Source: an uncultured bacterium
Lineage (GTDB): Bacteria > Myxococcota_A > Polyangia > Polyangiales > Houyiibacteriaceae
Length of the DNA: 38,862 bases
Direction of reading: 5' to 3'
NCBI GenBank assembly: GCA_937984275.1
Contig: CALJYC010000267.1
Span: 1-38,862, forward strand
The position numbers and the translations under genes are program-made. Positions 1 to 38,862 of the stretch are shown piece after piece. Numbering within the stretch: the stretch's first letter is position 1; each line of letters starts with the position of its first letter. The notes under the pieces were generated by a model. That model saw only the letters and a program-made list of their open reading frames with translations. It had not been told where the DNA came from and searched no databases.

Positions 1-2334
1 CTTCGAGGGGATGCACTCAGTGAAGAAAGCGACGCGGGAGCAGGCGACGCCTACGAGCCAGCGCTCGACCACCCCGCCACTGCGCTTGCCGCCGCGGTCG
101 CTCTGCTGTCGGTACCGACCCGGCTCACGACCGCCGAACAACGCTTGGCCGCCGAAGAGGCCCTTGCAGATGCCGGAACCGCACCGACTGAGGTCGCCCA
201 TGGCTTCGGCGATGCCTATGGGACGCTGAGGGCCTCGCTCGGTAAAGCGCGCGCGTCGGCCGGCGAAGCTTGGCTTCAGCTCGCCGCGCTGGCACCAACC
301 GACGACTTGCAGGCCGGGACGCTCCTGCAGGGTCTACGGGCCGAACGCATCGCCCGAGGAACCGAGGCCACGGATGAGCTCTTCATGCTTTCCCACGAAG
401 CCGAAGGCCTGGCAGAGGTGCACGCCGAGGCGGCGGTTGCCATCGATGAAGCGATCGCACCCGGTGACGACCCAGAGTTCCGCGCCAATGCGCTCGAGCG
501 AAAGTTGCAGCACAGTGAAGCGGTCGGACGGGGTGCGCTCGACGCCGCGTACTGCCGCGCGCTGGTCGAAGCCGATCGGGGTGCGGAGGCGGTCGCGTTG
601 CTCAGCGCCGCGGTCGATGGGCGGCCCGACGACCTCGCCCTGTGGGAGACGCTCCGTGGCGCGGCGCGCCAAGCTCGACAGTGGCCGCTAGTCGCTCAAG
701 CTTGCGAGCGGCTCGCGCCTTTTGTCGAAGGCACACTAAAAGGCGATCTCTTGGAGGAGGCCGGCGTCGTTCGGTTGGATTGCCTGGAGCAACACCAGCA
801 AGCGGAAGACCTCTTCCGCCGCGCACTTGCAGAGGACCCCAAGCGCGACATCGCTTTCCGGCGGCTGCACGACCTGCTCGCGGAGCAAGAGGACGCCAAA
901 GCGCTCGAAGAGCTCGTGTCCGAACGGATTGCCCTCGGGGGTCCGAAGGATCGACTCGACCTGCTGTACGAACGCGCCCGCCTTCTTCGTGGGTTCAGCG
1001 ATCGACCCGGCGCGCTCGAGGTGCTCGACGAACTATTCACCTCTGAGCCGGAACATACTGGTGCGTTGGCTCTCGCCGCCGAGGTTCACGTTTCGCTCGA
1101 ACAATGGGCGGAAGCCGTCGAGTGCCTGCAGCGCCTCTCCAAAGCGGGCATCCCCGAGGAACAACGCCGGGTCGCCCATCTGGGCGCCGCAGACTTCCTC
1201 GAAACGCACCTCGAGGCGAAAGACGCTGCGCTCGGAGAGTTGCGCGCGGTCGAAGCGCTGGGCCTCGCCGACGCGCAAGTCTGGACACGAATCGGCGCGC
1301 TCGAGGCAGAGTTCGACAACCGCGGGGCAGCGATCGACGCCTACACACGTGCCCTCGAAGCGGAGCAGACACACCCGGTCGCGATCTCCCGCCTGATCGA
1401 ACTCGTGGACGAAGCGGGCAAGGTCGCCGCCCTGACGACCTACGAGCGGGCAATTTGGGAGTGCGTGGACCGCGGCGACCTCGATGCCTCGCTCCTCGAA
1501 GGCTTGAGCAACGCCGCAACGTGGCGAGGCCATACAGAGCGCGCAGCCGCAGCGCGGGCGACGCGACGTGCACTCGGGCTTGCGGTGTCAGCCAACGACA
1601 CCGGGACCGCTGACTTCGACAACATCTCGGCCGCCGCACTGTGGGATCCCGACGCCAACCCGGTTCTCCAGCAGGTCACGCTTCGCGCGGGCCCCGGCCT
1701 TTCGAAGGATCGCCTGCGCAGCAAGAAGGTCGCACCAAGCGATCCCATCGTTGGTGAGCTCGAGCGAATCTCCCAGCGCTTTAGCTCCCGACTGGGGTCG
1801 ATCGGACTGTCGGACGACCTCGTTTCGGTGATCGCCCGCACCGGCCGCGACGGCGAGATCGACTGGGTTGTTCCGCGGGGCGCACGAGGGGGTCTCGATA
1901 GTGTGGGGCGGTTTGTCGTGGGGCGTCTCGCATGGGCAGCACCGCACGGCGCTGCAGTGTTCCTGGACGACTCACCTCAGAAAGTGGCCGGCACCCTGGC
2001 GGCGGTCCTTCGCGTCGCGGGCTGCCAGGTCGTCGGTGAAGAGCCCACCCTACCCGCCGCCGACGTCAAGCTGCGCAGAGCGGTGCGCAAAGCCGTTCAC
2101 GAGACGGTCGGCGACGAGAAGCTGACGTCCTCGTCGCTGCTCGCGTTCGCGCGAAGCCTCCAGCGCAGCGCCGACCGAGCCGGGCTTCTCGTGTCGGGCG
2201 ACATCGCCGCCGGGGTCGCCACATTGCTCGACGGAAGAGCCAATCTCGACGCGTTGAGGGCGTCTCCCCGAGGCCTCGACCTTCTGCGATTTTGGCTCGA
2301 CGCCGAATCACCACTATGGGGGAACGATGGCTGA
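1..2334 (+). CDS. Large TPR-repeat protein, 5'-truncated by the window edge, with a degenerate M48-peptidase-like C-terminal domain
   Basis: Frame 1 is open from base 1 (LRGDALSEE...) to TGA at 2332-2334. It has Ala/Leu-rich TPR-like helices (e.g. AEDLFRRALAEDP, AIDAYTRALEAEQ) and C-terminal ADRAGLLVSGD. Confidence 0.75.
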   Translation, partial: LRGDALSEESDAGAGDAYEPALDHPATALAAAVALLSVPTRLTTAEQRLAAEEALADAGTAPTEVAHGFGDAYGTLRASLGKARASAGEAWLQLAALAPTDDLQAGTLLQGLRAERIARGTEATDELFMLSHEAEGLAEVHAEAAVAIDEAIAPGDDPEFRANALERKLQHSEAVGRGALDAAYCRALVEADRGAEAVALLSAAVDGRPDDLALWETLRGAARQARQWPLVAQACERLAPFVEGTLKGDLLEEAGVVRLDCLEQHQQAEDLFRRALAEDPKRDIAFRRLHDLLAEQEDAKALEELVSERIALGGPKDRLDLLYERARLLRGFSDRPGALEVLDELFTSEPEHTGALALAAEVHVSLEQWAEAVECLQRLSKAGIPEEQRRVAHLGAADFLETHLEAKDAALGELRAVEALGLADAQVWTRIGALEAEFDNRGAAIDAYTRALEAEQTHPVAISRLIELVDEAGKVAALTTYERAIWECVDRGDLDASLLEGLSNAATWRGHTERAAAARATRRALGLAVSANDTGTADFDNISAAALWDPDANPVLQQVTLRAGPGLSKDRLRSKKVAPSDPIVGELERISQRFSSRLGSIGLSDDLVSVIARTGRDGEIDWVVPRGARGGLDSVGRFVVGRLAWAAPHGAAVFLDDSPQKVAGTLAAVLRVAGCQVVGEEPTLPAADVKLRRAVRKAVHETVGDEKLTSSSLLAFARSLQRSADRAGLLVSGDIAAGVATLLDGRANLDALRASPRGLDLLRFWLDAESPLWGNDG

Positions 2335-5300
2335 AGACGACTTGTCTCCGGCGAACCGCGGGTCGGATCCCCCCTCGTTTGATTTCGATGAGGACGCCAT
2401 CTCCACGCTCCTCGACACTTTCGTCGAGACGCAAACCGGCCCGCAAGCAAAGCGCGTCAGCCGCCCTCCCGACCCCTCGGACTCCGGCGCACAGGCGGCG
2501 CAGCGTACGGTCTTCCAGCACACGTCGCGCCACGAGGCGCTTCCTCTCGTCGGCGACGCCCCCGAAACGAAGGGCCGGCGCGTGGAGCTGCTCGAGGGGC
2601 TGGCGGAACACACCGTGGGTTCGGCGCGAGCACGGCTGCTGACGTCAGCTGCGGAGCTCCACGAGCAACTTGGCAATACCGACGCCGCTGCGGGCAACTA
2701 CGCGCGAGCACTCAACGCAGATGCCCGGGACGTCGTCGTGCTCCGTGCGTTGCGCAGGCACGCCATGCTGCGCGAAGACTGGACGGCCGCCGCGGACGCC
2801 TTGGAGAGGGAGGCTGGGCTCGACCTGAGCGTGGCGGAGCGGGTATCGGCGCTCAAACTGCTCGCGCGGCTTCAGCTCTCGAAGCTCGGTGATCCGGCGG
2901 CGGCCGAACAGGCCGCCGCGCACGCTGCGGAGCTTCGACAAGAGGACTTCGTGGCCTGGGTCCTGACGGCTTCTGCCCGCCTCGCGCGAGGCGACGCAAC
3001 GCGCGCTGCACAGGCTCTCACCACCGCCGCGGAACGCTGGCCGGACGCCAAAGCGCAGGCCGTCATGCTCTTGCACGCAGGCCAGCTCTTGGAGAGCGCG
3101 GGCGCGCTCGAAGCGGCCAAGGGCACATTCGGCCGCGTCCTCGAGCTGCAACCCACCCTGCTCGCAGCACACCTCGGGGTGGTTCGGGCGGCCCGTGGGC
3201 TCGGCGAGACGGAGGCAGCGAAGGAATTGCTGCGCTCGGCGGCGGAGCATGCCTCTGGTCCGGTCGCGGCCGCGCTTCGCCGAACTCTCCTCGACCAAGC
3301 GGACGACATGGCGTCGCTTTGGACTCTGGCCGAGGCTTCGGCGCTTGCCGGTGATGCCCAAAGAGCCATCGAAGCCCTCGGCAGCGCCTCCAACCAAACC
3401 GCCGAAGCCCTTGCGGTGAGCAGCGCGCGGCGAGCACGTCTGCACGCGGAGCTGGGCGGTCACGCGGCCTACGAGCATGCATCACGCGACGCGCAGCAAG
3501 AGCGGAGCCTCGACGCCTACCTCCGGGCCTCAGGGCGCTTGGTCATGGCGGACGTCGAGGACGGAAGCGAGATTCGGCGACTGCTAGAAACGATGTCCGA
3601 CGAGGCAGCAGGCGTTTCGTCGCGCATGGTCCGCGCCGACGATGACGCACTCGGCGGGGACGGTGCGTCGTTCGTAGCCTCGCTCGAGCGTGAGCTCGAG
3701 GACGCGCCGTACGAGCTCGCCGCCGGGGCAGCCCTCGCGATCGCAGAGCTCGCGGTCGGTACCGGTGTGACCGACCGCCGAACGGCGTTGCTTCGCGCAG
3801 AGGAGCGCGTTCCGGGCGACGCGATGATCGGCACGGCCCTGCTTCTCGAGGACGATGATCTCGAGCGCGCCGCCAGGCGATGGACAGACCAAGGCAGGGC
3901 GACGACAGGCTCACGCAGCGCATTTGCCTTCACCATGGCCGCACGCCTCGCGCCGCCAGGCACCGAAGCGGCGATGAGTGCGTGCGAGGACGCGTTGGCG
4001 CAGGAGGCGGACTATTGGCCCGCCCTGTGGGAGCTCGAAGGCACCATCGGCTCGCGAGAAACGCGGGCGCAGAGCGCCGCCGCCCAGGCTGAGCTCGACC
4101 CGGCGGATGCGGTTTCGCACACCCTGCGCGCCTCGATGTGGGCACCGTACGTAGACCAGGGAGGCGAAGACGGAGGGCGATTGGCACATGCCGAAGCCGC
4201 GTTGAATCCGGACGCTCCCGACCCCGTCCTGGTCGAGCACCTTTTCGAAGCCGCCGGCGGCGCCACCGAGGCGGCTGGCGACCTCATGCTGCTGGCTGCG
4301 CAACGGCTGGGCTCGGTCCCGTACCTCGAGCGCGCCGCCGCCTCTTACCGTTCCGCCGGCCTTCCCGCGCGGGCGGCGAAGGTGCTGAGAGAGGCCTCTG
4401 CGGCGCGCCCGGACGACCAAGCGATTCGCGTGCAGCAAAAGGCCGCAGAGCTTCAAGCTTCCGAGTTCGCGCGCTTGGCCGACTCGGCGATGCGCCGCGC
4501 GCGCGAGGCCACCGACGACGCAGAGCGACTCGGCGCGTTTTCTGCGATGGCCGAAGTCGATCGCCTCGCGCGGCGCGACATGCAAAGCGCGCGCTTGTCG
4601 CTGCAATCGATCGCCGAGTTGCGCCCGGAGCACATCCCGACCGCCCGCGCCCTCGAATGGGACGCCCTTCGGGAGGACGACCCCGAGCGCATCCGTTCGA
4701 GCGCCCGCCGGCTCTTGGAAGCTCTTCCTTCCGACTCCACAGACCGACTCGCGAGACATAGGCTCGTGCTCGAGCTGCTCCGAACCGACCCGGACATCAT
4801 GCAGGCCGACATCGACCGGCTCCTGCATGGCATCGACGACGCGCTCGAAGCCGACCCAGCCTTGGCGAGAGAGGTCCTTGGCGCGGCGTACGCAAAGGGC
4901 GACTCCTTGCTCAGTCTGCAGGCGCTCACGGCGCTCCATGCCTCCATCGATGACGAATTGGAGCGGGGCGCGCTCGCTCTCGATACCGCGCAGGTGCTCC
5001 ACCGGTTGGGGGACCCGGAGCGAGCGCTCGAAGTATTGGAGGCGGCCCAGAGCCATCCTCTGGCGCGCGAGGCGGAAGCACGACTCCTTCACGCCGCCAA
5101 GCGGTGGGAGGATGCCGCGAGCGTCTATCAGGATGCTGCCGGCCGGGCCAAGGACACCCATCGCGCCGCATCGTTGTGGCGGGAAGCTGCATGCATCTTC
5201 GAAGAAGAGCTCGATGATCAACGCCGCGCGGTCGACGCCTGGGTCGCCGCTGCGAGTTGCGACCTCACCTACCTCGATGTGTACCGTCGCCTCGCTGCCC

Positions 5301-7000
5301 TCTACCGCAGCCAAGGCCAGCTCGACTCGCTCGCCGCCCTCACCGATTCGCGCATCGACGCTGGCGCCGACACCCCGACGCTCGTGGGGCTCTTGCTCGA
5401 AAAGGCTCGCCAGAGTCGTGAGCGGGGAGACATCCAGGGCGTTACCGACGCGTTGCACGAATGTCTGGAGCTCGATCCGCACAACTTCGCCGCGCTCCAG
5501 GAGCTCGTGGACACGCACCGCGCAGCAGAGGACTGGCAGGGCACCGCCGAAGCACTGATTCGCATCGCGCGTTTGAACCGCACGACCGATGAACAGATTT
5601 GGGCCTTTTCGCAGCTCGCGGAGACCTATGATGTGCATCTTCAAGACCTCCCGCGCGCCGAGGCCTCGCTACGCCGCGTCGCCAAGCTGGCTCCGGCGCA
5701 CATCGAAACGCTGGACCGGCTCGCATCGGTACTGAGCCGCCAGGACAAAGCGGTCGAAGCCGCCAGATTGCTCGAGGAGCTCGTTCGGAGAGCTGGCAGT
5801 GATGTGCAGGACCGCGACTATCGCGTCCGGCTAGCGAGTGCCGTCGAGTCGGCAGGGCAAGCGCGACAGGCCGAGCTCATGCTCGAGAATCTTCGGGGCG
5901 AGCAGCCGACCGAGCCCGACGTGATCCTCGCGGTCGCGGACTACTATCAACGCCAGGGCGCCGGCCCCGCCGAAGCCATGCATCTCAACCGCGCCGTCAG
6001 CGACCTGCGAGCGGCTATCGATGGGAATCCCGGCAGCGAAGCCCTGTGGACCACTCTGGTGCGTGTGCTCAAACGGCGACATGGTCCCGGCCCCGCTTCC
6101 AGCGCAGCCAGTGCGGCAATCGCGATTGGTCACCCGGCGTCACTCTTCGAAGGCGACGTCACGCCTCGCGATGAAGCTTTGGGCGAACCCAAGGTTCCGC
6201 TGTCCACCGTCGTCGACAGCATCGTTGCGCCGCCGGGCCTGCCACAAACGGTTCGCCGCCTGTTTTCGTTGTGTGAGCACCCGTTCGACAAAGTGTTGCC
6301 ATTCGACGCCAGCGCGTGGCGTCTTCGCCGACCATCCGGCGAGCATCGGAGCCTGATCGAAGAGGCGGGCGCCGTCGCCGAGGCACTCGGGATCAGCGAG
6401 CCGCGCTTGAAGGTGACCTACGTCGCGCCCACCGCGTGCATGCCGATCGACGGCGACCCGCCCACCGTCGTCGTCGGAGGAAACCTGCACGAAATGACCA
6501 CTCCACGGGAACGAGTGTTCCTGTTCGCCCGCGCGCTGAAGGTCGCGAGCAACCATCTCGCACCTGCGCTGCGCGCCCGCCCGGAGGACCTCGACGCCGC
6601 GCTACTCGCCCTTCTTCAAGGTCACGAGGCGAGCCGCGCACAGCAACCGGAGCCTCGGCAGATGCAGGACCTTCGCAAGAAGCTGCTCAAGGCCGTGCCT
6701 CGGCGCTGGCGCGACGAGGTGGAGAGCTTGGTGCTCGAATTGCGGGGCAATGCCGAGTTCTCCACGCGAGTCGTTCCGTTCGCGATCGCCGAGCTGGGAG
6801 ACCGCGCCGCCCTGACCCTAACCGGGGACGTTCCCTCTGCAGTGAACGCGCTCCTCAAGATTGCCGGGCACGACGTGCCTACCAACGATGCCGGCCGCTT
6901 AGACGCGATCCGGGAAACTCCCGAGGCCTGGGCCGTGATCCGCTTCGCGATCAGCGACGCACATTTTGAAGCTCGGGCCCAAGCTGGTGTAGACCCCTAG
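2327..7000 (+). CDS. Giant TPR-repeat protein (1557 aa) of the myxobacterial AgmK-like type, with a degenerate M48-like C-terminal domain
   Basis: Many TPR motifs (YARALNADARD, ECLELDPHNFAALQEL, RRVAKLAPAH) and C-terminal GDRAALTLTGD. Overlaps the upstream gene by 8 nt. Confidence 0.75.
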   Translation: MAEDDLSPANRGSDPPSFDFDEDAISTLLDTFVETQTGPQAKRVSRPPDPSDSGAQAAQRTVFQHTSRHEALPLVGDAPETKGRRVELLEGLAEHTVGSARARLLTSAAELHEQLGNTDAAAGNYARALNADARDVVVLRALRRHAMLREDWTAAADALEREAGLDLSVAERVSALKLLARLQLSKLGDPAAAEQAAAHAAELRQEDFVAWVLTASARLARGDATRAAQALTTAAERWPDAKAQAVMLLHAGQLLESAGALEAAKGTFGRVLELQPTLLAAHLGVVRAARGLGETEAAKELLRSAAEHASGPVAAALRRTLLDQADDMASLWTLAEASALAGDAQRAIEALGSASNQTAEALAVSSARRARLHAELGGHAAYEHASRDAQQERSLDAYLRASGRLVMADVEDGSEIRRLLETMSDEAAGVSSRMVRADDDALGGDGASFVASLERELEDAPYELAAGAALAIAELAVGTGVTDRRTALLRAEERVPGDAMIGTALLLEDDDLERAARRWTDQGRATTGSRSAFAFTMAARLAPPGTEAAMSACEDALAQEADYWPALWELEGTIGSRETRAQSAAAQAELDPADAVSHTLRASMWAPYVDQGGEDGGRLAHAEAALNPDAPDPVLVEHLFEAAGGATEAAGDLMLLAAQRLGSVPYLERAAASYRSAGLPARAAKVLREASAARPDDQAIRVQQKAAELQASEFARLADSAMRRAREATDDAERLGAFSAMAEVDRLARRDMQSARLSLQSIAELRPEHIPTARALEWDALREDDPERIRSSARRLLEALPSDSTDRLARHRLVLELLRTDPDIMQADIDRLLHGIDDALEADPALAREVLGAAYAKGDSLLSLQALTALHASIDDELERGALALDTAQVLHRLGDPERALEVLEAAQSHPLAREAEARLLHAAKRWEDAASVYQDAAGRAKDTHRAASLWREAACIFEEELDDQRRAVDAWVAAASCDLTYLDVYRRLAALYRSQGQLDSLAALTDSRIDAGADTPTLVGLLLEKARQSRERGDIQGVTDALHECLELDPHNFAALQELVDTHRAAEDWQGTAEALIRIARLNRTTDEQIWAFSQLAETYDVHLQDLPRAEASLRRVAKLAPAHIETLDRLASVLSRQDKAVEAARLLEELVRRAGSDVQDRDYRVRLASAVESAGQARQAELMLENLRGEQPTEPDVILAVADYYQRQGAGPAEAMHLNRAVSDLRAAIDGNPGSEALWTTLVRVLKRRHGPGPASSAASAAIAIGHPASLFEGDVTPRDEALGEPKVPLSTVVDSIVAPPGLPQTVRRLFSLCEHPFDKVLPFDASAWRLRRPSGEHRSLIEEAGAVAEALGISEPRLKVTYVAPTACMPIDGDPPTVVVGGNLHEMTTPRERVFLFARALKVASNHLAPALRARPEDLDAALLALLQGHEASRAQQPEPRQMQDLRKKLLKAVPRRWRDEVESLVLELRGNAEFSTRVVPFAIAELGDRAALTLTGDVPSAVNALLKIAGHDVPTNDAGRLDAIRETPEAWAVIRFAISDAHFEARAQAGVDP

Positions 7001-7004
7001 AACG

Positions 7005-7598
7005 ATGCGAATGGGTTTCATCGGTCCTGCCAATACGGACGCGGCCGCCCTCGAGCAGGCCGCCAAGCTTCTCATTTGTGACCTCGAGGTCGACACGGTC
7101 ATCTATGTCGGCGAAGACGACGCCCTTCGCGACTTCGTTGCCGCGCACGAGTCGGAGGACAGCGCCCATACGATCGAGCAACGAGTCGCCGAGGTCGCGG
7201 CCACAGGCTCCGCGGACGACATCGAAGAGGTGCTTCGAAGGCTCCGGGGAGCGCGCTACCTCGCCAAGCTGCGCGTCGCGCCACCCCCACCGACACGCGC
7301 CATGGAAATGCTCGACGATCGCATCGTCCTCATCGTTCGAAATAAGTCCACCATCGGCGAAGAGGACGTCATCAACTCGAACGTCGTCGTCTACGGCGAT
7401 GCCACGGAGCTCATGTTCAAACGCTTCGGGCCCCGTTGCTTCTTCAGCCCAGGACCTCTCGATGGTGGGCACGTCGGCCTCCTCGACGACCGCTCCGAGT
7501 CCGGCGGTGTCGTGCTGAAGGCGATCGACCTCAACGGCGAGGTCTCGTGGACCGAACCGATTCAAGGCCGAGGCGCCAAGGTGATGGTGGCACCGTGA
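7005..7598 (+). CDS. Conserved hypothetical protein with a degenerate calcineurin-like metallophosphoesterase (YfcE/Vps29-like) pattern
   Basis: The motif order MRMGFIG / VDTVIYVGED / RIVLIVR / VVVYGD / FFSPGP mirrors YfcE, but the metal ligands are absent. Tightly coupled to both neighbours. Confidence 0.6.
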   Translation: MRMGFIGPANTDAAALEQAAKLLICDLEVDTVIYVGEDDALRDFVAAHESEDSAHTIEQRVAEVAATGSADDIEEVLRRLRGARYLAKLRVAPPPPTRAMEMLDDRIVLIVRNKSTIGEEDVINSNVVVYGDATELMFKRFGPRCFFSPGPLDGGHVGLLDDRSESGGVVLKAIDLNGEVSWTEPIQGRGAKVMVAP

Positions 7599-8155
7599 CG
7601 CGCCGGGTCGCGATCTATGGGGGAAGCTTTGATCCGCCTCACCTCGGGCACGTCCTATCGGTCGCATGGACGCTCTCCGCAGCGGACGTCGACGCGGTGT
7701 GGATCATCCCAACCTGGAAGCATGCGTTCGACAAAGAGCACGGGGCATCGTTCGAACAGCGCATGTTGATGTGCGAGCTCGCCTTCACCCTCTTCCGGGA
7801 GGTGGAGGTCTCCGACATAGAGCGGCGCCTGGGGGGCGTCAGCAGGACGCTCCATACCCTCGAAGCGCTCGAGAGCGAGCACCCCGACACGGTCTTTCGC
7901 CTTCTCGTCGGCGCTGACGTCCTGTCTGCGACCGATCGCTGGCACCGGTGGGACGAGGTCATGAGGCTTGCACCGCCCCTCGTGATCGGCCGTCAAGGCT
8001 CTCCGGTTCCGGAGGGTTGCCCAATCTCGATTCCAAACATCAACTCGACCGACATCCGCTCCAGCCTCGCCAACGCCGCTGACATCACAGGGCTCGTACC
8101 GACCGCCGTCCTCGAGCACATCCGATCGCATGGGCTGTACCAAGGCGAAGGATGA
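7595..8155 (+). CDS. nadD: Nicotinate-nucleotide adenylyltransferase
   Basis: YGGSFDPPHLGH (HxGH), LLVGAD, WHRW and INSTDIR motifs. GTG start at 7595 overlaps the upstream TGA (GTGA). Confidence 0.93.
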   Translation: MTRRVAIYGGSFDPPHLGHVLSVAWTLSAADVDAVWIIPTWKHAFDKEHGASFEQRMLMCELAFTLFREVEVSDIERRLGGVSRTLHTLEALESEHPDTVFRLLVGADVLSATDRWHRWDEVMRLAPPLVIGRQGSPVPEGCPISIPNINSTDIRSSLANAADITGLVPTAVLEHIRSHGLYQGEG

Positions 8156-8949
8156 ACATCCTCATCATCGGGCGCGGCCGGGTCGGTGGGGCGTTGCGGC
8201 GCTCCCTGGAATCGAGCGGACAGCACGTCGTTGTCGCGGCAGGCCGCCGGTGGAAGCCTTCGGCTGTGCAATGCGCCGATGCGGTGGTCCTCGCGGTCTC
8301 CGATGACTCGATTGAAACGGTCGCCGAAAAGGTCGCACCCGACCTGAGCCCCGGCGCGACAGTGCTCCATTGCGCAGGCGCTCGGGGAACCGAAGACCTT
8401 CGGGCTTGCGCCACGCGGGGGGCCGCCGTGGGGATCATGCATCCACTGGTGTCGTTCCCGAGCAGGCGCGGCAACCCGAGCCTTCGAGGAACGACTTTCA
8501 CCGTGAACGGGTCGCGGAGCGCCATCGCGGCGAGCCGCCGCATCGCCCAAGCGTGCGGCGCAGGCATCGTAGTCGCCCAGACTGGCGACGCGGGCTACCA
8601 CGCCGCCGCTGCTCTGGCGGCAAATGGTGCTGCTGCGCTGGCATTCGTGTCGGTTGGCGTGCTCGAGGGCCTCGGGTTCGACAAGCGCGCTGCTGAGCGC
8701 GCGATCGGGGGACTGCTGCGGAGCGTGGGCGAGAACGTTCAGAGCCTCGGCGTTCCCGGCGCCCTCACAGGTCCGATCGCGCGGGGCGAGGCAGAGGCCG
8801 TGGCAAACCACCGGAAGGCGCTCCGACGCATCAGCCGCGATGCGCTCGCCACCTATGACGCCGTCGTTCCAATCATCGTCAAATGCGCGCTGGCCGCGGG
8901 CCTGTCGCAAGCCAAAGCGTCGAAGATCCTTCGCGCGACGAAGACCTGA
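8152..8949 (+). CDS. Rossmann-like + DUF2520 protein (PanG-like putative ketopantoate reductase)
   Basis: IIGRGRVG, LAVSDDSI, VLHCAGA, MHPLVSF, YHAAA and ALTGPIARG motifs. ATGA overlap with nadD. Confidence 0.85.
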   Translation: MNILIIGRGRVGGALRRSLESSGQHVVVAAGRRWKPSAVQCADAVVLAVSDDSIETVAEKVAPDLSPGATVLHCAGARGTEDLRACATRGAAVGIMHPLVSFPSRRGNPSLRGTTFTVNGSRSAIAASRRIAQACGAGIVVAQTGDAGYHAAAALAANGAAALAFVSVGVLEGLGFDKRAAERAIGGLLRSVGENVQSLGVPGALTGPIARGEAEAVANHRKALRRISRDALATYDAVVPIIVKCALAAGLSQAKASKILRATKT

Positions 8950-8958
8950 ACGCTGACC

Positions 8959-11382
8959 TCACTCTGCGGCTTCGACTGAGCCTTCGAGCGGCTCGAAGCG
9001 AACGCCTTGTGCGTCGCCCACCGCGAGAATGCGGTCGCCGCGCTCAAAGTCCCCACCTAGGATCGCTGCGGCCAACGGCGCCTCGACCATGCGCCCGATC
9101 ATGCGTCGCATCGGACGCGCGCCGAGTTCGGCATCGTATCCACCGAGCGCGACGAGTGAATCGATGGCGCTGGCATCGACGCTGAGCTCGACCCCTTGTC
9201 GCTCGCGGAGCTGCTGGACCACGCCGGCAATCATGCGATGCGCGATCTCGCCGACCTCGTCCCGACTGAGCGGCCCGAAGAACAGTGGCTCATCGATACG
9301 GTTCCAAAGCTCGGGCGGAAGCGCACGCCTGGCAGCCGCCAAGGCGGCGGAGAACCCCTCGTCCGATCCGGCCGAGGCGCCCTGGAAGCCTATCGAGGTC
9401 TGGCTGCGACTCGATTGCTGCGCGCCTAGGTTCGAGGTCATGACGACGATCGTATTCGTGCAATCGACGGTCCGGCCCTTCCCGTCGGTCAGGCGGCCGT
9501 CTTCAAGGAGCGGCAAGAGCGACTGGAGCACGTCCATGTGGGCCTTTTCGATCTCGTCGAGCAAGACGAGCTGGTAGGGCCGATGACGAATCGCTTCGGT
9601 GAGAACCCCGCCGGTGTCGTGACCGATGTAGCCCGGAGGGGCACCGACCAGCTTGGCCACTGCATGGGACTCACTCAGCTCGCTCATATCGATGCGAGTC
9701 ATCGGGCATCCCATGAAGAAGAGCTCGTTCAGTGCGCGGGCGGTTTCGGTCTTGCCGACGCCCGTCGGGCCGAGGAACAAGAACGTCGCGAGCGGACGCT
9801 GTCCATGAAACCCCGCTGCGCCTTTGCGAAGCGCATCTGCGACCCGTGTCATGACGCCGACGTGACCTACCACGTGCTCGGCCAGGTGCTGCTCGAGCTC
9901 GAGGAGCTTCTGCGAGTCGGTCACCAAGAGCCGCTCGACCGGGACGCGCACTTTTTCGGCGACGACCTGCGCTACGGCTTCGCGGTCGACCACAGCTCCG
10001 CCCCGCCGACGCGTTCGCGCACCGGCCAAATCGAGAAGACCGATCGCTTTGTCGGGAAGCGTCTGCTCGGGCATGTACCGCACGGAGAGCTCAACCGCGG
10101 ACTCGACGGCCGACGGCTCGTACGCGATGGCGTGGTGGACCTCGTAGCGCGGCGCAATGCCACGAAGAATCTCGATCGCGTCTTCGGCGGTTGGCTCGGC
10201 GACGTGAATTGGTGAGAACCGGCGAGCCAGGGCAGCGTCTCGTTCCACGTACTTGCGGTACTCCACCTCGGTGGTCGCGCCGATGCAAGGGAGCTCTCCC
10301 CGCGCAAGCGACGCCTTGAGCTCGTGCGCGAGATCGTCCGGTGACTCCCCTCCGATGAAAAGGGTGTGCACCTCATCGATGAACAGCACGATCTTGCCGT
10401 TGGCACGTTTCACCTCGAACTGGAGCCGGCGCATCCGCTCCGAGAGCGCGCCGCGCACACCGGTGCCGGACACCAGTCCGCCAGCGGAAAGCTCGACGAG
10501 GATGGTGCCTTCGAGACCGCGCACGCCTTCGCCGCCTTGCGCCAACCTTCGCGCGAGACCTTCGGCGATCGCGGTCTTGCCCACGCCAGGTGGGCCCACG
10601 AGAATGGGGTTGTTCGAGCGCCTGCGAGCCAACACATCGAGGAGCCGTTCGATTTCGTCGTCTCGGCCGATGACCTCGTCGATACGCCCCAACGAAGCCA
10701 TCTCGGTGAGGTTCCTGCCGAGCTTGGCCAGCGTTGGGTACTTGCCCGCATCGAGGCTGAATGGCGACGACGACGGAACGATCAGCTCTTCTTCCAACGC
10801 TTCGACGGGAGCCTCGAACGACCCCTCGAGCATGGGTTCCTCATCGGGCTTCTCGATGCGAAGCTCGATCAGCGGCGCGGGCTCAGCCGCTCTACGCGCG
10901 GATGGGCGCGAAGGCTTCACCTCTGGTTGGGCCGGGAACGATGCCGCTGGCCTGATGTGCGTGGAGGTTGGCGCGGCGTGTGCGTCTTCTGGTTGAAGCA
11001 CGTTCTGCACGGCTTCTTGCACACGCCGGGAGCCGGCGCCGATCACTTCGAGGCTTCGGTGCCCAGCGCTCCGCGAGTCGCGTGCAATCGCAAGCAGAAG
11101 GTGCGCCGGCAGCACTTGCGCAGCTCCGGTCGCTTTGGCGAGCCGGTACGCCCGCTCCACCGCACGTTCGAGCGCGCTCGTCGGCTCCACGTCTACGACG
11201 CGAATCGCACTCAGCAGATCGCTCTCCTTTACTCCGAGCTCGGACAGGAGCCTCCCCATCGGTCCCCCGGTCTGCAGCATGACGAGAAGCAGATAGGCCG
11301 TGGACGGGCTCTGCGCGCGCCTCTGCGCCTCGCGCTGCGCGCGCGCGACCAGTCCTTTGACACCCCCACCGACCGTCGTCAT
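8959..11382 (-). CDS. ClpA/ClpC-type ATP-dependent Clp protease ATP-binding subunit (two AAA+ domains, no coiled-coil M domain)
   Basis: Clp N-domain repeats; Walker A motifs GPPGVGKT and GPTGVGKT; Walker B motifs FIDEVH and LLDEIEKAH; pore loop PPGYIG; ClpP-docking IGF loop; GARPMRR. Confidence 0.92.
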   Translation of the reverse strand: MTTVGGGVKGLVARAQREAQRRAQSPSTAYLLLVMLQTGGPMGRLLSELGVKESDLLSAIRVVDVEPTSALERAVERAYRLAKATGAAQVLPAHLLLAIARDSRSAGHRSLEVIGAGSRRVQEAVQNVLQPEDAHAAPTSTHIRPAASFPAQPEVKPSRPSARRAAEPAPLIELRIEKPDEEPMLEGSFEAPVEALEEELIVPSSSPFSLDAGKYPTLAKLGRNLTEMASLGRIDEVIGRDDEIERLLDVLARRRSNNPILVGPPGVGKTAIAEGLARRLAQGGEGVRGLEGTILVELSAGGLVSGTGVRGALSERMRRLQFEVKRANGKIVLFIDEVHTLFIGGESPDDLAHELKASLARGELPCIGATTEVEYRKYVERDAALARRFSPIHVAEPTAEDAIEILRGIAPRYEVHHAIAYEPSAVESAVELSVRYMPEQTLPDKAIGLLDLAGARTRRRGGAVVDREAVAQVVAEKVRVPVERLLVTDSQKLLELEQHLAEHVVGHVGVMTRVADALRKGAAGFHGQRPLATFLFLGPTGVGKTETARALNELFFMGCPMTRIDMSELSESHAVAKLVGAPPGYIGHDTGGVLTEAIRHRPYQLVLLDEIEKAHMDVLQSLLPLLEDGRLTDGKGRTVDCTNTIVVMTSNLGAQQSSRSQTSIGFQGASAGSDEGFSAALAAARRALPPELWNRIDEPLFFGPLSRDEVGEIAHRMIAGVVQQLRERQGVELSVDASAIDSLVALGGYDAELGARPMRRMIGRMVEAPLAAAILGGDFERGDRILAVGDAQGVRFEPLEGSVEAAE

Positions 11383-11551
11383 CGAGCTCCGTTCCTGCGT
11401 CGGAGTTAGCGGTCACCGCCTTGGGGCACAACTTTTTGGCGGACCCTCAAACGAAGGGAGGGGAAAATCCTACATTTGACTACCTTATCACCCTGTCACT
11501 GTAAAGTTCCAGTTGCTAACTTGACTCTGGACCGCAACCCAGGAGCAAGCT

Positions 11552-12088
11552 GTGAATCCACGTCTCGCACTCGTCGCAACCGTTTTGGCCGCCGTCGTTT
11601 CAGCCGCCACCCCGTGGCAGGATGCCGAAGCCGCCACCGGCCTCAAGGCGCGGATCTATCTCACACAAAAGGGCGTTCCGCGCTCGCTTTCCGAGTCAGG
11701 GGTCATCCGCTTCGCCCAATCGAACAAGGCGACCCGGCTTCGCGAAACCACCGATGCACCGGTCGAGGACCGCCAGTGGAGAGCCACCCTCGTGGCGAAC
11801 TTCAACGCGCCCGTGGGCGACTCCGAGTTCGAGGTCCTGTTCTATGACATTCAGACCGCCGAACGGAAGTTCATCGCGCCGACGATGACCGTCTTCGTCA
11901 ACGACCGGAATCAGCGCACGATCGTGCACAAGCTTCGGCTCAATCGCCCTCAGTTCGAGCCCAACCGGAGGCTCGAGATGGTGGTAACCGTGCGCCGGCA
12001 AGAGGTCGGTCGTTACCGCTTTCAAATTCTCGGGGACAGGGTACAACACAGCGGCGAAGTCACCTTCTCGGATGACGAAGCCCGCTGA
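11552..12088 (+). CDS. Exported hypothetical protein (beta-rich)
   Basis: N-terminal signal peptide ending ..DAEA and GC-typical codon usage. Ends 3 nt before holA. Confidence 0.7.
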   Translation: MNPRLALVATVLAAVVSAATPWQDAEAATGLKARIYLTQKGVPRSLSESGVIRFAQSNKATRLRETTDAPVEDRQWRATLVANFNAPVGDSEFEVLFYDIQTAERKFIAPTMTVFVNDRNQRTIVHKLRLNRPQFEPNRRLEMVVTVRRQEVGRYRFQILGDRVQHSGEVTFSDDEAR

Positions 12089-12091
12089 GTA

Positions 12092-13093
12092 GTGCCAAGC
12101 CTCAATGACGTCACCAAGAGGGCCTCGAAGGGCTCGCTCGACCCGGTCTACGTTCTGGTCGGAACGGAGCGCCTGCTCATCGAGCGCGTGGTCGACGCCG
12201 TGCGCAAAGCGGTCGACTCGATGGGTGTGCCCGGCTTCAACGTCGAGGTGTTCGATGGCAAAGGCCTCGACGCGGCGCGCGTGATCTCGGCGGCACGGAC
12301 GCTTCCCATGATGGCGGACACCCGCCTCGTGTTGTTGCGTCACGTCGATGCGATGACACCGACTGAGCAGACGAATCTCGTGGAATACCTGGACGATCCG
12401 AGCGACTCCACGTGTTTTCTCGCCACAGCAACCAAGCTCGACGGGCGCGCCAAGCTGGCAAAAGCAGCAAAGAAAAAGGGCTATCTCATCGAGGCCAGGC
12501 CGCTTCGCGGTGGAGAGCTGCGGGAGTTCATCCGCGCGGAGGCTACAGCGCGCGAGCACAACATTGCACCTCAAGCGATCGAAGCATTGCTCGACGCGGT
12601 GGGCGACGACCTCGCCGCGATCGACGACGCGATGGAACGGCTGTCCTTGTTCGTCGGCGCAGGTCAGCGCATCGACGCCGAGGCCGTGATGATGTGCGTG
12701 ACCCGCATTCGGGTGGAGTCGATTTGGAGCCTGGTGGACGCCATAGGGCTCAAGGATCGCCGCAAAGGCATCGCCGCTGCACAGTCGCTTCTCGACGATC
12801 GCGAGCCACCGCTGCGCCTGCTCGCCATGGTGGCCCGACAGCTACGGATCGTCGCCCGCATGCGCGAGGCGCTGTCCGAGGGCCTCCGCCCCCAGGAGGC
12901 GGCGAAGCGCGCGGGCGCCCCACCCTTCAAAGCTGGCGACCTCACCGAGTCGGCTCGGCGGTTCACCGCGGATAGCCTCGGACAGGCATTCACGCTGATC
13001 GCAGAAACCGACCGCGCACTCAAGGGCAGCAAACGCCCGCCGGACGTCATCCTGCAGGACGCAGTGCTCGAGCTCTGCGCGGACCCTCGCTGA
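12092..13093 (+). CDS. holA: DNA polymerase III subunit delta
   Basis: PVYVLVGTERLL, ARTLPMMADTRLV and ADRxLKGS-like (TDRALKGS) motifs. Convergent with rpsT, a common gene arrangement. Confidence 0.92.
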   Translation: MPSLNDVTKRASKGSLDPVYVLVGTERLLIERVVDAVRKAVDSMGVPGFNVEVFDGKGLDAARVISAARTLPMMADTRLVLLRHVDAMTPTEQTNLVEYLDDPSDSTCFLATATKLDGRAKLAKAAKKKGYLIEARPLRGGELREFIRAEATAREHNIAPQAIEALLDAVGDDLAAIDDAMERLSLFVGAGQRIDAEAVMMCVTRIRVESIWSLVDAIGLKDRRKGIAAAQSLLDDREPPLRLLAMVARQLRIVARMREALSEGLRPQEAAKRAGAPPFKAGDLTESARRFTADSLGQAFTLIAETDRALKGSKRPPDVILQDAVLELCADPR

Positions 13094-13110
13094 CGCGGCC
13101 TTTGGGGGCC

Positions 13111-13377
13111 TCAGCCCTGAAGCGCGTTGACTTGGTGGGTCAGCCTGGAGATGTAACGCGATCCGGTCCTACGATGGAAGATGCCCTTCGACACCGCGCC
13201 ATCGATACGGCTCTCGGCCTCGATGAGCGCCTTCTTCGCGGCGTTGGCGTCCCCGGCCTCAATCGCGGCGCGCACGCGCTTCACACACGTACGCACGTAG
13301 GTGCGGATTTGCCGGTTGCGCGCGGTTCGCTTGACGGTCTGACGGACTCGCTTTTTTGCTGAAGCGTGGTTGGCCAC
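13111..13377 (-). CDS. rpsT: 30S ribosomal protein S20
   Basis: MANHASAKKRVRQ...SKGIFH. GTG start with a GGAGG SD (complement at 13386-13390). Confidence 0.97.
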   Translation of the reverse strand: MANHASAKKRVRQTVKRTARNRQIRTYVRTCVKRVRAAIEAGDANAAKKALIEAESRIDGAVSKGIFHRRTGSRYISRLTHQVNALQG

Positions 13378-13404
13378 TCTGATATCCTCCCCGTAGGGAC
13401 GCGG

Positions 13405-13433
13405 GTGGTAGCCCTGCCAGGCAAGGCTGTCAA
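13405..13433 (-). promoter_or_regulatory. Sigma70-type promoter of rpsT
   Basis: Minus strand reads TTGACA-N17-TACCAC. Confidence 0.7.
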
Positions 13434-13483
13434 GCCGGTGAGAAGAACCTTGCGAGCCCCGCTCCTAACAGGCATACACGCTC

Positions 13484-16066
13484 GTGTCCCGACGCCAACA
13501 AACCTTGAATTGGCTTGCAAAGCTCGTCACCGAGCGCCGGAAGCTCGTGGTCTGGGTCTCGGTTCTGGTCACCCTCGCGTTCGCGACCCAGATCCCCAAG
13601 CTGACCGCTGATCCAGCCCCGGAAAGCCTTCTTTCCTCCTTCGAAGGCGAGGAATACGCGCTGATCCAGCAGCGATTCCAGGAGTGGTTCGGCAAGCGGC
13701 GCGAGGCGGTCCTCATCCTGGTCGAGGCGGACGACGTCCTATCCCGGGAGACACTCCAGCAGGTCCACGATCTATCGCTCTACTTCGCCGACAAGCCCTG
13801 GGTCGCGAAGGTCGCGGGCATCACCACGCTCAACATCCCGCGGCGGGTCAAAGCGGCCACCGACGAGGGCGATCTCGACGACCTCGATGACCTGGACGGC
13901 CTCGAAGAGGTTGGCGGCCTGGAGGACGAAGGCGATCTGGATGATCTAGACGACCTGGACGATCTGGATTCCCTCGACGAAGAGGAGGACCTGGCGGACG
14001 CCCAGGGGGATCTCGAGGACGACGCATTCAACGCCCTCCTCGACATCATCGAAAGCGATCCCGATCGCTTCCCAGGCGGTATCGCCAAGCTGGGTCCCGC
14101 GCTTTCCTCGGAGCTCCAAACCGACCCGATCGTGGAAGGCACCGAGGTCACCGACGAGGAAGCGGCCGAGCTCGCCACGGCGATCGCGGGCAACCCGCTG
14201 CTCGTGGGCCGGCTGATCGACGAAGACCACACCGTCGCCGGCGTCGCCCTTCAGCTGCCCGAGCTCGGCCCGCGCGAGATGCGCAAGGCGATGGACGAGC
14301 TCCGCGAGGGGCTGGAGCGACCCGAGTTCGAGGATATCCAGCTGCACGTCGGCGGCTTGCCTTATCTGCGCAGCGTCATCGTCAGCAAGATGCGGGAGGA
14401 CAATCTAAGGCTGATTCCGCTGACCCTGGTGGTGTGCTTGGCCCTTCTGATGTTGTCGTTCCGCTGGGTGCCTGGGGTCCTACTGCCCTTTGGCGCGGTC
14501 GCCATCACCGCTGTGGTGACAGTTGGCGGCATGGCACTCGTCGGCGAGCCCATGAACATCCTCAACAATGTCATCGTGCCGCTACTGATCATCATCGGAA
14601 TCAGCGATGCCACGCATTTAATTCAAAGGTATCGTGACGAAGTACACGCCGATGACAACCCAGACCGTCGGGCTGCCGGGCGTCGGACGGTGCGCGCGAT
14701 CGCCGTGGCCTGTATGCTCACCTCGGCAACGACGGCAGTCGGCCTCGCATCTCTCGTCGTCTCGAAAACGGTGATGCTGCGCCACTTCGGGCTCACCTCC
14801 GGCCTTGGCGTGATGGTCTCCTACGTCGTCATCATCACGTTCGTCCCCGCGATTCTCACCTGGGTCACGCCGCCCAAGCGCGAAGAGGTTCGGCGGGAGC
14901 GCACCAGCATGTTTACCAACGTGACGAGCAGCCTGGTCGCGAAACTGCTCCGATGGCGATGGGCCGTGCTCGGTGCAACTGCGGTGTTCACCGTCGGCGC
15001 GGGCTATGTGGCCAGCCAAATCACGGTCGATCATGCCCTGCTCGACCAGTTCGACGAAACCGACCCGGTCTACACCACGACGCTCTTAATCGAAGAGAAG
15101 CTCGCCGGCGTCCGGCCGCTCGAGCTCGTGCTGGTCAGCACGGAAGAAGACCACTTCATGGACCCCGAGATGGTGCAAACCATCCAGAGAATCCGCAATT
15201 GGGCAGCCCTTCGCCCCGAGATCATCCGCACCTTGAGCTACGGCGACATGCTGCGCGAATCGTACGCACTCCTCGCCGACGACCCCAGTGTGAGGTCCGA
15301 GAACTTCAAGAGCGCCAAGCAGGTCAAAGGGCTCGTCACCATGATGAGCCAGCGCAAACCCAGCCCGCTGTCCGACTGGCTCACCGAGGACGGTAAGAAG
15401 GCGCGCGTTCAATTCAAGCTGCGAGACGTGGGCGCACAAGCGACGATGCGGTTCCTCGACATCCTCGAAGGGGTCATTCAGTCCGAAGTCGGAGATGACG
15501 ACACGGTGTCCGTCTCGTTCACGGGAGAGGCCTACACCGGCTCGCGCGGGCAAGCGGCGGTCGTGAACGACCTGCTTGGGAGCCTGCTCGTCGCTGTCGT
15601 GGTGATCTTTCTGCTCCTGGCCTTCTTCTTCCGAAGCATCCGGCTCGGCCTGTTGAGCATCCCACCGAACTTGATCCCTTTGGTCGCGACGATGGCCTAC
15701 ATGGTGTGGCGTGAGATCCCGCTCAACGTATCGACGGTCATCATCTTTTCGATCAGCCTCGGCCTCGCGGTCAACGGCACCATTCACGTGCTCGCGCGTT
15801 TCCGCGAGGAGATGCACACGGGGATCGGGCGGGAAGCCGCGTTGGTTCGCGCCGCGCGCGGCACTGGTCGAGCGATCGTGATCTCGTGCGTGACTCTGAT
15901 GGCCGGATTCAGTGTGCTGGGGCTGAGCTCGTTCGTCCCGGTTCGGAACTTCGGAGAGCTGATCGCAGTGACGATCGGCGGCTGCCTCGTCGCAACCTTG
16001 ATCGTGCTCCCCCCCCTGCTTCGGGTCGGCGGTGGGAACGCTGGGGTTCGCGACTCGGACGACTAG
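13484..16066 (+). CDS. MMPL/RND-family transporter with an acidic low-complexity insertion
   Basis: Two repeats of TM1, a periplasmic loop and 5 TMs. Motifs IIGISDATH, LTSATTAVG, GLAVNGTIH and TGRAIVISCVTL. Confidence 0.9.
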   Translation: MSRRQQTLNWLAKLVTERRKLVVWVSVLVTLAFATQIPKLTADPAPESLLSSFEGEEYALIQQRFQEWFGKRREAVLILVEADDVLSRETLQQVHDLSLYFADKPWVAKVAGITTLNIPRRVKAATDEGDLDDLDDLDGLEEVGGLEDEGDLDDLDDLDDLDSLDEEEDLADAQGDLEDDAFNALLDIIESDPDRFPGGIAKLGPALSSELQTDPIVEGTEVTDEEAAELATAIAGNPLLVGRLIDEDHTVAGVALQLPELGPREMRKAMDELREGLERPEFEDIQLHVGGLPYLRSVIVSKMREDNLRLIPLTLVVCLALLMLSFRWVPGVLLPFGAVAITAVVTVGGMALVGEPMNILNNVIVPLLIIIGISDATHLIQRYRDEVHADDNPDRRAAGRRTVRAIAVACMLTSATTAVGLASLVVSKTVMLRHFGLTSGLGVMVSYVVIITFVPAILTWVTPPKREEVRRERTSMFTNVTSSLVAKLLRWRWAVLGATAVFTVGAGYVASQITVDHALLDQFDETDPVYTTTLLIEEKLAGVRPLELVLVSTEEDHFMDPEMVQTIQRIRNWAALRPEIIRTLSYGDMLRESYALLADDPSVRSENFKSAKQVKGLVTMMSQRKPSPLSDWLTEDGKKARVQFKLRDVGAQATMRFLDILEGVIQSEVGDDDTVSVSFTGEAYTGSRGQAAVVNDLLGSLLVAVVVIFLLLAFFFRSIRLGLLSIPPNLIPLVATMAYMVWREIPLNVSTVIIFSISLGLAVNGTIHVLARFREEMHTGIGREAALVRAARGTGRAIVISCVTLMAGFSVLGLSSFVPVRNFGELIAVTIGGCLVATLIVLPPLLRVGGGNAGVRDSDD
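13862..14023 (+). repeat. Intragenic (LDD)n acidic tandem repeat; the unit DEGDLDDLDDLD occurs twice
   Basis: 31 of 54 residues are D/E with no K/R. Built from 9-nt units with synonymous variation. Confidence 0.9.
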
Positions 16067-17094
16067 CGCCCCATCCGCTCGATGAGGGCAGAAGCGAACT
16101 CTTCCGTTCCGAGGTTTCCCCCCAGGTCCCTCGTCTTCTGATCATCGGACAGCGCTCGATTGTAGGCCTCGCGAACCCGAGTGGCGGCGACACGGCAACT
16201 CTCGTCTGCCCGCGTATCGGCGATGTGATTCAGCATCATCACCCCCGACATGAGGAGGGCCAACGGGTTCGCGACGCCCTTGCCTGCGATGTCGGGCGCC
16301 GAACCATGCACCGCTTCGAACACCGCGTAGTCGTTTCCGATGTTCGCCCCGGGAATGACGCCGAGGCCGCCGACGAAGCCCGCACAAAGATCGCTGAGCA
16401 CGTCACCATAGAGATTTTCGAGTAACAGCACGTCGAACTGCGTTGGGTCCTGCACGAGCTTCATGCACCCCGCATCGATGATGACCTCCTCGTAGTCGAC
16501 GTCCGTGAAGCCCTCGCCTTCCCAGACCGCGCGCGCACAGCGGATGAACATCCCGTCGGTCATCTTCATGATGTTGGCTTTGTGCATCACGGTGACCTTC
16601 TTGCGCCCACGGTCTCGGGCGTATTGAAAGGCCGCCTGGGCGATGCGCGTGGAGGCCGTCTCCGTCGCGACCTTGAGGCTCGTCACGACACCCTTGGTCA
16701 CCTCGTTTTCGATGCCGCTGTAAAGCCCTTCGGTGTTCTCCCGAATCACGACCAAATCGACGTTTTCGTACCGCGTGCGAATGCCGGGTAGGTTGCGAAC
16801 CGGACGAACTGCGGCGTAGAGGTCGAGCCGCTTGCGCAGCTGCACGTTGACCGAAGTGAAGCCTTCACCCACCGGCGTCGTGCAGGGCCCCTTGAGAGCG
16901 ATGCCCCGCTCGCGAACCGCGTCGAGGGTCTGCTCCGGGAGCACCTCACCCAGCGTCTGCAGCGCAGCGATGCCGGCATGATGCTCCACCCATTCGACTG
17001 GCGCCTGGGCCGCTTCGAGGACACGAACCGTGGCGGCGGCGACCTCCGGGCCGATGCCGTCACCCGGGATGAGAACAATCTGATGCGTTGTCAT
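16063..17094 (-). CDS. Isocitrate/isopropylmalate dehydrogenase family protein, probably NAD-dependent isocitrate dehydrogenase
   Basis: IPGDGIGPE, SVNVQLRK (IDH-type S/N), RENTEGLY, HKANIMK, NLYGDVLSD and HGSAPDIAG (Asp-Ile, NAD-type). ATG at 17094 preceded by GGGAG. Confidence 0.88.
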   Translation of the reverse strand: MTTHQIVLIPGDGIGPEVAAATVRVLEAAQAPVEWVEHHAGIAALQTLGEVLPEQTLDAVRERGIALKGPCTTPVGEGFTSVNVQLRKRLDLYAAVRPVRNLPGIRTRYENVDLVVIRENTEGLYSGIENEVTKGVVTSLKVATETASTRIAQAAFQYARDRGRKKVTVMHKANIMKMTDGMFIRCARAVWEGEGFTDVDYEEVIIDAGCMKLVQDPTQFDVLLLENLYGDVLSDLCAGFVGGLGVIPGANIGNDYAVFEAVHGSAPDIAGKGVANPLALLMSGVMMLNHIADTRADESCRVAATRVREAYNRALSDDQKTRDLGGNLGTEEFASALIERMGR

Positions 17095-17157
17095 TTCGAT
17101 CTCCCGGCCCAAGCGTAGCTCTTGCCAACCGATCGCCAATGCGCTTCAAGAGGAAAC

Positions 17158-18018
17158 ATGACGGAAAATGACTCGGTCATGCGAGCGATGACCAATGATG
17201 GGGCTTTTCGTGTGGTCGCCGCAAGGACAACCGACACCGCACAGGCGGTGGTCGCCGCCCAGAATCTCTCTGGCCCGCTGGCTCACGACATGGCGGACCT
17301 GTTGACGACGGCCGTGCTCTACCGCGAGACGATGGCGCCGTCGCTGCGCGTGCAGTGCATCGTGCGCTTCGAAGACGAGGCCGGGCAGCTCGTCGCTGAC
17401 TCACATCCGGACGGCTGGACTCGCGGTCTGTTGCAGCCGGGCCCGGGTGACGCCCCACCCGACCTTCGTCAGACTCGTGCGACCCTTCAAATGATGCGGA
17501 CTCTCCCGAACTCCGATCTCCACCGCGGCGTGGTCGAGGTGCCCGAAAGCGGGAATCTTTCGGAAGCCTTCATGCGTTACATGCAGTTATCGGAGCAAAT
17601 CGTCTCGATGATTTCGTTGGGTTCGGCGGTCGAGGGCGACTGTCCCGCGGCTGGAGGCTTCGTCGTGCAGCTCCTGCCCGAAGCTGCCGAGGCCGATGCC
17701 GCCATGGACACCATGACCCGGCGCCTCGAAGATTTCGTGGAGATTCGCGAACGCCTGCAGAAGTTCGACGGCTCACCGTCTCAGCTGATCGAGCAGATCT
17801 TCGAAGGCATGCCGTTTACCTGGTTGGACAACAGCGACATCCGCTTTGGCTGTCAGTGCAGCGAGGTCCGAGTGATGACGACGCTCAGCGTCCTCGACCG
17901 CTCGGACATCCAAGAGCTCGTCGACGAGGGCGAGCCGCTGAGCATTGGCTGCGACTATTGCGGCGCCTCGTACAGCGTGGAAATCGCGCAGCTTCGAGGC
18001 CTGCTGCGATCGAGCTGA
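17158..18018 (+). CDS. hslO: Hsp33 redox-regulated chaperone
   Basis: YMQLSEQI, AAGGFVVQLLP and the Zn switch CQC...CDYC. AGAGGA SD before ATG 17158. Confidence 0.93.
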   Translation: MTENDSVMRAMTNDGAFRVVAARTTDTAQAVVAAQNLSGPLAHDMADLLTTAVLYRETMAPSLRVQCIVRFEDEAGQLVADSHPDGWTRGLLQPGPGDAPPDLRQTRATLQMMRTLPNSDLHRGVVEVPESGNLSEAFMRYMQLSEQIVSMISLGSAVEGDCPAAGGFVVQLLPEAAEADAAMDTMTRRLEDFVEIRERLQKFDGSPSQLIEQIFEGMPFTWLDNSDIRFGCQCSEVRVMTTLSVLDRSDIQELVDEGEPLSIGCDYCGASYSVEIAQLRGLLRSS

Positions 18019-18069
18019 TCGACCCTCCTTTCTTGCCGGGATCGGCACCTCGTGCGCATCCTTCCGCCG

Positions 18070-19662
18070 ATGTCCGATAAGCCAGCTAAAACCTCCGGCG
18101 GCGAGATCGTCCGCCGTGCGGGCGTGGTGGCCACGGGCACTCTGACGTCGCGAATCCTAGGCGCGGTGCGGGACGCAGTCGTCGCTGCGGTGTTTGCCTT
18201 GGGCGCCACCGATGCGTTCTGGCTCGCCTTCACGATCCCAAATGCACTACGGGTGCTGCTCGGCGAAGGTGCAGTCTCAGCAGCCTTCGTCCCGGTGTTC
18301 ACCGAGGTGCGCGAACGCGAAAGCATGGCGCGCGCCAAACAGTTCTACGGGAACCTGATCGGCGCCATGGCGGTCGTCCTGCTCGTAGTCACGGTGCTGG
18401 GCATTGCGTGCGCCCCCTGGATCGTCAAAGCCTATGCGTGGGGCTTTCAGCGTGACGAAGCCTTGTTTGAAACCACGGTCGCTCTCACGCGACTGCTCTT
18501 TCCCTACATCTTCCTGATGGGGATCTCGGCGCTGATGATGGGCGCCCTGTACGCGAGCAAGCGATTCGCAGCCCCCTCCTTCGCCCCCGCACTACTCAAC
18601 ATCTGCCTCATCGCCGCCGCACTGCTCCTCGCACCGATGCTCGTCGAGCTTGGCTGGCCGGCGATCTTTGCACTCGCCGTCGGCGCCCTTCTCGGCGGCG
18701 TTCTCCAGATCATCGCACAGCTCCCATCGCTGCGAAAAGCGAACCTGATCGTCCGCCCGCGGATCGGCTTCGGCGACATTCACGTACGCAAGTGTGCGCG
18801 TCTCATGGTCCCGTTGCTGGCGGGCCTCGGCGTCTATCAGCTCAACGTGCTCCTCTCTCGACTGTTCGCGTCCTTCCTGCCCACCGGAAGCGTGAGCTAC
18901 CTCTACTACGGCCAGCGCCTGGCTGAGATTCCGCAGGGAATGTTTGCGCTGGCGATCGCCTCCGCCGCCCTTCCCTCGTTGAGTGATGCCGTCGCGAAGG
19001 GCGACGAAGAGGAAGCCAAGCGCCTCTTCCGGCACGCACTTCGCCTTTCGCTGTTCGTCGCGGTGCCGGCGGCCGTCGCCTTGGCGGTGCTGGCGGAGCC
19101 GACGGCCACGGTCTTCTTCGGACGCGGCCGCTACGACGCGGCTGCCATTCATGAAACCACACGATCGTTGGTTTGGCAGGCAGCGGGCATTTGGGCGGTC
19201 GCATCGGTGCGCACCATCGTTCCAATGTTCCACGCACATAACGACACGCGGACCCCAGTCATTGCGAGCGCCTTCAATCTCGTCGCCTTCGTCGCCCTCA
19301 GCCTCGTCCTGATGGGACCGATGCAGCATGCTGGCCTCGCTGCGGCGACGACCGCGGCTGCCACCATCCAGCTCGTCGCACTGCTGTGGCTTCTTCACAA
19401 GAGGTCCGGGGACCTCGGCCTGGCGGAGGTCAACGCGAGCGTCCTTCGCATCGTCGTCGCTAGCGCCGTGATGGGTGCGGTCGTCTGGACGGGAGCCAGC
19501 CTCGGACAATGGAGCAATGGCGGCAATGACCCGCGCAACGTGGCGGTATTTGGCGCGACCGTCGTGATCGGGCTTCTGACGTACCTCGGCGTGGCTGCCG
19601 CCCTCGGCTCACCCGAGCTTCGAGACCTCAAAGCCGCTATTGAGCGCCGCATACGTGCGTGA
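18070..19662 (+). CDS. murJ: Lipid II flippase MurJ (MviN)
   Basis: TLTSRILGAVRD, DAFWLAFTIPN, GEGAVSAAFVPVF and DTRTPV motifs; about 14 TMs. Confidence 0.96.
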   Translation: MSDKPAKTSGGEIVRRAGVVATGTLTSRILGAVRDAVVAAVFALGATDAFWLAFTIPNALRVLLGEGAVSAAFVPVFTEVRERESMARAKQFYGNLIGAMAVVLLVVTVLGIACAPWIVKAYAWGFQRDEALFETTVALTRLLFPYIFLMGISALMMGALYASKRFAAPSFAPALLNICLIAAALLLAPMLVELGWPAIFALAVGALLGGVLQIIAQLPSLRKANLIVRPRIGFGDIHVRKCARLMVPLLAGLGVYQLNVLLSRLFASFLPTGSVSYLYYGQRLAEIPQGMFALAIASAALPSLSDAVAKGDEEEAKRLFRHALRLSLFVAVPAAVALAVLAEPTATVFFGRGRYDAAAIHETTRSLVWQAAGIWAVASVRTIVPMFHAHNDTRTPVIASAFNLVAFVALSLVLMGPMQHAGLAAATTAAATIQLVALLWLLHKRSGDLGLAEVNASVLRIVVASAVMGAVVWTGASLGQWSNGGNDPRNVAVFGATVVIGLLTYLGVAAALGSPELRDLKAAIERRIRA

Positions 19663-19689
19663 CTTGCCAGGGGCGCTACAACGCCTGCC

Positions 19690-20313
19690 ATGGACGTGCT
19701 CGACGCAGAATTCGTCGCCGGAGCAACCGTGCTCGGACAGTTGCCGGCGCCGACCTTTGCGGAGGTCGCCTTCGCGGGACGATCGAACGTCGGTAAGTCG
19801 AGCCTCATCAACAACCTCGTCCGTCGCAAGAAGCTCGTGCGCACCAGCAGCGCACCGGGTTGCACCCGCGCGATCAACATCTTTCGTGTACGTCTGCGGG
19901 CCAACGACGATGAGGCACATCTCGACTTGGTGGACCTGCCCGGGTACGGCTATGCGCAGCGGAGCAAGGCCGAGCGCAAGTCGTGGGGCCCGCTGATCGA
20001 AGGATTCCTCAGTGAGCGACCGGGGCTGCGGGGTGCGGTGGTCATCGTCGACATTCGGCGGGGGGTGCAAGACGACGACCGTCAGCTCCTGGAGTTCCTC
20101 GAAAGCGTCGGCGTCACACCGATTTTGGTTGCCACCAAGATCGACAAGCTGCCCGCAAGCAAACGAAAGCCGGCAGTCGCGAAGCTTCAGCGTGAGCTCA
20201 GCCACCGCGTGATCCCCTACAGCTCGGTCACCGGAGACGGGCGGGATGCGCTGTGGAAGCGGGTCTTGTCCGTGAGCAGCATCGACCGGCCGGACGAGGC
20301 CGCTCAACCCTGA
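19690..20313 (+). CDS. engB: Ribosome biogenesis GTPase EngB/YihA/YsxC
   Basis: EVAFAGRSNVGKSSLIN, VDLPGYGYA and TKIDK. Confidence 0.96.
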   Translation: MDVLDAEFVAGATVLGQLPAPTFAEVAFAGRSNVGKSSLINNLVRRKKLVRTSSAPGCTRAINIFRVRLRANDDEAHLDLVDLPGYGYAQRSKAERKSWGPLIEGFLSERPGLRGAVVIVDIRRGVQDDDRQLLEFLESVGVTPILVATKIDKLPASKRKPAVAKLQRELSHRVIPYSSVTGDGRDALWKRVLSVSSIDRPDEAAQP

Positions 20314-20320
20314 GTGTCCG

Positions 20321-21880
20321 CTACTCGTCGAGATCGAGCTTCAGGTCCTGGCCTGGCTCGCGCAGGCGCAGGTTCGACGGGTCTCCAAGCATCAACGCCG
20401 GGTCGGGGAGATCGGGGTTGGGGTCGGCACCCAATGCTCCCGACCCCATCATCTGCTCGGCGAGGCGCCGGACCTCGGGACGTTTGTCACGCGGCACCAA
20501 CCGTAAAGCCGCGCCAACATGCTCGATCGCCGCCTCGTCATCGCCCGCCTCCTGGAAGATGTGCGCCGCTTGAAGGCGCAGCTGCCAGTTGTCGGGATCG
20601 AGCTCGACCGCGCGTTTCATGTTCCCCGCCGCTGCGATCGGATCACTTCGAGTAAGATGGTACTGGGCCCAAACCGCCCACAGCATGGGCGCATCCGGGG
20701 TGAGTGACTCCGCCGCCTCGAGGTCCAACCGAGCTCGCTCTGGCTCGTCCAGGCCCAAATGAATCGTCGCCAACATGACATGCGCACGGCCATAGCGAGG
20801 CCACTTTTCGATGACCTCCCCAACGACTCGACTGCCCTCACTGAACTGCGCTTCCGCTGCGGCCTGCTGACCATTCATCTCGAGCATCCCCGCTTGGGCT
20901 AGATGAAGCTGCACCAGCTTGAGCTGGCGAGGCCCGTCGGGTCGGAGCTGAGTCGCGCCTTCGAACTCCTTCGCCGCCTGATCGATCGCGCCCGACTCGA
21001 GCAGGACCGTACCGCTCACCGTGCGAAGCGAGGGCGACACCGGATCGAGTAGGAGCGCCGTCTCGATCAGCGGCAGCGGCTTCGCTTCATCGCCCGAGCC
21101 TGCGACGATGCGCATTGCCTCCGTCCCGAGGGCAGCAGCCAACACCTCGGTGTCGCGAAGCACGCGAACCGACGAGACCTTCACCTCGCCGCGACCTCCC
21201 CAAGGATCGAAGTACGCCGAGGGCTGATCCGAAGCGCTCTGCGCGTACACGGCCGTCACGAAGTACCCCAACATGCCGGATGGGTCGGCCGGCGCGCGCG
21301 CACCTTCGAACTCCCACACTTCTGCGACCATCGCGTTCGCCCCGTGCGTCCGGAGAAGTGCGGTCATCGCGGTTGCCAGTTCCAGTGGGTAGAGCTCCAC
21401 GCGCTCTTGATGTGCGTCGATGATCGCAAGCGTCTGGTCAGCGGTCAGGACCTCGCGAGACAGCGGCCGCTCGAGCGACCAGGACGAGGACTCCGCGTGC
21501 AGCCGCGCGGCGATCTCGGCGGCGCCCTCGGGCCACCCCGCGACGTCATCGGGGAGCGTCATCATCGACTCGTACACGCCAACCCGAATCTGGTCGCGCT
21601 CCAGGTACGCCGCGAGCTCACGTGCGTCGAGCGGGCGCAGCGGGGGTGTTTCCTCGAGCGTTACCGTCGTAGACCGATACACCCCGTACCCGATGCCCGC
21701 GGCTACGATGACCAGCGCAACGACGAACAGCCACGGATGGCCCACGGCACCCGGGGGTGCAACCTCCTTCACCAACTCGACACCGCCCCTTCGCATGCAC
21801 TGAGGGCAGCGCGGCTTATTTCCCGGTTCTTCGGGGACGAACTCCTTGTCGCAGTGCGCGCAGAAATACTTCGTGGACAT
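20321..21880 (-). CDS. Membrane-anchored protein: N-terminal Zn ribbon, one TM, a degenerate transglutaminase-like region and C-terminal TPRs
   Basis: Likely start MSTKYF at 21880. CAHC...CPQC, hydrophobic WLFVVALVIVAAGIGYGVY, and TPRs (RAVELDPDN, GAALRLVP). Confidence 0.7.
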   Translation of the reverse strand: MSTKYFCAHCDKEFVPEEPGNKPRCPQCMRRGGVELVKEVAPPGAVGHPWLFVVALVIVAAGIGYGVYRSTTVTLEETPPLRPLDARELAAYLERDQIRVGVYESMMTLPDDVAGWPEGAAEIAARLHAESSSWSLERPLSREVLTADQTLAIIDAHQERVELYPLELATAMTALLRTHGANAMVAEVWEFEGARAPADPSGMLGYFVTAVYAQSASDQPSAYFDPWGGRGEVKVSSVRVLRDTEVLAAALGTEAMRIVAGSGDEAKPLPLIETALLLDPVSPSLRTVSGTVLLESGAIDQAAKEFEGATQLRPDGPRQLKLVQLHLAQAGMLEMNGQQAAAEAQFSEGSRVVGEVIEKWPRYGRAHVMLATIHLGLDEPERARLDLEAAESLTPDAPMLWAVWAQYHLTRSDPIAAAGNMKRAVELDPDNWQLRLQAAHIFQEAGDDEAAIEHVGAALRLVPRDKRPEVRRLAEQMMGSGALGADPNPDLPDPALMLGDPSNLRLREPGQDLKLDLDE

Positions 21881-21897
21881 GGCGCGCGAGCATACGG

Positions 21898-22392
21898 CTA
21901 CGGCGACGGCTCGTCGACCGGCGGGTCGGGCACGAAACCGTTGCCGTGGATCCGAGCGAATGCAAATCCGCACTCCCGGGCGCGGCCCTCACGCCACTCC
22001 CTATCCCAAAGCTCGATGTCGCACTTCACATCGCCAAAGTTAATCTCGAGTTGCGGCTTCGCCTCGCCGGGCTCGGAACGCTCTTTCGAAGTTGATGACA
22101 GTGAGCAACATTCGAGCCCGCGCAGACTTCCAACGAGCTTCGCGTAGTCGTCCTCGGACACGGTGCGGGTGACGCTCATCATCGTGCCGGTCGATGATCT
22201 GGTCGTCGTGATCAGCTCTCGAGCACTATCGAGCACAACGTGCATGCTGCGTCGATCGGGGCTCCGGCTGATCACGCTCCACGAGACGACCACCGTATCC
22301 GGCGGGACCGTCGGCAACGCGACCTCTTTCTTTGGCTCGTTCTGCGAGCAGCTCGACAGCAGCATCGTCACGCAAAGCATCCAATTTCGCAT
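21898..22392 (-). CDS. Putative lipoprotein (164 aa)
   Basis: MRNWMLCVTMLLSSC lipobox plus four further Cys. This is the real 3' part of the 391-aa track ORF. Confidence 0.7.
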   Translation of the reverse strand: MRNWMLCVTMLLSSCSQNEPKKEVALPTVPPDTVVVSWSVISRSPDRRSMHVVLDSARELITTTRSSTGTMMSVTRTVSEDDYAKLVGSLRGLECCSLSSTSKERSEPGEAKPQLEINFGDVKCDIELWDREWREGRARECGFAFARIHGNGFVPDPPVDEPSP

Positions 22393-22469
22393 TCCACGCA
22401 CTAGATCACGCTTGCCCCGCAAAGTCCACCGCGTGCACCCGACCCCCAGCGCGCCATAATCTCCAACCG

Positions 22470-22781
22470 ATGACCGAAGAGCTCGACTGCCTGTCTTGCG
22501 GGGCGTGCTGCCGGACAGGAACCGACGGGCGCATCTTGATCCCGCCAGAGGACTTGATGCGTTGGCGTCAGATCGGCCGGGATGACATCGCGAAAGCGGT
22601 GCAACCAGGCCACTTTGGAATGGTGGGCTTCGCGACACGGGGGGATGGGTCCTGCGTGCATTTGGGAACCGACCAGAGCCCGAACGCCTGCCGGATTTAC
22701 GAGATTCGAGGAACGACCTGCCGGAAGTTCGAGCGGGGCAGCCCACAATGTCTGGAGTTTCGACGTGAGGCCGGCATCTGA
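22470..22781 (+). CDS. YkgJ-family cysteine-cluster (CxxCxxCC, putative Zn/Fe-S-binding) protein
   Basis: CLSCGACC...CVHL...CRIYEIRGTTCRKF. Confidence 0.85.
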   Translation: MTEELDCLSCGACCRTGTDGRILIPPEDLMRWRQIGRDDIAKAVQPGHFGMVGFATRGDGSCVHLGTDQSPNACRIYEIRGTTCRKFERGSPQCLEFRREAGI

Positions 22782-22806
22782 CGCTGGCGCTGGCCCGTGA
22801 GGGTAT

Positions 22807-22835
22807 TGCCAGGTGGGCCGACGATCGGGTACCAC
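22807..22835 (+). promoter_or_regulatory. Putative sigma70 promoter of the amine dehydrogenase operon (leaderless)
   Basis: TTGCCA (22806-22811)-N18-TACCAC (22830-22835)-N7-ATG, with no SD. Confidence 0.45.
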
Positions 22836-22842
22836 CTTCTCC

Positions 22843-24078
22843 ATGACTCACCGGGCAAAGCTGTTCGGGGCGCTCGGCCTCGGCGCGTGCTTTGTTGCCC
22901 TGACACTCCGAGCGAGTGCCGACCTCCCCCCCGAAGAAGTGGGTCAGGTGCTGCGGCTTCCGGACACGGTGAGTGACCACTGGCTGTGGGTCCCCGACCG
23001 CGTGTTTCGCCATTCGATCTTGCTCGACGGAGACAGTGGGAAGATGCTGGGCGCCGTCGACAGCGGCGCACAAATCACGCCGAAGCCGCCGCTGTGGGCG
23101 CGCACGCGCAACGAAATTTTCAACGTCGACACGATCTACTCACGCGGCCATCGCGGCGAACGGCATGACTACGTGGTCATCTACGACTCGCGCACCCTCG
23201 CGGTGAAGGGTGAGGTCGAGATTCCGCCGAAGGCAGCCGAGACGAGCACCGGCATCGCGTTGGTCGGCCTGCTCGACGGCGAGCGATTCGTCGCCGTGCT
23301 CAATCAGTCCCCAGGCGCATCCGTCTCTGTCATCGACGTTGAAACGAGACGGGTGGTGGCGGAAGTCCAGACTGCCGGTTGCGCCGCAGTGTTTCCCGCG
23401 GGTCCAACTCGCTTCGGCATGCTGTGCGGCGACGGTACCGCGATCACGGTCCACTTGAAAGACACCGGCGAGCTCGATCGCATCGCACGAAGCGCGCCAT
23501 TCTTCGACGCCGTCGCCGACCCGATCACCGAGAAAGGCGTTCGCGACGGCTCGACTTGGTGGTTCGCCTCCTTCGGCGGGCTCCTCCACCAAGTAGATTT
23601 TGGTGGCGAAAACCCAGCCGCCACCGCACCGTGGCCACTCTTCACCGACGCTGAGCTCAACGACGAATGGCGAATCGGCGGAGCGCAACACCTCGCCTAT
23701 CATCGGGGCACCAAGCGACTCTACTCCGTGGTGCACCAAGGCGGGCCGGGCTCTCACAAGGATCCGGGCACTGAGATTTGGGTCTATGACGTGCCCGCGC
23801 GGAATAAGATCGACGTGATTTCGGCTCCGAATCTCATCGCCGCGTTCCTCGGCCCGCAGGCCGGATTCGATGCCCAAGGCACCTTGGGAAAGATCCTGAA
23901 CTTCTTGGTGCCTAATTCGGGTGTGCACAGCATCGCGGTGACCCAAGACGACCAGCCCCTGCTCTTCATGCGTCACGGAGACCTTGGCGCAGTTGGGGTG
24001 GTCGACGCGATGAGCGGCGAGCATCTCCGGGACATCGAGGAAACCGGGCTGTCCGGCGTGTTATTGGTGGTGCCATGA
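22843..24078 (+). CDS. mauB: TTQ amine dehydrogenase large (beta-propeller) subunit, MauB/AauB
   Basis: Signal peptide; YSRGHRGERHDYV, MLCGDG, WRIGGAQ and HKDPGTEIWVYD motifs; first gene of the mauBEDA operon. Confidence 0.92.
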   Translation: MTHRAKLFGALGLGACFVALTLRASADLPPEEVGQVLRLPDTVSDHWLWVPDRVFRHSILLDGDSGKMLGAVDSGAQITPKPPLWARTRNEIFNVDTIYSRGHRGERHDYVVIYDSRTLAVKGEVEIPPKAAETSTGIALVGLLDGERFVAVLNQSPGASVSVIDVETRRVVAEVQTAGCAAVFPAGPTRFGMLCGDGTAITVHLKDTGELDRIARSAPFFDAVADPITEKGVRDGSTWWFASFGGLLHQVDFGGENPAATAPWPLFTDAELNDEWRIGGAQHLAYHRGTKRLYSVVHQGGPGSHKDPGTEIWVYDVPARNKIDVISAPNLIAAFLGPQAGFDAQGTLGKILNFLVPNSGVHSIAVTQDDQPLLFMRHGDLGAVGVVDAMSGEHLRDIEETGLSGVLLVVP

Positions 24079-24614
24079 TCGACCCCGTCGTCGAGCTATC
24101 GATTTGCTTCGCGCTGGCGCTCCTCTTTGCTGCGGCCGCCTGGCACAAGGTGTCGGACCGGGTTCGATTTGGAGCCACGGTGGGCGCGTACAGCCTGCTG
24201 CCGCCGTGGCTGGTGTCGCCAGTCGCGCATGTTCTGCCATGGCTGGAGGCATGCATCGCGGTCGGGCTCCTATACCCGCCGACGCGATCGGCCGCCGCGC
24301 TTGCCGTGGTACCGCTGCTGATGCTGTACACCATCGCCATCGCTGCAAACCTCGCCCGCGGGCGACGCGAGATCGACTGCGGATGCTTCGCCTCCTCGGC
24401 GCGTGTTCCGCTAAGCAAGTGGCTCCTCCTGCGTAACGGGATTTTGATCGTCGCCTCCTGCCTGCTCCTCCTCCCGATACGGACGCGAGCGCTGGTGTGG
24501 GTCGACGGAGCAACCATAGTCATGACACTCGCCACGTTGTCTCTCCTCTGGGCATCCGGACAGCGGCTGGCGCAAACCGGCCCAGCGCTCCGCCACTTCG
24601 GAGGCGTCCGATGA
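24075..24614 (+). CDS. mauE: Methylamine utilisation membrane protein MauE
   Basis: LFAAAAWHK, NLARGRREIDCGCF and LLRNG motifs; 4-5 TMs; operon position. Confidence 0.92.
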   Translation: MIDPVVELSICFALALLFAAAAWHKVSDRVRFGATVGAYSLLPPWLVSPVAHVLPWLEACIAVGLLYPPTRSAAALAVVPLLMLYTIAIAANLARGRREIDCGCFASSARVPLSKWLLLRNGILIVASCLLLLPIRTRALVWVDGATIVMTLATLSLLWASGQRLAQTGPALRHFGGVR

Positions 24615-25210
24615 TCGACGCCCTGCTCATTTCGAACGGCGTCTTGTGGCTCCTGGTCATTGGGCTCGCCCTGACGGTACTCGCCCTCACCCGCCAAGTC
24701 GGATTGCTCCACGAACGCATCTCACCCGTCGGCGCCCTTTCTCCTGAAGCAAAGATCAAAGTCGGCGACCCTGCGCCCGAGCTGGCGTTAATCGACCTCC
24801 ACGATCATCCGGTGCAGATCGGAGGAGCCTCGAAAGACGAGAGCCGGACCCTCTTGTTTTTCCTTTCCCCGACATGCCCGGTCTGCGACACGCTCCTGCC
24901 GACGGTCGAGCGCGTCGCCCGCACGGAAGTGCCGCGCGTCCGGGTCATCCTCGTGAGCGACGGCTTGCCCGACGAACACCGCGCATTCGTGGCCGAGAAA
25001 CGCATCTCTCACTTGCCGTATATCTTGTCGGCGCCCCTCGGCATGACCTATGGGGTGGCGAAGCTCCCCTACGCAGTGCTCATCGACGCAAACGGCATCG
25101 TTGCCGCCCAAGGTTTGGTCAATACGCGCGAACACCTCGAAAGTTTGTTCGAGGCGCAACGACGCGGAGTCGCATCGATCCAGGACTACCTCGAGGAGAA
25201 GGCCAAATGA
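24611..25210 (+). CDS. mauD: Thioredoxin-like maturation protein MauD
   Basis: LTRQVGLLHERISPVGAL, CPVC, KLPYAVL and GLVNTREHLESL. Confidence 0.94.
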   Translation: MIDALLISNGVLWLLVIGLALTVLALTRQVGLLHERISPVGALSPEAKIKVGDPAPELALIDLHDHPVQIGGASKDESRTLLFFLSPTCPVCDTLLPTVERVARTEVPRVRVILVSDGLPDEHRAFVAEKRISHLPYILSAPLGMTYGVAKLPYAVLIDANGIVAAQGLVNTREHLESLFEAQRRGVASIQDYLEEKAK

Positions 25211-25746
25211 GTCGGCTCGATCGTTGGTTCGAAGGGATGACACGGCAGTCGGCGCGCCGGGTGTCGCGTCGCAACTGGCTGTCGCGCTTCGGTGGAGTGC
25301 TCGTGGGTGGAGCCGCCCTTCCGCTGCTGCCTGTTGCCCGCGCCGCAGAGAAGCACACCGTCGGCGAGGATGGGGTCAAGGGCCGCGAAGGCGACCCCAG
25401 CCGCTGCGAGTACTGGCGTCACTGCGCCATCGACGGCTTCCTGTGCAGTTGCTGCGGGGGCTCCCACACCGCCTGCCCGCCCGGAACCGAAATGTCCCCA
25501 GTGACCTGGATCGGCACCTGCCGAAACCCAGCGGATGGTAAGGACTACATCATCTCGTACAACGACTGCTGCGGAAAGACGTTCTGCGGCCGCTGCATGT
25601 GCAACCGCAACGAAGGCGAGCGCCCCCTCTACCACTGGTACCGCAACAACGACATCAACTGGTGCGGTGGCGCGCAGGCTCAAACCTACAGCTGCTCGAC
25701 CGCAGTCGTGGTCAAGACCGCCAAAGAGGCGCAGCCGGAGAAATGA
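25207..25746 (+). CDS. mauA: TTQ amine dehydrogenase small subunit (AADH-like MauA/AauA)
   Basis: Tat signal SRRNWL; CEYWRHCAIDGFLCSCCGG; TTQ Trps in TWIGTC and NDINWC; catalytic Asp in YNDCCG. Confidence 0.95.
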   Translation: MSRLDRWFEGMTRQSARRVSRRNWLSRFGGVLVGGAALPLLPVARAAEKHTVGEDGVKGREGDPSRCEYWRHCAIDGFLCSCCGGSHTACPPGTEMSPVTWIGTCRNPADGKDYIISYNDCCGKTFCGRCMCNRNEGERPLYHWYRNNDINWCGGAQAQTYSCSTAVVVKTAKEAQPEK

Positions 25747-26132
25747 AGCTCGCGCTCGGCACGGCCGCATTTCTGCTAATGGCGCACCCCGCTGCTGCAG
25801 ACTCATATGAAGAGCACGACTACACGTTGAACTGCTCGGGCTGCCATCGAACCGACGGTTCCGGATCGAGGGTAGTCCCGTCGCTTCAGGCGATGCCGGA
25901 GCTCAGCGCAAAGGCCGGCGCCCGTGAATACTGGGTGCAAGTGCCGGGCGCGGCGCAAGCGCCGCTTTCCAACGCGCGGCTGGCGGCGTTGATGAACTGG
26001 TTGGTGGAGCGGTTTGTGGGGAAGCGACCGGAGCCTGCGTACACCGCGCAGGAAGTCGGACGACTACGCCGCAACCCGCTAAGGGATCCGATCGCCCGGC
26101 GTACCGAAATCCGCCGAGCGACCCCTCACTGA
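25743..26132 (+). CDS. Exported mono-haem cytochrome c
   Basis: Signal peptide, single CSGCH motif, ATGA overlap with mauA. Confidence 0.88.
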   Translation: MKLALGTAAFLLMAHPAAADSYEEHDYTLNCSGCHRTDGSGSRVVPSLQAMPELSAKAGAREYWVQVPGAAQAPLSNARLAALMNWLVERFVGKRPEPAYTAQEVGRLRRNPLRDPIARRTEIRRATPH

Positions 26133-26181
26133 CACCCCGTAAAGTCGACGCTCTGCGTCGTCCACGGGGCTTCGCTGGCAC
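26129..26181 (+). repeat. REP-like palindromic repeat, family A, copy 1 (53 bp)
   Basis: CTGACACCCCGTAAAGTCGACGCTCTGCGTCGTCCACGGGGCTTCGCTGGCAC; 51/53 identical to 26769-26821; internal hairpin CCCCGT..CGACGC/GCGTCG..ACGGGG. Confidence 0.9.
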
Positions 26182-26183
26182 CT

Positions 26184-26216
26184 AGCCCCGTGGCGACGAA
26201 GTCGCTCTACGGGGTG
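26184..26216 (-). repeat. REP-like repeat, family A, shorter inverted copy
   Basis: The reverse complement CACCCCGTAGAGCGACTTCGTCGCCACGGGGCT matches the outer stem of copy 1 but has a different inner loop. Confidence 0.75.
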
Positions 26217-26274
26217 ACGCCGCTGGGCGTGGTATTTGCTCGGGTGGGGTGCGGCGGCCTAATATGAAAAGATA

Positions 26275-26772
26275 ATGTTCAGCGCAGATGATCTCCTCGG
26301 GGACGACCCGCGGCGCGAGTTCGAGCGACTGCTCGTGACGCGCTGCCGCGCAGGAGGTGCTTTCGCGCTGATGCTGGTCGACCTCGACGGCTTCACCGAC
26401 GTGAGCGCGCGCTTCGGGGCGCCCACGGCGGACCTCCTCCTCTACGAAGTCGCCTCACGCCTTCGCGAGATGTTGAGCGAACATGATGCCGTCATGCGTA
26501 GCGGCCACGGTGAGTTCGCGATCTTCGTCCGAGGCATGGAACGGGTACAGAACGCCGAGCGGCTCGCCAACGAGCTGATCGAAAGGGTGGAGCGCCCACT
26601 GACAGTTTCGGGCACCCGCTTCCGTCTCAGCGCAAGCATCGGCATCACGCTATCCCCGCGGCAGAGCGGGGAGTGGCGGCTACTACTGCAGGACGCAGAC
26701 GAGGCCGTCTACGACGCAAAGAAGCAGGGCCGCGGGCATATCAGCATAAGCTCCGCCCCCCCGAAACGCTGA
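26275..26772 (+). CDS. Stand-alone GGDEF-domain protein with a degenerate active site (GHGEF)
   Basis: LMLVDLDGF, FGAPTADLLL, RSGHGEFAI, SASIGI and DADEAVYDAKKQGR. Confidence 0.85.
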   Translation: MFSADDLLGDDPRREFERLLVTRCRAGGAFALMLVDLDGFTDVSARFGAPTADLLLYEVASRLREMLSEHDAVMRSGHGEFAIFVRGMERVQNAERLANELIERVERPLTVSGTRFRLSASIGITLSPRQSGEWRLLLQDADEAVYDAKKQGRGHISISSAPPKR

Positions 26773-26821
26773 CGCCCCGTAAAGTCGACGCTCTGCGTCG
26801 TCCACGGGGCTTCGCTCGCAC
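26769..26821 (+). repeat. REP-like palindromic repeat, family A, copy 2 (53 bp)
   Basis: Direct repeat of 26129-26181, 640 bp downstream. Contains the TGA stop of the GGDEF gene. Confidence 0.9.
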
Positions 26822-26845
26822 ATGAGCGAGTCCATCTCACCTTTG

Positions 26846-26866
26846 AAAAGGGGTCTGACCCCTTTT
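26846..26866. repeat. REP-like palindrome, family B (AAAAGGGGTCWGACCCCTTTT); possible bidirectional terminator
   Basis: Perfect inverted repeat around a central base, lying between convergent genes. Also present at 37507 and 38137. Confidence 0.85.
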
Positions 26867-29800
26867 ATTCGCTGAAGAGGTTCTCGACGTCGGCCTTGGT
26901 GAGGCCCTTGAGCGGGCTGCCTTCTGTCGAGAGGACGTTGCTTACTAGGGCTCGCTTCTTGGCGGAGAGCTCTAGGATCTTTTCCTCTACGGTGCCGGCG
27001 GCGATGAGTTTGTAGACGTTTACATTCTTGGTTTGGCCGATGCGGTGGGCTCGGTCGGTGGCCTGGTCTTCGACCGCGGGGTTCCACCAGGGGTCGAAGT
27101 GGACGACCGTGTCAGCGCCGGTGAGGTTGAGGCCGGTGCCGCCTGCCTTGAGTGAGATCAGGAAGACGGGGACGCTCGTGTCTTCGTTGAAGCGGTCGAC
27201 CCGATCGATGCGGTCCTTCGTGGAGCCGTCGAGGTATTCGTATTGGACGCCATCGGTGTCGAGGGCGGCGCGGATGTGGTTGAGCATTTCTACGAACTGG
27301 CTGAAGACCAACACCCGGTGATTGCCGTCCACCGCTTCGTCGATGATCTCGCGAAGCGCGCCGAGCTTACCACTGTCGTCCGCGTCGAAATCGGTGTCGG
27401 GCAACTTCATCAACCGCGGGTCACATGCGACCTGCCGCAAGCGAGTGAGCGCGGCGAGAATCTGAATCTGCGCCTTGCTGACGCCCTTCTTCTCGACCTC
27501 GCTCAGCACGCTCTTGCGCACCTGACCAAGGACCTGCTTGTAGAGCTTGGCCTGCTCCTCAGCCAGCGGCACGATCATCTCCTGCTCGATCTTGTCTGGC
27601 AGATCCGCAGCGACGTCGATCTTCAGGCGCCGCATGACGAAGGGCTTGATCGTCGCCCGTAATCGCTGGGCGGTTTCCATGTCTCCGCGATCGATCGGCC
27701 GCGCAACGCGCTCCTCGAACGTCTTGAGCTGGCCTAGCAGCCCGGGCGACACGAAGTCGAAGATACTCCACAGCTCACTGAGGCGGTTTTCGATCGGCGT
27801 GCCCGTCAGCGCAAGCCTTCGCTCGCTGCTCAGCTTCTTGGCAGACCGCGCCGTCTGGCTCATCGGGTTCTTGATGTGCTGCGCCTCGTCCAAAATCACG
27901 TAGCGGAGGTCGAGCGCCTGAAGCAGCTCCTCGTCGCGGCGAAGCAACGCGTAGCTGGTGATCATCACGTCGGCCTTTTCGAGCTCAGGCGCGCGCTGGC
28001 TGCGATTCGGGCCCTGCCACACAACGGTCTTGAGCCCAGGCGCGAACTTGTTGATCTCACGCTCCCAGTTCGGCACGACCGACGTCGGCGCGACGACGAG
28101 GTTGAGCTTGCGCTTGTACTTACCCTTGGCCCACAAGAGCAACGCAATCGCCTGGACGGTCTTACCGAGGCCCATGTCGTCCGCGAGAATGCCGCCGCTG
28201 TTGAGCTCGTGGAGAAACACGAGCCAGGAAAAGCCGTCTTTCTGGTACGGACGCAGATCGGCCTTGAGTGTTCGAGGCTTGGGGACGTTGGGAATCTCGT
28301 CGATGTCTTCGATCTTCGCAAACAGGGACTTCGCCGACGCCGACACCTTCGCGTTGTCGACCATCTTCAGGAGGTCCTGTACGCGCCCGGCCTGCGAGAG
28401 CGGAAGCTTGTCTTTTATCCCGGCAGTCGCGTAGATCTCGGCCATCCGCGTGAGCACATCGCCCACCTTCTCGGGATCGATCGGCGCGTAGGTGCCGTCT
28501 TCGAGCTGAACCAGCCGCCGCCCGTGCTCGAGGCAAGCCCGAAGCTCCTCTTCGCGCACGACGGCGCCGCCCGACTCGAACTTCATGTCGAGGTTGAGCC
28601 AATCGACTCCGCTCGACACGCGCATCTGCGGCATCACCGATTCGTCGCGGATGGTGACATCCACGAGGTCGTCCGGAATGAAGCGATCCCAATCCTCGGG
28701 AAGCTCGCCGATCCCATTCGTCCAAAACGCGATCGCGTCGCCGCCGGAAGCCACGAGCTCCTCACCCGACTCCGAGACCTCGAAATTCTGGTTGAGCAAT
28801 GCCTGCACGCCGGCCATTTCTGCGCCGACATCACGCCGCACGACGCGCGGCCGCCCTTTGCCGCTCTTTGGGGGCAGGAACGCCAACGGCGAGGGGAAAT
28901 CGTCCGGCGGAACGTCGAACTCCTGATCTTCGTAGCGCACGTACAGCCGAACCCGCGCATCGATGATGTCGCCGTTGGCCTTGAGCTCGAAGCGCGGCGT
29001 CTGATCGACCAGGTCCGCCACAGAGCTCAAGTCTGGAAGGTCCGCACCAAGTAGCGCCGCAACACGAGGAATCGACTCGCCGAGCAACTCCGGAAGATCT
29101 TCGTGCGACTGCACCATCGCCGGCGAGCGGTAGAGCCGCTGCAGCCAAGCCGGGGTGACCAGCTCGCTCACCGGCCGCGCCACGCCTTCGGTGGTGTCGA
29201 TCTGCCAGCCGGGCGTCCCCTCGAACCAGGCGCCGCTCGAAAGCGCGAAGCGCCGTTTGTTGCTCTCGAGGTAGAACACGACGCGCACCCGGAGGCTGTC
29301 ACCGTTGGCGGGGTCGAGCTCGATCCGAGGTTTCAGCGCCTCGTTTGCAAAGCGCAGCTCCATCGACGCGGGCTCGAGCAGCACGCGCCGGTCGCTGAGC
29401 ATCTCCAAGACTTCCGCCGCATCTTCGCCTCGAAGCTCGGCGGTCGTGGGCTGCCCACGGTTCATGTTCCGGGCGAGCGCTCGAAAAAGCGGGCGCTCGT
29501 CGATCGACACCATATTGAACGCGCCCAGCGCCTCGGTGATCGGCACCGCGCTCCGCGAACCCGCAAGAACGGGTGTGACCGTGATCGAAGCCGAGCGAAC
29601 CGTCATGCGGTATTCGAACTCGAGGGGCTTGGGGAGTGCCTCCGCGGGCAGCCAAGCGTCCATCGGCCCACGCGCCTCTCCGCGCCGCGCCTGAAGCTCA
29701 CGGGGTGACAGGACCTCGAGTGCGCCACCCTCGGCGCCACCGGCGCCACGCCGACGACGTCGAGACCGCCGCCTCTTGCCACCGGCAGAGACCGTCCCCG

Positions 29801-30266
29801 GAACATGCACCGGCTCCGCCTTCTTCTTCTTACTCGGCTGCTGTTGCGGACCCTTCGCCCGTGGCGGCCGTACCTCGTCACGCAACGCCACCATCACCGC
29901 GGCAACATGCTTGCAGTGCCCCGTCGGCCCACGCCAACCCGGGCATGTACAGCTCGATTCCCACGTGTCGCCCTCTGCGCCGTAGGTGACCTTCGTGCGG
30001 TAAGGCTCATCGGCCGTGCGCACCGAGATCTCCCCACTGGCCGAATCCCCTCCCTCTTTGAGGTTCTCGACCGCCTTGCGACGCGCATAGAGACGACCGC
30101 GCAAGAACGCATTGCCGCCCGTGACGCGTTGAATCGCCCGGTCGCTCATCGAGGCGAGCTTCTTCGCCACCTCGGTCGTCGGCTCGCGCCACGTCGGCGC
30201 TTCTTCGGCCGGCGCCTCGAGCGTGGCTTCTTCTTCTACCGTTTCTTGGAGAGCAGTTTCGGCCAT
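26865..30266 (-). CDS. SWIM zinc-finger SNF2-family helicase
   Basis: SWIM CTC...CKH; LRPYQ, GILADDMGLGKT, ILDEAQHIKN, LTGTPIENRLSELW, SLKAGGTGLNLT and QATDRAHRIGQ. Confidence 0.95.
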   Translation of the reverse strand: MAETALQETVEEEATLEAPAEEAPTWREPTTEVAKKLASMSDRAIQRVTGGNAFLRGRLYARRKAVENLKEGGDSASGEISVRTADEPYRTKVTYGAEGDTWESSCTCPGWRGPTGHCKHVAAVMVALRDEVRPPRAKGPQQQPSKKKKAEPVHVPGTVSAGGKRRRSRRRRRGAGGAEGGALEVLSPRELQARRGEARGPMDAWLPAEALPKPLEFEYRMTVRSASITVTPVLAGSRSAVPITEALGAFNMVSIDERPLFRALARNMNRGQPTTAELRGEDAAEVLEMLSDRRVLLEPASMELRFANEALKPRIELDPANGDSLRVRVVFYLESNKRRFALSSGAWFEGTPGWQIDTTEGVARPVSELVTPAWLQRLYRSPAMVQSHEDLPELLGESIPRVAALLGADLPDLSSVADLVDQTPRFELKANGDIIDARVRLYVRYEDQEFDVPPDDFPSPLAFLPPKSGKGRPRVVRRDVGAEMAGVQALLNQNFEVSESGEELVASGGDAIAFWTNGIGELPEDWDRFIPDDLVDVTIRDESVMPQMRVSSGVDWLNLDMKFESGGAVVREEELRACLEHGRRLVQLEDGTYAPIDPEKVGDVLTRMAEIYATAGIKDKLPLSQAGRVQDLLKMVDNAKVSASAKSLFAKIEDIDEIPNVPKPRTLKADLRPYQKDGFSWLVFLHELNSGGILADDMGLGKTVQAIALLLWAKGKYKRKLNLVVAPTSVVPNWEREINKFAPGLKTVVWQGPNRSQRAPELEKADVMITSYALLRRDEELLQALDLRYVILDEAQHIKNPMSQTARSAKKLSSERRLALTGTPIENRLSELWSIFDFVSPGLLGQLKTFEERVARPIDRGDMETAQRLRATIKPFVMRRLKIDVAADLPDKIEQEMIVPLAEEQAKLYKQVLGQVRKSVLSEVEKKGVSKAQIQILAALTRLRQVACDPRLMKLPDTDFDADDSGKLGALREIIDEAVDGNHRVLVFSQFVEMLNHIRAALDTDGVQYEYLDGSTKDRIDRVDRFNEDTSVPVFLISLKAGGTGLNLTGADTVVHFDPWWNPAVEDQATDRAHRIGQTKNVNVYKLIAAGTVEEKILELSAKKRALVSNVLSTEGSPLKGLTKADVENLFSE

Positions 30267-30417
30267 CGAATGAGGGCTGTGATCAGCCTGAATGGTCTTG
30301 GGTTGAAGGCTAACGGGACCTACACGGGACTACGCGCGTTGCGTCTTTCCCCTCGCGGCGCCGTTGCTCGTTCTACCGTGTTACCCCGGTGTAGGCCGCA
30401 ACCGCCGCTAGATCGTG

Positions 30418-30445
30418 ATCTTACACACCCCACAGAAGACTGCAA
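30418..30445 (-). promoter_or_regulatory. Putative sigma70 promoter of the SNF2 gene, implying a ~145-nt leader
   Basis: Minus strand reads TTGCAG-N16-TAAGAT. Confidence 0.45.
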
Positions 30446-30474
30446 CTCCCGGCAGCCCGCCCGGGGGAAACTGG

Positions 30475-32862
30475 CTAGCCTGAGGCGCGGACCAGGGCCT
30501 CAGGCAGCAGGAGCGAGGGGGTCCCCGTCGAACATACCCACAGCTGGTGGGCCGCGCGGGTGGCAGCGATGTGGAGCAGGTGCCGGGTCTCGTTGTCGGT
30601 CGGGAAGGTGGATCGATTGCACTCGACGATGACGACGTAGTCGAATTCGAGGCCTTTGACCTGACGAACGTCCGTCACGTCGACCCCCGGACGGAAGGGA
30701 AAGTCCTGCTCGGCGATGCGCCGAAGGTTCGGCACCTCCCCGTGGCGAAGGCCCTTGTAATAGACGTCAGCCTGCTCGGGATAGCGGGAAATGACCGCGA
30801 CCGAGGACAGTGGCTCGGAGCTGACGAGCTTCCGAAGCGCCTCCGAAAGAAAGCCCACGGCCTCACCGCTGCCGCCAAACTGGAACAACTCGACCGGTGC
30901 GCCGTAGCGGGTGGCCTCCCCCGAGACTTCGTTGCGAAGCGGCCCGAGAACGTCCGTCGCAAAGTCGAGGATCTCATGGGTCGAGCGGTAGCTCAGCTTG
31001 AGCGGCTCGATCTCGATGTGGTCGAGCTTCAGCTCCTGGAGCACGTGCCGCCAATCCGAAAAGCCGTTGTCGAGATGGAGCTTCTGCGCGATGTCGCCCG
31101 CGAGCGTCACGCTCTGTTGCTCGGCCGCCGTGTCGAGCACGACCGCCAGCTCGACCGGGCTCATGTCCTGCGCCTCATCGACGAAGATGTGCTCGTACTC
31201 CAGCGCCGCACGCCGCCCCGAAAGCGGACCACGTAGCGTTTGAAAAAGTCGAAGCAGAAGCGCGTCGTCCTCGCGATCGAGCTCGGCTGGCTCGTCTTCG
31301 TCGACACCATCCGCCCCGACCGTTCGGGTGTGAGAGTCGTCATTTTCGTCGATCGCCTCTTCGTACGCCATCAACGCACGGGTCGAATGCCGGCTGCACC
31401 ACGAATGTGCCCACTCGATCTGCTTCTCGCTCAACGCGTCGGGAGCCCAGCGAGCAAACGCGTCGGTCAGGCGATTCCGATCGGTCACCAGGTCGGCCCA
31501 CGCCGTCACCACGTCTTTCGTTCGCAGCGACCAACGCTGGCAAATGCGCCCCACCGCGTGCCGGATGCCGATCGGTACTTGCTGCGCATCGCCGTCGCGC
31601 TCCTGGAGCCACTGCGAGAGCACCTCGAGGCGCACACCGAGAGGCTCGGCTGCGGTGCCCCTCCAAATCCGCGCCACCAGCGCACCCTCCTCGCCTTGCT
31701 TGCTTTGTTCGAGGATTTCCGTCTCGACCCGATCCGCAAGGTCGGCAACGTACTGATCGATCGCGCGCAGCATCGCCGGATGCTTCTTCATCCGGACCAC
31801 ATGCGTTGGCGTGTCCTCCACGTAGCGAGTGGTCAGCTTCGGAATGTGTCGGCGCCGCTGCTGCTCGGCCCACCGCTGGAAGGTCTGGACGGGCATGTCA
31901 CTGACACCCAAAGCCGGCAGGACGCGCGAGATGTACCGCACGAGCGCATCGTTGAAGACGATGACCAGCATCTGATCCGAACGGAACCGCTGCGGGTCCT
32001 GGAACGCAAGATACGCGAGGCGGTGGAGTCCAATCGTGGTCTTGCCGCTACCCGCGCCGCCTTGAATGACTACGAGGCCTGACGTGGGCTGGCTGATCAG
32101 GTCGAACTGGCGTGGATCGATGAGCGCCGTGATCTCCGAGAGATGCTTGTCCTCGCGCAGATCCTCGTCACCTATCCCAAGCTCGCCGGGCCGATGATGC
32201 GACTCGGGACGCATCGCCGCGCCCTGCCCGCCCGAAAGCTTCGTCGCCTGATCGGCCACACGCCGCCACAGGTCGTCGCGTGAGCGCCGAAAGGTTCCTT
32301 GCGGGGTGCCAATGCGGCGCAGCTTGCCGGTCGTGATCGACAGGTTGCGGCGGACGAGCACTTCCCCCTCGACCTCGCGGTCGCCGAAGATCTCGTCGTA
32401 GTCGTCGCCTTCTTCGTAGCGGTAGTAGACCCGGCTCACCGGCGCGTCCCGCCAATCGACGATGCGCACGCCGGTCTTGGGATCGAGGAACGTGCTGCGG
32501 CCGATCAAGATCTCCCGCTTGCGGCCTTCCTCCTCGAGAATCATCCGGCCGAAGTAAGGCGACGCCCGGTCGACGGCGCCTTCGGTCACCCTGGCTCGAC
32601 GCTGCGCGACCTGCTGAAGCCGCTCCATCTCCTCGACCAGCGGCGGGATGTCCTCGAGCCGGGCCTCACGAATCTGGTCGCGGAGCGCAATCAGCTCGGC
32701 GTCGTAGTCGATGAGGTGGCCGCGTTGCGTCGGACGCTTCGTTTCGGCGGTCCGGTGCACGCGCGCGAGGACTTTCTCCTCCTGAGCGACGATTGCATCC
32801 ATCTCCGCATCTGCGGGGGGCGCTTCCGCTCCAGGGCGTGGATTGAGCTCAGCCTGCTTCAT
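30475..32862 (-). CDS. helD: HelD-like superfamily 1 helicase/ATPase (putative RNA polymerase recycling factor)
   Basis: SPYFGR, IVDWRDAPVSRVYY (HelD N-terminal signature), QGGAGSGKTTIGLHRLAYL, VDEAQD, SYRST, KGLEFD and ATRA. Confidence 0.8.
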   Translation of the reverse strand: MKQAELNPRPGAEAPPADAEMDAIVAQEEKVLARVHRTAETKRPTQRGHLIDYDAELIALRDQIREARLEDIPPLVEEMERLQQVAQRRARVTEGAVDRASPYFGRMILEEEGRKREILIGRSTFLDPKTGVRIVDWRDAPVSRVYYRYEEGDDYDEIFGDREVEGEVLVRRNLSITTGKLRRIGTPQGTFRRSRDDLWRRVADQATKLSGGQGAAMRPESHHRPGELGIGDEDLREDKHLSEITALIDPRQFDLISQPTSGLVVIQGGAGSGKTTIGLHRLAYLAFQDPQRFRSDQMLVIVFNDALVRYISRVLPALGVSDMPVQTFQRWAEQQRRRHIPKLTTRYVEDTPTHVVRMKKHPAMLRAIDQYVADLADRVETEILEQSKQGEEGALVARIWRGTAAEPLGVRLEVLSQWLQERDGDAQQVPIGIRHAVGRICQRWSLRTKDVVTAWADLVTDRNRLTDAFARWAPDALSEKQIEWAHSWCSRHSTRALMAYEEAIDENDDSHTRTVGADGVDEDEPAELDREDDALLLRLFQTLRGPLSGRRAALEYEHIFVDEAQDMSPVELAVVLDTAAEQQSVTLAGDIAQKLHLDNGFSDWRHVLQELKLDHIEIEPLKLSYRSTHEILDFATDVLGPLRNEVSGEATRYGAPVELFQFGGSGEAVGFLSEALRKLVSSEPLSSVAVISRYPEQADVYYKGLRHGEVPNLRRIAEQDFPFRPGVDVTDVRQVKGLEFDYVVIVECNRSTFPTDNETRHLLHIAATRAAHQLWVCSTGTPSLLLPEALVRASG

Positions 32863-32977
32863 TTTGTGCGTATCAAGGACGAATCAAGTCCCGTTTAGGC
32901 GAATTCGGGGACGAGTAGCACGATTCGCGCGCCTCTCCAAGCATGAACGGAAAGCCCAATGCTTTGGCGTAGATGCG

Positions 32978-34297
32978 TCAGCCGAGCGGCTTGAGCAGGA
33001 TCTTGGACCGGCGGCCCTGATCGTAAGCTGAGCGCCGCGTCTCAGGCAGCTCGTTCAGCTCGCAATTCTCGAAGCCGCGCTCCCGAAACCAGTGCGAAGT
33101 CTGCGTCGTGAGAACGAACAAACCGCGCAAGCCCTGCGCATCACATTGCCGTTCGAGGTAATGCAGGAGTTGATCGCCGCGACCGGACGTTCGGTAGTCC
33201 GGATGAACGACCAGACAGGCGAGCTCGGCGATCGAATCGTCCGGATGCGCGTAGAGCGCGGCGCACGCCACGATCATCCCGTCCCGCTCGATCACCGTGA
33301 ACCGGTCGAAGTCGTTTTCGAGCATCTCCTGAGAGCGACGCAGTAAGATTCCCTGCTCTTCGAGCGGCTCGATCAGCGCAAGAACCCCGCCAATGTCACT
33401 TTGAGCAGCCGGGCGAACCCCTTCGAACGTCTCGGAGGTGACCATCGTGCCGACCCCGTCGCGCGTGAAGAGCTCGCGGAGGAGCGAACCGTCGCTTTGC
33501 CGCGCAACCAGATGCGCGCGTGGCACCCCTCCTCGACAGGCCTGAATGGCGGCGGCCAAGTGGCGCTCCACATGGTGACCAAGATCGCGACCCGACCGCA
33601 GGATCTGCTCGGCCTCGTGCGGGGTGAGCTGTGACGGAGGTAGGCCCTCCGCATTGAGCACCCCTTCGCCCTCGAGCAGGCCGATCAACTTGTCGGCGCC
33701 GAGGGCCGTAGCCGTTGCAGCCGCGACATCATGACTGCTGATGTTGAACGCTTCTCCCGTCGCGGAGTATCCAATCGGGGTGAGCACCACGATGGCGCCA
33801 TCATCGAGCCGCTGCCGGATTGCATCGGCGTCCACGCGCCGCGGCTTGCCGGTGTACTGATAGTCGACCCCATCGACTACGCCGACCGGCTGCGCCATCA
33901 CGAAGTTACCGGTAGCCACCCGGAGCCGCGCTCCGGCCATCGGTGAATTCGGCAAGCCCATCGACAAGAGCGCCTCGAGCTCGACCCGAGTCGCACCGAC
34001 GGCCTCTTTCACGCACTGAAGCGCCACATCGTCGGTCACCCGCAAATCGCCCTCGAACCGGGGTTGTGCACCACGCCGAGCCAAGGCCTCGTCGATCTGA
34101 GGCCGTGCGCCGGCCACCAGGACGACACGCACGCCGAGCGAGTGCAGCAGCGCCACATCATAAAGGAGCGTCCGCAAGTCCTTCGATGCCACGGCCTCAC
34201 CGCCGAACATGATCACAAACGTCCGCCCGCGATGCGCGTGGATGTAGGGTGCGCTCGCTCGGAAGTGTTGGACGAATGGGTCGACTTTGGGGCTCAT
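32978..34297 (-). CDS. argA: Amino-acid N-acetyltransferase (two-domain N-acetylglutamate synthase)
   Basis: FRASAPYIHAHRGRTFVI, ELFTRDGVGT, ELACLVV, LFVLTTQTSHWF and RRSK. Confidence 0.95.
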   Translation of the reverse strand: MSPKVDPFVQHFRASAPYIHAHRGRTFVIMFGGEAVASKDLRTLLYDVALLHSLGVRVVLVAGARPQIDEALARRGAQPRFEGDLRVTDDVALQCVKEAVGATRVELEALLSMGLPNSPMAGARLRVATGNFVMAQPVGVVDGVDYQYTGKPRRVDADAIRQRLDDGAIVVLTPIGYSATGEAFNISSHDVAAATATALGADKLIGLLEGEGVLNAEGLPPSQLTPHEAEQILRSGRDLGHHVERHLAAAIQACRGGVPRAHLVARQSDGSLLRELFTRDGVGTMVTSETFEGVRPAAQSDIGGVLALIEPLEEQGILLRRSQEMLENDFDRFTVIERDGMIVACAALYAHPDDSIAELACLVVHPDYRTSGRGDQLLHYLERQCDAQGLRGLFVLTTQTSHWFRERGFENCELNELPETRRSAYDQGRRSKILLKPLG

Positions 34298-35445
34298 GCG
34301 GACTCGATGCAGAAGCGTTGAATCAGGTTTGCGTAGACGTCGGTGGCACGCTCGATAGCCGCAATGGTGACATATTCATCGGGTTGGTGCGCAACGGCGA
34401 TATCTCCGGCGCCGAGGACGAGCGTCTGCAGCCCCAATTCCGCGAGAAACGGCGCTTCGGTTCCAAACAGCGCGGTCTTGGCTGAACACCCGCACAAGGT
34501 CTCGACCACACCAGAAAACTCCGCGTCGGAGGGCCCCTCAAACGCGTCCGCGTAGCCGCCGACCGCGCTCACATCAAACGTCCAAGGCCCGCCCTCGAGC
34601 GCGTTCGCTACGACGTCTCGGAGTTCGGCCACGACCGCCGGGCGTTGCATCCCCGGCAGCAAGCGGATGTCGAGATCGAGCTTACACTCGGCACAAATTC
34701 GGTTGGGACTGTCTCCGCCGATGATACGTCCAAAGTTGAGGGTCGGCGTCGGAACCTCGAAGTCGTCGTCCCGATACCGCTCTCCGATCGTGTCGCGCCA
34801 AGACTGCAGCGCGGTAAGGACCAAATGAAGCCCGTCGATGGCATTCACGCCAAGCGCCGGATTGCTCGCGTGCCCGGCTTGGCCTCCCACCGTGACCTGC
34901 ACGTAGAACACCCCCTTGTGTTTTCGAATGGGCTGAAGGCCCGTCGGCTCCCCGATGATCGCGTACCGGCCGAACCGCTCGCCCGTTTTGGCCAAGGCCC
35001 GTGCCCCGTCCATCGTGCTCTCTTCATCTGCGGTGCCGAGGAGCGTGATCGGCCGCCCAAGCCGTGCTGGCTCGAACCGCCCAATCGCGTGAAGCGCGGC
35101 CGCAAAAAAACCCTTCATGTCCGCGGTGCCGAGGCCGTGAAGCTTGCCGTCCCGCTCGGTCAGCACGAACGGGTCGTCAGTCCAGCGCTCGGCATTGTAG
35201 GGAACGGTGTCGGTATGCCCCGACAGTACGAGACCGTCCTCGCCCGCTCCGAGTGTGGCGATCAGATTGGCCTTCCCCGAATCGCCGGGCAGCGAGTCGA
35301 TCCGGACCGCAAACCCGAGCTCGGCGGCCCACTCCGCCACCAGGTCGACGACCCCTCGGTTCGACTGGTCAAAACGATCGTCCGGTGAGCTCACGGACGG
35401 CGTGGCGACCAACTGGCGAACCATGTCGAGGGCGGGCGGCAGCAT
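34294..35445 (-). CDS. argE: Acetylornithine deacetylase (M20 family)
   Basis: LVLSGHTDTVP, GTADMKGF, ADEE, IIGEPT and AHQPDE. Overlaps the argA start (ATGA); likely start ATG 35445. Confidence 0.93.
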   Translation of the reverse strand: MLPPALDMVRQLVATPSVSSPDDRFDQSNRGVVDLVAEWAAELGFAVRIDSLPGDSGKANLIATLGAGEDGLVLSGHTDTVPYNAERWTDDPFVLTERDGKLHGLGTADMKGFFAAALHAIGRFEPARLGRPITLLGTADEESTMDGARALAKTGERFGRYAIIGEPTGLQPIRKHKGVFYVQVTVGGQAGHASNPALGVNAIDGLHLVLTALQSWRDTIGERYRDDDFEVPTPTLNFGRIIGGDSPNRICAECKLDLDIRLLPGMQRPAVVAELRDVVANALEGGPWTFDVSAVGGYADAFEGPSDAEFSGVVETLCGCSAKTALFGTEAPFLAELGLQTLVLGAGDIAVAHQPDEYVTIAAIERATDVYANLIQRFCIESA

Positions 35446-35520
35446 CTTCCCAACATAGCGCCGAACCGGCCCCGTCAAAATCCGGATTGCAGGCGGGCGC
35501 GGAGGGACTAGGTTGAACGG

Positions 35521-36144
35521 ATGAGCGACGATTTTGCGACGCGCGCAATCACCATCATCGAAGAGACACACCGAGGCGAGCGAGCCTGGGACATCTACAG
35601 CCGGCTGCTCAAGGACCGAATCATCTTCCTAGGCACGCCGATCAACGACTTCGTCGCCAACGCGATCATCGCCCAGCTCCTCTATCTAGAGAGCGAAGAC
35701 GCGGACAAGGAGATCACCCTCTACATCAATAGCCCTGGCGGCATGGTGTCTTCAGGCCTCGCGATTTACGACACCATGAGCTACGTGCGCTGCCCCGTCG
35801 CGACGGTGTGCCTCGGGCAAGCCGCGTCGATGGGCGCGTTCCTGTTGGCGGCCGGCACCGAGGGTCTGCGCCGCGCACTGCCGCACAGCCGCGTCATGAT
35901 TCACCAGCCGCTCGGCGGGTATCAGGGGCAGGCGTCGGACATTGAAATCCACGCCAGAGAGATCCTCAACACCAAGAAGCGGTTGAACGAAATCCTGGCA
36001 CGCCACACCGGTCAGGACGTCGAAAAGGTCCGCCACGACACCGAGCGCGACAAGTTCCTTTCGGCCCTCGAGGCCAAGGAATATGGCATCGTCGACGACG
36101 TGATCATGCCCCGCAAAGAACAGGGCGTCGCCCCAGCGGCATGA
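35521..36144 (+). CDS. clpP: ATP-dependent Clp protease proteolytic subunit
   Basis: [29 protein letters not shown] (Ser), MIHQP (His) and ERD (Asp). Confidence 0.97.
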
Positions 36145-37064
36145 GCACGGTCGAAGTCTGCCTGGTTCGGCACGGTCAGTCGGTGTCGAACGCCCGCGGA
36201 GTCTGGCAGGGTCACGGGGACTCCCCGCTGAGCGACGTCGGACGGACGCAGGTCCATGGGCTCCGCCGCGCACTTGACGGACAACGGTACGACCTCGTCC
36301 TGAGCTCGGATCTGAGCCGGGCTGCGGACACCGCCAAGGCTTCGGGCGTCGAGGTGGAGCACGACCGCGCTTGGCGCGAAATCCACGTGGGCGATTGGGA
36401 GGGGCTCACGATGGAGCAGGTCGTCGAGCGCTTCCCGGAGCAAATCGAGGCTCTCAAAGCCCGGCAGACGTTCGCCATCGGCGGGGGCGAGAGCTGGCCG
36501 GAGGTATTCGAGCGGGCCGACGCGTCGCTGGCTGCCCTTCGGGCGCGGATGCCCCACGGCGGCCGGGCTATCGTCTTCACGCACGGCGGCATCATCGCCG
36601 CCCTCCTCTCGGGGCTCCTCGGGGTCCGCGACCAGTTCCCGTGGCCTCTCGGGCGCATGCGCAATACCGGCCGAACGACGCTTCGCTTCTCGGGAAGCCG
36701 AGTTGAGTTGGTTTCGCACAACGACGACACCCACATCCCGGCCAACCTCCGGCAGAAATACGAACCTCGCCCTGACCAGGTCATCGTCCGAATGACCTCC
36801 ATCGCTGGCGATGGTGAGCCAGCCGATACAGGCACAGCGGATTTCAACTCTGCAATCAAATCTGCACGGAAAACGGGTGCAGGTGGGGCGGTGTCGGTAT
36901 CAGGCACGTCACAACAGATCGCTGACCTTGCCCAGAGGACGGCAGGCGCTTCAGTCAATGAATTCCGGTTTGTGGAGCCAGTGCAGGGTCGCTCGAGCGA
37001 GCTGCTGATCTCGGAGAGCCATCAGATGTTACTCGACTACGGGCTCCCGATGATGCAGATTTGA
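36141..37064 (+). CDS. Histidine phosphatase (phosphoglycerate mutase-like) family protein with a C-terminal extension
   Basis: [28 protein letters not shown] and FTHGG. ATGA overlap with clpP. Confidence 0.88.
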
Positions 37065-37323
37065 AAAATCTGTTGCAGAAATGAAAAGTAAGCAGGCTCA
37101 CGTCTGTACAGCTCGAATACACTTGTAATTCATCTGTAAGGGTTATTCATCACATGTCTCGTTTGTGATCCACCCCACATATGGACCCCCCACTTCGGTC
37201 GATCGGGTGCAATTTAGGGGTTAAACACGCAGAACCTCAAAAATTTTTCAGATCTGAACGATCTCCCATTCCGAGGATCCGGCAACCCCTATGAGATCAT
37301 TCATGATTCCAAGCGCTACAGAG

Positions 37324-37340
37324 TTGGCACGGTCGTAGCA
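37324..37340 (+). promoter_or_regulatory. Sigma54 (-24/-12) promoter
   Basis: TTGGCACGGTCGTAGCA versus consensus TGGCACG-N4-TTGCW, with correct GG-N10-GC spacing. Preceded by a ~260-bp AT-rich non-coding region. Confidence 0.75.
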
Positions 37341-37350
37341 TATAGAAAAC

Positions 37351-37497
37351 TCGACAGAAGCGCTGCGGCGATGACGTACCCCCCACGTCCCCCGTAGCGC
37401 TGTTAGACCGGTGATTTGGCTTGTTTTCCCCCCACTTCATCCAAATCACCATCTCTCTAACGGCCCGAAAGCCCCCCCTTTCGGGCCGTTACTTTTT
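37351..37497 (+). ncRNA. Putative small regulatory RNA with three C-rich-loop hairpins
   Basis: Lies between the sigma54 promoter and an intrinsic terminator, with no credible ORF. Hairpins at 37359-37401, 37410-37450 and 37458-37491 each carry CCCCCC in the loop. Confidence 0.7.
37458..37497 (+). terminator. Rho-independent terminator of the putative sRNA
   Basis: Perfect 14-bp stem TAACGGCCCGAAAG/CTTTCGGGCCGTTA, C6 loop, followed by CTTTTT. Confidence 0.8.
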
Positions 37498-37506
37498 AAT
37501 TCCCCG

Positions 37507-37529
37507 AAAAAGGGGTCAGACCCCTTTTT
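37507..37529. repeat. REP-like palindrome, family B
   Basis: AAAAAGGGGTCAGACCCCTTTTT; a variant GGGGACAGTCCCC lies at 37576-37588. Confidence 0.85.
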
Positions 37530-37599
37530 GAAGGGGTGAGTTTCTAATTTGGTGGTGTTGGTCGGGGATCAGAGAGGGGACAGTCCCCCTTGTCCCTAC

Positions 37600-38091
37600 T
37601 TACTTCACTACCTTCAAGTATGGGGGGCGGTCGCCGGGCTTGGGCGGGGTTGATGGGGGTGAGTCGCCCTCCTCTACTGCAGGCAGAACCCTTAGCGATG
37701 GGCGCTCCTCTACCAGCGGCGGTGGGGGCTCTCTGCCCGCTTCTCGCTCGATTTCCTCGGAAATCTCCTGCGGCATCGAGTCCGGCCAGACCATGCCCCG
37801 GCCGTCGTCACCGGCGAGCGCGAATACCGCGTCCCACTGAATCTGGCAGGTGAAGGGCGAGCGATTGAACGACAGGGTGCCGTAGATGCCGTCCGCATCG
37901 ACCTCTAAATCCCGAATAGGTACGGGCATGTCGAAGCCAATCTGCAACACCAGCTGAGGTTCTGAGCGGTACCACTGCGGGACGACCACCGTGTCCACGC
38001 GCGGGTCGAGATGCACGAACAGGCTGCCCTGGGCCAGGAGGTAGCGGGCAACGTCGAGCTTTGGCGGAAGCGGTTTTTCTTCTTCGGCCAC
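37600..38091 (-). CDS. sspB: ClpXP specificity-enhancing factor / stringent starvation protein B
   Basis: VHLDPRVDTVVVP, TLSFNRSPFTCQIQWDAVFA, a Pro-rich linker and C-terminal ClpX-binding tail PYLKVVK. Confidence 0.85.
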   Translation of the reverse strand: MAEEEKPLPPKLDVARYLLAQGSLFVHLDPRVDTVVVPQWYRSEPQLVLQIGFDMPVPIRDLEVDADGIYGTLSFNRSPFTCQIQWDAVFALAGDDGRGMVWPDSMPQEISEEIEREAGREPPPPLVEERPSLRVLPAVEEGDSPPSTPPKPGDRPPYLKVVK

Positions 38092-38136
38092 CCTTCACCA
38101 TTAGCGGATTCCGCAAGCCTCCGCCACGGACCAACG

Positions 38137-38159
38137 AAAAAGGGGTCTGACCCCTTTTT
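38137..38159. repeat. REP-like palindrome, family B; possible terminator for the DMT gene
   Basis: AAAAAGGGGTCTGACCCCTTTTT. Confidence 0.85.
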
Positions 38160-38185
38160 GAAAGGGTTAATTCGCTCGTAGGTGG

Positions 38186-38862
38186 TTAAACGAAAGCCAG
38201 CAGGGCCGTCCCGCCTACCATCAGGACAACCGCGGCCACCTTTCGGCCGGTGATCGGTTCCCCGAAGAAGAGCCGGCCGAAGACAACGCTACCGAAGGCC
38301 CCGAAGGCGCGCTTGAGCGTCTCGACCACCGCCACCCACAGCCACTGAAGAGCGATCAACTGCAAGGCCACGGCGGCCACCGCAAACGCGATTAAGGCGG
38401 CAAGCAGGGCACTGGGCGCCAGGACGACCTCCCGGAGCTCCCTCTGCTTCCCACTCAAGAGGATCCAAGAAAGCAGAATCGTGGCGCTTCCCCCGGAGAG
38501 AAGGAAGGCGTGCGAGGCAGGGGATGCGTGTCCGAGGGCACGTTTGTCGAGGGCTGTCGAGCACGCCCAGAGGAACGCGACCGCAATCATGTAAGGCGCG
38601 CCCTTCTCGTGTGAGACCGACCTCCACCACGAATCCGACAAATCACTATTGAGCACGAGGGCGCCGAGGACCACGAGCGAGATGCCCGCCCAGTGCATCG
38701 AGCCGGGCACCTCCCCGAGCAGCGGCATCGCGGCAAGCGCGCTGATCACCGGCGTGAGCGAGAGGAACGGAACCGTCCGGCTCAACGGTGACAGCTGTAC
38801 CGAGCGCATGAAGAACACGTTGGCAATCGCATTCATCGTCATCGAGGCCACGGCGGGAGGCC
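38186..38862 (-). CDS. DMT/EamA-family transporter, 5'-truncated by the window edge
   Basis: Multiple TMs; SPLSRTVPFLSLTP, LLGEVP and LFFGEPIT motifs. Confidence 0.85.
   Translation of the reverse strand, partial: PPAVASMTMNAIANVFFMRSVQLSPLSRTVPFLSLTPVISALAAMPLLGEVPGSMHWAGISLVVLGALVLNSDLSDSWWRSVSHEKGAPYMIAVAFLWACSTALDKRALGHASPASHAFLLSGGSATILLSWILLSGKQRELREVVLAPSALLAALIAFAVAAVALQLIALQWLWVAVVETLKRAFGAFGSVVFGRLFFGEPITGRKVAAVVLMVGGTALLAFV

What the first reader, a model, noticed from the sequence alone, without database searches (positions are those of the whole stretch)
37324..37497. Candidate novel sigma54-dependent sRNA with three hairpins, each exposing a C6 loop
Seen in the sequence: a near-consensus -24/-12 promoter (TTGGCACGGTCGTAGCA), then ~145 ORF-free nt that fold into three hairpins. 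SL1 is AGCGCTGCGG..GACGT-ACCCCCC-ACGTC..CCGTAGCGCT. SL2 is GGTGATTTGG-(..TTCCCCCCACTT..)-CCAAATCACC. SL3 is a 14-bp terminator stem with a CCCCCC loop and a U-tract. SL1 and SL2 share CCCCCCAC. Established: Myxococcus Pxr is a sigma54-linked three-stem-loop sRNA with functionally important loop cytosines, and Xanthomonas sX13 uses three C-rich loops to bind G-rich mRNA sites. Inference: this is a trans-acting regulator with a repeated C-rich seed, either a distant Pxr relative or a convergent new family. Its context (His-phosphatase/sspB) differs from the enhancer-binding-protein-linked pxr locus.
Basis: partly seen in the sequence, partly recalled or inferred. Interest (0 to 1): 0.82.

Follow-up and report, generated by a model that had tools for sequence, protein, structure and literature searches.

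The report
Divergent Pxr-like sigma54 small RNA gene
This is a real, conserved small regulatory RNA gene of uncultured myxobacteria, and it looks like a distant cousin of Pxr, the RNA that gates fruiting-body development in Myxococcus, found outside the group where Pxr was thought to have arisen.

Summary
Window 37325-37497 carries a -24/-12 promoter (TGGCAC-N5-TAGCA), three hairpins with C6-C7 loops and a U-tract. The fold is far better than shuffles (z -9.7).

The element is single-copy. It is present in 46 of 54 other genomes of the genus, and 17 of 43 base pairs show compensatory changes. Divergent two- and three-hairpin versions occur in three other genera of the order. The records are labelled Myxococcota or Polyangiales.

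No Rfam family reaches its threshold: Pxr 14.5/80, 6C 32/47, ar7 28/60 bits.

Comparison with 13 genuine pxr loci links the element to Pxr.
- Both have the same promoter class.
- Both have the same enhancer motif, T[TG]CA-N4-TG[AC]A. The three sites here are the only such cluster in this genome.
- The genome encodes an unlinked PxrR-like activator with the same recognition helix (TTLWRKMKRL).
- Both share the CCCCCCAC loop word.
- A model built only from this family finds all 16 pxr copies.

Best reading (about 0.6): a divergent Pxr-family sRNA, driven by sigma54 and a PxrR-like activator, that pairs with G-rich mRNA sites. Transcription, targets and function are untested.

The parts
37054..37065 (.). 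Enhancer-like site 1, TGCAGATTTGAA (motif T[TG]CA-N4-TG[AC]A). It overlaps the stop codon of the His-phosphatase gene.
   Evidence: It is conserved across the genus. The same motif occurs 2-3 times upstream of 13 of 13 genuine pxr genes.
37074..37085 (.). Enhancer-like site 2, TGCAGAAATGAA, 20 nt from site 1.
   Evidence: The flanking half-sites are conserved while the N4 spacer varies. Tandem sites upstream of pxr show the same 19-20 nt spacing.
37247..37258 (.). Enhancer-like site 3, the perfect palindrome TTCAGATCTGAA, about 100 nt upstream of the predicted start.
   Evidence: It is unique in the genome and nearly invariant in the genus. Similar words stand upstream of the homologues in G109, G070 and G028 and of pxr.
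37293..37309 (.). Conserved element GAGATCATTCATGATTC between the enhancer sites and the promoter. Its role is unknown; it may be a binding site for a DNA-bending protein or a second regulator.
   Evidence: It is conserved in 21 of 21 homologues and unique in the genome. G028 has GAGATCATTGCG at the same place.
37325..37340 (+). Sigma54-type -24/-12 promoter, TGGCACGGTCGTAGCA.
   Evidence: GG and GC keep their spacing in 21 of 21 homologues and in G070, G109 and G028. rpoN is present in the genome.
37350..37497 (+). Predicted sRNA of about 148 nt. The start is inferred from the promoter geometry (+/- 3 nt). The 3' end is the U-tract.
   Evidence: A contig of an RNA library covers 37353-37499 with 1 mismatch.
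37359..37401 (+). SL1. The loop is ACCCCCC (37378-37384), and a second C-run (CCCCC) sits in the 3' internal loop.
   Evidence: Of its 16 pairs, 8 show compensatory changes. The loop is invariant.
37410..37450 (+). SL2. The large loop carries UUCCCCCCACUUC (C-run at 37428-37433). The outer stem GGTGA/TCACC equals the short SL2 of Pxr.
   Evidence: Of its 9 pairs, 4 show compensatory changes. The Pxr SL2 sequence is seen.
37458..37497 (+). SL3, an intrinsic terminator: 14-bp stem, C7 loop, then a U-tract.
   Evidence: 4 of 14 pairs compensatory. The stem core CGGCCCG/CGGGCCG is shared with Pxr SL3.

Best explanation
The stretch is a stand-alone gene for a small RNA of about 148 nt.

How it is made. 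It is transcribed by sigma54 RNA polymerase from TGGCAC-N5-TAGCA. An NtrC-type response regulator activates transcription by binding three T[TG]CA-N4-TG[AC]A sites in the conserved 260-bp upstream region. The likely activator is the PxrR-like protein encoded elsewhere in the genome. Transcription ends at the SL3 terminator.

How it works. The RNA displays four invariant C-runs: three in the hairpin loops and one in an internal loop. It most likely acts in trans by pairing these with G-rich stretches of several mRNAs, without Hfq. This is the mechanism shown for 6C and sX13 and suspected for the SL1 loop of Pxr.

Where it comes from. It is most likely a divergent branch of the Pxr family. Its SL2 has grown and gained a C-rich loop, SL3 has gained one too, and the gene is no longer linked to its activator.

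Shown here: sequence, fold, covariation, conservation, promoter and enhancer motifs, and the presence of rpoN and of the activator. Inferred: transcription, dependence on sigma54 and on the activator, common descent with Pxr, the pairing mechanism and the physiological role. The role is probably a response to nutrients or starvation.
For: Fold. z is -9.69 and 0 of 200 shuffles fold as well.

Conservation.
- The gene is single-copy in its own genome.
- It is present in 46 of 54 other genomes of the genus.
- 97.8% of pair cells are paired, and 17 of 43 pairs show compensatory changes, against 2-5 in slid controls.
- Loops and linkers are invariant while the stems vary.

Independent transcription unit.
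- It has its own promoter and terminator and lies between convergent genes.
- It sits in the same intergenic gap in G070 but is inverted relative to the flanking genes.

Sigma54.
- GG and GC keep their spacing in 21 of 21 homologues and in G070, G109 and G028.
- Two Sigma54_DBD matches occur in the genome.

Enhancer.
- The upstream 260 nt are conserved but have no conserved RNA fold.
- The motif occurs 83 times in 3.49 Mb. Three of these lie just upstream of the gene, the only cluster of three or more in the genome.
- Of 58 sigma54-like promoter matches, this is the only one with such a site within 400 nt upstream.
- 13 of 13 genuine pxr genes have 2-3 such sites at -212 to -127.

Activator.
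- PxrR proteins taken from the pxr loci hit one G000 gene best: 400-431 bits for the four longer queries, against 343 or less for paralogues.
- Its recognition helix TTLWRKMKRL is identical to that of PxrR, and no other G000 hit in that search has it.
- It has the domains REC, Sigma54_activat and HTH_8.

RNA similarity to Pxr.
- The published SL1 probe shows that Pxr carries CCCCCCAC (methods passage of PMC5568312).
- Model R2, built only from this family, gives 16 matches with E <= 10 in 82 kb of pxr loci. All 16 are pxr copies, at 13.8-26.3 bits.
- Eight control loci carrying the same 19-mer but no Pxr give no match at that site.
- Pxr threaded on the R2 structure pairs in 77% of cells, against 38-56% when slid.
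- The two RNAs share the 5' AAGCG, CCGGTGA, the stem core CGGCCCG/CGGGCCG and the distance from promoter to C-run (36-46 nt by my count).

No hfq homologue is known in myxobacteria (passage of PMC5684412).

Contigs of RNA libraries cover the RNA. This is weak evidence, because DNA can be present in such libraries.
Against: - The Rfam Pxr model scores only 14.5 bits (threshold 80, E 6). It scores below the unrelated-looking ar7 (28 bits) and 6C (32 bits).
- A Pxr-derived model (R3) finds the family only weakly. G109 scores 18.2 bits (E 0.028), the genus members about 12 bits, and one false positive reaches 17.7 bits.
- Model R1 also gives 26.8 bits on a record labelled Alphaproteobacteria, whose SL1 core is almost the same. 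Cross-hits of this size can therefore arise among C-loop sRNAs outside the Pxr lineage.
- I defined the enhancer motif after looking at both sets of sequences.
- The activator is 560-835 kb away from the sRNA and no histidine kinase is next to it. This differs from pxrR-pxrK-pxr.
- No clear activator orthologue was found in G070 or G109, although those genomes are only 66% and 54% complete.
- Orthology with M. xanthus PxrR was not tested against its paralogues.
- No transcript ends, no targets and no phenotype are known. A quick scan for complementary G-rich words in the genome gave nothing telling.
Confidence: 0.6

Rival explanations
1. It is a genuine sigma54-dependent sRNA but not a descendant of Pxr. 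On this reading it is a convergent C-rich-loop regulator of the 6C, sX13 or ar7 type that came under control of an activator of the same subfamily.
For: - Rfam sub-threshold scores are higher for 6C (32.1 bits) and ar7 (28 bits) than for Pxr (14.5 bits).
- R3 built from Pxr gives no significant hit on the family.
- R1 matches a C-loop sRNA-like element in a record labelled Alphaproteobacteria at 26.8 bits.
- The gene is unlinked from any activator or kinase pair.
- The published view places the origin of pxr inside Cystobacterineae (passages of PMC5684412 and PMC11928866).
Against: Convergence would have to have produced all of the following together, within one phylum:
- the enhancer motif,
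- an activator with an identical recognition helix,
- the promoter class and the promoter-to-loop distance,
- the CCCCCCAC word,
- the CCGGTGA start of SL2,
- the SL3 stem core.

In addition, R2 hits all 16 pxr copies with no false positive at E <= 10.
Confidence: 0.25
2. The RNA works mainly by binding and titrating a protein rather than by pairing with mRNAs. Its three or four exposed C-runs would act as multivalent binding sites for a poly(C)- or structure-specific RNA-binding protein.
For: The repeated, invariant C-runs are displayed on separate hairpins, and the single-stranded linkers are conserved (UGUUAGACC, CAUCUCUCUAA). I found no enriched G-rich target word. The architecture recalls multi-site sponge RNAs; this comparison is my own knowledge, not a tool result.
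Against: No candidate protein is known. The closest characterised C-loop sRNAs (6C, sX13) act by base pairing, according to the titles and abstracts of PMC6486639 and PMC3771888 seen in the listings.
Confidence: 0.08
3. It is not an independent gene. On this reading it is a structured 3' region or terminator array belonging to the His-phosphatase or sspB transcripts, or a repeat element.
For: It lies between two convergent genes. A multi-copy palindromic repeat starts directly downstream, at 37500. One RNA-library contig of a relative runs from the sRNA into the sspB region (record 30).
Against: - It is single-copy.
- It has its own conserved promoter and enhancer region.
- Its orientation flips relative to both neighbours in G070.
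- The upstream neighbour differs in G109.
- Loop sequences are more conserved than the stems.
Confidence: 0.03

Closest known systems
Pxr sRNA of Myxococcus and Cystobacterineae (Rfam RF01812)
   Same: - Same phylum.
- Predicted sigma54 promoter with an upstream enhancer region of about 260 bp.
- Enhancer sites of the type T[TG]CA-N4-TG[AC]A.
- Three hairpins; some paralogues and relatives have two.
- CCCCCCAC in a loop.
- 5' AAGCG at the base of SL1.
- SL2 begins with CCGGTGA.
- SL3 stem core CGGCCCG/CGGGCCG.
- Tandem copies in some genomes (G070 here; Cystobacter and L170 for pxr).

Sources.
   Different: - Scores 14.5 bits against a threshold of 80.
- SL2 is about 30 nt longer and carries a C-rich loop, and the SL3 loop is C-rich as well.
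- It is not next to pxrR/pxrK. The PxrR-like gene lies 560-835 kb away.
- The neighbours are clpP, a His-phosphatase gene and sspB.
- The hosts are small-genome MAGs labelled Polyangiales, outside Cystobacterineae.
- The function is unknown.
6C RNA of Actinobacteria (RF01066)
   Same: Hairpins with loops of six or more C, ending in a terminator hairpin. It is reported to pair with mRNAs through its C-rich loops without a chaperone (title and abstract of PMC6486639). The best sub-threshold Rfam score here is 32.1 bits, over SL2 and SL3.
   Different: The score is below the threshold of 47. 6C has two hairpins, not three, and occurs in a different phylum. In Corynebacterium it is driven by a SigA/SigB promoter (abstract of PMC5014011). 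It has no sigma54 promoter or enhancer.
sX13 of Xanthomonas
   Same: A highly expressed sRNA studied for its C-rich loops; PMC3771888 has 13 occurrences of 'C-rich' in the listing. That its C-rich loops pair with G-rich mRNA sites is recalled, not read here.
   Different: No sequence or model match was listed. I did not check whether sX13 is in Rfam 15. It is a gammaproteobacterial RNA, and I know of no sigma54 promoter for it (recalled).
ar7 (alpha-r7) sRNA of Rhizobiales (RF02342)
   Same: A full-length sub-threshold match of 28 bits, with three hairpins and C-rich loops.
   Different: The score is below the threshold of 60. It is from a different phylum, the stems do not align well (many non-standard pairs), and it shows no link to a sigma54 enhancer.
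Qrr sRNAs of Vibrio
   Same: They are sRNAs transcribed from sigma54 promoters under an NtrC-type response regulator (LuxO). This is recalled; PMC2632942 was seen only in the listing.
   Different: The sequence, structure and seed are unrelated, and they depend on Hfq (recalled).

Membership tests
Pxr (RF01812) | Scores at or above the Rfam gathering threshold (80 bits). | tested here: not met
   The window scores 14.5 bits, E 6.1. 0 of 41 genomes of the order are over the cut-off. The homologues in G109, G028 and G070 show nothing at E <= 1.
Pxr (RF01812) | Sigma54-type promoter directly upstream. | tested here: met
   TGGCAC-N5-TAGCA at 37325-37340, conserved in 21 of 21 homologues. The pxr loci have TGGCAC-N5-CTGCT.
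Pxr (RF01812) | Upstream enhancer-binding region. | tested here: met
   The same motif type is present 2-3 times upstream of 13 of 13 pxr genes and 3 times here, the only such cluster in the genome. Binding itself was not tested.
Pxr (RF01812) | Lies immediately downstream of pxrR (nla19), with pxrK (passages of PMC5684412 and PMC5568312). | tested here: not met
   The neighbours are ClpP, His_Phos_1 and SspB. The PxrR-like gene is 562-835 kb away in three genomes, and no kinase is next to it.
Pxr (RF01812) | Three stem-loops, with a functionally needed C-rich SL1 loop. | tested here: met
   Three covarying hairpins. CCCCCCAC is present in SL1 and SL2, and in Pxr SL1. The function of the loop was not tested.
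Pxr (RF01812) | Conserved 8-bp core of the SL3 stem. | tested here: inconclusive
   The 13 Pxr sequences share GCGGCCCG/CGGGCCGC. The window has CGGCCCG/CGGGCCG (7 bp) and G109 has all 8. The paper's figure that boxes the 8 bp was not visible to me.
Pxr (RF01812) | Detectable similarity of sequence plus structure in both directions. | tested here: inconclusive
   R2 against pxr loci: 16 of 16 matches are pxr copies, best E 2e-4, and the controls are clean. R3 against this family: not significant, with one false positive of equal score.
Pxr (RF01812) | Blocks fruiting-body development during growth. | not testable with these tools
   The hosts are uncultured. A complementation test in M. xanthus is proposed under next steps.
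6C RNA (RF01066) | Scores at or above the gathering threshold (47 bits); found in Actinobacteria. | tested here: not met
   32.1 bits over SL2-SL3 only. The host records are labelled Myxococcota.
ar7 (RF02342) | Scores at or above the gathering threshold (60 bits). | tested here: not met
   28 bits, with many non-standard pairs in the alignment.
Sigma54-dependent promoters | GG at -24 and GC at -12 with fixed spacing; rpoN and an activator present in the genome. | tested here: met
   promoter; rpoN: 223 and 147 bits; activators. Dependence itself is not testable here.

The most novel reading that the evidence does not exclude
The PxrR-Pxr module (an NtrC-type activator, its enhancer sites, a sigma54 promoter and a C-loop sRNA) is older than Cystobacterineae. 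It survives, unlinked and remodelled into a triple-C-loop RNA, in small-genome uncultured Polyangiales. There it may be the only promoter served by that activator. If so, Pxr began as a general nutrient-state riboregulator and was recruited to gate fruiting-body development only later.
Probability: 0.55. Interest if true: 0.65.

Novelty: new variant of a known kind. Interest (0 to 1): 0.58.

Why it matters
Pxr is the best-studied myxobacterial sRNA and a textbook case of the adaptive evolution of a regulator of multicellularity. Its origin is placed inside Cystobacterineae (passages of PMC5684412 and PMC11928866), and its direct targets are still largely unknown.

A divergent relative in another class would do four things.
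- It would move the origin of Pxr back in time.
- It would separate the RNA from fruiting-body control.
- It would supply about 50 new sequences showing which residues are constrained. The constrained residues are the loops and linkers, not the stems.
- It would give a candidate DNA site for PxrR.

It also adds a conserved sRNA family that Rfam 15 does not recognise, in a poorly known group of environmental bacteria.

Tried and rejected
- Rfam. At gathering thresholds the whole window gave nothing. At E <= 10, the stretch 37050-37650 gave only sub-threshold ar7, 6C and Pxr plus two chance hits.
- Paralogues in the own genome: none found.
- The shared 23-mer at G000:C253 is a second copy of the promoter word only. 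It stands upstream of a sigma70-like promoter and a small acidic ORF, and no sRNA follows it.
- Hits in G101, G064 and G157 look like terminator resemblance only. They have no promoter and no C6 loops.
- The conserved 260 nt upstream as a second RNA: no conserved fold on either strand (-5.0 and -1.6 kcal/mol).
- Phylum-wide scans. R2 found the family only in the genus: 0 of 144 other genomes. Rfam Pxr gave 0 of 151, and the controls did not ring either, so this is uninformative. The published Pxr probe with up to 3 mismatches gave 0 of 401. The sample evidently held no pxr-bearing genome, so I took pxr loci from metagenome contigs instead.
- Streptomyces and other loci matching my C-run pattern are neither 6C nor ar7 at gathering thresholds (18 of the 45 loci that R1 did not recognise as homologues were tested).
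- Target search for words complementary to the loops: 10 AGTGGGGGG sites, 8 outside the sRNA locus and mostly inside coding sequence, with no pattern. No conserved-target analysis was possible.
- Expression. The runs are contigs, not reads, so starts, ends, strand and level cannot be read. In run X3 only the sRNA part of the 1.7-kb stretch is covered, but the flanks of relatives may simply be too diverged to be laid.
- Co-occurrence of sRNA and activator is not clean. G016 and G073 lack both. G002, G018, G083 and G023 have the activator but no sRNA. All 5 sRNA-negative genomes tested also lack the neighbouring sspB. The tool warns that an empty answer proves little, so the locus is probably missing from those assemblies.
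- Supplements of the Pxr papers, including the target tables, were not seen.

Full report
**1. The observation**

One search shows TTGGCACGGTCGTAGCA at 37324-37340, followed by three hairpins.
- SL1: 37359-37401, loop ACCCCCC.
- SL2: 37410-37450, loop with UUCCCCCCACUUC.
- SL3: 37458-37491, a 14-bp stem with a C7 loop, then CTTTTT.

ViennaRNA returns exactly these hairpins as the minimum-energy fold. It gives -63 kcal/mol against -32.5 +/- 3.2 for 200 dinucleotide shuffles (z -9.69); the opposite strand gives z -5.4. The terminator scan finds SL3.

The stretch lies between convergent genes. The His_Phos_1 gene ends at 37064 on the + strand, and a weak SspB match ends at 37600 on the - strand. 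ClpP lies upstream and an EamA transporter downstream.

**2. It is a conserved, structured, single-copy element**

blastn finds the whole 200 nt, promoter included, in 20 of 24 genomes of the same genus at 76-91% identity.

A covariance model built from 21 sequences (A1, R1) gives these results:
- one copy in the window's own genome;
- one copy in each of 46 of the 54 other genomes of the genus.

On an 18-sequence alignment, 97.8% of pair cells are paired. Seventeen of 43 pairs carry compensatory changes, against 2-5 when the partners are slid, and 0 of 500 shuffles reach the observed values. The loops, the 5' tail (GACAUAA) and the linkers are invariant or nearly so, while the stems vary. This is the pattern expected of an RNA whose single-stranded parts make the contacts.

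Five of the eight genus genomes without the RNA were tested. All five also lack the neighbouring sspB, so the locus is probably missing from those assemblies (with the tool's caveat that an empty answer proves little).

**3. Host and spread**

A pattern scan of 185,579 species genomes gave 82 stretches. R1 recognises 35 of the 80 loci scanned as homologues. Their record titles read Myxococcota, Myxococcales, Polyangiales, Polyangiaceae, Sandaracinaceae, delta proteobacterium or uncultured bacterium.

Divergent homologues exist in three other genera of the order.
- G070 has three C7 loops, plus an upstream tandem mini-gene with its own perfect TGGCACG-N4-TTGC promoter.
- G109 and G028 have two-hairpin forms.

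All of these keep a TGGCAC-N5-T[ACG]GC promoter.

The sRNA lies next to sspB in the genus (44 of 50 loci from 37 genomes; the six others include five that end before it), in G070 and in G109. In G070 the RNA is inverted relative to both neighbours. That argues for an independent transcription unit.

A phylum-level sample gave no hit outside the genus, 0 of 144 genomes. At Pxr-like divergence, however, whole-genome scans lack the power to find a match.

**4. Promoter and enhancer**

GG and GC keep their spacing in 21 of 21 homologues. The genome has rpoN. TGGCAC-N5-TAGCAT occurs only twice in 3.49 Mb.

The 260 nt between the His-phosphatase stop codon and the promoter are about as conserved as the RNA itself. 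They have no conserved fold on either strand, so they are best read as protein-binding DNA. They contain TGCAGATTTGAA, TGCAGAAATGAA and the perfect palindrome TTCAGATCTGAA, plus GAGATCATTCATGATTC just upstream of the promoter. The last two are unique in the genome.

**5. The link to Pxr**

Rfam does not file the RNA under Pxr (14.5 bits against 80). No genome of the order has a Pxr match over the threshold.

The methods of PMC5568312 print a probe complementary to Pxr SL1. It shows that Pxr carries CCCCCCAC, the word shared by SL1 and SL2 here. My phylum samples held no pxr, so I fetched metagenome contigs carrying part of that probe. Rfam confirms genuine Pxr on 13 of the 20 contigs scanned, at 81.6-129 bits.

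Their upstream regions show three things:
- a TGGCAC-N5-CTGCT promoter;
- a conserved leader ending in AAGCG;
- 2-3 sites of the type T[TG]CA-N4-TG[AC]A at -212 to -127, in 13 of 13 loci.

Some of these sites are literally TTCAGATCTGCA. The same motif occurs 83 times in the whole G000 genome. Three of those lie upstream of this RNA, which is the only cluster of three or more. Of 58 sigma54-like promoter matches in the genome, this is the only one with any such site within 400 nt upstream.

PxrR proteins read from the pxr contigs hit one G000 gene clearly best: 400-431 bits for the four longer queries, against 343 or less for paralogues. Its C-terminal helix TTLWRKMKRL is identical to that of PxrR, and no other G000 hit in that search has it. 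It is a REC-AAA+-HTH_8 response regulator. It is conserved in the genus but lies 562-835 kb from the RNA. G028, which has the two-hairpin RNA, also has this activator.

**6. RNA-level similarity, and its limits**

Model R2 was built only from this family. It gives 16 matches at E <= 10 in 82 kb of pxr contigs. All 16 are pxr copies, including two tandem paralogues that Rfam missed, at 13.8-26.3 bits with a best E of 2e-4. Eight contigs with the same 19-mer but no Pxr give no hit at that site. Pxr threaded onto the R2 structure pairs in 77% of cells, against 38-56% when slid.

Features shared at matching positions are:
- AAGCG at the foot of SL1;
- CCGGTGA opening SL2 (GGTGA/TCACC is the whole of Pxr's SL2);
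- the SL3 core CGGCCCG/CGGGCCG (all 8 bp in G109);
- 36-46 nt, by my count, from the promoter to the first C-run.

Three results count against this link.
- The Pxr-derived model R3 finds the family only weakly and gives a false positive of equal score.
- Rfam's ar7 and 6C models score higher on the window than Pxr does.
- R1 gives 26.8 bits on a record labelled Alphaproteobacteria that has a nearly identical inner SL1 hairpin.

Model cross-hits alone therefore cannot separate descent from convergence among C-loop sRNAs. The regulatory module (motif, activator, promoter) is the more telling evidence. I put common descent at about 0.65.

**7. Mechanism**

Shown: the gene structure, and a plausible complete transcription apparatus.

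Inferred: a PxrR-like response regulator, phosphorylated by an unidentified kinase, binds the three sites and activates sigma54 polymerase. The RNA ends at SL3. Its C-runs pair with G-rich mRNA segments, without Hfq, which myxobacteria lack (passage of PMC5684412). This is how 6C is reported to act (PMC6486639, title and abstract only).

The physiological role is unknown. By analogy with Pxr it may report nutrient state. The conserved neighbourhood with sspB and clpP is noted but unexplained.

Contigs of RNA libraries cover the RNA. One spans 37353-37499 with one mismatch, and a marine run has eight short contigs within 37369-37500. Contigs cannot show transcript ends or strand, and DNA may be present in such libraries.

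**8. Novelty**

My searches found no paper that places pxr outside Cystobacterineae. In one search, none of the 10 papers listed (of 38 holding at least two of the three terms) contains 'pxr'. The passages read state that pxr emerged in that suborder. The supplements of those papers were not available to me.

I rate the element a new variant of a known kind: a divergent, remodelled and unlinked branch of the Pxr family that Rfam 15 does not recognise.

Noticed in passing
window 37500-37545 and 38130-38175: A palindromic repeat of the type CCCCGAAAAAGGGGTCAGACCCCTTTTTGAAGGGG flanks sspB on both sides. It is present on dozens of contigs of the genome (over 30 short hits). It produces apparent 'joints' that skip 37528 to 38137 in RNA-library contigs. 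It may be a REP-like element or a bidirectional terminator.
   Followed up: partly
G000:C253:8735-8757 (L002:1501-1523): A second copy of the promoter word GTTGGCACGGTCGTAGCATA. About 35 nt downstream stands a near-perfect sigma70-like TTGACA-N16-TATAGT, followed by a small, very acidic ORF. The same 23-mer recurs at a second locus in at least six relatives. No enhancer-type sites lie within 400 nt upstream.
   Followed up: partly
window 37186-37197: A further CCCCCCACTTC word, the same 11-mer as in the SL2 loop, sits inside the conserved upstream region. This part is not conserved in the genus. It could be chance or a remnant of a decayed tandem copy.
   Followed up: partly
L070:1285-1368 (G070): A tandem mini-gene upstream of the three-hairpin RNA. 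It has a perfect TGGCACG-N4-TTGC promoter, one hairpin with a C7 loop and a T7 tract, and its own enhancer-like words. It parallels the tandem pxr paralogues seen in L170 and L174.
   Followed up: partly
L117:6656-6766: A record labelled uncultured Alphaproteobacteria carries a two-hairpin element whose first hairpin core (GACGT-TCCCCCC-ACGTCCCC) is almost identical to SL1 here. It has a C-loop terminator and no visible -24/-12 promoter. R1 scores it at 26.8 bits, and no Rfam family matches at gathering thresholds.
   Followed up: partly
window 36141-37064: The His_Phos_1 protein has a C-terminal extension of about 110 residues (196-307) with no Pfam match. The extension is conserved across the genus together with the gene.
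   Followed up: no
G000:C161:3293-3769 and G000:C117:2-316: There are two Sigma54_DBD matches in the genome. The second is cut by a contig start. They may be two rpoN genes or a split assembly.
   Followed up: no
L186:3774-5171 and 5537-6886 (G000:C150): The PxrR-like activator lies tail to tail with a second NtrC-type response regulator. This pairing is kept in G076, G015 and G008.
   Followed up: no
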